From positions 24,120,001 through 24,184,000 of the forward strand of contig NC_086097.1 in the NCBI RefSeq assembly GCF_963921235.1: a DNA stretch of 64,000 bases, read 5' to 3'. The translations under genes were made by a program, and so were the position numbers. Within the stretch, counting starts at the first letter, position 1. Each line of letters begins with the position of its first letter. Source of the stretch: Mobula hypostoma. Taxonomy: Eukaryota. The notes beneath the pieces were generated by a model. The model ran no database searches. It saw only the letters and a program-made list of their open reading frames with translations, and was not told the DNA's origin. Shown in pieces: positions 1-64,000 of this stretch.

Positions 1-1085
1 ACAGGAAAGATATTGGCATGGATAGCGAAATGGCTGACAGGCAGTAAGGAGTGTGTGGGAATAAAAGGGGTCTTTCCTGGCTGACTGCCAGTGACTAGTG
101 GTGTTCCTCAGGGGGTTAGTATTGGGCGCTCTACTTTTCACATGTTTTGTCAATTATTTAGATAATGGAATTGATGTTTTTATGGCAAAGTTTGCGGATG
201 ATAGAAGATAGGTGGAGGGGTAGGTAGTGCTGAGGAAGCAATGCGATTGCAGCAGGACTTAGACAAATTGGAAGGATGGGCAAAAAGTGGCAGATGGAAT
301 ACAGTATTGGGAAATATATTATCTAAATGGGGAGAAGGTTCAACCATCAGAGGTGCAGATGGACTTAGGAGTCCTCGTGCAAAACTCCCAGAAAGTTAAT
401 TTACAGGTTGAGTCTGTGATAAGGAAGGCAAATGCGATGTTGTCATTTATTTCGAGGGGAATAGAATATAACAGCAAAGAGAAAATGCTGAGCCTTTATA
501 AGACACTAGTCAGGCCGCACTTGGAGTATTGTCAACAGTTTTGGGCCCCATATCTCAGAAAGGATGTGCTGTCATTGGAGAGAGTCCAGAGCAGGTTCAC
601 GAGGATGATCCTGGGAATGAAGAGGTGAACATATGAGGGGCGTTTGGCAACTTTGGGCCTGTACTGACTGGAATTTAGAAGAATGTTGTGGGAGCCGGGA
701 TCTCATTGAAACCTACCGAATGTTGAAAGGACTAGATAAGGTGGATGTGGAGAGGATGTTTCCTATGGTGGGGGCATCCAGAACTAGAGCGTACAACCTC
801 AAAATTGAGGGGCAAACTTTTAGAACAGAGGTAAGGAGGACTTTCTTTTCCTTTTAGCCAGAGAGTAGTGAATGCGTGGAATGTTCTGCCACAGACTGCG
901 ATGGAGGCCAAGCCGTGGGTATATTTAACGCAGAAGTTGATCGCTTCCTGATCGGTCAGGGCATCAAAAGATATGGCTAGGAGGCAGGTGTATGGGTCTG
1001 AGTGGGATCCGGGATCAGCCATGATGAAATAGCGGAGCAAACTCGATGGGATGAAGGGCCTAATTCTGCTCTTATGGTATTACGG
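1..1085 (+). mobile_element. CR1 LINE, ORF2 RT C-terminal half plus 3' UTR, decayed (5' part outside window)
   Basis: GVPQG (~100) and KFADD (~188) motifs in DNA; ORF 287..628 has DLGVLV...LYKTLVRPHLEYCQQFWAP...LERVQSRFTRMI, typical of CR1 ORF2; frameshifts and stops present. Confidence 0.92.
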
Positions 1086-1124
1086 TCTGAAAAGCTGGTG
1101 GAACTCAAAAATGTCGGCAGCACC

Positions 1125-1575
1125 TATGCTGAGGACGAGGCCCTTCATCAGAACCTGTTGAAAGAGCTCGGCCCAAATCGACTGCTTGTTCTTCTACATT
1201 GATGCTGCCTGATCTGCTGAGTTCCTCCAGCGTTTTGTGTATGTTGCTCTGGGATTCCAGTAGCTGCTGAATCTCCTGTGTGTACAATGACAGGAGACAT
1301 AAGTGAACACAGTCATAATGATCAGCTGGCCGAGCAGCATCCGTGGAGGGGAAAGAACTGTCAATGTTTCGGGTGGACACCTTGCACAATGTCAGTGGGG
1401 ATTTATCGGCGTTATTGCTACCGTTACTATGCCGACTGAATTCTCTCAGTACATGATATCGACCTGAGACATCGAATGTCCATTTCCACCCGCAGATGCT
1501 GCCAGGCTCGCTGAGTTCCTCCAATTGTTTTCTTTTTTGCTCCGGATTTCTGGATCTGCATTCCCTTGTGCCTTT
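1125..1575. mobile_element. Decayed Penelope-derived terminal-repeat fragments in both orientations
   Basis: cccttcatcag and gatgctgcctgatctgctgagttcctccagc blocks match the repeat that follows the GIY-YIG remnant at 51130-51762. Confidence 0.7.
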
Positions 1576-1666
1576 GCAACGTTAACTCCGCTTCCCACTT
1601 CTAAAAATCTTGCTTGACCTGCTGACAGCGTTTTGCGTGTACTTTTACGGCATGATCGTTCTGTGA

Positions 1667-1667
<1 letters not shown>

Positions 1668-1740
<73 letters not shown>
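1668..1740. repeat. Compound (TG)n(AG)n microsatellite
   Basis: Seen directly; produces the VCVC/ERER run in ORF 1633..2067. Confidence 0.97.
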
Positions 1741-1743
<3 letters not shown>

Positions 1744-1769
1744 GGGTTTTTGCGGGACAGACGGCATTT

Positions 1770-1920
1770 GTATCAGCAGCTGGAAGGGAGATGGGAGAAA
1801 CAAGAATATCTGGGGTGGGTGGGGTCTTTGATTATGCCGGCAACTTTACTGAAGCAGAGTCTGTGGAGGGTAACTGGTTTCCGTGACAGGTTGAGCTGTG
1901 TCCACAACGCTTGGCTGTTT
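1770..1920 (-). mobile_element. Rex1/Babar LINE 3' ORF fragment
   Basis: ORF 1773..1967 contains KVAGIIKDPTHP...LPS, the Rex1 C-terminal motif. Confidence 0.75.
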
Positions 1921-2484
1921 CTTACTGTCACTTGCAGAGCAGTGACCATCCAATTAGTATGCTGCACCTATGTAAAAAAAAATGTACTTCTGATTGTGAT
2001 TATTACAGTTCTAATATCGGATACTCCGGAGCTGCAGTGCGATCACCCGAGTACGATGTTCTCCTAAGGGGTTGTCTATTGGTGGGTCCTCAGGTGGCTG
2101 TGGCTTTCAGGAGCCACATATTCTGGTGCACTGTTGGCAGGAGTAAATGGTGGCTGTGGTAATTGGTTGGTGTTAGCCGTCCATATGTCCTGAGCTATCC
2201 ATCGCAATTGGTATTGTTTGATCTTGGTGGATATGCTGCTTAAGTTAATGGTTAATGAACATCAACATGATGAACCGTTGGTCGTAAAAAACTTCGAATC
2301 AAAACTTCGCAAGACCATAGTGTGCTAGAGATGGGTGTTAAAATGACTAATTGATGACTAAAACGGGGCTACCTCGTCTCCTTTTAAATTCGTCAACGGC
2401 GCTGGCGTCTCAACAGCAGAGACTGAGCCAGGTACGATCCAAATTATTGACGGTATTCGTCGGCATCGTAACTATTACTAGATA

Positions 2485-2685
2485 AACACACACACACACA
2501 CACACTATGCTGGAGGAACGCAGCAGGTCAGGCAGTATCTCTGGAAAAGAAGAAAGAATCGACGTTTCGGGCCGAGACCCTTCATCAGGACTGGAGAGGA
2601 CGGGAGAAGAAGCCAGAAGGTGGGGCGGGGGAAGTAGTACAAGTTGGAAGGTGAAGTCAGGTGAGGGAGGAAGGTAGGTGGTTGG
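2485..2685 (-). mobile_element. Penelope-derived terminal repeat carrying the intact hammerhead motif
   Basis: Same block order (pyrimidine-rich tract, hammerhead, gatgctgcctgacctgctg tail) as the GIY-YIG-linked copies. Confidence 0.82.
2557..2592 (-). ncRNA. Minimal type I hammerhead ribozyme motif, core intact
   Basis: Minus strand reads aguc-CUGAUGA-a-gggu(cucg)gccc-GAAA-cg-UC-gauu: both conserved boxes, 4-bp stem II, palindromic ACGU at stem III, GUC triplet, 4-bp stem I with one GU pair. Activity untested. Confidence 0.78.
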
Positions 2686-3234
2686 GAGTACTATGACTAA
2701 CACGATTCAGCGGGCTTTGTAACCACATTATTAATATTGGCAAAAATATTCAGAAAAGCAGGAGGAACTCAATAGGCCGGGCCTCATCAGTGGAGGAAAA
2801 GGATAGACGTAGATGTCTGGTGCTGGGTGGTCGGGTCCAAGCTGTATCCACGCGGACTGAGCCCACCGGGCCGATCCCCGATCAGCGCGGTGCCTGCGAG
2901 CAACCATAAACCATAAAGTGCTGAGCTCCCGCTGTCTGGACCAGACCTCACCAAGATGAAAGCATTACCAGCACAAATAGTACTCCGGTTAAACTGAAGT
3001 CAGACTTACCCAGTTGTATAGTGATTGACTAATATAAGGTTATAGTTAAAATATTAATTAGTTAATGTTAGTAACGTAGACCCCAAACCGGTTAAATCGA
3101 ATCACTAGTAGTTACAGAGCAGACTGAATACTGTCAGTAATGCGGTTCAAATGTTAACTGGATGGTGTTAGCAACAGTTACCGTATGAATTGTTCGGTGT
3201 CAGTAATGCTGTCACAATACCGTCTGTAATATCA

Positions 3235-3750
3235 GAACATAAAACATTACAACACAGCACAGACCCATGATGTTGTGCCAACCTTTTCACCTACTCTACG
3301 ATCAATCTAACCCTTCCCTCCTACACAACCATTTTTCCAGTTTTCTCTCATCCATTTGCTAAGAGTTTATTAAATGCCCCTAATGTATCAGCCTCTACCA
3401 CTATCCCTGGCAGGGCGCTCCACGCACCCACGCTGGAAATAATATACTTCCGACTTCCCCCCTATACTTTCCTCCAATCTTAAAATTACGCTCCCTGATA
3501 TCAGCAATTTCTTCTCTGGGGAAAATATACCGCTGGCTGTCCACTGGATCTATGCTTCTTATCATCTATCAAGTCACCTCTCACCTTCCTTTTCTTCAAC
3601 AAGAAAACTCCCTAACTCGCTCAACCTGTCCTCTTCCCCAATCCGGGCAGCAAAGCGTAAATCTCCTCTGCACCCTCTCCACACCATTCCTATAACGAGG
3701 TGACCAGGACTGAACACAATTCCAAATGCGGTCTAAAACAGGTTTTAGTA
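3235..3750 (-). mobile_element. CR1 LINE 3' fragment
   Basis: Reverse strand gives RPHLE..CSVLVT; 3' UTR resembles other CR1 copies in the window. Confidence 0.8.
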
Positions 3751-3941
3751 ACAGTGTCAATTATAAGGTGTCTGTAATACAGGCACAAAGCTAATTGACT
3801 GGTGTCAATAATGAACTGTAAAAGTTGGCATATAATTATCCTGCCGATTGAATAGCTGGTACTCCTTCCCCGCCCTATTGAATATAAGCAGGAACACAAT
3901 TGTAGTCCTAATTGGTTAGTGCCTGTAATGTAGTCACGGTA

Positions 3942-4330
3942 ACACAAGAGATTCTGCAGATGCTGCAAATCCAGAGTAACACACACACACACCGCAGGGG
4001 GAACCCAGCAGATCAGGCATCGTCTACGGAAACGAGTAAAACAGTCGGTATTTCGGACCGAGACCCTTCGTTCATCAGGACTGGAAAGGAAGTGGGGAAA
4101 ACGCAGATTAAGAAGTTGGGTGGGAGGAGGGGAAAGGAGTAAATTCTAGAAGGTGAGGGGGTGGGTGGGCTTGCGGGGGAGGGATGAAGTTAGAAGCTGG
4201 GAGGTGACAGATGGAAAAGGTAAAGCGCGAAGAAGGAACCTTAAAGGAGAGGGCAGCGGACTATGGGAGAGCAGGGAAAAAGGGGCAGCGGAAAGAGGTG
4301 ATAGGCAGCTGAGGAGAGAATGGGGAATGG
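3942..4330 (-). mobile_element. Penelope-derived 3' region with degenerate hammerhead (4042-4083)
   Basis: cagtcggtatttcggaccgagacccttcgttcatcaggactg, with a 4-nt insertion and altered cleavage triplet. Confidence 0.78.
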
Positions 4331-4664
4331 ATCCTGAATACCGTTACCAGTGCATTTCATATACAAACTCAATGCTGTCAGTGACATCACTGAGCAAATT
4401 CTCGCAGAAATATAGTTAAAACGCCCAGAGATTCGATAACACGGTTCCAGTGACTCCTGAATACTATTCGGAATAGAATTAAAATGCAAAGTGAACGCGG
4501 TACCGAGTGAAGCGCGCCAGCATTACGGTTAAAATCCCACATTACAGTTAAAAAGCGAAATGAATTACCGATAGACAGAGCAGCCTTTAATACATATTGA
4601 ATAGTGGAAGTAGAGATACAACGATGCTTGAATATCAGTAGTAGTGTTACCACTCGAGACAAGT

Positions 4665-5005
4665 ACGATTTGAGGGGCTATTCCCTTATGGAGAGTGTCA
4701 GTGAGTGGGGAGGCTGATGTACAGGCAGCCGCCATACAGTACACGACACATCGAGGCCAGGAGTCCGTGACACGGAATGCGATATGTCCCGGGACCCTCC
4801 ACTGCCATTGTGATGTGTCATCACCTTCCACCAACTCCACGGCTGAAGTCTTGGTTGGATCGCTTCCTGTCCGGGTCCTCCCACTTGACCTTACCACTAT
4901 GGGTCACCGTCCGAGGAGCTAAGCTCCAGACGGCATCGCGTTGGGGATCTCAGGTACGCGCAAGCCCCTCCACCACGACAAGGTGACGATCCTCGGAGGA
5001 GGCTT
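4665..5005 (-). mobile_element. Probable RTE-clade LINE 5' leader fragment
   Basis: Minus strand caccttgtcgtggtggaggggcttgcg...gatccc...ggtaaggtcaag resembles RTE-type 5' UTRs as I recall them; GC-rich insert within the AT-rich 34-bp array; related piece at 17815-17975. Confidence 0.55.
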
Positions 5006-5434
5006 GAATATTATCAGTAGAACAGTTGCAATGCCAACTGGCGACTGCCAGGCTTAGCAGTTACAATGCTGATTGGGAAGGGTCAGTAATAGTTACACTG
5101 GCAATTGAATCGTGCCGGCAATACGAAATATCGTGCTGATAGTGTGATTTAATAGTGCTAGTTATACCGTTGTAATTCAAGCTAAATCCCGGCAGTTGTA
5201 GTTACACGCTAGCTGAAGACTCTCAGTGATACGGTGATAATGCCTGCTCATAATTTCAGTAAAAATTCAGACCCGATGAAATCTGTAACACGTTTGCAAT
5301 GATGTAATAGTTATAATGTTCACTGACTTGTATTAATATTTCCAATGCGATGTGGAGTCAGTTAGTCACAATGCTGGCTGAATATTTGAGTCATACAGTT
5401 CCATTACTGATTTAATCGTGGCAGTAATCTTTCC

Positions 5435-5530
5435 TACTTAAGCGGCCCCTTGGGGCGGGAGGACAGCCTACCACCATTCCACTTCTGTGGGTTGTGAGCT
5501 GGCTGATAAGGTCCATGTGGGAGCCAGGTG
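5435..5530 (-). mobile_element. RTE LINE extreme 3' fragment
   Basis: Minus strand translates to a decayed SH(I)GLISH(L)xTH-type C-terminal motif (HMDLISQLTTHR). Confidence 0.5.
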
Positions 5531-5559
5531 CAAGATATGCTTGACAGGGCAAATGGATC

Positions 5560-6000
5560 TTGGAATTAGAATTGGAATTGGTTTAGTGTTGTCACATGTG
5601 CCGAGATATAGTGAAAACATTTGCGTTGCATGCCATCCTGGCAGATCATACCATACACGAGTACAGCAAGGTAGTGAAAATAAAGAAAACAGAATGCAAA
5701 ATACAGTGCTGGTTACAGAAAGAAGCCAGCACAGGCAGACTAATAAAGTGCAAGGGCCACTGCAAGATAGGTTTGGAGATAGGAGATGTCTACATCAGTC
5801 TGATAACAGCGGGATAGCAGCTGTCCTTGAGTCTGGTGGTGTGTGCCTTCTGGCTGATGGGAGGGAGGTGAAGTGAGAAAGTCTGGGGTGCAAGGGGTCC
5901 TGGATTATGTAAACTATTTGCCCAAGGCAGTGGGAAGTATAGATAGAGTTGGCGGAAGGGATTCTGGTTTGTGTGATGTACTGGGCTGCATCCTAGTGCC
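5560..6000 (-). mobile_element. Rex1/Babar 3' end
   Basis: Short tandem tail (ggaattagaattggaattgg) and decayed HP..LP motif on the minus strand. Confidence 0.6.
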
Positions 6001-6573
6001 ATTTGCAATGAACCTGTGAATGTTTGTGTTGAGGAATACACAAGGGTTCCACTGTCTTCCTAAATGCTCTTTCATTCTGAGCAAACATAGAGCAAGAACT
6101 CCAAAGAATTGACTGCGAAGTTGTACTTTCGTTAAGGAAGTCCTGGGAACTTTCTTAAAATTGGCTGTGCACCCTGTAATTGGTTACCTTGACAGGGCTC
6201 AGAATAGAATATCTGTTTAGGAATCTTATATCGCATTCAGGCTGACTGATTGTAATTGGATCCTTGAGGCTGGAGTTGTGGCTTGGGAGATGTGACAGAT
6301 CCAGCTTCTTTCATCATGCCAGTAGCAAGTTTTGTCGGTAGTACCCATTCAGCTGTTTTGGGTCTCCACTAAAGAGAGTCCATCTGAAACATACACTGGA
6401 AAGAATCAAAGCTGCCAGGCAGATCTTAACTCTTATTTTAACCAGTTCTTGATCTTCAAACTCTTTTCCTCGGATGACTAATGAGATTTCTGATACCTGT
6501 GCTGACTGGAAGGTTGTTCTCTGAGGTATGAGAAATAGTCCATTTTTTCCAGGTCACATTATAGACCAGTAAT

Positions 6574-6823
6574 GATAGCAACTTTCCACAGGGGCACAAT
6601 TGAGAGCATCCTGACTGGCTGCATTACTGCCTGGTATGGGAACTGTACCTCCCTTAATCACAGGATTCTGCAGAGAGTGGTGCAGACAGCCCAGCACATG
6701 TGCTGGGCTGTCTGCACCACTCTCTGCAGAATCCTGTGATTAAGGGAGGTACAGTTCCCATACCAGGCAGTAATGCAGCCAGTCAGGATGCTCTCAATTG
6801 TGCCCCTGTGGAAAGTTGCTATC
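6574..6823. repeat. Perfect 250-bp palindrome (125-bp arms, no spacer, centre 6698/6699)
   Basis: gatagcaactttcc...cagcaca|tgtgctg...ggaaagttgctatc; arms compared base by base with no mismatch seen. Confidence 0.95.
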
Positions 6824-7170
6824 TTGAACTTCCCATGATTCAGGACATTTACAAAGACAGGTGTGAGAAAAAGGCCCGAAGGATCATTGGGGACCTGGGT
6901 CACCCCAATCACAATCTAATCCAGTGCTACCATCCAGGAAATGGTACTGCATCATAAAAGCTAGGACCAACAAGCTCCAGGACAGCTTCTTCCACCAGGC
7001 CATCAGACTGATTAACTCACACTGATTTGAGTGTATTTTATGTTACATTGACTGTTCTATTTATTATAAATTACTATGATTGCATATTGCACATTTAGAT
7101 GATGATGTAATGTAAAGATTTTTACTCCTCATGTATGTGAAGTTGTAAGAAATAAAGTCAATTCAATTCA
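6574..7170 (+). mobile_element. Rex1/Babar 3' fragment interrupted by an inverted duplication of its own 5' 125 bp
   Basis: TIESILTGCITAWYGNC...QRVVQTAQH before 6698; ELPMIQDIYKDRC..KARRIIGD.GHP after 6824; aataaagtcaattcaattca tail. Confidence 0.88.
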
Positions 7171-7189
7171 AGGGAGAAACATTATGTAG

Positions 7190-8530
7190 TAAAGACAGGT
7201 GTACTGAGGAACATTGGTTTGCACAGGTTAAAGACTATATCCTACCATTAGATGAGCATGTCAATGATGACTTGAAGCTCAACACCTAATTCATCATCTG
7301 GATAGTGTAGCTAAGTGACCAACATCATGTAATCTTGATTCTGCGGTGAAGTTGAATGGTTTCCTGTTCTCGTAGGAAGCCTCTTGGAGGTGAGGTCTGA
7401 CATTGCAGTGGGACACAGTGTTGGAGTGATGATTGATCTGTTCTTGACACTGAGGCGCACTGACCGTGGGTCCATTGAGGGTTGTGGCCTGCTCACTGAT
7501 GAGGGGCAGATGAGGGGTAGCTGATGAGAGGCAGAGGCAAGTTCCAGCGGGCAGCTGGGTTTGAGCTTGGTTTCTCAACTGATGGATCTAAAGGTTATTG
7601 TGAGGTACATGTGAGGTTTTTCATTTCTTCTGGTGCTGTGATATAATGGTCGTCATGTTTGTTGTAAGGTGGATGGAATCCGCTGTGATTTTGGGAACAG
7701 GTCTTCTGCCACCATGCGGAGGTCTTTGAGGAAACTCTTAGAATGACATTCCCAAGATACATTCAGCCACAGGGAAGGATCACAGTAAGGGGTTCTTCCA
7801 CTATTGGACAGGGAAAGGCCGAGTTGGGTGATGAATCGTCTCAGTTACTTTAGTCGTGTACCACCCACCGGGGGCACATGAATGGCAAAAGTCCTATTAA
7901 TTTTAAGAACGCAACTTGCATTGACCATGAATGTAAGAATGAAAGCCATTACATGGTTTATTCTTGTAAGTACCTTTTTATTATTGAATAAAGTTTATAC
8001 TGATATAGAAAATCATCCCTGTAGCAGACAGCAGGGAGACCACATTATAGTTAATTGGATTTATCTTGAATTTGGTCACAACTCTGCCATCTCTGAGCTC
8101 CCCTGACACTTCCTCTTCACCCTGATATGGAGCATGATGTGAATTTGTCACTGAAGTTCCTCTCCACCAATTCTAGGAACTTCAGCAGAGATTCTCCTCC
8201 CAAGGCCTTGCTGTTTCTTGGTTGACATGTGACCTTATTTCAGCTTGGACTGGTTGTAAGCCCAGACCAGACAGGACATGAAGACACAGTCATTCATTTC
8301 AAGATTGAGGAGTTCCCTGGTGTTCCTTCCAGCGAGGAAGGAATAGGATCTACCTGCTTCTCAATCAAAAATGAGAACTCTTGTCAGTTCTTAACTGTAA
8401 GTGTGATGCCCCCTTGGGTGTTTGGGGTGTAGGTGGTCTTGACAATACTGAAGAAGCAATTGTGCCAACATTATTAGTGAGATACTGGATCTCCTGCTTT
8501 TTCCCACCTCCAGCTGTTACTTAATGTTAC
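7190..8530 (-). mobile_element. Highly decayed LINE body, probably RTE clade (endonuclease to RT region)
   Basis: Remnant motifs only, e.g. PRS...H..DHI near 7650-7720 on the minus strand; no intact ORF. Confidence 0.4.
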
Positions 8531-8859
8531 AGATTTTCTGCTGGAGAGTTCCTTAATAGTACAATGCGTACTGAGCATTGCCGGTAGTACAGATGTAGTA
8601 GCTATTGGCTAGTGAAAGGACTGTAATTTCAAATGATGTTTTGATGAAGGGTCTCAGCCCAAAACACGGCTCTTTATTCTTTTCCATAGATGTTGCCTGA
8701 GCTGCTGAGCTACTCCAGCATTTTGTGTGTGTTGGTCTGCAATTTCAAAACTTGTTTAACTATTTCAGTTATAGTGACCATGTCACATGTATAGTATCAG
8801 TAATACAATCTGAAAGCAACATAATTAGAAAGCTGATTGTGGTATGTCGGTAATGCAGA

Positions 8860-9390
8860 TGCAGGGCTAATTGTACCTCCCTGATAAAGAAGGCACGGCA
8901 GACCCTCCACTTCCTAAGAAGAATGAGTCAGGCAAGGCTACCCCACCCCCCCCAAATCTTAATTGCGTTCTACAGGAGCACCATTAAGAACCTCCTGACA
9001 AGCTGCATCTCTATCTGGTATGGGAGCAGTCAAGCATCAGACCAGAAGTCCCTACAAGAGACTGTGAGAAAGAATGAGAGGATCACAGGGGTCTCCCTAC
9101 TATCTATCAGGGACATTTATCAGGAGCACTGCATATGCAGAGGCCTTAGTACTATTAAGGATCCCACCCATCCATCCAGCATCCTCTTTGACTTGCTACC
9201 ATCAGGATGAGAAAGAGTTTCTTTCCCCAGGCTGTTAGGCTTCTGAACTCCCTGCTGCGAAGTGTCACTGGTTAAACTGTTCTGTACCTTACCATATTTA
9301 ATATTATGTGTCGTTCCTATATATCATATATGGTTACATACGTTATATACATGTATAAGTTAATTGACAATAAACTTGACTTGACTTGAG
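8860..9390 (+). mobile_element. Rex1/Babar 3' fragment
   Basis: ORF 8923..9210 FYRSTI..LLTSCISIWYGS...IKDPTHPS..LF.LLPSG; aataaacttgacttgacttga tail. Confidence 0.85.
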
Positions 9391-9636
9391 CAACACACAC
9401 AAAATGCTGGGGGACCTCAGCAGGCCAAGGCAGCATCTATGGAAAAGAGTATAGTCAACATCTTGGACCAAGACCCTTCATCAGGACTGGAGAAATCAAG
9501 TCCTGATGAAGGGTCTCGGTGTGAAATGTTGACTGTACTCTTTTCCACAGATGCTGCCTACCTTGTTGAGTTCCTCCAGCATTTCGCGTGTATTGTTTGG
9601 ATTTCCAGCATCTGCAGATTTTTTCACTTGTGGTTT
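9391..9636. mobile_element. Fold-back pair of Penelope terminal repeats with two opposed hammerhead motifs
   Basis: Arm 9391-9488 is an imperfect reverse complement of arm 9499-9595 (cccttcatcaggact / agtcctgatgaaggg), with a 10-nt spacer. Confidence 0.85.
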
Positions 9637-10669
9637 GACTTGACTTGTACAGGGTTAGTGATATTTGTATCGCGCAGGGATTTATAGTTACAATAATGAC
9701 AGGATCTTGCCATTAATACAGAAATAATTCTTACTGATAGTTACAATGTTGACTGAAATGTATCAGTAATAAAGTTTTGATGCTGTTTGAATAGTGTCTG
9801 TAATATTGCAAAAATGCAGATGTAATAATGCCTGTAATACTACAATAATGATTAAATAGACCTGATTGCTCAAATAATGGTCACAATGCAGACTGATTGT
9901 TGTCTATAATGTTCCAGTTCCAGTACTATAGTTTCAGAACTGATCTAAGTGTTAGTAATGCATTTACATTGCTTGTTGCACAGAGTGAATGTTGCTAATA
10001 CAGATACAGTTAAGAATCGGATTGAATTGTGCTTGTAATGCTGCTAAACATTGAGAGAATATCCAGTGATACAATTACAATGCCGAGTGAATATGCGGCG
10101 GTAATAATCCCTTATCTGGTCAGTCATACAGAGACAATGCTAGTTAAATAGAGTCAGTTTCAATGCTGGCTGCCAGTATTACAGTTACATTGCTGAATAA
10201 ATAGTGTCAGTAATGGCGTTAAAATGCTGAGGAAATATCACCAGAGCTGCAGTTCCAATTTAAAGTTAAAGTTAATGTCTGTCCCGAGTCTTTTGAACCT
10301 GCAGTTCCAATGCAGATTAATAATGTCAATAATACAGCTGCAATGCAAACTGAATGTGGTCAGTAATTCTTTCTGAATGCTGACTGAATGGTGGTATTGA
10401 TACAGTGATGATGACATTGCTCTGGAGCTACAGTGTGTAAACTGATCATACAGACTCTGTACCACAGTTTCAATGTCTTACTTGTTACAGCACAGAAAGA
10501 GGCCATTGAGTCATCACATTCATGCTGGCATCCAACAGTAGAATCCTATTTCTCCTTATATCTCTGTAACCCCGTAACTTTATTTTTCAATTGCCTGCCT
10601 ACTTACTTATGCTTCCTTTGTCATCTATCTACACAAAGGGATAATTTAGAAATATTAACTATATTTGTC

Positions 10670-10975
10670 ACAAGTATATTGAAACATCAAAACATATAGT
10701 GAAATGCGTGATTTTTAGTCAATGACCCACACAGTCTGAGGATCGTGCTGGGGGCAGCCTGCAAGTGTCACCACAGTCTCAGCACCAACAGCTCACTAAC
10801 CCTAACTCTGACCGGCTTTGGAATGTGGGAGGAAACCGGAGCACGGAGAGGAAACCCACACGGTTACCGGGAGAGTGTACAAACTTCTTACAGACAGCGG
10901 CAGGAATCGGAAACCTGATCGTCGATCGCTGGCACTGTCAAGCGATGCACTGTCATTACACTATCCTGCCACACC
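10670..10975 (-). mobile_element. V-domain SINE (HE1-like)
   Basis: tttggaatgtgggaggaaaccggagcac...ggaaacccac...gggagagtgtacaaact is the reverse complement of the V-SINE central domain. Confidence 0.78.
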
Positions 10976-11029
10976 AGACTTTTCTGCTCGCCCACGCACC
11001 GTGGACAATTTAGAGCAGCCAAAAGATTT

Positions 11030-11535
11030 TGGGTGAAAGGGGGGAGATTTGAAAGGGACCCAAGGCTTCCTCATGCAGAGGCTGGCGAGAAGATGGAATG
11101 AGCCGCCTGGGGAAGTGGCTGAAGCAGGTATTTTAGATACTTGGATCGATACAGTATATGGAAGGATGTGGATATGGGCTGATCACAGGAAATTGGGACT
11201 GGCTGGATGAGCGCTGTGGTCTGCATGGACTGATACCATAAGATAGAGGAGCAGAATTAGGCCATTTTGTCCATCAAGTCTGATCTGCCATTTCATCATG
11301 ACTGATCCATTTTCCTTCTCAGCCCCATTCTCCTGCCTTCTCCGCTTACCCCTTCATCCTCCAACCAACCGAGAATCTATCTGCCTTAAATATACCCAAT
11401 GACCTGGACTCCACTGCTGTCGATGGCAAAGAATTCCACAGATTCACCATTCTCTGGCTAAAAAAAATTCTTCCTCATCTCCATTCTAAAAGGACTTCCC
11501 TCTATTCCGAGGCTGTGTCCTCTGGTCCTAGCCTG
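11030..11535. mobile_element. Two CR1 3' ends meeting tail-to-tail near 11235
   Basis: + strand CR1 UTR followed by accataagata..ggagcagaattaggccat, the reverse CR1 terminus. Confidence 0.7.
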
Positions 11536-12419
11536 TTATTCTTTTAGCTGTTATACTTTTACAGACTAACTGAGTATTGTCAGTGATATTGGTGATCGAT
11601 ACAATGTTATTAATGATGCCTGTAATACAATTACAATAATGTATTTACAGTGTTGATTGAAGAATGATTGTAGTACAGTAGCAATGTTGAGTGAAACAGC
11701 TGCCAACATTGCCAGATGAATGGTACCAATAACCTAGTTACAATAACCTAGTTACAATATTGTGTCTGTAATGCAGTTACTATTGCTGAATGATTCATGC
11801 CAGTAATACCACTGCAAGCAGACTGAATAATGTTGATCACACATTTAAAGTGCTTCTTGAGTTTTGTCAGTAGTATTGTTACAATGCAGATTAATTGAGG
11901 AAGTATTACAGTTGCAAAACTACCAGAGAGATTGGTAAGGCAATGATAGCGCTGATTTATAGTTTTGATAATTCTGAAATGCAATAGAGTTAGAGTGCTG
12001 ATTGCTGATTTATGGAGTTACAATGATGATGCAATACAATTGCATGCTAATTGATTAGTGCCAGTAGCTTGAAAATAACTCTTATTGAATACTTCTACTA
12101 ATACAGAAAAACTGCTTCTTCAATTGTGTCTGTTGTAAATGATATTGTCAATCTAATAATGGTCTTAATTCATTTCCATTGATTCCGGAATATTATTTGT
12201 AGAACAGCTACAATATTTGGAATTATACTGGCAATAGGGCTGTGATTCTGTAAAACTAGTGAATAAGTACATTTAAAATGCTGTCTGAATGGCAACTGTC
12301 ACAATGGGAATGCAGTTGTATATCGACAGGAATATTACTGAAATGCCGATTAACTATGGTGATGTCGCTAATTGATTTACTAATGTCAGCAGTATAGTTA
12401 TTAATTGTGTGAGTGATGG

Positions 12420-12890
12420 AGACATAGAAAGGTACAACACAGAAAAGGGCCCTTCAGCCCATCTAAACTGTCTACTGCTATCAATCTGCACTGGGATCAT
12501 AGCCCTCCATGCCCCTCATATCCATGTACCTATCCAAACTTCTCTTAAACAATGAAATCGAGCTTGCATGCACTACTTGTGCTGACAGCTCATTCCACAC
12601 TCTCACGACACTCTGAATGAAGAGGTTTCCTCTCATGTTTCCCTTAAACTTTTCACCTTTCATACTTATCCCATGACCTCTGGTTGTAGACCCTCTCAGC
12701 CTCAGTGGAAAATGCCTGCTTGCATTTACCCTATCTATATCATTCATAATTTTGTAAACCTCTATCAAGTCTCCCCTCAATCTTCTACGTCCTAACCAAT
12801 TCAATCATCTTTCCTGAAGGTTGGTGACAAAAACTGCACACAATACTCAAAATTAGGCCTCACCAATATCTTATACAACTTCAACATAAC
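12420..12890 (-). mobile_element. CR1 LINE 3' fragment
   Basis: ORF 12481..12804 RRLRGDLIEVYKIM...TRGH...VVRVWNEL...FKRSLDRYM. Confidence 0.9.
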
Positions 12891-12952
12891 ATACCGCTAC
12901 AATTGTTGGCAATATTATAGCAATGTGAATTGAATGATATCGTTAAATGAAT

Positions 12953-13152
12953 TACACATACAAAAGGTTGGAGGAACTCAGCAGGCCAGGTAGCATCTAC
13001 AGAAAAGGATAAGCAATCGGCTTTTCAGGCCAAGACTCTTCATCAGGACTGGGACCCATATCCCTTTCCATAGATGCTGCCTGACCTGCTGAGTTCTTCC
13101 AGCATTTTGTATATGTTACTCTGGATGTCTAGCATCTGCATAACCTGTTGTA
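12953..13152. mobile_element. Fold-back Penelope terminal-repeat pair, right hammerhead deleted
   Basis: ggaggaactcagcaggccagg..gcatct versus agatgctgcctgacctgctgagttcttcc; cttcatcaggactg near 13038-13051. Confidence 0.75.
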
Positions 13153-13298
13153 TTAGAAGATGAGTAACATCCTGTTTGGATTGCATACAGTCAAAGAGGA
13201 CGACAGTAAAGAAACAATGGGAAAGAAGAAAGGAAAGGTCTGGGGTGGGTGGGGTCTTTGATTATGCTGGCTGCTTTACTGAGGCAGCGAGAAGTATC

Positions 13299-14240
13299 AG
13301 ACCATAAGATATAGGAGCAGAATTAGGCCATTCAGCCCATCGAGTCTGCTCTGCCATTCCATCATGGCTGATCCCGGATCCCACTCAACCCCATACACCT
13401 GCCTTCTCACCATATCCTTTGATGCCCTGACCGGTCAGGAAATGATCGACTTCTGCCTTAAATATACCCATGGACTTGGCCTCCACCACAGTCTCTGCCA
13501 GAGCATTCCACAGATTTACTATTCTCTGGCTAAAAAAAGTACTCCTTACCTCAGATTTAAGGTTGTGCCCTCTAGTTCCGGATATCCCCCACCATAGGAA
13601 ACATCCTTTCCACAGCTACCCGATCTAGACCTTTCAATATTCGATAGGTTTCAATTAGATTCCCCAATATTTTTCTAAATTCCAGTGATCACAGGCCCAA
13701 AGATGCCAAATGCTCCTTATATGTCAACCCCTTCCTCGTGAACCTTCTCTGGACTCTCTCCAATGACCACACATTCTTTCTGAGATTGGGACCCAAAACT
13801 GTTGACAATACTCCAAGTGTGGCCTGAATAGTGTCAGCATTATCTCCTTGCTTTTATATTCTATTGTCCTTGAAATAAATGCCAACATTGCATTTGCCTT
13901 CCTTACCACAGACTCAACCCGTAAATTAACCTTCTGGGAGTCTTGCATGAGGACTCCTAAGTCCCTCTGTACCTCCGATGTTTGAACCTTCTCCCCATTT
14001 AGATAATAGTCTGCACTATTGTTCCTTTTACCAAAATGCATTATCATACATTTGTATTCCATCTGACACTTTTTGCTCATTCTTCCAATTTGTCAAAATC
14101 CTGTTCCAACTGCATTGCTTCCTCAGCAACACCTATCCCTCCACCTTTCTTTGTATCATCCACAAACTTAGCCACAAAGCCATCAATTCCATTATCCAAA
14201 TCATTAACAAACAATATGAAAAGTAGTGGTCCCAATATAG
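13299..14240 (-). mobile_element. CR1 LINE 3' fragment, same subfamily as 1-1085
   Basis: ORFs 14077..14331 (LGPLLF..FVNDLD..KFVDDTK) and 13724..14080 (DLGVLMQDS..RPHLEYCQQFW). Confidence 0.92.
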
Positions 14241-14758
14241 TATATTTTCTTGCAAGTACGGACAGAAACGAAGAGCGGGGAGGCGGGTTTCCATGATGTG
14301 CTGAGCTGTGTCCATAACACTTTGAAGACATTCCCTTTCTCTCTCACACACAGAAAATGGAAAGTCTCACACACTCGCCCATACACAGACCAGCTGAAAT
14401 AAACCAAACATTTTTCTTCCTATTTTAGATTCACAGAGTCATAGAGCTTTGCAGCTCAGAAACAAACCCTTCAGTCCATCTAGTCCATGCCTTAAATATT
14501 TCACCTTTCAATTTTAGCCTATGACTTCTAGTTCTAGTCTCACCCAACCTCAGTGGAGAGAGTGTCATAGAATTACAAAACTCAAAATAAATGTACACCA
14601 AAGTACATATATGTCACAATATAGTACTTGAAGATTAATTTTCTTGCAGGCATTTACAGGAAAAGTAAATATATACAATGTAATTTATTAACTTTATATA
14701 TAAACAAAGACTGACAAAGAACTAATGCAAGTATCATGCAAGTATAATTCTAGTGCCC

Positions 14759-17145
14759 TCACAATGCGTTGTATACAAAGCCAGGCAGGAATTTAAACAT
14801 CCTTTGAAAAATCACCTAATCCAGAAGCTTTCTTTCGGGTTTTTAATGTGAAAACTTTGTGTAAAGATATTGCTGTTTCAAGGGTAAATAAAGAGTGGAT
14901 GGAGATGGAGGCCTTTCTACCGTGTTTGCTCCAAGTCAAAATCTAAATTAACCCATACAAGAAATAATATGCAAAACAGGTTACGAGCAAGAAGTGATGT
15001 TTGTACAAAATGAATTGCAGACAAAACAAACAGCGCCTCTAGAGGCAGAACTCACCCCGCCTGACGCCTACGATGTCAAACTTAAGTCACTGAAACTAAA
15101 AGTCAAATAATCATTTCATTAAGACTTCGGCAAAAGAAGGACAGTTTCAGAGGCTGGTCTTGAAAACAGTCCTACTACACAGACTTTAACTGCTCTCACT
15201 TCAAAAATGTTGTCCCTGATGACATGCTTGCCCATGGTATTGCCTGATGAGCAGACTGGTGACACGGTACTCTTCCAGGATAAAGATGCACTGCACTTCT
15301 TCTGCCTTTGAATAACAAGAAAGATTCGAACCTTTGCTCGATTCAGTTGCTCTGTGTTGAGAGGTTGCTTATAAACGTGCCACCTACTGCAAAGGCTGTC
15401 TTGGCTACTCATGCAATCTTCTCTTTCATGTAGATACTCCTCTCACAGGGTCCGAAATGACGGGTTCCCATTCTCCAGGACATTAACCTTAACAGCACTC
15501 TCGGTGGGCTAATGAAGCAGGCTTCACCCACTGTGACACAACCCAGGTCAGATCGTTGGGCATAAAATGCATTTTGCCAACCAAAGTGCTGCTCACGTAC
15601 CTTATGTGTGCAGATGGTGTCTCTGCCAAACAAAAGGAGAACCTCAGCAGAAGTGTTAAGTGGAGAGATCTTGTTAGCTATGTCCTTACAACGTGAATAA
15701 CTATGTGCAGCTCGAGCAGCTGGGCATTCATCCCCGTTGTTGGGAATATGGTCTCTGTCAATGAGAGTTGGCAGGGGTAAGAGACCTCTTGTCCCTTTGA
15801 CTTTGCAACAAATCCACCGGCTCTGCATCCGGTAACCACTGATGTTCCAGAACATGTCTTTAGAGTGTCTGGGGAAGCAGCTACATCCGATGGATACTCT
15901 GCTGGCTCCCCATCGTGTTCTGAAATATATTGTTACTGCTTCTCCAGTCCGCTACTTTCCCCAGATACCCCACCACTATCGGGATGATTGTCTTGTCCAC
16001 ATTCGGAACGCCTCTACCTCAGGACCTTCCTGGCCAGACTCAAACTATTGTGCAGTGGTGATCTAACACCACAGCCTAGTGCAGCGTGTGAGGGCTGCGC
16101 AGTTGGTTCTGCGGTAGCTGCTCTGGAAAGGTGAACCACTGATGTGCATGATGCACCTTTCATCCCTTGTCTGCTCTTATTAAGTAGTGGACACCCATGT
16201 GTTTCTCAGTTGAGTGACCTTGGGCGCCTTTCATTTTCTACCTTAAACGAGGATTCATTTTCCTTGGACTTGCACCTGAAGCAGCGAAAGCAAGTTCAGG
16301 AGGACTGGGTAAACATTTGGTGTTAAGCATGACAGGAAGCTGGTCCCTATCTTTGTCTGTTCCTATGATTTCATCCTCTATTGAGCAACTATGACGTTTT
16401 AAAGGACTTGCACCAATGGCCATTCCTTCAGTCATCTTCCTGTTGAGAGGACATCCGCAGTCTAAGTCAGCTGCTGCTTCATACGCCTTTGCCTCTGTTA
16501 AAGCAGTCTGAGCTTCATGCTCCTCTGAGAGTGCACTCAGTGTGACTTCTGCATGGGCTCGCTCCATGTCTGTGCATGTTCTCTTCATTTTTATATGGGG
16601 TTTCTCCCATGTCTGCTCTCATTTTTTCTGCTTCAGCTCTGGCATGGGCTCATACTGCAGCTGTGCTAACCGTGGTTTTGCTTGAGCGTTGAAAAGGCGT
16701 GATCGATGCTCCACATTCTGAGCTGACATCCAGGGCTTGGCAACTGATGTCGCTTGGGTCGGAAGCTGACCTTGTAACGTGGGGCGTTCGGACTAGTCTC
16801 CAGTCTACAGGTGGTGCCTTTGAAGACAAGTTATTTTTTCGCTCTGCTACCATCACAGTGCATTGTGTACAAAGCTATGCAGGGAGTTAACCTCCTTCTC
16901 AAAAATCACCCAAGATGAAAGCCTTCTTCAGAGTGTGTAATGAGAAAACTTTGTGAAAAGGTATTGCTGTTTCAAGGGCAAATAAAGAGCGGATGGAGAT
17001 GGATGTCTTTCCACCGTGTTTGCTCCAGTGAAATCCATATTAATCCACATAGGAAATGATGTAAGAGACAGCTTACCAACAGGAAGTGACATCGGTAGAA
17101 AACAAACTGCAGACAAAACGAATAGCGCCTCTAGAGGCAGTAACA
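14759..17145 (-). mobile_element. Internally deleted BEL/Pao LTR retrotransposon with both LTRs
   Basis: About 290-bp direct repeats at ~14759-15052 and ~16853-17145; ORF 15409..15855 has LPLPTL..IPN..LLLFGRD..HKVREQ..AQR.DLG (Pao protease region); ORF 15119..15412 ends VRAVKV..RP....VLLL (BEL integrase C-terminus); RT/RNase H absent. Confidence 0.85.
16842..16852 (-). promoter_or_regulatory. Primer-binding site complementary to the initiator tRNA-Met 3' end
   Basis: Minus strand TGGTAGCAGAG immediately after the 5' LTR; 11-nt complement of ...CUCUGCUACCA. Confidence 0.8.
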
Positions 17146-17814
17146 ATTATGTACTGATGGATAGTGTCAGTAATATAATTATAATACTGTATAATTTAAT
17201 AATTTCAGTATCCTGTTGCAATGATGACTGGACTCTTGCCAGTACATTGCTGACTTACTACTGTGAGTGGTGTGGATGCAATCCGATGAAATACTATAAG
17301 GAGTAAAGTATCCGTTATGATTGAACTGTGTCACTAATGCAATTAGAATGCTGATTAACTGCTGCCAGTAACATGGTTAAAATGCTGATTAATGAACATT
17401 AAAGGTATAGTTGCCATGGTAACAGAACAGCTGATCAATTAGTGTCAGAAATGCAGATACAGGGGAGATGAAACAGCATCAGTAATACAAAGACGATACT
17501 GGCTGGGTGGCGTCAGAAATGCAGTAGCAATTCTGATTGATTAGTGTCAGTATTGTAGATGTTGTGGTGCTTGTACAAAACAAGTGACACTGTTACAAGG
17601 GTGATTAAATGCAATCAGTGATGCAGTTTCCTCGCTACAACCATTGGGCAGGAAGTCTTAGTGGTAGGTGCTGCACCACCAGGTTCTTACTGCCCGTTAT
17701 GATACTGGTGTTTAGTGTGACAATGAATGTCCTCCATCTCATCTATGTCTGTCCATACCATCACACATAGATACAGAAGGATTCTCCCTTGCTGTTTCCA
17801 TAACAATTGTCTTA

Positions 17815-17975
17815 CACCAGCTAGGATTGTTAGCCCTGAGCTGAACCCCTAAACCTAGAGAACTGGTGGACCACTCTTAGTCTGGCCTCTATCCTTTGAC
17901 CTGTTTGCCATGAGTGACTCTACCAAGGCCCTGGCTCTAGTCAGCATAGTTCTTTGGGTCATTGAGGCACACAAG
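17815..17975 (-). mobile_element. Second RTE-like 5' leader remnant
   Basis: tttgacctgtttgccatgagtgactctacc...gggtcattgaggcacacaag parallels 4880-4965. Confidence 0.5.
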
Positions 17976-18021
17976 GCCTCTTGGAGCACCACCAGGTTCA
18001 GGAACAGTTATGTCCCTCACA

Positions 18022-18390
18022 ACATAGAAACATAGAAACATAGAAAATAAGTGCAGGAGTAGGCCATTCGGCCCTTCGATCCTGCACCACCATTCAGTAC
18101 GATCATGGCTGATCATCCAACTCAGAACCCTATACCTGTCTTCTCTCCATACCCCCTGATCCCTTTAGCCACAAGGGCCATATCTAACTCGCTCTTAAAT
18201 ATAGCCAATGAACTGGCCTCAACTGCTTCCTGTGGCAGAGAATTCACAGATTCACCACTCTCTGTGTGAAGTAGTTTTTCCTCATCACGGTCCTAAAAGG
18301 CTTCCCCTTTATCCTCAAACTGTGACCCCTCGTTCTGGACTTCCCCAACATTGGGAACAATCTTCCTGCATCTAGCCTGTCCAATCCTAT
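18022..18390 (-). mobile_element. CR1 3' end with octamer tail
   Basis: (CATAGAAA)3 tail and well-preserved CR1 UTR. Confidence 0.85.
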
Positions 18391-19312
18391 CGGACTCTAT
18401 CAACTATCCTATTCCTGAACCAGTGTGGATAACTTCACTCATCTCTACACTGATCTGAGTCCACAACTTACAGACTCGCTTCCAATGACTCTACAACTCA
18501 CATTTTCATTAGTATTTATTTTATTTATATTATTTTTAAAAATTATTTTAATAATTTGTCTTCCTTTGCACATTGGTTGTTTGTCAGTCTTGAAACGTCA
18601 AATATTTATCCTCTTAATAGATGCTACCTGGCTTACTGAGTTCCTCCAGTATTTTGTGTGTGCTGCTCTGGATTTTCAGCATCTGCAGAATCTCTTGTGT
18701 TTAGCCTTTATTTATGTGTAGAATTCCATAAATTCTTTTGTACATTGATTGTTTGTCAGTGTATGCTTATATATAAATTTCCCTAAATTCTATTGTATCA
18801 CTTTATTTTCCTGTAAACGCCTGAAAGAAAATAAATCTCAAGGTCACATATACTTATTTTGTTAATAAATTTACTCTGACGTTGACTTTAACTAGACAAA
18901 ATACTGATGAAATAATGGCCAGTACAGCTATAACGCTGGTCTGTTAGTGTCCCTAATAAAGTCCCAATGCTGATTCAACACTGACAGTAACACACTTACA
19001 ATACTGATTAAATAGTCCCCATATTACACAATGTCAATTGAAAAATGTCAGTAATGTAATTACAATGCAGATTGAATGCAGTTTCAATGGCAAACTAACA
19101 CTGTAAGTAATACAGCTACAATGATGTTTGACGAGTGTCAGTCACACTGTTAGAATGATGATCGACTCAGGTCAATGCTGCTGTTACAAGAGTGTCTTAA
19201 TAGTGCCAGTTATACAATGCTAATCTATCAGTGTCATTGTGATTTATACTATCAGTCATATGATAACGCTGATTGAATGGTGTCAGAAGTGTGGTTTATT
19301 AAGATAATAATC

Positions 19313-19720
19313 AGAATCAGGTTTAATATCGTTAGCATATGTTGTGAAATTTGTTGCTTTTGTGGCACTAGTACAATGATAAAAGAGAGAAAAAGAAAAC
19401 TGAATTATAGTGAATATATAAAATAGTTAGATTAAATAAGTAGTTCAAAATTAGGAAATTTAAAAAAGTACTGAGGCAGTGTTCACGGGCTCAATGTCCA
19501 TTCAGAAGTCGGATGGCAGAGGGGGAGAAGCTGTTCCTGAATCGCTGAGTGTGTGCCCTCAGGCTCCTGTACCTCTGTCCTGATGGTGGCAATGCGAAGA
19601 GGGCATGTTTTGGGTGGTGGGAATCCTTAATGATGGGCGCCACCTTTTTGTGGCTTTGTTCCTTGAAGATGACCTGGTTACTACAAAGGCTAGTGCCCAT
19701 GATGGAACTGTCTAATTTTA
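19313..19720 (-). mobile_element. Rex1/Babar 3' fragment
   Basis: ORF 19491..19700 IIKDSHHP.HALF.L.PSG.RYRSL..HT.RFRNSF.P.AIRLLN. Confidence 0.88.
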
Positions 19721-20669
19721 CAGCTCACTTCGATTCGTGTAACCTAACATTAATAATATGGTGCGGATGGTTATTTATAGACAATGGCTTTGTCCAGCAC
19801 GGAAACAGGAACTTCAACCCATTCCATCCATGTATCCCTTTCTTTTTGCCTATTTACACTAATCATATTGCCCCTCATTACATTTCTATTCTCTCTGCCT
19901 TGCGTGAAGTGAGGGTAATACATATTTTTTCCTAATTGCTTGCTATACCAATCTGATAACTTTGATGATTCATGTATAAAAACTCCCTTTGAACGCCAAT
20001 ACTTTTTAATGTCCCTATTTAATAAAATACTTTTAACCACGATTCAAAGTTCAAAGTAAATTTACCTTTCTTTTTTTTTAACCACACTGGGTGAACCACC
20101 TCAAAAGGGAGGCATGTGGGATAGGTGGGTCGGGTTCAGATACACCCAGTAGTGAGACATCAGCTAAAGTCATTTATTTCCAAGCAATTGGACAATTGGT
20201 TTATTGATCACTACAGATTGCCTCTCTAGTGGTTCCCACTCACTGTCCTCTCACTTCCCCTTTTCCCAACCATGATTCCCCTCTGTCTGCCCCCTTCCCA
20301 CTCTCCCACAGTAGAGACCCATATCAGAATCAGATTTATCATCGTTGACATATGTCATGATTTTAGTTTGTGGTGGGAGTACAGTGTAATACATAAGATT
20401 ACTACAATACTGTGCAGAAGTCTTGGGTGCCTAACTATATACTGTATATGTCCTCGTCTATTTATTTAACCTCTCTATACACCCCCCCCCACCACCCGAA
20501 TCACCCCTGGATCTTACTCATAGCCCATAATAGCACCCAAATTGCTTCATCGTCAAGTAGAGATATATTATGCTTGCTCCCCATGTCTGAGATACTGATA
20601 TTGGTTTGTGAATTACGAGGGTCCCAACACTGATCACAGCTGTCAAACCTAATAATATCTAATTTATTA

Positions 20670-21270
20670 AAACATAGAACATTACAGCATAGTGCATACT
20701 AATGCTGTGCTGACTATTTAACCCACTCCAAGATCAGTCTAACCCTTCCCTCCCACATAGTCCTCCATTTTTTTCTTTCATCCATGCGCATATTTTAGAG
20801 TCTCTTAAATGCCTGTAATGTATCTGCTTCTACCACCATGCTTGGAAGTGCATTCCATGCATCCACCACTCTCTGCATAAAAAACATGTCTGACATACCC
20901 CTATACTTTCCTCCAAAGAGCTTAAAGTTATGCTCCCTTGTGTTAGTAACCTCTCATCCTCATACTCTCAAAGAGAAAAGCCCTACTTTACTCAACCTTT
21001 CCTCATAAGATATGTTCTCCATTCCAGGCAGCTTCCTGGTAAATCTCCTCTACACCTTCTCCAAAGCTTCCACATCCTTCCCATAATGAGTTGACCAGAA
21101 CTGAAAACGTAGCCCATTTTTGTTTTTTCCCTACTTTCTTTTCTGTAACTGAACCAATCCTCACTCCGCAAGAGCATATTATCTGCAATACCTTGCACTC
21201 TGATCTTAGATGATAGTACCTTATGTACTGCCTTACTGGAGCCTTTGTGAAAGTCCAAATGTGCTGCATC
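20670..21270 (-). mobile_element. CR1 fragments
   Basis: DFHKG..KV...L.KI...GI in ORF 20992..21258; CR1 3' UTR. Confidence 0.75.
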
Positions 21271-22499
21271 AACCAGTTAGTCCTTATAAACTCTAGTTTA
21301 TATCTTCCAAATGTGATCTAGTTACATTCTCCAAACCTGATTTCGGAACCAGAGCCAGAATCAAGTTTATTATTACTGACATGTGTCGTGAAATTTGTTG
21401 TTTAGCGGCAGCAGAACAGTGCAATACATAAAATATACTATAAATTGCAATAAGAAATATATAAGTTGTAATTACACTTGCAAAGGTGATTGAATTGAAT
21501 CTGTCATTTAGTTATAGTGCTTGTACAGTGTCAGTAATACATTTGAAACACTGATAAAGAATGTCTGTGAAACATTGTTACTGTGGTCGTTCAGTAGAAT
21601 TTGTGGCCCATCTCCAGTACTGATTGAATGTTATGAGTACTGTAGATGAAATACTGATTGAGTGGTGTCAGTAATATGGTTACAATGCTGAACTAATTGT
21701 GTGACTAATACATTTACAATCCTGAAAGAATAGCACTAGCAACAGGTTCAGGTTGAAAGCCGGCAACACTACCAACTGCCTGCTGATCAAGTTGTGCCAG
21801 CACTGTAGTTAAAATACTGACTGATCATGTTTCTAAAGATGGGTTTTAAGCTAAAGAAGTGGTCAAGGGATCTGAACTGCAGTGATGTGGTCACGAGGCA
21901 AGAGAACAAGATATTCATATGGAAAATGGATTTCAGTAGGACAAGAAGGAATAGAGAGTGCAAATCTAAGAATAAATCAATGGATAAGGTTGGAAGTTAC
22001 AAAACACAGTAAAAAGAAACAAATGTATGGCTCTATAATGAAATCAACATCACATAAACATGGTCACATGGATGAAAGATAAACGGAGTTATGTGGGAGC
22101 GAAGGGTTAGATTGATCTTAGACTAGGTTAAAAAGAACTGATGAACACAACCTATGGACTCTCTTTCAAGGACTTTAGAGTCATGTTCTCAGTACCTTTT
22201 GTGCTTGTTTATTATATATTATCAATACTAATATTATTATTATTGGTATTATTTTCACAGTTTGTCCTCTTCACATTAGTTTGTCAGTTGTTGTACGTAG
22301 TTTTTCACTGATTCTATTGCATTTCTTTGTTTCACAATGAACACGCACAAAAGAAATGAATCGCAAGGTAATATATGGAAATGTACAGATATGTTCTTTG
22401 ATAATAAATTTACTTTGAACTTTTTGTACTTTGACAAGGTTGGCACAAGGTGGGCCAAAGACCCTGTGCTGAGCAGGGATGTTCTATGATATATTCGTA

Positions 22500-25340
22500 A
22501 AAAGAAGTAAAAATACATGAATATAATCTGACAGTCGCTTCAGAGACAGATTTGTTTGAAGACTTGCATTGGGTATGATTATTCTGAAGGAGGAGAGGCT
22601 CGGAAATATTAGAGGTTGTATCTGTTTAGTGATGATGGCCTTTGTGCAAGTTTAGGGAACTAGGATGCAGAAGTAGTTGTGTGGGAAGAGAGATAATAAA
22701 CACAATAAATAACTTGGGGGAATGAAGTACGAATCCAACCACACAGGAGGACAGAGGATAAAAGGAGGGATAATCAGGGTGGATCTTAATCTACAAATGA
22801 GCCAGAAAAAAAGTCAGAGGGAGAAAGATAGTGCAGAAAAGGACTTTCCAGATAGTTTCTTAAATCTCATTTTCTGGAGCCAGTGAAAGACCAGGTAATC
22901 TAACCTGGTATTGTCCAGTGAGACAGGATTATTTAATTCCCTTATTATTGATGATGCAGTTAAGGTATTGGTGACCACAATATCACTCAATTTCAGTTTG
23001 AGGAATAGATAAGGGATCAAGGATTAGCATCATAAACTTAAATAAGGGCAACTATAATGCATAAGTGCAGACAAAGCTAAATTGAACATATAGGACACAG
23101 AACTGTATAACACAATACAAGCTCCTTGGTCCACAGTGATATCCTAACACATTAATCTACTCCTAGATCAATCTAACCTTTCCCTTCCACATAGCCTTCC
23201 ATTTTCTTTTCATACATGTGCCTATCTAGGAGTCTCTTAAATATTTAAAATGCATCTGCCTCTGTCATCATCCCTGGCAGCACCTTCCATAACCCGCCAC
23301 TCTGTGTAAATACTTACCTCTGACATTCATAACTAATGAAGGCCTACACATATCCTACCTGTGCCTGGAATTCAAAGTTCAAGCTTCAAGGTAAGTTTAT
23401 TATCAAAGTACGTGTAGGCCACCAAATACTACCCTGAGATTTATTTTATTTTGGAATTGGAAAGCAAGAGGCAATTCGGGAACTTCAGAATCCCAGGGCA
23501 GTGGGACTGAGCAAAAGCTAACGCATCCTGATGCACTTAATCTCTACAGATAACAGGGTGAGATAGGTGCTACATTGGTTTTCCTTTTCCATATGCACAT
23601 GGATGTAGGGAAAGTTCTATTGGATTGGAATATAACCCATATAACTCATTTATTTAGAACATATAGAAGTCAGGAAGCAAGAAACTGCAGGCTAATTAGC
23701 TTAGCATCATGAACAAAAATGTTAGAGGCCGTTATTAGAGACATTATAACAGACATGCAAGAATTCAGCATGGTGAAGTTCAAAGTACATTTATTGTCAA
23801 GGTATGTATACATTATACAACCTTGAGATTCATCTCCTTACGGGCAATCACGAAACAAAGAAACCCAAAAGAGCCCTTAGTAAAAAGATTGTCGAACACC
23901 CAATGCGTATAGAGAGAAAAAAAACAAATTGTGTAAACAACAATTGCAAGCAAATAGTGTTCATAGTCTTATGAGAAGGAACTAATGCCTGACCAAGAGA
24001 TTAGATATGTTTTCGATAAAACACATCCCAATATCTTATTCAAATTTCCAGAAGGAAGTTGATAAGGTTCTGTATCTAAGCTCATTGTGGAAAATGGCAG
24101 CTCATGCTGTAAGGCAGTGATATATCAGCGTGGGTGGGAGATTGTCTGGCCAACAGGAGCCAGAATGCATGACTGTGCATTTCACTGGTTAGCGGGATGA
24201 AATGACTTCCAGAGGTCCATGCATTCTGATTTTTTACAATTTACTTCAATGACCTGGACGGAGGCATAAAGGTAGAGTTGTTAAATTTGCTGCTGACACA
24301 GAGAGGTGGGAGAGTAAATTGCGAAGAGGTCACAAAGAAGCTACAGAGATATGGATGGGATGAGTGAGCTGGCAAAGATCTGGCAAATGGAGTATAATGT
24401 GGGAAATTGTCCATTTCGAAAAGGAAACCTATTATATAAAATGCATGGTTCACAGAAGGGCAGTAAGCAGGTACAGTTAGTCTGGAAGGAAGTTAATAGA
24501 ATGTTATCATTTATAGCTGCTGCTTGAGGCATTATGCTTCAGTTATATGGAGCCTTGGTGATTGCAAACGTGGAGCAACTGGTCTCCTCATGGAAGGACG
24601 TTTTTGTACTGGAAAATGTTTGGAGAAGGATTTCCGAAGTTCAAAGTAAATTTTATTATCAAAGTACATATATGTCACCATATACAGCCCTGAGATTCAT
24701 TTTCCTGTGGGCATACTCAGCAAATCTATAGAATCTTAACTATAACAGGGTAGCTGAAAGATCGACCAGAGTGCAGAAGGCGGCAAACCTCGCATACGCA
24801 AATATAAATAAATAGCAATAAATAATGAGAGCACAAGATAACAAGATAAAGAATCCTTAAAGTGAGATCTTTGGTTGTGGGAACACATCAATGGATGGGC
24901 AAGTGAGTGTAGTTATCGCCATTTGGATGATTGTGAAGTAGTAACTGGTCTTCAACCTGGTGGTGTGACTCTTGAGAATCTTTCACCTTCAACTTGATGG
25001 CAGCAGCAAGAAAAGTGCATGGTTTGGGTGGTGGGGATCTCTGATGATGGACGCTGCTTTCCTATGACAGTGTTTCGTGTAGATATTCTACACTAATACT
25101 TGGAATGGGTTGCTTGCTTTATGAGGAAGAGCTGAACAGGATAGACTTGAATCTGCTGGAATGTGGAAGATTGTGGGCGTACCAGATTAATCCCGATGAC
25201 ACTCAATAGCATAGATGGCAAAAAGGACGTTTCTTCTTGTGGAAGAATCAAGAATTACATTTCCGCTTTTAAAAATATATAGTCAGTGTTCAATGTAGAA
25301 CAGGGTTAAGGGCTTGAATAACCTACCTCTGCTCTTGTAC
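22500..25340 (+). mobile_element. Old, fragmented CR1 ORF2 (endonuclease to RT) with younger insertions
   Basis: Scattered remnants: Y.LISL (~23690), KFAADT (~24284), LY.ALV (~24540), LE.V.RR (~24610). Confidence 0.55.
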
Positions 25341-25369
25341 GTCTCTCTGATTTAAGGGATGAGAGTCGG

Positions 25370-25930
25370 AATAAATTCAGGTTTAGTATCACTGACATGA
25401 GTTGTTAGATTTGTTGTTTTGTGCATTTGCTGTCATGTAATACATAAAACAATAGTTTAAATTGCAAGAAGAAAAACTTTAACAAGGTTCTGTAAAAAGA
25501 GAGCAAAAAGTGAGGTGGTTTTCATGGGTTCATGGTCTGTTCAGAAACCCGCTGGCAGAGGAGAAGAAGCTGTTCCTAAAAAAAATGATTGTATGTCTTC
25601 AGACTCCTGTAGCTCATCCCTGATAATAGAAATGAGAAGAGGACATGTCCTGGATGGTGGGGGTCCTTAATGATGGATGCCATCCTCTTGAGTCATCGCC
25701 TTTTGAAGATGTCATTGACGGTGGGGAGGCTAAGTTTACAAACATAAGCTTTTTCCAATCCTGTGCTTTGGAACCTCTATTTCAGGTGGTGATGCAACCA
25801 GTCAGAATGCTCTCCTCGGTGCATCTGTGGAAGTTTGCTAGAGTCTTTGGTAGCATACAAAATCTCGTCAAACTTCTATTGAAGTTTAGCCACTGCCATG
25901 CCTTCTTCATAATTGCATCAAAATGTTAGG
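25370..25930 (-). mobile_element. Rex1/Babar 3' fragment
   Basis: gtgatgcaaccagtcagaatgctctc is the reverse of ESILTGCIT; IIKDPHHP motif. Confidence 0.82.
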
Positions 25931-27149
25931 TGCAGGGTAATTTAGATACAAGCTACAGCAAATTTCTAATATGTGTAAATGTATATGGTAAATAAAGTTG
26001 ATCCTTGATCCTTGATAGTCTCAGAAATATAATTCCATTACTGATTTGTGGAGGGAGTAATACAGTGATGATGTTGACTTATAGAGAGCAATAGAGAGTG
26101 CAGGTTTTTACAAAATGGATTATTACATCAGTAATACAGTTACAATACTGATTTATAGAGAGGGTAATAGTCGTAGAGCACTGTTATAATTATGGTGATT
26201 TAATTGTGCCTGTAATAATTGTAGTACATTTAATATTACATACAGTTCTAATTGTGATTTAATTATGTAACTAATATGATGGAAATTGGATATTTTCTAT
26301 AATTTCTACAAATTGTCTGCAATGGTAATTTGTGCAGTTGCAAATTATATGGCATTATTCCCAGCACCAGTCCCAGTCAGACAACCTGAATATTTCTGCA
26401 TTAATGCTTTGTAGATTTTGTTAATTATTTCATGACTGTCCTTATAATCCAGGCCTTTGCTCAAGCATTTGTTCACACTCTTGCCAAGAATCTGAAAACA
26501 TTGGAAATATTCAGGAGGTCAGTCAGCATCTGAACAGCTAGAAACAAAATTAACATTTCACGTTTTTCATTGGATTAGTTCTCCTTAATTTAAAGATAGA
26601 TCAAAGTCAAAGTAAATTTACCATCAAAATATGTAGATGCCACCATACACTACCCAGAAATCAATTTTCTTGCAGGTATTTACAGGAAAATATAGAAATG
26701 TAATCAAATTTGTGGAAAACTATACTAAGACTTACAAACAACCAATGTGCAAAAGAAGACAAATAGTGCAAATAAAAAATATACAGTATTGAGAACATAT
26801 GTTGTTAGGTCCTTGAAAGTGAGTCTGTAGATTGTGATATTAGTTCAGAGCAGTGGCAAGTGAAGTTATCCACACTAGTTCAGGTGCCCACTGGTTGAAG
26901 GCTAATAACTGTTCCTGAACCTGGTGGTGTGGGACCTAAGGCTCCTGTAACTCTTGTCTGATGGTGGAAGAAAGAAGTGAGCATGGACTGGATGAATGTA
27001 TGCTGCTTTCTTGTAATAGTGCTACAAGTAACTGTGCTCAATGGTGGGGAAGGCTTTTTCTATGGTGGAATGGACTATATCCTGCAGACTTTTCCATTCC
27101 TGGGTATTTATGTTTCCAATAAAGATGAAGATAAGATAGAGAAAGGCTA

Positions 27150-27455
27150 TTAAAGATAAGCTTTACTGTTGCATGTACATCAAGCCATCGAATCATACAG
27201 TGAAATGCATTGTCTGAGGATGAGCGAGACCGAGAATAGTACCGGGGGCAGCCCATGCCTCTGGCACCAATGTAGCAAGTCCACAGCTTGCTGATCATAA
27301 CCAGTACACCTTTGGAATGTGGGAGGAAGCTGGAACAACCGGGGGAAACCCGTGCGGTTACAGGGAGAATGTACAAACTCCTTAAAGACCGTGGTGGGGA
27401 TGAATCCCAGCCGCTGGTGCAGTAAAGCATCACTGTGCTAACAGGCTGCCCCATG
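27150..27455 (-). mobile_element. V-domain SINE
   Basis: tttggaatgtgggaggaagctggaacaaccgggggaaacccgtgcggttacagggagaatgtacaaactcc. Confidence 0.78.
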
Positions 27456-28000
27456 GTAGAATCCTTCACTCCATCAGGAACTGCAACTGAGTGCAAAACT
27501 ACTGCTTCATTTGGAAAGTTCAAAGAGCAGGCAATCTCTTATTATTTTCTGCGCAAGTTTAAAATTGCTTTCCTGCTGTGTCCGTGAGAGATGTATATAC
27601 AGAGAGGTGAGAAGTGACAGAGCAATATACATTGATAAAAGGGCAAGATATTCACAAAAGACAATTTCACTGTCTTTCTTTTTTTCTGGGTAAGTTTTCT
27701 CGTTGTCAATTTCAATGTAGTGACTGGCAGTTCCAGATATTTCACTAGAGAGTTGCACTGATTGTGGGACAGAGAGGAAAGTCGAATCAGTGACGTTTCC
27801 ACATTGACAATCTATGCTGTCGGAAAGAAGAAGCTGCGTGCTGGAGCATTATTAAGTATACAAAAATAACTCATATCATTTGTACCTTAGGCAAACAGTG
27901 TGTGGAAAAAAAAACTGCCTGATTAACATTTCTTTTCACTGATGTAAAATTAAGTTCTTTGTTGATTAATTGGACTTTGCACATCATTTTTTTTCAACAG

Positions 28001-28283
28001 TGCCTTCAGCCTTGGGTAACATTGCTCATCTTCTTAACTTACTGTTTTTCATCTTTTCCTCCCCCCACCCCCTCCACTACACATTTATATTTGAAGTACA
28101 GTGCTTCTTAACAAAGTGGTTCAGTAATGATGATAAATATTGAGGGCAAAGATATCTATCTAAGACTCCAGCATCCCATCATTTACACGAAGAATAAAAG
28201 CATTATTTAAGCGGTTGTTTTGCACAATTAAAATAATATTCATATTCGCCATGGTGAAGAATTTGGCGACTCCTTTACAAATG
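28001..28283 (+). other. Candidate host-gene exon: 5' UTR plus first 11 codons (MVKNLATPLQM); product unidentified
   Basis: Acceptor ttttttttcaacag at 28000; gccATGG at 28251; donor ATG|GTAAGC at 28283 (phase 0); non-repetitive context. No homology recognised. Confidence 0.35.
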
Positions 28284-28934
28284 GTAAGCAGCTTTCTGTC
28301 ATGGCGGTCTGTATCTTGCAGTTCTTGAACAAATTGCTATCAAAGAGGTAATGGAAAAAAAAGAGGTAAAATTGCTAAAAAGAGGTAATGGAATTGTTAG
28401 CTGGCTCAAATGTGAATGATTCTCTTGGGCCCGATGAGATGTATCCCAGGCTGCTTTAGGAAGCTAGGTGGAGCTTGCTGAGGCGCTGACAGAAAATGTC
28501 AAGTTTTCACTGAATCTGTAGGTAGTGGAAACAGTTCAGAGTTGTGGCGAGTGAAGTTTTCCATTCTGGTTCTAGAGTCTGATGGCTGTAGGGTAATAAC
28601 TGCTCCTGAACCTGGTGGTGTGGGACCTAAGGATCCTGTACCTCTGTCCCAATGGTAGTAATTGGATTGTGGGCGTCTTTGATCATTGATACTGTTTTCT
28701 TGTGGCTGAGGTCTATGTATAGTAAATGTGCTCAATAGTAGGCTTTGCCTGTGATGGACTGGGCTGTAGCCACCAATTTCTGTAGACGTTTCCGCCCTGG
28801 TCATTGAGCTTCCAGACCATGCAACTGAATAGGATACTTTCCACTGTGCATCTGTAGAAGTTTGTCAAATTTTTATCTGCTGTTTTGTATATACAGGTAC
28901 ATTAACAGTCTGGAAGTAAAAGAAGGAGGTAACA

Positions 28935-29355
28935 TTATATTATGTGACTCAGGATTTTGGACAATATCTAGTAACATGAGGAAGCGAATTGAAGCAGCAG
29001 AGATGTGGTTTTTGAGGAGGATGGAAAGAATATCATGGACGAAATGAATATCTGATGAGGATGTCATGAACAGAGCAAACACAAAAAGAGAAATAATGTA
29101 TGAGATCATGAAATGGCAACGTAACTTCATTGGCTATGTGATTAGGAAAGAGGAGTTAGAATGCACGGTAATTATGGGAAAGATTGAAGGGAAGAAAGCA
29201 AGAGGAAGACAAAGACAGATGATGATGGAGACAGCAGCCAGAGAACTGGAAATGAATAGCAATGATTTGATCCACTTGACCCGAAACAGGAGTGTGTGGG
29301 CCATGACAGTCAAAGCTCAAACTGGGCACAGCACCTGATGATGATGAAGATGATG
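28935..29355 (+). mobile_element. RTE-clade LINE 3' end
   Basis: WTI..MRKRIEAAEMWFLRRM.RISWT and FIGYVIRKEELE...MGKIEGKKARGRQR; (GAT)n tail. Confidence 0.88.
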
Positions 29356-29554
29356 AATATTACCAATTTCATGGGGGGGGGAATAATTGTTGATAGTACG
29401 TGGGGCAAAGCAATAGGGATAAATTATTAAATTGGTTTATTATTGTCACCTGACGTGAGGTACAGTGGAAATCTTTGTCTTGTATGTCATCCATACAAAG
29501 TGTTTCATCACATCAATGAGCAAGGTAATACAAGGGAAAAGCAATAACAGAATG

Positions 29555-30180
29555 TCAAGTTTGACAACTGGGCAAAAAAATTAGCAGATAGAATTTAATC
29601 CAAAGAATGTGAGGTCATGTATTTTAAAATAACCAGTTAGGGTAAGATCCGTACATTGAACTTAGGAATCTTAGGTGTAGTAAGGGAAGAATAGGAAGAA
29701 TAATAGGCCTGGATAGAGAAGTAGTGGAGAGCATGTTTGCAATAGTGGTGAAGACTAAGACTCGAGGGCAGAGCCTCAGAGTATAATGATATCCCTTTAG
29801 TACAGAGATGAAGAGAATTCCTTTAGAGAGAAGTGGAAAATCTGTGGAATTCATTGCCACAGGTGACAGTCGAGACCAATGTTATTCTGTACATTGAAAG
29901 TGACAACAAGGAAACTTTCCCAGAAAAAAAAGAAACACAGTGAAATTGTCTTTTGTAAATATCTTGCCCTTTTATTAATGTATATAGTTCTGTCACCTCT
30001 CACCTTGCTGTACATGCATCTTTCACTGCGATTGGTACGTTCTTGTCTAATAATTGGCGTCAAAGGTCTCGGGGAAAAGGCAGAAGAACGGGGTTGAGAG
30101 GCATAATAAATAAGCCATGATGGAATGGCAGTGCAGGCTCAATTGCCTAATACGGCTCTTATGTCTTTTGGTCTTATAGA
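29555..30180 (+). mobile_element. CR1 3' fragment containing a foreign insert at ~29880-30040
   Basis: tgtggaattcattgccacag...[insert]...gtcaaaggtctcggggaaaaggcag, collinear with other CR1 3' ends. Confidence 0.75.
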
Positions 30181-31272
30181 AGAGTTACAGGGGTTTCAAC
30201 AAAAAAGTTTTCATCCAGATTAGATAGGCTGGCATAGATGTGGTGAGCTGCAGATGTCTCCTAGATGTCTGACTTTATGAATTATTAATCAGTAGCATCT
30301 AGGAATGGATTAAATCCCTATTAACCAAGATCTTCATTCCAGTGATAGCTTCTTATCTGACACCCTCCCCTAACCCTGCCCTCATCCTCAATTTCATTCT
30401 CACCGTCCTTTGAGACCAGATCTTGGGCTGACTTTGCAAAAAGCTGTGGAATCCCATCTGTAAATCTCTCTGATCTATTAAATCTCTTCCTCTTTAACAC
30501 ACTCACCAGCCTTATCGTGTACCACTTTGACTTCGAAGTAACATTCCTTCCCAATCTGATGAACTGTGCAACTTCTCATCCATATTAAAGGTGCAATAGA
30601 AATGCAAGTTATTCTTATCGGAAACAGAAGAGATGAAAAATTGGAAATGCTTCTACGTATAAGTTTTTTTTGTCATTTAACATCTTCTAAATTTTGAAAC
30701 AAAGAATTTTGAGGGAATTATAATGCCTATTGTTTTAATTAATAAGAATGTACTGACAGATCTCCCATGGCATTGTTAATGTATTGTTTTTCTGTCAAGC
30801 ATGTAGAAGCTAATTGAGCTCACCCAGAAAGTGCTTAGCAACTTCAGGTCTGTCTCCTTCAATTCCATCAACTCATAATTAGTTTACTGATGTTGCCACC
30901 AATGTAAGATCAATTCAGAAGAAACCTAAGACAATAAGACATAGGAGCAGAATTAGGCCACTTGGCCCATCAAGTGTGCTCCGTCATTCCATCATAGTTC
31001 ATTTGTTATTCCTCTCCTCCCTTCCCCTGTCTTCTCCCCGTAACCCTTGAAGCCTTTTCTAATCAGGAGCCTATGAATCTCCACTTTAAATGTACCCAAT
31101 GACTAGGCAATAAATTCCACAGATTCACCACCATCTGGCTAAAGAAATTTCTCTTCATCTGTTTTCTAAAGGGACATCCTTGTAATCTGAAGCTGTGTTC
31201 TCTGTTCTTAGATTCTGGTGCTACTGGAAAATCCTCTCCACTTCCTCTCTATCTAGGCCTTTCAGTATTTGA

Positions 31273-31588
31273 GATGGGCACATGGCCAAGTGGTTAAGGC
31301 ATTGGACTAGCGACCTGAAGGTCGTGAGTTCGAGCCCCAGCTGAGGGAACGTGTTGTGTCCTTGAGCAAGGCACTTAATCACACAGTGTTCTGCGATGAC
31401 ACCAGTGCCAAGGTGTATGGGTCCTAATGCCCTTCCCTTGGACAACATTGGTGTCGTGGAGAGGGGAGACTTGCAGCATGGGCAACTGCTGGTCTTCCAT
31501 ACAACCTTGCCCAGGCCTGTGCCTTGGAGAGTGAAGACTTCCCAGGCGCAGATTCATGGTCTTGCAAGACTCACGGATGCCTTAAGTA
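31273..31588 (+). mobile_element. tRNA-derived SINE with probable 9-bp TSD
   Basis: A box tggccaagtgg, B box gttcgagcc, then tgtgtccttgagcaaggcacttaa (CORE-like); flanks agtatttga / agcatttga. Confidence 0.82.
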
Positions 31589-31754
31589 AGCATTTGATAG
31601 GTTTCAATGAGGTCCCCCCCCTCCCCCCACCGTTATTCTTCTACACTCTAGCGAGCACAAGCCTGGAGACATTAAACACTCCTCATATGCTCACCCTTCC
31701 ATTTTTAGGATCATTTTCATGAACCTTCTGTGGACCCTCTCCAATGCCGGCACT

Positions 31755-33140
31755 GGTCATTCCACTATGGGAAGGATGTTGAGGGTTTGGAGAGGGTGCA
31801 GAAGAGGTTTACCAGGATGCTGCCTGGATTGCAGGTCATGTGCTATCATAAGAGGCTCGATAAACTTGGGTTGTTTTCTCTAGGCTAAGGGGAGATCTGA
31901 TAGAGGTTTACAAGATTAGGAGAGGCATAGATAGAGTGGACAGAGAGTATCTGTTTTCCAAGGTTGAAATGTCTAATACCAGAGGGCAAGCATTGAAGGC
32001 GAGAGGGGGTAGGTTCAAGGGCCAAATGAGGGGTAAGTTTTTTACTCAGAGAGTCATAGATGCCTGGAATTCTCTGCTTGGTATGGTGGTAGAGGCAAAT
32101 ACATTACTTTATACTTTATACTTTATTGTCGCCAAATAATTGGTACTAGAACGTACAATCATCACAGCGATATTTGATTCTGCGCTTCACACTCCCTGAA
32201 TTACAAATATACACTCCCTGGATTACAAATATTAAATATTAAAAATAGTTAAAATTAGTAAATATTAAAAATTTAAATTATAAGTCATAAATAGAAAATA
32301 GAAAAATGGGAAGTAAGGTAGTGCAAAAAAAAACCGAGAAGCAGGTCCGGATATTTGGAGGGTACGGCTCAGATCCGGGTCAGGATCCGTTCAGCAGTCT
32401 TATCACAGTTGGAAAGAAGCTGTTTCCAAATCTGGCCGTATGAGTCTTCAAGCTCCTGAGCCTTCTCCCGGAGGGAAGAGGGATGAACAGTGTGTTGGCT
32501 GGGTGGGTCGTGTCCTTGATTATCCTGGCAGCACTGCTCCGACAGCGTGTGGTGTAAAGTGAATCCACGGACGGTAGATTGGTTTGCGTGATGTGCTGCG
32601 CTGTGTTCACGATCTTCTGCAGCTTCTTTCGGTCTTCGACAGGACAACTTCCATACCAGGTTGTGATGCACCCTAGAAGAATGCTTTCTACGGTGTATCT
32701 ATAAAAATTAGTGAGGGTTTTAGGGGACAGGCCAAATTTCTTTAGTTTTCTCAGGAAGTAAAGGCGCTGGTGGGCCTTCTTGGCAGTGGACTCTGCTTGG
32801 TTGGACCAAGTCAGGTCATTTGTGATATTGACCCCGAGGAATTTAAAGCTTTTGACCTGTTCCACTTGCGCACCACCGATGTAAATTGGGTCGTGCGGTC
32901 CGCTATTCCTTTTGAAGTCAACAACCAATTCCTTCGTCTTGCTGACGTTGAGGGATAGGTTATTGTCTTCGCACCATGCCACCAGGATTTTAAGAGACTT
33001 TTGCATAGGCATGTGGATGTAAGGAAGATGGAGGGATATGGACATGGTGTAGCGAGGAGGAATCAGTGTTTGGGTGTTTTTGATCTGCTTTTTATCTGGT
33101 AATTGGCCTGTTCCTGTGCTGTACTCTTCTATCTATCTAT
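31755..33140 (+). mobile_element. CR1 3' fragment split by a Rex1 insertion
   Basis: LERVQKRFTRMLPGL and TRG..LK..FFTQRVI.AWN.L; resumes at tttaagagac near 32990. Confidence 0.85.
32106..32985 (-). mobile_element. Young Rex1/Babar 3' fragment with an open ~200-codon ORF
   Basis: ORF 32380..33045 WCEDNNLSLNVSKTKELVVDF...FKFLGVNIT..L.W...QRLYFLRKLKKF...; (TATAAAG)n tail. Confidence 0.93.
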
Positions 33141-33704
33141 TCTTTCTTAGATAAGGGGCCCAAATAGCTCATAATACACCAAATGTGGCCAGACTAATGC
33201 CTGATAAAGATTCAGCATTACATCCATTCAAACTTTATTTTGAGGATTGGAAGAAATTCTTGGATTTTGTTCAGACATTTCACAACTGTGGGGTAAGCAA
33301 GAACACTTCAGAGCCAAGGAACTGCAGTTGAAGTGTTGCAACATTGCAAGCACTTTGCACAGTGCCACCTCTCACAAACAGGGATGGAGCCAGATAATCT
33401 CTTCCAGTTATATTAATTAAGGAATAAGTCATGGCAGGAGCCCTGGTCAGGACTCCCTTTGCCCTGTCTAGAACCAGTAGGAGATCATGCATTGAGCAGC
33501 TGGAGCAGTTTGACAGTGCAATGTCAACTATAGATTTTTTCCTACAAAGAGGGACCTGCTCCAAGAGCCTGCTGGCCTGTGCTCACCGAGCCACGACTGG
33601 GAGAAGAATATGTTGCCGTCAGCTGTGTGGAGTGGTTGCAGTCACTACTACAGGCGAGCCAGGCGAGAACGTGGATCACCACATTTAAAGATATTAAAAT
33701 TAAA

Positions 33705-33985
33705 GATTTAATTCTCCCATGTACATCGCATTTCAAAACATGCACTGTTTATGTCAACGATCAACAGTGTCAGAAAATGTGCTGGAGACGGCCCACAATT
33801 GTTGCCTTGCTTCTGGCTCACAATTTACTAATCCTAACCCATACATCTTTGGACTGTGGGAGGATACTGGAGCACCTGGGGGAAACCCATGCTGTCATGG
33901 GGAGAACATACAAACTCCTTACGGATAGTGGGGGAAATTGAACCCCGAGCTCTGCTTGCCAGTGTAAAGCATTACACTACCATAT
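33705..33985 (-). mobile_element. V-domain SINE
   Basis: V-domain reverse complement plus gaaattgaaccc (reverse B box). Confidence 0.78.
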
Positions 33986-34265
33986 CACCCTACCTACCCA
34001 CATTTACCTACATGGGCCCAACGTGGAAAGCAGCAGTGGCTGACTGAATCCGGGAGTCGAAAGCACAGGGTATCTCAGTAGAGAGTGTACCTCTACTCAG
34101 ATTCTGCCTCTAGAATCCTCTATCAGCCTGTGAGCAAGCAGGGGGAAGGGTGGGGGAGGTTTCCTTAAGTCAAACTCTTCCCTGTGGCTTTTCGAAAATG
34201 TCTCTGATATTTTTAAAAACATTAAATTAACATTTTAAAAAAATATATTTTCATTGATGCGAATG

Positions 34266-36081
34266 CAGTTGGTTCAAGCTAATTGGGCCATTGGTTAATT
34301 GGGGCAGCCGTGTATTTGAGACATTCCTTAAAGATTAAAATATAGTTGAGAAAGTAGCCAGGATTTCCTTCATTTACTTGAGTCACTATGCGGCTTAATT
34401 AGGACAGGAGTCTGTTGCCAGACATTCTCTAAGCCAGCGGTCCCCAACCACCGGGCTGCGGACTGGTACCGGGCCACGAGGAAATGATATGATTTGGCGA
34501 TATGAGTCAGCTGCACCATTCCTCATTCCCTGTCACGCCCACTGTTGAGCTTGAACGCACGCGAGGTCATTACTCACGCGTCGTCCATGTCAGCGCGGGA
34601 AGGAGATCAACTCCTCGAGCTTGCAGATGATGGTGGGCTGAAAAGTATGTTTGACGTAACATCTCTGCCGGCATTCCAGATCAAAGTCAAGGCTGAATAT
34701 CCTGAGATAGCCACGAAAGCACTGAAAATGTTGCTTCCATTTCCAACATTTTCCTGCAATGAATGCAAGGAAAACTATATTGCGGAATAGACTGGACATA
34801 AGGAACCCCTTTCGAGTATCGCTGTCTCCCGTCACCCCTCGATAGGACCGTGTTGTTGCAGGAAAACAAGCCCAGGGCTCCCTCTGATTCAGCGATATTG
34901 GTGTGTTGCAATGATTTTACATGTTCATACAGGGAAAATATGTGTGTGTTTAATATCCAAACATTACTTAAAATGTTATGATGCTACTGACTTACTTACA
35001 TAACCATATAACAATTACAGCACGGAAACAGGCCATCTCGGCCTTTCTAGTCCGTGCCGAACGCTACTCTCACCTAGTCCCACCGACCTGCACTCAGCCC
35101 ATAACCCTCCATTCCTTTCCTGTCCATATAGCTGTCCAATTTTTCTTTAAATGATAATATCAAACCTACTGGAAGTTTGTTCAACACTTACCTAGAGCTC
35201 CCCTGATAATTGACTTATCACTACATTCATGCAAAAAAAATATGCGCTGTGTGTTTAATATTAAATTCGTTAGATAAACCCTTTAAGAAATGAAATTGAG
35301 TGTATTAGCCACTTATCTCCTATATTCTAGTCGTGATTAACACTCCCATTCCCCCCCCCCAACAGAATCGCCAAAAAGGATTTGCAGGAAAAAAGCAGGT
35401 CACAACGCACATGCGCACTGGTGCCCGCGCAAGGCTTCATGGTCATTGTAGGCTTTCTCGGGGTAAACACAACGTATTTGACTGCTACTCTTGTCCGTTG
35501 GCAACCCTACGCCCCCCCCCACCCCCCGGGGTCAGCCGGTCCGCAAGAATATTGTCAATATTAAACCGGTCCGCAGTGCAAAAAAGGTTGGGGACCCCTG
35601 TTCTAAGCATTGTCAATGGCGTGCACTTGTTTGGCCATTAGACACTCTGGTGGGAACAGGTTTTAAATAGCATCAGCTGCAAATACTTGTGTTTTGTTAT
35701 CCATGTGGGCCGACGGATGCTGATTCAAACCGCAGTGGTTTTTTGATAGTTTTTTTAAATGTGACTTCATGCGCTAGGTGTCTGTACTGATTTTGTTAAC
35801 TTACAGTCAAACAAAAGAACTCAACAAAGTGCAAAGGATAAATTCCTCCATCGATAACTATTAGGAACTAATATAGTTTTATAGTATTATATTGGTATTG
35901 ATAGCATTGTAATTTGTTCTGTTTTTCATTTAAATACATAAATTGTTACTCAGTTAAATAGTAGTTTATCTTTTTTATATCTTCTAATTATTTCCATGGA
36001 ACTTGGACTACTTAGTGCAGCTGCATAATTGAGGCAAAATGTACTGGTCCCGATGTGTCCCAAATAAACAAGAATCCACTG
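34266..36081. mobile_element. Tigger/pogo-like MITE hosting the Charlie insertion
   Basis: Imperfect TIRs cagttggttcaagctaattggg / cccaaataaacaagaatccactg followed by TA on the right; subterminal taattggg repeats. Confidence 0.55.
34435..35600 (+). mobile_element. Non-autonomous hAT-Charlie/Buster element with transposase C-terminal remnant and internal CR1 tail
   Basis: TIRs cagcggtccccaacc / ggttggggacccctg; TSD ctctaagc / ttctaagc; LP.F.IKVK.EYPEIATKALK.LLPFPT...KQAQGS (hAT dimerisation domain). Confidence 0.92.
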
Positions 36082-36119
36082 TACTGAAAATAAACTAAAA
36101 GTACAATATAGATTAATCA

Positions 36120-37345
36120 AGATCATGTTATAGCGTTGTAGGTGGGGTGAATGCTTGCAGGCTTTCCCCTCTCAGGCTGGTTGAAACCGGAACTAGAGTT
36201 CATAGGTTTAGGGTGAGAGGTGAAATATGTAAGGGTAGTCTGAGGGGGGATTTCTTCACTTAGAGGATGGTATAAGTGTAGAACGAGCAGCTGGTAGAAG
36301 TGTTATATGTCCATACAATTGTAACATTTAAGGAGAGTTATGGAGGGCTATGGTCTGTGTGTAGGTAGATGGAACTACACAGAAGGCCAGGCTGACACAG
36401 ACTGGGTGGGCCAAAGGGATTGTTTCTGTGTTTTAGGTCCGAGGTTGCCTTGCATTGGAACAGCTGAATGCCGGCGAGAGCTAGCACAGTGCGATCCACT
36501 GAACAGTAAGAACCAGAAGAGGCGATGAGATGATGCAGCTTTTAAAACTACTCTCTCACAACTCCTGTGACTCAGGCTGTCTCCAACTCTATTCAATTCT
36601 TTCCTTTGGCCTTAAAAACTGTGGATCTTCTTATCCTGGTGTCTTGGATCAATGTTTAACCACAATGCAACAGCTCAGCAGGCCATAAATGCCCCAAAGT
36701 TGCCAAGCAAGTTGAGAAGATATTTAAGAAGGTGTGTAGTGTGTTGGCCTTCCCTTAGTTGGGGGATTGAGTTCAAGAGCCGCCAGGTAATGTTGCAACT
36801 CTATAAAATCCTGGTTTAGACCACACTTGGAACATCATGTTCTGTTCTGGTCACCTTTTTATAGGAAGGGTATGGAACATTTTTGAGAGGGTGCAGAGGA
36901 GATTTACCAGGATGCTGTCTGGAGTAGAGAGCATGTCTTATGAGGAAATGTTGAGTGAGTTAGGGCTTTTCTGTTTGGAGTGAAGGAGGATAAGAGGTGA
37001 CGTAATAGAGGTGGACAAGATGCACAGATCGATCAGACAACCAGAGACTTTTTCCCAGAGTGGAAATGGTTCATATGAGGGGGCACAATTTTAAGATAAT
37101 TGGAGGAAAGTATGGGTGGATGTCAGAGGTAAGTTCTTTATACAGAAAGTGCTGTGTGCGTGGAATGCCCTGCTGTGGGTGGTGGTAGTGGCAGCTCCAT
37201 TGAGGGCATTGAAGAAACTCTTAGATAGGCACATGGATGATATGTACGTGGGAAGGGTTAGATTGATAGGGGCAGGTTAAAAGTTCGGCACAACATTGTG
37301 GGCTGATGGATCTGTACTGTGCTGTTTTGTTCTGTGTTCTATGTT
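36120..37345 (+). mobile_element. Two CR1 3' fragments (36120-36436 and 36700-37345)
   Basis: RGIEFKS..VMLQLYK..RPHLE and ERVQRRFTRML remnants; CR1 UTRs. Confidence 0.8.
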
Positions 37346-38213
37346 CACTATCACCTTGCTACTTGTGGGATCTTGCTCAGCACAAAATAGTTGTTGTACT
37401 TCATAGATAACAATAGCATACTCTGAGCTGTCCTGTGAAAGGCACTGTATAAGTGCAGGTCTTTCTTTGACATACCTGTGTCATACAGATATGTAGGTGT
37501 TTTTGACCCCGTGGTGAGAACTGCTGTGAAATGAGAGAGCTGGTAACAACAAAGGTAAAGAAACATCTGGGGAGAAGCAGTCTGATACACCAGCAGCTTA
37601 TGTCAGCCAGATTTTAAAATGATCAAGTAAATGCTGACAATACTGTGCTTCAGTTGGTCAATTATCCTCCAGCTAATAGGCTCTAATTGTGATGCTAGAG
37701 AGAAGAGATGTCCATAATTATCAGAACAAGTAGAATTTTAAAATCATATCGACCATTTGCTGCGATGTGCTTAAATGGGAAGAGTGATGTGGGTATTGTG
37801 CAAAAGCTGGGATGCGAATTCAGGACAAGCCATGTTCTTGGGGAGTGCCTGGAATATGGAAGGAGCCGCTATTTGAGGTGTTAATGGATTGTTCTCATTA
37901 GAGTAACGGTCAGGGAGAGGGGATTTCATTGAGATTTTCAACATTATGTACAGTTTTGATGGATTAAATGAGCAGAAAGAGCTTACCGTGGCACGAGGAT
38001 TGATAGCTAGAGAACAAAGATATAAGATAATTGGCTAATGGAATCAGAGGTGAGCTGAGGAGAGGTTTTAGTGAATTATGATCAGGAACACACTGCCTGA
38101 AAGAGGTTCATTAACAAGTTTCAACAGGGAATAGAATCTATAAGGGTAGATGTTACAAAGTCTTAAGAAGTATTTACAGAACAGAAATGAGCCATTTGCC
38201 CCAGCATATTCAG

Positions 38214-38570
38214 AGTCAGAATCAGAATCTGAATCAGGTTTAATATCACCGGCATATGTCGTGAAACCTGTTAACTTAGTGCAGCAGTACAATGCCATAC
38301 ATGGTAATGTCAAAAAAAAGTAAATCAATTACAGTAAGCATATTAAATAGTTAAATTTAAAATAGTGTAAAAACAGAAATAATGCAAGTGAGGTAGTGTT
38401 CATGGGTTCAATGCCCATTTAGGAATTGGATGGCAGAGGGAAAGAAGCTGTTCCTGAATCATTCGGTGTGTACCCTCAGGATTCTGTACCTCCATCCTGA
38501 TGGTAGCAATGAGAAGAGGCATGTCCTGGGTAATGGGGGTCCTTAATGATGAACACAGCCCTTCTGAGTC
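38214..38570 (-). mobile_element. Rex1/Babar 3' end
   Basis: (AGAATC)n tail; near-identical in layout to 19313-19720 and 40180-40560. Confidence 0.8.
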
Positions 38571-40174
38571 CTGCCTCTGACCCACGTTATGCTAAACAGA
38601 AGCATGTTTGTGCCCTCCTACTTCGGGGCTCATCACCATCAATGCCTTCCTCCATCTTCTCCTCATCCGGCTTCTCCTGAAGTCAGTCTCTGTTAGTCCC
38701 CAGAACGACTTACATGGTGTTTATTTCACATTCTAAACATCTCCCCGGTAAATAGATTTCTCCTGAATTCACTGTTGGTTCTAATGATGTCTGATCCATA
38801 TTTATGTCGCCCATTCTATCCGCGCCCCCCCAGCAGATATGTCTTTGACATCTGACCAATTAAACTCCTCTGTTATCTTGGAGACTTCTGTCTAATCACC
38901 TCCTTTTTCAAGAGAAAATGCCCCCAGGCTCTTTATCCTTCTCTATGAGTGTAACCTTTCAAGTTTGTATATTACTCTTATTCCATCTCCAGTGTCACAG
39001 GGACTTCTCTGACACAGAGTGCAGAGCTATTCATTAAGATCATACCAAGGCTCTGGACAATATTGAGAACCAAAAAACTGCACTTGCTAGAAAACTGAAA
39101 TAAAAGCAGAAAAAAATGATGGAAATATGCAGCAGGTTAGGCAATGTCTTGGAAGAATGAAAGTTAACATTTCAGATTTCTGACCTGAAATATGAACCGT
39201 TTCTTGATCCATAGATTTATCTGATGTACTGAGTGTTTGCAACATGTTCTCCTTTTACTCTATATCACATAATTTCTTTGCTTTTCAATTTTGACCCTCT
39301 GCAATTTAACGCGGAGTTTTGCTGTGACTGTTCAGAATCAGAATTAGAATCACGTTTATTACCACTGGCACAGTTGTGAAATTTGTCAACTTCACAGCAG
39401 ATAATAGAGAGGAAAAAAAAAGTGAATATCAGTAAGTATATATATATATATATATATATAAAATAGTTAAATAAATGGTGCAAAAATAGGAAATAAAAAA
39501 GTCATGGGGTAGTGTTCATGGGTTCAATGTGTTGTTATGTCGTTGACTCTTGTTGCTGCTTTTGTATCTGCACCTCTAGATCTCTGAAATTAAGATTCAG
39601 GTTCAGATTGAATCTCTTCTTGCAGTCATAGAGTCATAGAATACTACAGCATAGAAACAGGCCCTTTGGCCCATCTAGTCCACGCTGAACCATTATTCTG
39701 CCTAGTCCCATTGGCCTGGAGCCAGACCATAGTCTGCCATACCTTTCCCATTCATGTTACTATCCAAACTTCTCTTAAATGTTGAAATTAAACCCACATT
39801 CACCACTTCTGTTGGTTCCTCATTCCACAATAACATCATCTTCTGAGTGAAGAATTTACCACTCAAGTTCTACTTAAATATTTCACTTTTCACCCTTAAC
39901 CTATGACCTTTAGTTCTAGTTACAAAGTGGAGCTTTTAACATTGTTTGACTTTGGCTGAGAGAGTTGTATGTTGAAGTGAATTTGGGATCATCTTCAACT
40001 CTGGCTCAGGTATAGGCTTGTTCTTAGTAATAACATTCTTAACAACTTCTGTCCCATTGCTGTCAGATTCTTGAACGGGCTTCTTGTACAATAAGATGGA
40101 CGCTTGATCTCACAATCTGTCTCATTATGATCTTGCACTATATTGCTTATCTCCTCTGCACTTTGGCAATTGAC

Positions 40175-42035
40175 AATCAGGTTTGTTAACCTAGCAGCAG
40201 CAGTTCAATGCAATACATAATCTAGCAGAGAAAATAATAATAATAATAAATAATAATAGTAAATAGACACTTAAACCAATTACGTATATTTCATAGATTT
40301 TAAAAAAATGTGCAAAAACACAAAAATTATATATTAAAAAAACGTGAGGTAGTGTCCAAAGATTCAATGTCCATTTCGGAATCGGATGGCAGAGGGGAAG
40401 AAGCTGTTTCTGAATCGCTGAGTGTGTGCCTTCAGGCTTCTGTATCTCCTACCTGATGGTAACAGTGAGAAAAGGGCATGCCCTGGGTGCTGGAGGTCCT
40501 TAATAATGGACGCTGCCTTTCTGAGACACTGCTCCCTAAAGATGTCCTGGGTACTTTGTAGGCTAGTACCCAAGATGGAGCTGACTAGATTTACAACCTT
40601 CTGCAGATTCTTTCGGACTGTGCAGTAGCCCCTCCATACCAGACAGTGATGCAGCCTGTCAGAATGCTGTCCACAGTATAACTATAGAAGTTTTTGAGTG
40701 TATTCGTTGACATGCCAAATCTCTTCAAACTCCTAATAAAGTATAGCCGCTTTCTTGCCTTCTTTATCGACATTGGGACCAGGATAGATCCTCAGAGATC
40801 TTGACACCGAGGAACTTGAACTTGAAGCTGCTCACTCTCTCCACTTCTGATCCCTCTATGAGGATTGGTATGTGTTCCTTCGTCTTACCCTTTCTGAAGT
40901 CCACAATCAGCTCTTCCGTCTTACTGACATTGAGTGCCAGGTTGTTGCTGTGGCACCACTCCACTAGTTGGCATTTCTCACGCCTGGACTCCCTCTCGTC
41001 ACCACCTGAGATTCTACCAACAATGGTTGTATCGTCAATAAATTTATGGATGGTATTTGAGCTATGCCTAGCCTCACAGTCATCTGTATATAGAGAGTAG
41101 AGCAGTGGGCTAAGCACACACTCCTGAGGTGCGCCAGTGTTGATCGTCAGCGAGGAGGATATGTTATCACCAATCTGCACAGACTGTGGTCTTCTGGTTA
41201 GGCAGTTGAAGATCCAGTTGCAGAGGGAGGCACAGAGGCCCAGGTTCTGCAACTTCTCAGTCAGGATTGTGGGAATGATGGTATTAAATGCTGAGCTATT
41301 GTCGATGAACGGCATCCTGATGTAGGTGTTTGTGTTGTCCAGATGGTCTAAAGCCGTGTGGAGAGCCATTAAGATTGCATCTACCATTGGCCTATTGTGG
41401 TGATGGGTCCAGGTCCTTGCTGAGGCAGGAGTTCAGTCTAGTCATGACTAACCTCTCAAAGCTTTTCATCATTGTCAATGTGAGTGCTACTAGGTGATAG
41501 TCATTCAGGCAACCCACAATATTCCTCTTAGGCACTGGTATAATTGTTGCCTTTTTGAAGCAAGTGGGAACTTCCACCTGTAGCAGTGAGAGGTTGAAAG
41601 TGTCCTTGAATGCTCCTGCCAGTTGGTTGGCACAGGTTTTCAGAGCCTTGCCAGGTACGCCATGGGGACTTTCCACCTTGCGAGGGTTGACTCTCTTTAA
41701 AGACAGCCTAACGTCAGCCTCTGAGACAGAGATCACAGTGTCATCAGGTGCAGCAGGGATCTTCACAGTTGCAGTTGTGTTCTCCCTTTCAAAGCGTGCA
41801 CAGAAGGCGTTGAGTTCATCTAGTAGTGGAGCATCACTGCCATTCATGCTATTAGGTTTCGCTTTGTAGGAAGTAATGTCTTGCAAATTCTGTCAGAGTT
41901 GCCCTGTATCTGATGTCACCTTCAACCTTGTTCCAAATTGTCTCTTCGCCCTTGAAATAGCCTCCGCAAATCATACCTGGGTCGCCAGACTTGAATGCCA
42001 CAGATCAAACCTTCAGCAGATGACGTACCTACTGG
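40175..42035 (-). mobile_element. Long Rex1/Babar fragment spanning the RT domain
   Basis: ORFs 41392..41886 (VP.CFK.ATIIPVPK..LNDY..VALT..MKSFERLV), 40764..41387 ([30 protein letters not shown]) and 40364..40573. Confidence 0.94.
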
Positions 42036-42164
42036 TCTGTAACCTTCACACTTTATTCTGCATTGTTATTGCTTTAACTTGTTCTACCTCAATGCGCTGT
42101 GTAATGATCTGATCTGTATGAGTAGAGTGTATGAAATTGTATGATACAAGCTTTTCACTGTTAC

Positions 42165-42720
42165 AAACAGAAGATATTCTGCAAACCTTGCGCAAAACAC
42201 ACAAAATGCAGGAGGAACTCAATAAGTCAGTCAGCATCCTTAATGGAGAATAAACAGTTGAGGTTTCAGGCCAAGGCCCTACACCAGGACTCAAAAGAAA
42301 AGGGACGGAAGACAAAATAAGAAGGCGGGAGAGGGAATGGAATACAAGCTAGAAGGGGAAACCACGTGCGGGGGGAGGTGGGATGAAGTATGAAGCTGTG
42401 AGGGATAGGTGAAATAGATAAAGGACTGAAGAAGAAGGAATCTGATAGGAGACAGCAATGGACTGTGGAAGAAGGGGAAGGAGGAGGGACCATAGGGAGG
42501 TGATGGCCATACGAGGAGGAGGGCTGAGAGGGTAACTAGAATCAGGAAAAGGAAAAAAAAAAGAAGGGGGAGGAGATAACTAGATTAGATAATATGAGGT
42601 AATTCTCCTCCAACCTGAACTTGGCCTCATCGTAGTAGTAGAGGAGGCCATGGGCAGACATGTTGGAAAGAGAATAGGAGGCAGAAATGAAATGGATGGT
42701 CATTGGGAGATCATTTCTTT
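42165..42720 (-). mobile_element. Penelope-like element 3' end (GIY-YIG C-terminus, UTR, decayed hammerhead)
   Basis: ORF 42542..42757 DLP...HF.S.S.S.S.MS.HGLLY..DEA..RLEE.YLI. Confidence 0.8.
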
Positions 42721-42919
42721 TGCATTCCTTTTCTCTGTATCTTGATACGTGTGACAATACTAAACCAATACCAACAATTAATAGCTACCCAGCCCAACCC
42801 AACTCATTGGTGATCTTCATGAGTGCAATCAGATATAGTGATTGCCATAGTCATATTGACTATCACAAATGGAAGTATTTTTACAGCCTGCTGAAAGATT
42901 TTTGTAAATAGATATAGCA

Positions 42920-43370
42920 TAGAACATAGGTCTGCAGGTCTTCCAGCCCATGATGTTGTCCTGATCTTTTAACCTGTTCCAGGATTAATCTCACTCTTCT
43001 GTCCCACATATCCCTCCATTTTTCTATCATCCATGTGCCTATCCAAGAGTTTCTTAAAAATCCCTAATGTATCAGTTTCTACCACTAACCCTGGCAGTGC
43101 ATTCCATGCACCCACCATTCTCTGTGTAAAGAACTTACCTCTGACATCGGCCCTATACTTTCCTCCAATCACCTTAAAATTATGCCTTGTTGTCTTAGCC
43201 ATTTCCACCCTGGGGAAAAGTCTTTGGCTGTCCACTCAGCCAATGCCTCTTGTCATCTTGTACACTTCTATCAAGTCATCTCTCATCTGCCTTCACTCCA
43301 AAGAGAAAAACCCTGGTTCACTGAGCCTATCTTCTTATGACATGTTCTCTAGTCCAGACAGCATCTTGGT
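42920..43370 (-). mobile_element. CR1 3' fragment
   Basis: ORF 42969..43235 LFPRVE...TR.HNFKV.G...FFTQRMV.AWNALP. Confidence 0.88.
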
Positions 43371-44586
43371 GTATTATTACAATGCAATTATGCAACTATT
43401 TGCAACGTGAAATATGTCGGTAACGTTGATAGTGCGCAGGCAAGGAAGAGATGAACAGCAAAATTCTCTTGGCACACATTTGCTTACGGGTGGTCGGTGG
43501 TTTGAAGTGGTGCTCGATCACAGTCATTGAGAAAGCAGCCTTTTATTGGATTTCCCCTGTGCTGAAAAAAAAAATCCTCTTAAATATCACTCCACTGTTA
43601 TTATTTTTGTTTGGAAGTGAAGCACTAAACCCCGCTGTTGTCCAGGCTTGGCACGGCCCACAGCAGAGCTAAAAACATGGCTCGATCAGAGCACTGAGAC
43701 ACAAACTTGGCACATGTTCCCTCTTCCCAGCATCTTAGGAGTTGAACAGTATCACAGCAGTGTGTGGGAAGCCAATGCGAGCATTTCCAAAGCCCTTTTA
43801 ATGATCTGGACATCTGCTGTACAAAATGGGGAACTGGGAACAGAGTCAAAAACTGCTTAGAATTTGCATTTGGGTCAGTTGATGGTCTTCAGTGGTGACT
43901 CTAGGAAGAATGGCACCATAGCTTGGCTTCCTGAACGATTTCTGGTCTCTACCAGAAAGTCTGCCAAGGCCTTAGAGTGAATACAGGCCAAAGGTTTTAC
44001 CGGCATGATTCCAGGGATGAGGAATTTCTTTGCCTGTTGAGAAAGGAAAAGCTCATACTCTATGCCTTGGTAGAGAAGTCTCAAGAGAAGATTTGATAGA
44101 GACATGAAAATATTTATTTTTGTTTGTTTAGATACAGCACAGTAACATGGATACAGTGTATGGTCGTGTACTTCCATGGAAGGAATAAAGACATAGATTA
44201 TTTTCTAAATGTGAGGCAATTTCAGAAGTCCGAGGTGCAAAAGGACTTGGGAGTCCTTATGCAGGATTCCCTAAAGATTAACTTGCAGGTTGAGTCAGTA
44301 GTAAGGAAGGCAATTGCCTTCCATTTTGAGAGGACTTGGATATAAAAGCAAGGATATAATGCTGAGATTTTATAAGGCATAGATCAGGCCACATTTAAGC
44401 AGCTTTGAGCCCCATAGTTAATAAATGATGCACTGTCGTTGGAGAAGGTTCAGAGGAAGTTCACAAGAATGATTCTGGGAACTGAAGGGTTACCGTATGA
44501 GCAGCGTTTGATGGCTCTGGGCCTGTACACACTGGAGTTTAGAAGAATGAGGGGGTTCCCATTGAAACCTACTGAATATTGAAAAG

Positions 44587-44840
44587 AGGAACTTAGCAAT
44601 TCAGGCAGCAACTATGGAGGGAAGTAAGCAGATAAGCAGTCAAATTTTCAGGCTGAGACACTTCATCAAGACTGCATGATGAAGTGCAGTCCTGATGAAA
44701 AGTTGCAGTCCTGAGGAAGGGTCTCAGTCCAAAACATCGACTGCTTATTCCTCCCCACAGATGCAGCCTAATCTGTTGAGTTCTTCCAGCACTTGGTGTG
44801 TGTTGCTCAAAATTTCTAGCCTCTGCAGAATCTTTTGTGT
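44587..44840. mobile_element. Fold-back Penelope terminal-repeat pair with reiterated hammerhead 5' halves
   Basis: cttcatcaagactgc ... gcagtcctgatga ... gcagtcctgaggaagggtctcagtccaaaacatcgactgc. Confidence 0.8.
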
Positions 44841-45063
44841 GAAATTGAAAAGCCCAAATGTTTCCGAGGATGTTTCCAATAGTTAGGACTAGACGGCACA
44901 GCCTCAGAATAGAAGGGCATCTCTTTTCAATAGCAATAAGGAAGAATTTCTTTAGTCAGATGGTGGTGAATCTGTAAAATTCATTGCCACAGATGGGTGT
45001 CGTTGATTTGCTTTTTAGCTAGTTTGGCACAACATTGCATGCTGTATTTTCTATGTTCTAGAT

Positions 45064-46265
45064 TAGGGGTCCCCAACCTTTTTTGCACTGCGGACCGGTT
45101 TAATATTGACAATATTCTTGCAGACCGGCTGACGGTGGGGGGGGGGGGGCGCGGGGGGAGGAGGTAGGGTTGCCAACGGACAAGAGTAGCAGTCAAATAC
45201 GTTGGGTTCATCCCGAGAAAGACTACAATGACCATGAAGCCTTGCGCGGGCACCAGTGTGTATACGTGTTGTACGTGCCGATTTTTCCTGCAAATCGTTT
45301 TTGGCGATTCTGTTCGGTGGGGGAGGGGGTGGTGGTGTTGATCACGACCGGAATATAGATGATAAGTGGCTAATATACTCAATTTCATTTCTGAAAGGGT
45401 TTATCTAACGAATTTAATATTAAACACAGCGCATATTTTGCTCGCATGAATATAGTGATAAGTCAATTATCAGGGGAGGACAGTGGAGCTTGAAGTAAGT
45501 GTGGAACGAACTTCCAGTAGAAGTGGTAGAGGCAGATTCGATATTATCATTTAAAGAAAAATTGGATAGGTATATGGACAGGAAAGGAATGGAGGGTTAT
45601 GGGCCGAGTGCAGGTCGGTGGGACTAGGTGAGAGTAGCGTTCAGCATGGACTAGAAGGGCAGAGATGGCCTGTTTCTGTGCTGTAATTGTTATATGGTTA
45701 TATAAGTCAATAGCATCATAACATTTCAAGTAACGTTTAGATATTAAACACACAGCATATATTTTCCCCGTATGAACATATAAAATCATTGCACCACACC
45801 AATATCGCTGAATCAGTGGGAGCCCTGGGCTTGTTTCCCTGCAACAAGACGGTGCCATCGAGGGATGATGGGAGACAGCGATACTCAAACAGGGTTCCTT
45901 ATGTCCCGTTTATTCCGCAATTTAGTTTTCCTTGCATTCGTTGCAGAGATATGTTGGAAATGGAAGCAACGTTTTCAGTGCTTTTGTGGCTATCTCACGA
46001 TATTTATCCTTGACCTTGATCCAGAATGCCGGCAGAGATGTTATGTCAAACATACTTTTCAGCCCACCGTCACTTGCAAGCTCGGGGAGCTGATTTTCTT
46101 CCCGCGCTGACATGGATGATGCGCGGGTAATGACCTCGCGTGCATTCAAGCTCAACAGTGGGTGTGACAGGGAATGAGGAAAGATGCAGCTGACTCATAT
46201 CGCCAAATCATATTGTTTCCTCGTGGCCCAGTACCGGTCCATGGCCCGGTGGTTGGGGACCGCTG
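45064..46265 (-). mobile_element. Second copy of the composite hAT-Charlie element, inverted
   Basis: TIRs taggggtccccaacc / ggttggggaccgctg; perfect 8-bp TSD TTCTAGAT (45056-45063 and 46266-46273); ORF 45922..46155 FWIKVK..Y.EIATKALKTLLPFPTYLC. Confidence 0.94.
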
Positions 46266-47259
46266 TTCTAGATGACTGTGGAGGCCAAATCATTGGTTAT
46301 ATTTAAATTGGAGGTTGATACATTCTTGATTAAGAAGGGTATCAAAGATGAGAAACATAGAAACATAGAAAACCTGCAGCACAATACAGGCACTTCGGCT
46401 CACAAAGCTGTGCTGAACATGTCCTTACCTTAGAAATTACCTAGGGTTACCCATAGCCCTCTATTTTTCTGAGCTCCGTGTACCTGTCCAGGAGTCTCTT
46501 AAAAGACCCTATTGTATTTGCCTCCACCACCATCGCTGACAGCCCATTCTACATACTCACGATTCTCTGTGTAAAAAACTTACCCCTGACATCTCCTCTG
46601 TACCTGCTTCCAAGCACTTTAAAACTGTGCCCTCTGGTGCTAGCCATTCCAGTCCTGAGAAAGAACCTCTGACTATCCACATAATCAATGCCTCTCATAA
46701 TCTTATATGGGCAGAAGGCAGGAGAATGGAGTTGAGAGGGATGATAAACCAGACTCAGTGGAGTGAAGGATCTAATTCTGCTCCTATGTCTTATGGGCTA
46801 GTAGTCTATTGGCCAGGGCACAGGGACATTGCTGTTTTTGGCTTGTTGGCAAAATATTACTATCATATTTGCCAAAATCCCTGTAATCTGAAAAGTGATC
46901 CATTTTGTGAACTATTTCTGTGCTTGAAATGATAGTGTTCAACCTTTTTTGTGTCAATATGCTTCCCGATTCAAACATTTTATCATTACAAACTTGCAAA
47001 TAATAATCAGATGTTGGGCTCAAAAACTAGGTTTTAACCTACCCTCTTGGTAAATTACACCCTATCCAGTCTAAGGACCATTGATGTCAATGGGATTTTG
47101 GTCCAATTTTGAGGAAGCTCGGTTGTTGAGATCTAACCATTGTTGTACCCAGAGGAGCCAATTAAGAAATTGCTAAATTAAGTCTGCTCCTGAATGAAGT
47201 GGATCTAAAAGTGATGAGAAACACTGAAGCATTTTCAAAGAAGATTGGGAACTGAAAAA

Positions 47260-48135
47260 TTACTGCTAGGAGACTGAGGGCTTATTTTACAGAGGTGTTA
47301 AAGTCATGAAGTGCGTAGATAGGATGAATAACATATGACCTTTTCCCCCCAGGGTTATGGAACAAGCAACTAGAGGGAATAGGTCTAAGGTAAGGGGGGA
47401 AAGATTTAAGAGGAAACTGAGCGGCAACTTGTTTTACACAAAGGTTGGTATTAATGTGGAATAAGCAGCCAGAGGTAGTAACTGAGGAGCGTACAATAAG
47501 AGTTTTGAGAAGTCAGTTGTAGAGATACAAGTCATAGATTCATAAAGCACTACAGTACAGAAGCAGGCCTGGTCTTCTGCCTCGTCCCATCTACCTGAAC
47601 TTGGACCATATCCCTCCAGACATCTCTCAACCACGTATCTATCCAAACTGCTCTTGAATGTTACAATTGAACTGGTATCTACCACTTCAACATTAAATGT
47701 ACCTTTGAATCCTTTGAAAGCATATTTTCTGAAGCCAATATAAGACCATAATTTACATCTATCTAAGTATAAAATGGGCATCTTGGTCAACATGAAGCAG
47801 TAAGGGCATTTTTCCATGATGTATGACTCTATGACCCTATTCATTTTCTTGTGGCTAAGGTTTTCAGAGTGTTGCAATCATGATTTGATTTCTTCAGCCA
47901 AAGGATGATAAGTCTATGGAATTCATTGCCACAGATGGCTGTGGAGGGGAAGTCATTGGGTATATTGGAGATCGATAGGTTTTTGATTTGCAAGGGATGG
48001 GTCAAAAGTTATGGGGAGAAGGCAGGAGAATGAGGTCAAGGGGTAATAAATCACTCATGATGCAATGATAGAGCAGACTTGATAGGCCAGATGACCCAAT
48101 TCTGCTCCTCTGTCTTAAGGTCTTATGGTCTTATG
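47260..48135. mobile_element. Cluster of CR1 3' fragments
   Basis: CR1 UTR blocks at 47260-47520 (+), 47530-47690 (-) and 47915-48135 (+). Confidence 0.7.
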
Positions 48136-48959
48136 ATTTGTGGTGGCTCCTGATAATCATTTAAGGACCTTAATACTTGAAAGAAGAGAGTTGGAGAAGT
48201 TTTAATTCACTTATAACTTCATTAAATGTCTAAAACCACCATCTGTCCCAAAAGCACTGGGACTATCAGGTGACTCCTGAGTACATTGTGCCCTTCCCTG
48301 CCCTGGTAAGACCAGGGAAAATACTGCAGATGATGGAAACCTAAAATCAAAAACAGAGAATGCTGGAGTTACTCGGCAGGTTAAATTGAATCGGTGCAGA
48401 GACAAACAGAGTTAATGCTTCAAGTCGAAGACCTAAACTCTTCTGGTGAAAGCATATTGACCTGAAGCATTAACTCTATTCCTTCTCAACAGATGTTCGA
48501 TTCAGATTCATTTACTTATCACACGTATACAGGGAAACGTACAGTGAAATGCATCATTTGCGTTAATAGCCAACACAACCGAAGGATGTGCTGGGGCAGC
48601 CCACAAGTGTCGTGACACATTTCGGCGCCAACATAGCATGCCCACTACGTTCAGCAGAACAGCACAAGAAACACAGCAACACAACAAAAGCAACAAAAGA
48701 AAACAACAGCAGCAAACACAAACCCCTTTCGTCCTTCACACCTACCTACTCACACCTCATTTTCTTTGTGATTGCATCAATCTGTTGGAATAGCACAGAT
48801 CCTCAGGTACGTTGACACCCAGAAACTGTTGACACCATGACTCTATGAATCTAGCAAGCAGAATGGGCAAATAATTGGCAAACACTCAACACACAGATAA
48901 GTATGGATTACTATATTAGTAAGAAGACCAGGGAGGTCTTTAAAGAGAATGTTGCAGAT

Positions 48960-49170
48960 AGTACAGCTGTCTCACTGCTCCAGTGATCCTGGGTCAATCC
49001 TCAGTGTGATGTCCTTGTGGAGTTCTCCCTGTTGCCATATGGGCTTCCCAAGTGCTCTGGTTTTCACACACATCCCAAGGACGTGTTGACACGTTCTCTC
49101 TGTGATCACGTGGTCATCCTCTGGGTGCTCAGTTTTTTTTCCCCACATCCCAAAGATGTGTGCTGGTTGA
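48960..49170 (+). mobile_element. V-SINE remnant with two V-domain segments
   Basis: tgtggagttctccctgt...catcccaagg, repeated as acgttctctctgtga...cccacatcccaaag. Confidence 0.55.
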
Positions 49171-49611
49171 GCCACTTACTGGCTGCTGTAATTGAATATT
49201 TTGCCTTGATGTAAAACTGGGAGTTATTGCCCAAACATTTCAGCAGCTCCATTTTTGCTCCAGGTTCCCGCACTTGCAGTCCCTTGTGCCTCCAGTTGTC
49301 CAAACTGCTCCAAAAATAATATGGGTAGAAAATAAAAATGGCCACTTACCCCTTTGGCCCCGTTCTGCTCTTTGGCAAAATGGCAGTGGTCCTCTGCGTA
49401 AGTTGTATCTATTTTACTGTCCTTTATTCCTAGCATCCAATGTCAACGCTTGTCAAACTTTGGTCTTCCTGTGGAATTTGGAATTCTTGTGAAAGCATTA
49501 TGTTACCATAATTTGTTTTTTTATTGCATCTTTTCCTGTCTGGTAAAATAATATTTTTAATAAGGTAGATGAAAAACTTCTATTCATCTTGCATGTAGTG
49601 AAAAGATTACA

Positions 49612-49915
49612 GATTAGCTTTATTTGTCACTTGTACATCGAACGATCATACAGTGAAATGTGTTGTTTGTGTTATCGTTTATGACGTGCTGGGGCCAAGC
49701 CCGCAAGTGTCGCCACACTTCCAGCGCCAACATAGCACGCCCGTAACTGACAAACCCTAACCGTACATCTTTGGAATGTGGGAGAAAACTGGGACAATGA
49801 GAGGAAACCCATGCAGTCACGGGGAAAACGTACCAACTCATTACAGTCAGTGGCAGGAGTTGAATTCTTACCAGTGACGCTGTAAAAAGATTACCTTAAC
49901 CGCTATGCTACTGTC
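49612..49915 (-). mobile_element. V-domain SINE, near full length
   Basis: Tail agattagctttatttgtcac, V-domain and tRNA-like head. Confidence 0.78.
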
Positions 49916-50498
49916 CCAGCCCATGCTGTACTGTTCTGTGATCTAAGCACTCTTTTTTTTGAGGCAGAAGGAGTTTATAATTCTTCAGATGCTCAGCCTG
50001 CATGCCTGTCATCAGACACTCTCCCAGAATCCCACTCTTCTGGGGGCAGGATTGACGTCACTGGAACGTCAATCAATAGCAAAACAACCTCCTCTGTTGT
50101 TAACTGGTTGACGTACTGCTGAACTTTTCTGGGAGAGGCACAGAATGATGATTGAATGCTAATTACTCCTTAACACAATTGTAATGTTAACTGTGGCTGT
50201 GTGTTTGTACAGTATATCATGGAGTGTAAGTCATGCTGTGATATTATGTAAGCTGCTTAGATGAGTAAAGGTCTATATAACTTAATCAAGTGGTGCTTAA
50301 CCCTTTCTGTACTGTCCAGAACTCAAATCATCATTCAACCAGATTAAGCTGAATGCTTTGACTAACTGAATAAGAAGTGGTTCTTATCACAAAGTAAATC
50401 ATCTCTGCAAGCAGGTGTACTGGATTCCAGTGAAATGTGTAGACCCCTCACAGGGTTGATGGGGTCAGAATCAGAAACCGGCTTACTGTCACTAACTT

Positions 50499-50737
50499 AC
50501 ACTCAGTGGCCAATTTATTGGGTACACCTGTACACCTTTTTAATGCAAATATCTAATCAGCCAATCGTGTGGCTGCAACTCAATGCATAAAAGCATGCAG
50601 ACATGGTCAAGAGGTTCAGTTGTTGTTCAGTACAAACATCAGAACAGTGAAGAATTTTAATCTAAGTGACATTGACCATTACATGATACTTGGTGCCAGA
50701 CGGGGTGGCTTGAGTGTCTCAGAAACTGCTGGTCTCC
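50499..50737 (+). mobile_element. Tc1/mariner 5' fragment
   Basis: TA then cactcagtggccaatttattgggtac terminus; LSDID..MI.GARRGGLS.SETA.LL paired-like HTH start in ORF 50569..50793. Confidence 0.75.
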
Positions 50738-50779
50738 TGAGAAGAGGGCATGTCCTGGATAGTGGGGTAGCCATGGGTG

Positions 50780-50965
50780 ACACAGTAAAATAGCTGTTCG
50801 TGCAGTCACTCTGCAGCACTGGTGATCTCCATTTGGGGTTTGATTCCCACTGCTGTCTATGAGAAGTTTGTACGTTCCCCCTGTGGCCGTGTGGGTTTTC
50901 TTCAGGTGCTCTAGATACCTCCCACAGTCCAAAGATGTACAAGTTAGGAGATTAATTAGCGGCAT
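50780..50965 (+). mobile_element. V-domain SINE fragment
   Basis: agtttgtacgttcccc...gtgggtttt...cctcccacagtccaaagatg. Confidence 0.75.
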
Positions 50966-51129
50966 GAGTGTAACTGCACAGCACAGGGTTGTCGGGTCGG
51001 TTGCGTGTGTGAGAGAAGAGACAGAGAGAATGAGAGAGGCGTGTTTGTATGTACTGGAAAGAAGGAATAAGTGTGGTCATGGTGTGTGTGAGCGAACGAG
51101 AGGGAGAGAAAGAGATGTATGTCGGCAGA

Positions 51130-51762
51130 TCACTTCTGGCAGAGCACCTACACACCATCCACCAGTAAAATCACGATCTCCCGGTGGCCACTCATTTCAA
51201 CTCCACTTCTCATTCCCATTCTGAGGTGTCAGTCCATGGCTTCTTCTACTGCCAATGATGAGGCCACACTCAGGCTGGAGGAGCAACACCGTATATTCCG
51301 TATGGCAGTCTCCAACCTGATGGCATGAATATTGATTTCTCAAACTTCTGGTAATTGTCCCCACTTCTCCTTCCCCATTCCCCATTCCCATTTCCCTCTC
51401 TCACCTTAACTGTCCACCACCTCCCTCTGGTACTCCTCCCTTTCTTCCATAGTCTTCTACTCTCTCCTATCAGTTTCCCCCTTTTCCTTCACTTTACCTC
51501 TTTTAGTAATCGACTTCCCAGCTCTTTATTTCACTCCTCATCCTCTCCTGGTTTCACCTGTCACCTACTACCTTGTACTTCTTCCTCTCCTCGCCCACCT
51601 TCTTATTCTGACTTCTCATCTCTTTCTTTCAGTCCTGATGAAGGTCTCAGCCTGAAACATTGTCTGTTTACTCTTTTCCATAGATGCTGCCCGGCCAGCT
51701 GCATTCCTCCAGTGTTTTGTGTGTATTACTTTGATTTCAAGCATCTGGAGTTTCTCTTGTTT
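51130..51762 (+). mobile_element. Penelope-like element 3' end: GIY-YIG C-terminus, pyrimidine-rich UTR, hammerhead motif (51630-51666)
   Basis: Across frameshifts AEHL..I...DLPVATHFNSTSHSHS..SVHG...DEATLRLEEQH.IFR...LQPDGMNIDFSNF, then cagtcCTGATGAaggtctcagcctGAAAcattgtctg. Confidence 0.86.
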
Positions 51763-52554
51763 GTGAGGAGAGGCATGTGTTTGTATCTATGTACAAGAGA
51801 GGATCAATGGGTGTCCATGAAAGAGTATGGGTATTTGTGTTGACCGTGTGAAGATGCGAGGCAGTTTGTGTGTGTGAGAAAGAGAGAGGTGGTGTGTATG
51901 TGTATGTGTTTGAATGAAGTGTGTGAGTTTCTATAAACTGCAGAATGATTGTGTTCATGTATGTATGAATGTATGTGTTTTTGTGAAACATGAAAGAGTG
52001 GGATGTGTGAGTGTGAGATAGGTACTCATTTATATTCAACACCGCTTTGGCAGCAATTTCAAACTAAAGCCTCACCTTTATACAATGCCTTAGCCCTCAT
52101 TAAAACATTGCAAAGTACTTAGCATAATAATTTGATGCTTTTGGAATATATGTGTTTTATTGTGGGAGTAAGATTACTGAAATGTGTTAGAAGATTCCAT
52201 TGTTCAGAAGAGAAATCCACAAGCAGGAAAAAATAGCTCTAGTGTAATTTGGAGGTATCCATTCAGAATATAATTCCATGGGGTTTGTTTGTTCCGTGGA
52301 TGTTTGTGAAGAGGACAAATTTCTGCTTGTATTCTGCCTACATACTATGATGTTAAATGTACCTTTGGACCTTTAGCATCTGTTATATATGCTACCTATT
52401 GAAGGGGTCATTGTATGGAGTATTTAAGCACTGAGTGAACTATTGCCAAAATTGTACTTCACCCACCACAAGACAGGGAAGAATGATTCTTGAATTCTCA
52501 CCCTACAAGAGTTACCTGTCATAGACGGCACAAAACTTTTCATTATATCATAGT

Positions 52555-53045
52555 CACAGAGACATAGAACAGCCAGCACAGATACAGACCCTTCCTCCCA
52601 ATGAGTCTATTCCAACCATGATGCCCACCCTGCTAGTCCTAATTTCCTGTGTTTGGTCCATATCTCTCTAAGCTCTGCCCTTCCGTGTACCTATCTAAGT
52701 GCATCTTAAATTGCAATTCTATCCGCCTCAACCACTTCCACTGGAATCTCTCTTCCATATACTTGTAAAAAAGGTGACCCTCTGGTCCCTTTTAAATTTT
52801 TCCCATCTCACCCGAAATCTCTGCTCCTTCCCCCAATTTGTTTCCAACTCCCCTACCCTGGGAAAAATTTTGCTACCGTCAATTTGGGTATTGCCTTTCA
52901 TAATTTTGTGAGTCCCAATGAAGGGTCTTGGCCCCAAAAGTTGAATGTTTATTCTTTTCCTTAGATACTGCTGACCTGTTGAGTTCTTCCAGCATTTTGT
53001 ATGTGTACCTCTGGACTTCCAGCATCTGCAGAATCCTATGTGTTT
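52555..53045. mobile_element. CR1 3' fragment (minus, to ~52905) followed by a Penelope terminal repeat (+)
   Basis: ORF 52728..52937 KIMKG..IFPRVGE; aatgaagggtcttggccccaaaag. Confidence 0.72.
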
Positions 53046-53469
53046 ATAATTTTATGATGAGCTGTGAATTGAACTGAAGATCCTTATGAAGCAGCTGGAG
53101 ATGTAGCCCATTACACTGCCCCGAGGAACTCCTGTAGCCAGACAAGTCTTGAGGAAGCAAGACATAGGAGGAAGTAAATGTTAGAATTTGGAGTAACAAA
53201 GAGTCTGCTGGAGAAACTCAGCATCTGTGGTAGGAAAGGAATTGTGCCTGCATCAAAGCCCTGTGTCGGGACTGAGGGTGGTCATATAAGGTGGAGAGAG
53301 GGAATGGTGAGACAGGGGCCAGAGGTGATTGGCAGATTTGAGGGTTAGGGGTGGGAGAGTGTTTGATGACAGGCAGCTTCAGCCAAGTGGGGGCTGGTGG
53401 GGAGGTGGTGTAGAGTTGGGAGAAAAAGACAAGTAGGTGGGCTCAAAGAGAAAAGTGGAGGAAAATATA

Positions 53470-53970
53470 AAAAGATTATGCAGATGCTGAAAATCCAGAG
53501 CAATGCACACATATACAGGAGGAACTCAGCAGGCCAGGCAGCATCTATGGAGAAAGGTCTCACCTCAAAGCTGTCCATGTTTTGGGGTGGGGCACTTCAT
53601 CAGGACTGGAAAGGAAGTGAGCAGAAGCCAGAATAAGAAGTTGGGGGGAGGTGGGTGGTGGGAGGAGAAGTACAAACTGGCAGGTGATAGGTAAAACCAA
53701 GTGAGGGGGAAAGTTGATGGGTGGGAGAAATGAGGGTGAAGTATGAAGCTGGGAAATGATAGGTGGGAAAGGTAAAGGAATGAAGGAGAAGGAATCTGAT
53801 AGGAGAGGAGAGTGGACCATGGGGTAAAAGGAAAGGAAGAGGCAAACCAGAGGGAGGTGATGGGCAAGTAGAGAAGAGGTGAGAGGGGAGCCAGAATGGA
53901 GAATGGGAAAAGAGAGAAGGGTGAGAGTGGAGAAATCGATGTTCATGCCATCAGGTTGGACTTCCCAGAT
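53470..53970 (-). mobile_element. Penelope-like 3' end
   Basis: QPDGMNIDFS in ORF 53560..54105, pyrimidine-rich UTR, SSPDE hammerhead region at ~53575-53610. Confidence 0.82.
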
Positions 53971-54454
53971 GGAATTATCCTTCTCACATCCTTCTGAGGT
54001 CAGAGATGATATTTGCACCTTTAGCTGGGATGCTGGAAGTGTGAATGTGTAATGTTTCACTCCATTTGCGACCTGATTTGATTTCCTTGGTTTATTTGTT
54101 CGCATTGTGTTTCACAGGCTGTCACCGACAAGGCCAGTAGTTATTGCTAATTGTCCCAAATTGGCCTTGAAGCACATGACTTTCTGTGCCATTACATAAA
54201 GCAGGTGAGATGAGAATTTCAGTTGGTCAGGAGTAATATATCAGTTGAAACAGATAATAACATTGGATTGACTTCCTAAAAGATATGAATGAACTAAATG
54301 AGTTCTTTATATAATCCAATATTTCCACAGACATTATTGACACTGATTATAATTGTAGATTACTTTTAATAAATCTTTTCAAACTCCCCTATTCCCATGG
54401 TGGGATTTGAACGTACATTTTCAGATCATTTGTCCAGGCTTCTGGACTATTCCA

Positions 54455-54788
54455 TAAGACCAGAAGACACAGGAACAGAATTAGGCTATTCAGCCCATTG
54501 AGTCTCCTCCACCTTTCCACTATGGCTGATTTATTAACCCCCTCAATCCCATTCTCCTGCCTTCTCCCCATAACTTCTGACACCCTTACTAATCCAGAAC
54601 CAACCAACCTCTGGTTTCAATCTACCCAATGACCCGGCTTCCACAGCCATCAGAATGAATTCCGCAGATTTGCCACCCTCTTGCTGAAGCTATTCCTTAT
54701 TTCTGTTCTGAAGACACATGCTTGCGTTCTGAGGCTGTGCCCTCGGAGCCTAAACACCCCCACGAGAGGAAACATCTTCTCCACATCT
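54455..54788 (-). mobile_element. CR1 3' end
   Basis: Reverse CR1 UTR (aattaggctattcagcccattgagtct...). Confidence 0.78.
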
Positions 54789-55019
54789 CATGGTGGGATA
54801 AGAATATACAGTTCCTGATCATTCGTCCAGGCCTCTGAACTATTCCTACAGTAAGCTAGCTGCTGTACTACTGAACCTATCTGCACATGTCTTCTTACAG
54901 TTCTTCCTTGCAACATTAGTTGTGTTTATGGTATTTTTCTGGTGAATTGGGGCCTGTACAATAAACATGGGGCCTAAGAGCTGTCAGTGGATTGAGGATC
55001 TGTGTCAAGAGAATAAATA

Positions 55020-55750
55020 AAATGGCAGAATATAGTACTAATGGTAAGACTCTTGATGGTGTGGAGGATCATAAGGATCTTGGGGTCCGAGTCCATAGGA
55101 CACTCAAAGTTGCTGCGCAGGTTGACTGTGTGATTAAGAAGGCATACGGTGTATTGGCCTTCATCAATCGTGGGATTGAGTTTAAGAGCAGAAAGGTAAT
55201 GTTGCAGCTATATAGGACCCTGGTCAGACCCCACTTGGAGTACTGTGCTCTATTCTGGTTGCCTCAGTATCGGAAGAATGTGGAAACCATAGAAAGCGTG
55301 CAGAGGACATTTACAAGGATGTTGCCTGGATTGGGGAGCATGCCTTATGAGAACCGGTTGAATGAACTCAGATGAGAGGTGACTTGATAGAGGTGTATAA
55401 GATAGTGAGAGGCATTGATCATGTGGATTGTCAGAGGCTTTTCCCCAGGGCTGAAATGGCTAGCGCGAGAGGGCATAGTTTTAGGGTGCTTGGAAGTAGG
55501 TACAGAGGAGATGTCAGGGGTAAGTTTTTTATGCAGAGAGTGGTGAGTGTGTGGAATGGGCTGCTGGCGGCAGTGGTGGAGGCGGAAACAATAGGGTCTT
55601 TTAAGAGACTCCTGTTTGGCTACATAGAGCCTAGAAACATAGAGGGCTATGGGTAACGCCAAGGTAGTTCTAGGGTAGGGACATGTTTGGCACAGCTTTG
55701 TGGGCCAAAGGGCCTGTATTGTGCTGTATGTTTTCTATATTTCTTTGTTT
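55020..55750 (+). mobile_element. CR1 3' fragment
   Basis: ORFs 54992..55375 (KDLGVRV..LYRTLVRPHLEYC..FW) and 55372..55656 (RGDLIEVYKI..RGH). Confidence 0.92.
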
Positions 55751-56708
55751 CTAATAATTGCACTGTATTAATTGAGTGCTTTTGCAGTCTGTGATTATCT
55801 AAAATCTCACTGTAGTCAATGGTCAGTCTCATTTGTGTTGTCTGTGCTGGTCAATTGCCGACGGATATCCATTCTGCAAGTCAACACAGAGCATGGTCAT
55901 TTGTCATGCTCGTGATCAGCATGGACGAGATGGCCTGAAGAGCCCCTTTCCACTCTGTGATTCCATGGGTCAATGCCCGAGCAGCAGTCAATGCTTCAGA
56001 GAAAGGAAGGGAGAGGGCAAGAGGATGTTAAATTTAATGGGAATCTAAAAGCAAAAAGCTGTAACTGTTGGGAATGAGTGGCCAGGTGTCCAGGAGTGAG
56101 ATTGTGGTCCATCAACCTGAAACATCTGCCTGTGTTTCTCTCACAGGTGCTTTCTGATCAGCTGTCTATTTCCAGCGTCTTTTGTTATTATTTTACGTAA
56201 GTTTCTTACAAAAATTTTGCCACTGAGTGACTCAACACCAAGGAATTCCTTTTGGACACACTAAGCCCATCCCTTCAGTGAGAGATCAGTCACATAGATT
56301 CTCTGAATACTTTCTCCCTCCAAGAGCTCCTTTGAGCCACTATTCAGCTGCGTCCGCACCACACTTCACGCTTCTATTTAACGTGAAAAGAAGAAATGTA
56401 ATCCACCACTTCCCCATCAAAATCTGTTTCATCTCTTGGATAGAAGCAAAAGGTTCCACACATACTGGAAATCTGGAGGAAAGCAGATACTCAGCAAGTC
56501 AGGCAGCATCTGTGGAGGGAATTAAACAGTCAATGATTTTGGCTGAGGCCCTTCATTAGGACCTTGATGTTGGTACACCTCAGCCTCAGCCCCTGTTCTA
56601 CTCATATTGTTGTGTCCTTAGCTCCTACTCTGCTCTCCATACACTCATGACTGCATGGCCAGGATCTGCTCGGATGGCCTCTTGACCTCACAATCTACCA
56701 TGTTATGA

Positions 56709-57465
56709 CAGACATCCCATACTGCAAAAACTCATTTCAGGGAGGTAGCACCATCAATTTGCGGGAGACTCCCGGAACTTCCGGGAGAGGTGGGATGTCT
56801 GCAACAGAGTAGCTCCTTAGCAGCTAGCTAGCTAGTTTAAATAACGTTAGCTATGCTAAGGAATGAATGACACCTGTTAAACTCACCTCAACATGTCTTT
56901 TCCAGTCTTAACCCACCACGGGCAATAGAAAAGTCACTGTTGCAAACAGTGCAACGAGCAACACTGTCATTATTTTTGACCCCTATTAGGCAGGGGTACA
57001 CTTTAGTGTAGTCTGGGGTGACGTACGTTTTGTATTTTCTTTTTTTGGAGCACTCTGCCACTCTGACTTTTTTTGGAACTCTCTCACTCTTGCTCTTGCT
57101 CTCGCTCTCTCGCTGGTGGTTGCTCTCTCTCGCGGTTGCTTTCTGGCGCGCGCTCTCTTTCTTGTGGCCACTCTGACTCGCGCTCGCTCGCTCTCGCTCT
57201 TGCTTTCTCGCTCTTGCTCTCGCTCGCTCTCTCTCTCGCGATTGCTTTCTCACTCTCGCTCTCTCACGTGCACGCTCTCACGCTCTCGTAGTCGCTCTCA
57301 CTCGCGCTTGTTTTCTTGTTCTTGCGCTCGCTCTCTTGCTCTCTCTCGCGCGCTCTCTCTCAAAAAAATTGATTTCCGTGATATTGTATATAATTTGCTG
57401 GCATCAGGGAGCCACTATTAATATGCGGGAGACTCCCGGAACTTCCGGGAGAGGTGAGATGTCTG
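56709..57465 (-). mobile_element. Non-autonomous hAT-like DNA transposon retaining an N-terminal zinc-finger remnant
   Basis: TIRs cagacatccca / tgagatgtctg; internal direct copy of the right-end ~45 bp at ~56757-56800; minus strand KKRKYKT...YPC...ARCTVCNSDFSIA.GG..(fs)..KRHVE; inserted into a Rex1-type 3' UTR. Confidence 0.75.
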
Positions 57466-57516
57466 TTAGGATCTTGCACTGCGCTTTCACTGTAGCTTTT
57501 ACACTTTATTCTGTAC

Positions 57517-57655
57517 AAGTCCTGAAGAAGTGTCTCAGCTTGAAACGTTGGCTGTTTGTTCATTTCCATGGATGCTGCCTGACTGGTTGAGTTCCTCCAA
57601 CACTTTGCGTGTGTGCTGCTTTGGATTTCCAGCATCTGAAAGATCTCTTGTGTTT
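57517..57655 (+). mobile_element. Penelope terminal repeat with hammerhead boxes retained (CUGAAGA...GAAACGUU) but weak stem II
   Basis: agtcctgaagaagtgtctcagcttgaaacgttggct. Confidence 0.72.
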
Positions 57656-58092
57656 TTATTCTGTATTGTTATTTTAACTTGTTCTACCTCAGTGTGCTGG
57701 GTAATGATTTGAACTTTGAACAGTATGCAAGACAAATTTTTCACTGTATCCTGATATATGTGACAATAATAAACCAATACCAATTTAAATAATGTAAATT
57801 GATTAAACAATTAATAATAACCAAAATAAATTGAAAAAAGACACGTACCTTCTCTTTCTTGTTAATGAAGGATGCAGCTCCCATTACAGTAAATGGTTCT
57901 ACACTAAAAGCAGTAGACATGTCTGTTATTTAGCTGAGGAGCCAGATGTAAAGTGCATCTGACTCTGAAAGTCAAAGAAGGCGCCTAGAGTGGGGTTAGG
58001 GGTGAAACACATTGCACATTGGTTGAAATCTTCGTTTATTTAGAGCATTTCAAAAATTCGATTGTATTTCTTTATTCCTTTGTAACAGTGTT

Positions 58093-58320
58093 GGGCACGT
58101 GGCCAAGTGGTTAAGGTGTTTGTCTAGTGATCTGAAGGTCGCTAGTTTGAGCCTCAGCTGTGGCAGCATGTTTGTGTCCTTGAGCAAGGCACTTAACCAC
58201 ACATTGCTCTAGTGTCTGTGCAAGGAGTGGCGCCCCACACAGACTTCCAACTTGCGACTTGTAAGGCATGAAAATGCCCGACACAGGCCTCTCATGGTCT
58301 GAGTCGGCGTTCCGTCCCCC
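58093..58320 (+). mobile_element. tRNA-derived SINE with the same head as 31273 and a different tail
   Basis: gggcacgtggccaagtggttaagg...agtttgagcc...gtgtccttgagcaaggcacttaac. Confidence 0.78.
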
Positions 58321-60599
58321 TCCCTCCTTTGTAACTGCTTGCAAGAGAATAAATCTCAGTGTAGTATATGTACTTCGACAATAAATGTATTTTGACTTTG
58401 AACATTCCCAGTTCTGACCTGTTGCTTATTTGGGACATATGCATTCCAGCGCATAGTTGCTGCAGCCCAGCATGCACTGACTCCTGCACCACTGTAATGC
58501 ATTTTGGATGTGGCTGTGTCTTAAGTTCACCTTTTTAATTGCAGTCTTTCTCTCTGGAGGCAGGTGCAGAGTCAAATGCATGAGAGCAGAGGAGAGAAAG
58601 AAAATAAAACTTTACTGGAATCATATGATGCAAAGCACTGGACTTACTTGGAATATTGCTTGCTGTTAATTTGGACTAACCCACCCCCGATAGGCCAGCA
58701 GTATAACTGAGGCACAAAAGAGTGCAGACGCTGAAATCTGGAGTGGCAAGCAATTTGCTCGAGGAACCCAGTGCACCAAGCAGCATTCTGTGGGTGGCTG
58801 GGTGGGGGAGGGCGGGCGAAAAAGGAATTGTCAGAATTTTGGTTGATATCCTCCTTCAACACGCAGCAGTACTTCGATAATTCCATCACCTCCACCCAAT
58901 CAGATGCTGCTTGACCCTCTGAATTCCTCCACCAGTAGTAGACCACATTCAGCATACATCCAACGCTCTCTGATTTGGGATTTGTCAATGGTGAATATCA
59001 GAATCAATTCTTCATCATAACCGTCCTCTCTTCCAGTCTCACTAATCTCCCAGGCTGTTTCCGTCCCTCTTCAGCAATTTAGAGCTCTTTCATAGGGCCG
59101 GTTCTCATTGATGCATGTGAGGAATTGTGGACAGTACTGTGAGTAGGAGATTGGACAGTGGTCTTCATGATTTACATATTTATGCACATTTTACTTCATA
59201 TCAGTACTTTAACCTCTATGTTATATAATTCTTTATTCTTTAGAATTGTTGAAAGTTGTTTTTGTTGCATGTCTCACCAACACACCACTGCAAATTCCTA
59301 ATACATATAAATGCATACAACAAACAAAGTTCACCCTTCATCTTTGATCGTTGATGAAGTCAAAGTTACATTTTAGGCTCCAATCAAAGTCCAAGGAAAA
59401 ACCACTTTAGGGTTTTAAAAGGTCTAATTTTTTTCAGTACTTCAGCTTAGTTGATGTCAAAGCCTCAGGGAATGAGAAAACGAGGCTGCTTGACTTACAA
59501 TAGTCACCCTTTGAGGGATTCTAGAATCTTCACTTTGCAGTTGGCTATGGGACGATGAAGTATTGTGATCAATGTTTCCAGCAACCAGTGAGAGGCATGA
59601 CGGGGGGAGGGGAGAGGTTTAGCAGTTGGTATCCAAGAAAGCACCCGATCCAAGTAGTAACTACCATACAGAGGGCTTGTTCACCGATCTTCACGAAACA
59701 CCAATGCTCCGTGTCACCATATACTACCCTGTGATCTATTTTCTTGCAGACATTCACAGTACAACAAAGAAATACGACAGAGTCAGTGACAAACTACACA
59801 CAAATAAACACTGACAAACAACTGATGTTAAAAAGAAGACAAAATGCGCAAATACAAAAAATATATAATATTAGTAACTAAGTAATCCTGAGAACAGGAG
59901 TTACAGAATCCTTGAAAGTGAATCCATAGGTGGTGGAATCTGAGTGAAGCTATCTACACTGTTTCAGGAGCCTGATGGTTGAAGAGTAGTAACTATTCGA
60001 AACCTGGTGGTGTCCGACCTAAGGCTCCTGTACCTGCTTTATTCAGCTGAGTAAATGCTATGCTTGATTCTGAAAGATATTGTGATTGAATTGTCTCCTG
60101 GAGTTATATCAGTTTCATTCATTAAGATAACTCAAATATTATTGTGTTTAAGTTATTATTAAGAGTGTGAGCTTTCATTCTCTGTGTGGCCCTAAGCAAC
60201 AATGTTCCATCTGAATGAGCAGGTGGAAGCAAATTGAGATTAGTAATGGTAATAATCATTACGCCATTTGGCAATCAGACTCGGAGACAGAACTATCCCA
60301 TCAAATCATTCTCGGCAACTGGACTGTGAGAGTAGTATGTGGTAACTTTCGGAATAACAACAGGAAGTGAACAGTGCTTTGAAAATTTGCAGGCTTTTAG
60401 TATCCATATCTCTGACAGGTAATGAAATGTGCTACTGTTGAAAATTCAGTAAATGTTTTTTTTCCCTTAATATGTTCTATGTCAGTGTTGATTCAAGAAA
60501 GTGGGGCAGATTTGCTTATCTTTTGTCCCGTTAGGTGCTATTGTTCCAAGGTATGTTCACCAAAGCTCTATAGGTGAATGAGATCTCAAGAATGAAACT

Positions 60600-61350
60600 A
60601 ATAGAGGGCACAGCCTCAGAGCAGATGGAACTCCCGTTAGAACAGAGATGAGGAAGAATTTTTTTAGCCAGAGAGTGGTGAATTTGTGGAATTCATTGCC
60701 AAGTCATTGAGTATATTTAAAGTGATGGTTGATGGGTTCTTAATTAGTAAGGCATCAAAGGCTATGGGAAGAATGCAGGTATATGGGTTTGAGAGGGATA
60801 ATAAATCAGCCATCATGGAATGGTGGAGTAGAATCGATGGGCTGAATGGCCTAATTCTTCCCCTATGTTTCATGGTTTTACAGAGATATATATCAGATAA
60901 TGAGAATTATTGCTTTCCAATCAGAGAATAAGGATATTCTTATCACCTGGATTTTTCACTAATCTTTTTTCCTCTCCTGCAATGTGTGTTTGAATGCACA
61001 CAATGACTTATACAAGTGTGTGTCTTTGTATTTGTATGTTTCTCTGTCTTTGCTCATGTCTTTGTAATTACAGATGTAGATATGTAGTTCTACCTTTAAG
61101 GTGTGAGGGGATAAGTTCAAAGATGATGTGTGGGGCAAATTTTTATACAACGAGAGTGGAGGGTGCCTGGAATGGTGGTGGAGGCGACTCTCAGCGAGAC
61201 GTTGAAGAGTTTCTTCTGTAGGCACATGAATGCGCAAGGAATGAAGGGAATTGTGCATTGTGTAAGCAGAAGGTACTGGTTTAGTTATGAGCTTAATTAG
61301 CTTGGCGTAGCATCAAAGGCCAAAGGGTCTGTTCCTGTGCTTACTGTTCT
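60600..61350 (+). mobile_element. Two CR1 3' ends (60600-60880 and 61095-61350)
   Basis: RGHSLR...RTEMRKNFFSQRVVNLWN; CR1 UTRs. Confidence 0.78.
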
Positions 61351-61669
61351 ATACGTGAGTGCGTGCTCTGTTTGCAAGCACACGTCCTTATGGCCACCTG
61401 TAAGCGTGTTTGCGTCTGTGTAAATTCTGGTGAGAGTGTGATGCGACTGAAGAGGATGTAATGATAGGCAGCATTCTATTTCTCTGCGAGGCTTCCCTGT
61501 TAACAAGGATGGTAGATGGAAGTGGGTCAATGGTTTGAAATGTAGAAAGAAAAACCATCACTCTACAAAGAATGTTAAGGAGCCTATTGGCACATTCCCA
61601 GGGCTTGCGGAAAAGGTGTATGCTGGTTCAGGAGTGATTTTTAGCAGAAGTAATCTTCACACATTTTTA

Positions 61670-62073
61670 TTTATGGAGATACAATCTGGAATAGGTTCTT
61701 CTGACCATTTGAGTCACTGCCGCCCGGCAATTTCCTGACTTAATCATGGACTAATCACAGGGAAATTTGCAATAAACCAATCAACCTACCAACTGGTACG
61801 TCTTTGGACTGTGGAGGAAACAGGAATCCCAAATGGTCATGGGGAGGACATACAAACTCTTTACAGTCTCTTTTCTCTCCCATCCTGCTTCATCTGCTTT
61901 TCCCCTTTTTCCTCTCTATCTCTCCTTGTTGGCCTTTATCTACCATTCATCTGCCACTGTCTCCCAACTCCAGCCCCAAAACTCTTGCCCTACCCAGCAA
62001 TTCCTGCCTGTCACCTCACACCCCTCCTCAGTCCACCAATCCCCTTGGAATCCTTTCCTGCTACTCCCCTTCT

Positions 62074-62105
<32 letters not shown>

Positions 62106-62810
62106 CCTCTCCCTCTCCCTCTCCCTCTCTGTTGGCCATCTCCCCTCTCCACTGTCATTCCCGATGCAGAGTCACGACCCAAAACATTGACAGTTCCTTG
62201 CCTCTCACAGATGCCGCTTGCCCCGCTGAGTTCCTCCAGCAGATCAGCTTGAAGGGCCTAGATAGAATGGATGCGGAGAGAATGTTTCCATTAGTCAGAG
62301 AGTCTAGGACCAAAGGGCACAGACTGAGAATGGAGGAATGTCCATTAAGAACACAGATGAGGAGGAATTTATTTAGCCAGAGGGCGGTGAGCATATGGAA
62401 TTCATTACCACAAACAGCTGTGGCGGTCGAGTCATTGGGTATATTTAAAGTGGCGGTTGATAGGTTCTTGATTCATATGGGGGGGTCAAAGGTTATGGGA
62501 AAAGTCAGGAGAATGAACAAATATTTGTTTATTTTATTTGTTATTTGCACAGTTTGTTTTCTTTTGCACACTGGTGGACAGTCTTGTGTAGTTTTCTAAT
62601 GATTCTATTGTATTTCTCTGTCATACTGTGAATGCCTGCAAGAAGATGAATCACAAGGTGGCACATATATGTGCCTTGATAATAAATTTACTTAAAACTT
62701 TGAAATTTAAATGAGATTGAGAAGGAAAATAAATCAGCCACGATCAAATGGCAGTGCAGACTTAATGGGCCCAATGGCCTAATTCTGCTCCTATGTCTTA
62801 TGGTCTTAAT
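61670..62810. mobile_element. Mosaic of V-SINE (minus), Penelope 3' repeat (+, 61880-62245), CR1 (+, 62250-62810) and an inserted Rex-type tail
   Basis: Each segment matches other copies in the window; explains the chimeric 262-aa ORF 61811..62599. Confidence 0.72.
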
Positions 62811-63653
62811 CTTCACCAATGTTCAGACTGCAACCAACAAGACAATGAACCCTTCCTCCAGTCAAAAAATGAAATCCTTTTATTCTGATGCAGAGGGAGG
62901 AAAAGTGTAGAGGAAATGAAACCTACAATTTACCTGATGGTATAAGTGCTTACTTAATGCATGGAGACACCCCTTGGATTTCTCTTGCAGTTGGGTCTGC
63001 AGAACCATCATTACTCAGTAATGGCATTATGATGTCTTGAGGTTCCAGCTTTTTGAGCACTGATGGGTGAAATTTCTGCTTTGCTGACATTATGGGATTT
63101 GTCTATAGCTTCAACTGCCGTTTCCTCCAAACAACACAATAAAGCCCTTCATTAGGTTTGTAATTTTGCTTGCTCTGAGCCAGTTAAAAGTAATGTTATC
63201 ATTATGATCGCAGGCATATTCTGAACTGATTTTACAATTTCTTGATTGTCATTGCTGCTCCGTCCCTGTTAGGCTCACTTTGCAGAGGTGAGATGAGGTA
63301 CCTTTGTGCCCTGAGTTCTTGTTTTATCAGCAATAGCACGGAAAATGTGTTGCTTAGTGGAATGGAATGTTTCTTGCGGATTGGTGCAAAGTAATTGTGA
63401 CTGAGAAAAAATGTGGGAATCAAGTGCAAAAATGTTTCAATTTAATGTAGTAATTGTTAATTTGCAAGCATAATGTGAGCTATGCTCAGAGGTTAAGGTT
63501 TACAAATACGCCTGATACCTTCTTTATCATATATTGCCAATGTCCATCCCTATTGCTAGTTAAAAATAAGCTTATGCATTAACTCAATAGGTCAGGCAGC
63601 AGCTATGGAGGCAAAAGGATGCTTGAGATTGAGAGTTGAGACCCTGCATCAGG

Positions 63654-63685
<32 letters not shown>

Positions 63686-63714
63686 AGATTGTAAGTCTGC
63701 GTGTGTGTGTACTC

Positions 63715-64000
63715 TCAAGACCGTAGGGAATGATACCATTAAGAAAGTCTTTCACTACAAGTACCTCGGGTCAAGAATGATGAGTTTGGAGAAGGACATA
63801 AAGATACGGAAGGCGCTGGCGTGGCGGGCTATGAACAACATGAAGGAAATCTGGAAGTCGACCTGACCAGAGGACTTAAAAAGAGGATTTTCATAGCAGT
63901 CATAGAGTCCATTCTAATGTACGGATGCGAGACGTGGACACTCACCAAGATGATGCGAAAGTCTCCAGATTGTTGCTATACACGAATACTCTGGATGGCT
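63715..64000 (+). mobile_element. RTE-like LINE RT C-terminal fragment, runs off the window
   Basis: YKYLGS.M...KDI..RKALAW.AMN.M..IWKS and F.AVIESILMYGCETWTLTK. Confidence 0.82.

Follow-up and report, generated by a model that had tools for sequence, protein, structure and literature searches.

Minimal hammerhead ribozymes have been described from Penelope-like elements (PLEs), including the fish elements Xena, Poseidon and Neptune. In the account of Cervera and De la Pena (2014, PMC4209133) they are type I motifs without a real helix III, with a palindromic 15.2-16.2, an unpaired base between A9 and G10.1, a G10.1-C11.1 pair and a stem I of 4-5 bp; they are placed in the pLTR, and most copies are scattered, solo, truncated motifs. 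The metazoan representatives are reported not to cut as monomers and to cut weakly as dimers (PMC4209133; review PMC6765202). For the Poseidon element of Anolis carolinensis (PAc), the hammerhead was described as cutting only with the element's protein, which depends on a region in the ORF's first 172 nt, and as unnecessary for insertion in vitro; even this active element yielded no reads that end at the cut site (PMC11167929). The role of PLE hammerhead cleavage in transposition has been called unclear (PMC8557442). Related motifs are known from non-LTR retrozymes, which have been reported from one chondrichthyan genome (bioRxiv 10.64898/2026.07.22.740005), and from intronic hammerheads that were domesticated in amniotes (PMC6155905).

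Here we describe a hammerhead motif of this kind at positions 2556-2593, on the minus strand, of a 64-kb stretch of ray DNA, G000:C1:24,120,001-24,184,000 (hereafter the window). It has every trait of the published minimal motifs listed above, including the position in a pLTR, and belongs to a family in which most copies are likewise solo and truncated; its stem II is 4 bp long, in contrast to 7-8 bp in the Schistosoma families (PMC4209133). As in PAc, tandem elements of the ray family carry the hammerhead in a pLTR just upstream of or at the start of the ORF, and the 3' end of insertions is constant and lies beyond the ribozyme. Unlike PAc, in which the ORF starts within stem II, the ray element has an open frame that begins ~85 nt after C3, a Neptune-like Cys linker and a cleavage that is predicted only (PMC11167929). 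With the Neptune-clade EN+ PLEs (Craig et al. 2021, PMC8557442) the family shares a single RT-EN ORF, a DKG motif, a C-terminal GIY-YIG, partial tandems, adjacent inverted truncated copies and a pLTR hammerhead, and its C-x4-C-x2-C linker fits the Neptune form CX2-5CxxC. Two supplementary files of the 2014 study hold no shark, skate or Callorhinchus entry (PMC4209133), and we found no literature report of such a hammerhead family in a shark or ray, although the supplements of the bioRxiv preprint may list it.

Two classifications were considered and set aside. The fragment resembles non-LTR retrozymes in being non-coding and in its PLE-pLTR-derived type I hammerhead, but retrozymes consist of tandemly repeated units that each bear a hammerhead, with at least two in succession, whereas 2556-2593 lies in a solo stub (bioRxiv 10.64898/2026.07.22.740005). 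Nor does it fit the domesticated intronic hammerheads, which are read with the host transcript: here the host exon is on the plus strand and the motif on the minus strand.

The motif and the truncated copy that carries it

The motif was delimited from the sequence, a descriptor scan with shuffled controls and alignment to the subfamily consensus. Read on the minus strand, 2557-2592 begins with AGUC, followed by C3-A9 (CUGAUGA) at 2588-2582 and by an unpaired A at 2581, between A9 and 10.1. Stem II (GGGU/GCCC, 2580-2577 with 2572-2569) consists of three G-C pairs and one U-G pair, is closed by the loop CUCG and includes the G10.1-C11.1 pair (G 2580 with C 2569). The GAAA of G12-A15.1 occupies 2568-2565 and is followed by C15.2 (2564), G16.2 (2563), U16.1 (2562) and C17 (2561), so that the palindrome ACGU (15.1-16.1, at 2565-2562) stands in for helix III. 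The core is complete (CUGANGA, GAAA, U16.1 and H17 are all present), and from C17 at 2561 the predicted scissile bond is 2561/2560. On both the core and the cut position the letters confirm the initial annotation. Its further statement that stems I and II can form stands for the 4-bp stem II and fails in part for stem I. The latter, open-ended as in type I motifs (2593-2589 with 2560-2556), has five Watson-Crick pairs in the subfamily consensus and four pairs, one of them a wobble, in this copy; two substitutions in its 3' strand leave a G-U wobble at 2558 and a C-C mismatch at 2556.

A model search, proposed earlier as a check on the motif, gave a divided answer. A minimal-hammerhead descriptor found 2556-2593 as its sole match in the 64-kb window, with a match of any kind in 3/200 dinucleotide shuffles and a match with the 2-nt palindrome and UC in none of the 200. 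The Rfam scan returned no hammerhead family at E ≤ 1, which is uninformative for a motif that has no helix III.

The motif lies in the 5'-truncated 3' end of a pLTR (2484-2688, minus strand, ~205 bp) that alignment to the consensus assigns to an old, Neptune-like Penelope subfamily. This stub is without any ORF remnant, and its flanks show ~14% non-CpG divergence (18/126 sites, against the old-subfamily consensus); the 39 best relatives in the genome match it at 77-89% identity over part of the length. A (TG)10 run (2486-2505, minus strand), longer than in the consensus, lies at the TG-rich 3' end of the element. A possible target-site duplication is weak, with a left copy at 2471-2480 that agrees in 9 of 10 letters with a right copy at 2690-2699 (both on the plus strand).

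In the window, nhmmer identified 22 pLTR fragments; 21 of them span the motif and just one has the whole core, so the earlier statement that this is the only canonical core here is correct. The ACGU palindrome was absent from all ten other minus-strand fragments of the window and was found in two further fragments on the opposite strand. No tandem partner exists for 2556-2593, the next same-strand fragments being more than 1 kb away and broken. The nearest of these, upstream on the minus strand (3943-4143), keeps three of its four CpGs, but it has a 4-nt insertion and has lost both the palindrome and U16.1, and is for these reasons not a compatible dimer partner. Over the 164-kb region pLTR fragments show no strand bias (25 minus, 21 plus). 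We also observed inverted, back-to-back pairs of short pLTR stubs (9385-9621, 44563-44839 and 12949-13151 in the window, and L072:5038-5279) that abut through their 5' ends at the hammerhead or close to it; genome-wide, there are many pairs of a minus and a plus copy at a spacing of 40-130 bp.

The parent element and its lineages

Copies of the pLTR share a common 3' end and have variable 5' cut points, some of them beside an inverted copy. Longer copies extend upstream into the GIY-YIG C-terminus, ~300 nt before the hammerhead, and relatives from the old subfamily likewise run into the EN C-terminus. One such old-subfamily copy lies in the window itself (53471-53900, upper limit approximate, minus strand), where the pLTR match and the frame 53563-54111 join the last GIY-YIG codons to the pLTR and connect the PLE ORF with the old subfamily. 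A stop-to-stop frame of 1,043 codons was present in four of ten stretches that had been chosen after a protein search for long open frames; in two of them (L152 and L154) the hammerhead occurs in both pLTRs, 3.5 kb apart, around the RT+EN frame. Pfam detected RVT_1 (582-697, E 6e-5) and GIY-YIG (946-1002, E 0.002) in the L152 frame, both below the curated cut-offs, and a DKG motif and the C-x4-C-x2-C linker between RT and EN were read by eye in the translations. The Penelope origin proposed in the initial annotation is thereby upheld: in relatives of the fragment, this 3' end is continuous with a GIY-YIG C-terminus and with an RT+EN frame of 1,043 codons that lies between two hammerhead-bearing pLTRs. 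The parent fits a Neptune-like EN+ PLE; this is a clade call from motifs, because a Zn-finger-like linker also occurs in Nematis (PMC8557442). Several elements in L151-L154 contain the 1,043-codon open frame, and in L154 an inverted second element lies directly upstream. The preservation of this frame in several elements suggests that the Penelope family was recently active.

We counted copies in a 414-kb sample, made up of the window together with 10-kb stretches, ten of them close by and 25 scattered, with two non-random stretches (L081 and L082) excluded. Here nhmmer detected 95 pLTR fragments, 22 of them inside the window; the 73 outside it extrapolate to ~725,000 in the 3.48-Gb genome. 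The whole core is present in one of the 62 old fragments of the sample, the copy at 2556-2593. The exact 30-mer of the motif occurs 1,266 times in the genome, and core-intact copies number at least 50,427 (7,580 + 39,897 + 2,950, from three non-overlapping 31-nt patterns), compared with ~4,000 in coelacanth and ~9,000 in Xenopus (PMC4209133); many of them sit in young elements with an undamaged stem I. Consequently, the earlier description of 2556-2593 as the best candidate for an active ribozyme is true only within the window: the copy is solo, its stem I is weakened and the core is intact in at least 50,427 other copies.

The most amplified young lineage, which includes the intact-ORF elements, has G10.1-U11.1 (39,897 identical 31-mers, e.g. 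L152:4096 and 7609) and differs in this from the published G10.1-C11.1 (PMC4209133). The other decay product of the same C11.1/G12 CpG, G12 to A, accounts for 1,421 copies, a 28-fold asymmetry. To judge by these counts, a master spread the U11.1 wobble form and apparently did not spread the catalytically dead one, a pattern that is consistent with selection for catalysis but may reflect a single event in one master. At the N7/G8 CpG of the dominant lineage the asymmetry was only 1.6-fold (2,950 TG vs 1,795 CA, against 39,897 parent copies), and we read it as mostly neutral decay after insertion and not as a sign of selection.

Between the old consensus and L152, which was found by protein search, the motif differs at 3/38 positions and the flanks at 45/128 (p = 9e-4), and all three motif changes are tolerated ones (N7, the distal C-G to U-G, and G10.1-C11.1 to G-U). 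A comparison of the old with the young consensus (2/38 vs 43/127) was set aside because the young copies had been picked by exact hammerhead match. Stems I and II show one-sided changes and no two-sided covariation between the lineages compared, and the 110 descriptor matches, from 160 loci most of which had been selected for their similarity to the family, include no divergent hammerhead family. Among old copies, core positions are identical in 553/656 cases (84%) and non-core positions in 901/1106 (81%; p = 0.14). Preferential conservation across the family, on which the initial annotation had made its case depend, is therefore found in one place and missing in another: master lineages keep the motif, while old copies have no excess of core identity and the lineages compared show no two-sided covariation. 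On this evidence, selection on the motif is visible only between master lineages.

CpG decay and the neurexin setting

The motif contains four CpGs (in loop II and at C11.1-G12, C15.2-G16.2 and C17-G1.1). The copy at 2556-2593 retains all four; the 61 other old copies retain 45/244. Of the four, one overlaps G12, one the palindrome and one the cut site, so that deamination would disable most old copies. The TG and CA products are about equally frequent in old copies, for example 25 vs 20 at C11.1-G12. These counts indicate that old copies decay neutrally after insertion.

A plus-strand frame located 2.4 kb before the window, where it closes at a GT donor, lies inside a CpG island (L071:7339-7561; G000:C1:24117339-24117561) and matches neurexin-1-beta (3biw_E, E 3e-7), which identifies it as the first coding exon of beta-neurexin. 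Among the neurexin paralogues, the host gene is presumably NRXN3. The motif is situated ~5.0 kb downstream of this exon, in an intron and in antisense orientation, in agreement with the earlier claim that it is antisense to the host transcript (exon on plus, motif on minus). As the host pre-mRNA reads the other strand, the motif would not cut host RNA. The window is probably neurexin intron throughout; a weak search with short motifs revealed no next neurexin exon within 104 kb. One unstranded contig, from three repeat-swamped runs presumed to be RNA, covers 2202-2474 at depth 4 and has no bearing on expression or cleavage.

At positions 1001-5000 the CpG o/e is 0.55-0.81 per kb, compared with 0.35 over the whole window; this CpG-rich domain is continuous with the CpG island at the beta-neurexin exon, 1-3 kb before the window, where o/e reaches 0.96. 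Further CpG-rich patches occur at 34593-35638, 45066-46194 and 56891-57587; the first two share similar repeats that, from their translations read by eye, resemble DNA-transposon remnants, and because of this repeated sequence their CpG richness may reflect young repeats and not low methylation.

CpG retention in the old copies rises with the CpG o/e of their flanks, also when the whole neurexin domain is removed (rho 0.39, p = 0.002, n = 60). Eight other old copies in or beside the neurexin domain keep 11/30 CpGs, compared with 39/231 elsewhere, and all have broken cores. Outside its CpGs, the motif at 2556-2593 has changed at a rate compatible with that of the flanks (2/30, binomial p = 0.18), with both changes in stem I. 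We estimate that a whole core survives with a chance of ~0.5% in a CpG-rich setting (from only nine copies) and 0.04% elsewhere. Under neutrality, ~0.0007 per old copy and ~407,000 old copies would leave some 290 core-intact survivors. Among 23 old copies that are perfect over 43 nt, the flanking o/e is ≥ 0.5 in just four, with a median of 0.34 vs a background of 0.24-0.26 (p = 7e-5 to 0.01). Low methylation is thus probably a partial explanation of the survival of the core.

Folding and the alternative readings

The 36-mer folds no better than its shuffles (z -0.25). In its minimum-energy fold the core strands pair together (G5-G8 with C15.2-C17), which hides the core and leaves no hammerhead, and the minimum-energy fold of the family consensus hides it likewise. 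With a C at N7, the state found in young lineages, this inactive rod pairs perfectly; it could be the reason why such ribozymes need protein help. The modelled stem I duplex has -0.4 kcal/mol in the 2556-2593 copy vs -4.7 in the consensus, and the probability of a hammerhead-like monomer fold of this copy is 0.006. In a crude model, the strand-swapped dimer falls from -19.9 kcal/mol in the consensus to -11.3 in this copy, with -11.5 for the young, recently amplified lineage with intact ORFs; given the last value, energy alone is no proof of a dead ribozyme.

Taken together, these data make it very probable that 2556-2593 is an inert, antisense fossil hammerhead in the 3' stub of an old PLE, with a core that chance has preserved, probably with the help of low methylation close to the promoter. 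The parent is the RT and GIY-YIG element described above, with the hammerhead ~300 nt after the stop codon and in both pLTRs. In its tandem transcript a pair of hammerheads would exchange strands by way of ACGU and cleave 3' of GUC, as published for other PLEs, perhaps aided by the element's protein. The copy at 2556-2593 is a ~205-bp 3' stub that has neither ORF nor tandem partner. Inserted copies, as far as the statistics go, decay neutrally and most old ones are disabled by deamination, with CpGs lasting better in CpG-rich surroundings such as those of 2556-2593, where methylation is presumably low. Two points weigh against this fossil reading. The copy is a rare survivor even by the estimate for CpG-rich DNA, and because whole-core survival is so rare, neutrality depends on its having been picked from very many copies. 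Moreover, its RNA might still cut with a partner, as the modelled dimer is about as stable as that of the young lineage.

The latter possibility can be put more strongly, namely that the ribozyme is competent but unselected, and that occasional antisense RNA from the CpG-rich domain is cut at 2561/2560, in trans or with protein, without gain to the host. The whole core and palindrome, the near-identical dimer energies, the tens of thousands of core-intact copies that could serve as partners and the protein-assisted cleavage of the anole element (PMC11167929) would all allow this. We nevertheless consider it unlikely, with stem I close to zero in duplex energy, the monomer hammerhead fold so rare, no compatible cis partner in the window and a stub devoid of the ORF sequence from which the anole protein needs its early region; even the active anole element has yielded no cut-site reads (PMC11167929). 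A host function is harder to credit still. In that case selection would keep the ribozyme for cutting or terminating antisense RNA near the beta-neurexin promoter, as the rare survival of the core with all four CpGs, the CpG-rich domain ~5 kb from the neurexin first exon and the domestication of amniote intronic hammerheads (PMC6155905) might suggest. But the sole two non-CpG changes both harm stem I, a helix that ought to be protected if the fold were under selection; CpGs are also kept by neighbouring copies whose cores are dead; old copies have no excess of core conservation; and the motif, lacking helix III, would depend on a partner.

That the motif is a chance look-alike with no ribozyme ancestry is next to inconceivable. 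The lack of an Rfam match, of a folding signal relative to shuffles and of two-sided covariation among the compared lineages would agree with it; against it stand the shuffles, none of which produced such a motif, the pLTR position expected of PLE hammerheads, the bulge, G10.1-C11.1 pair and palindrome as described for them (PMC4209133), and the far better conservation of the motif than of its flanks between lineages. A more speculative proposal, which we regard as very unlikely, is that host CpG methylation acts as an off-switch for these ribozymes, as G12, the palindrome and the cut site all fall in CpGs, that old copies in unmethylated promoter domains stay armed, and that 2556-2593 cuts beta-neurexin antisense RNA in trans together with element transcripts. 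If true, this would offer vertebrate promoters a route by which to collect working ribozymes from transposons.

On the favoured reading of an inert fossil, the single copy at 2556-2593 matters little, PLE pLTR hammerheads having already been published and numbering tens of thousands in this genome. For the family as a whole, CpG deamination at G12, the palindrome and the cut site would account for the death of nearly all old copies, with the prediction that surviving old hammerheads lean towards CpG-rich DNA. The U11.1 and G12A forms (39,897 and 1,421 copies), in turn, constitute a natural pair of variants with which to ask whether PLE cleavage matters in transposition.
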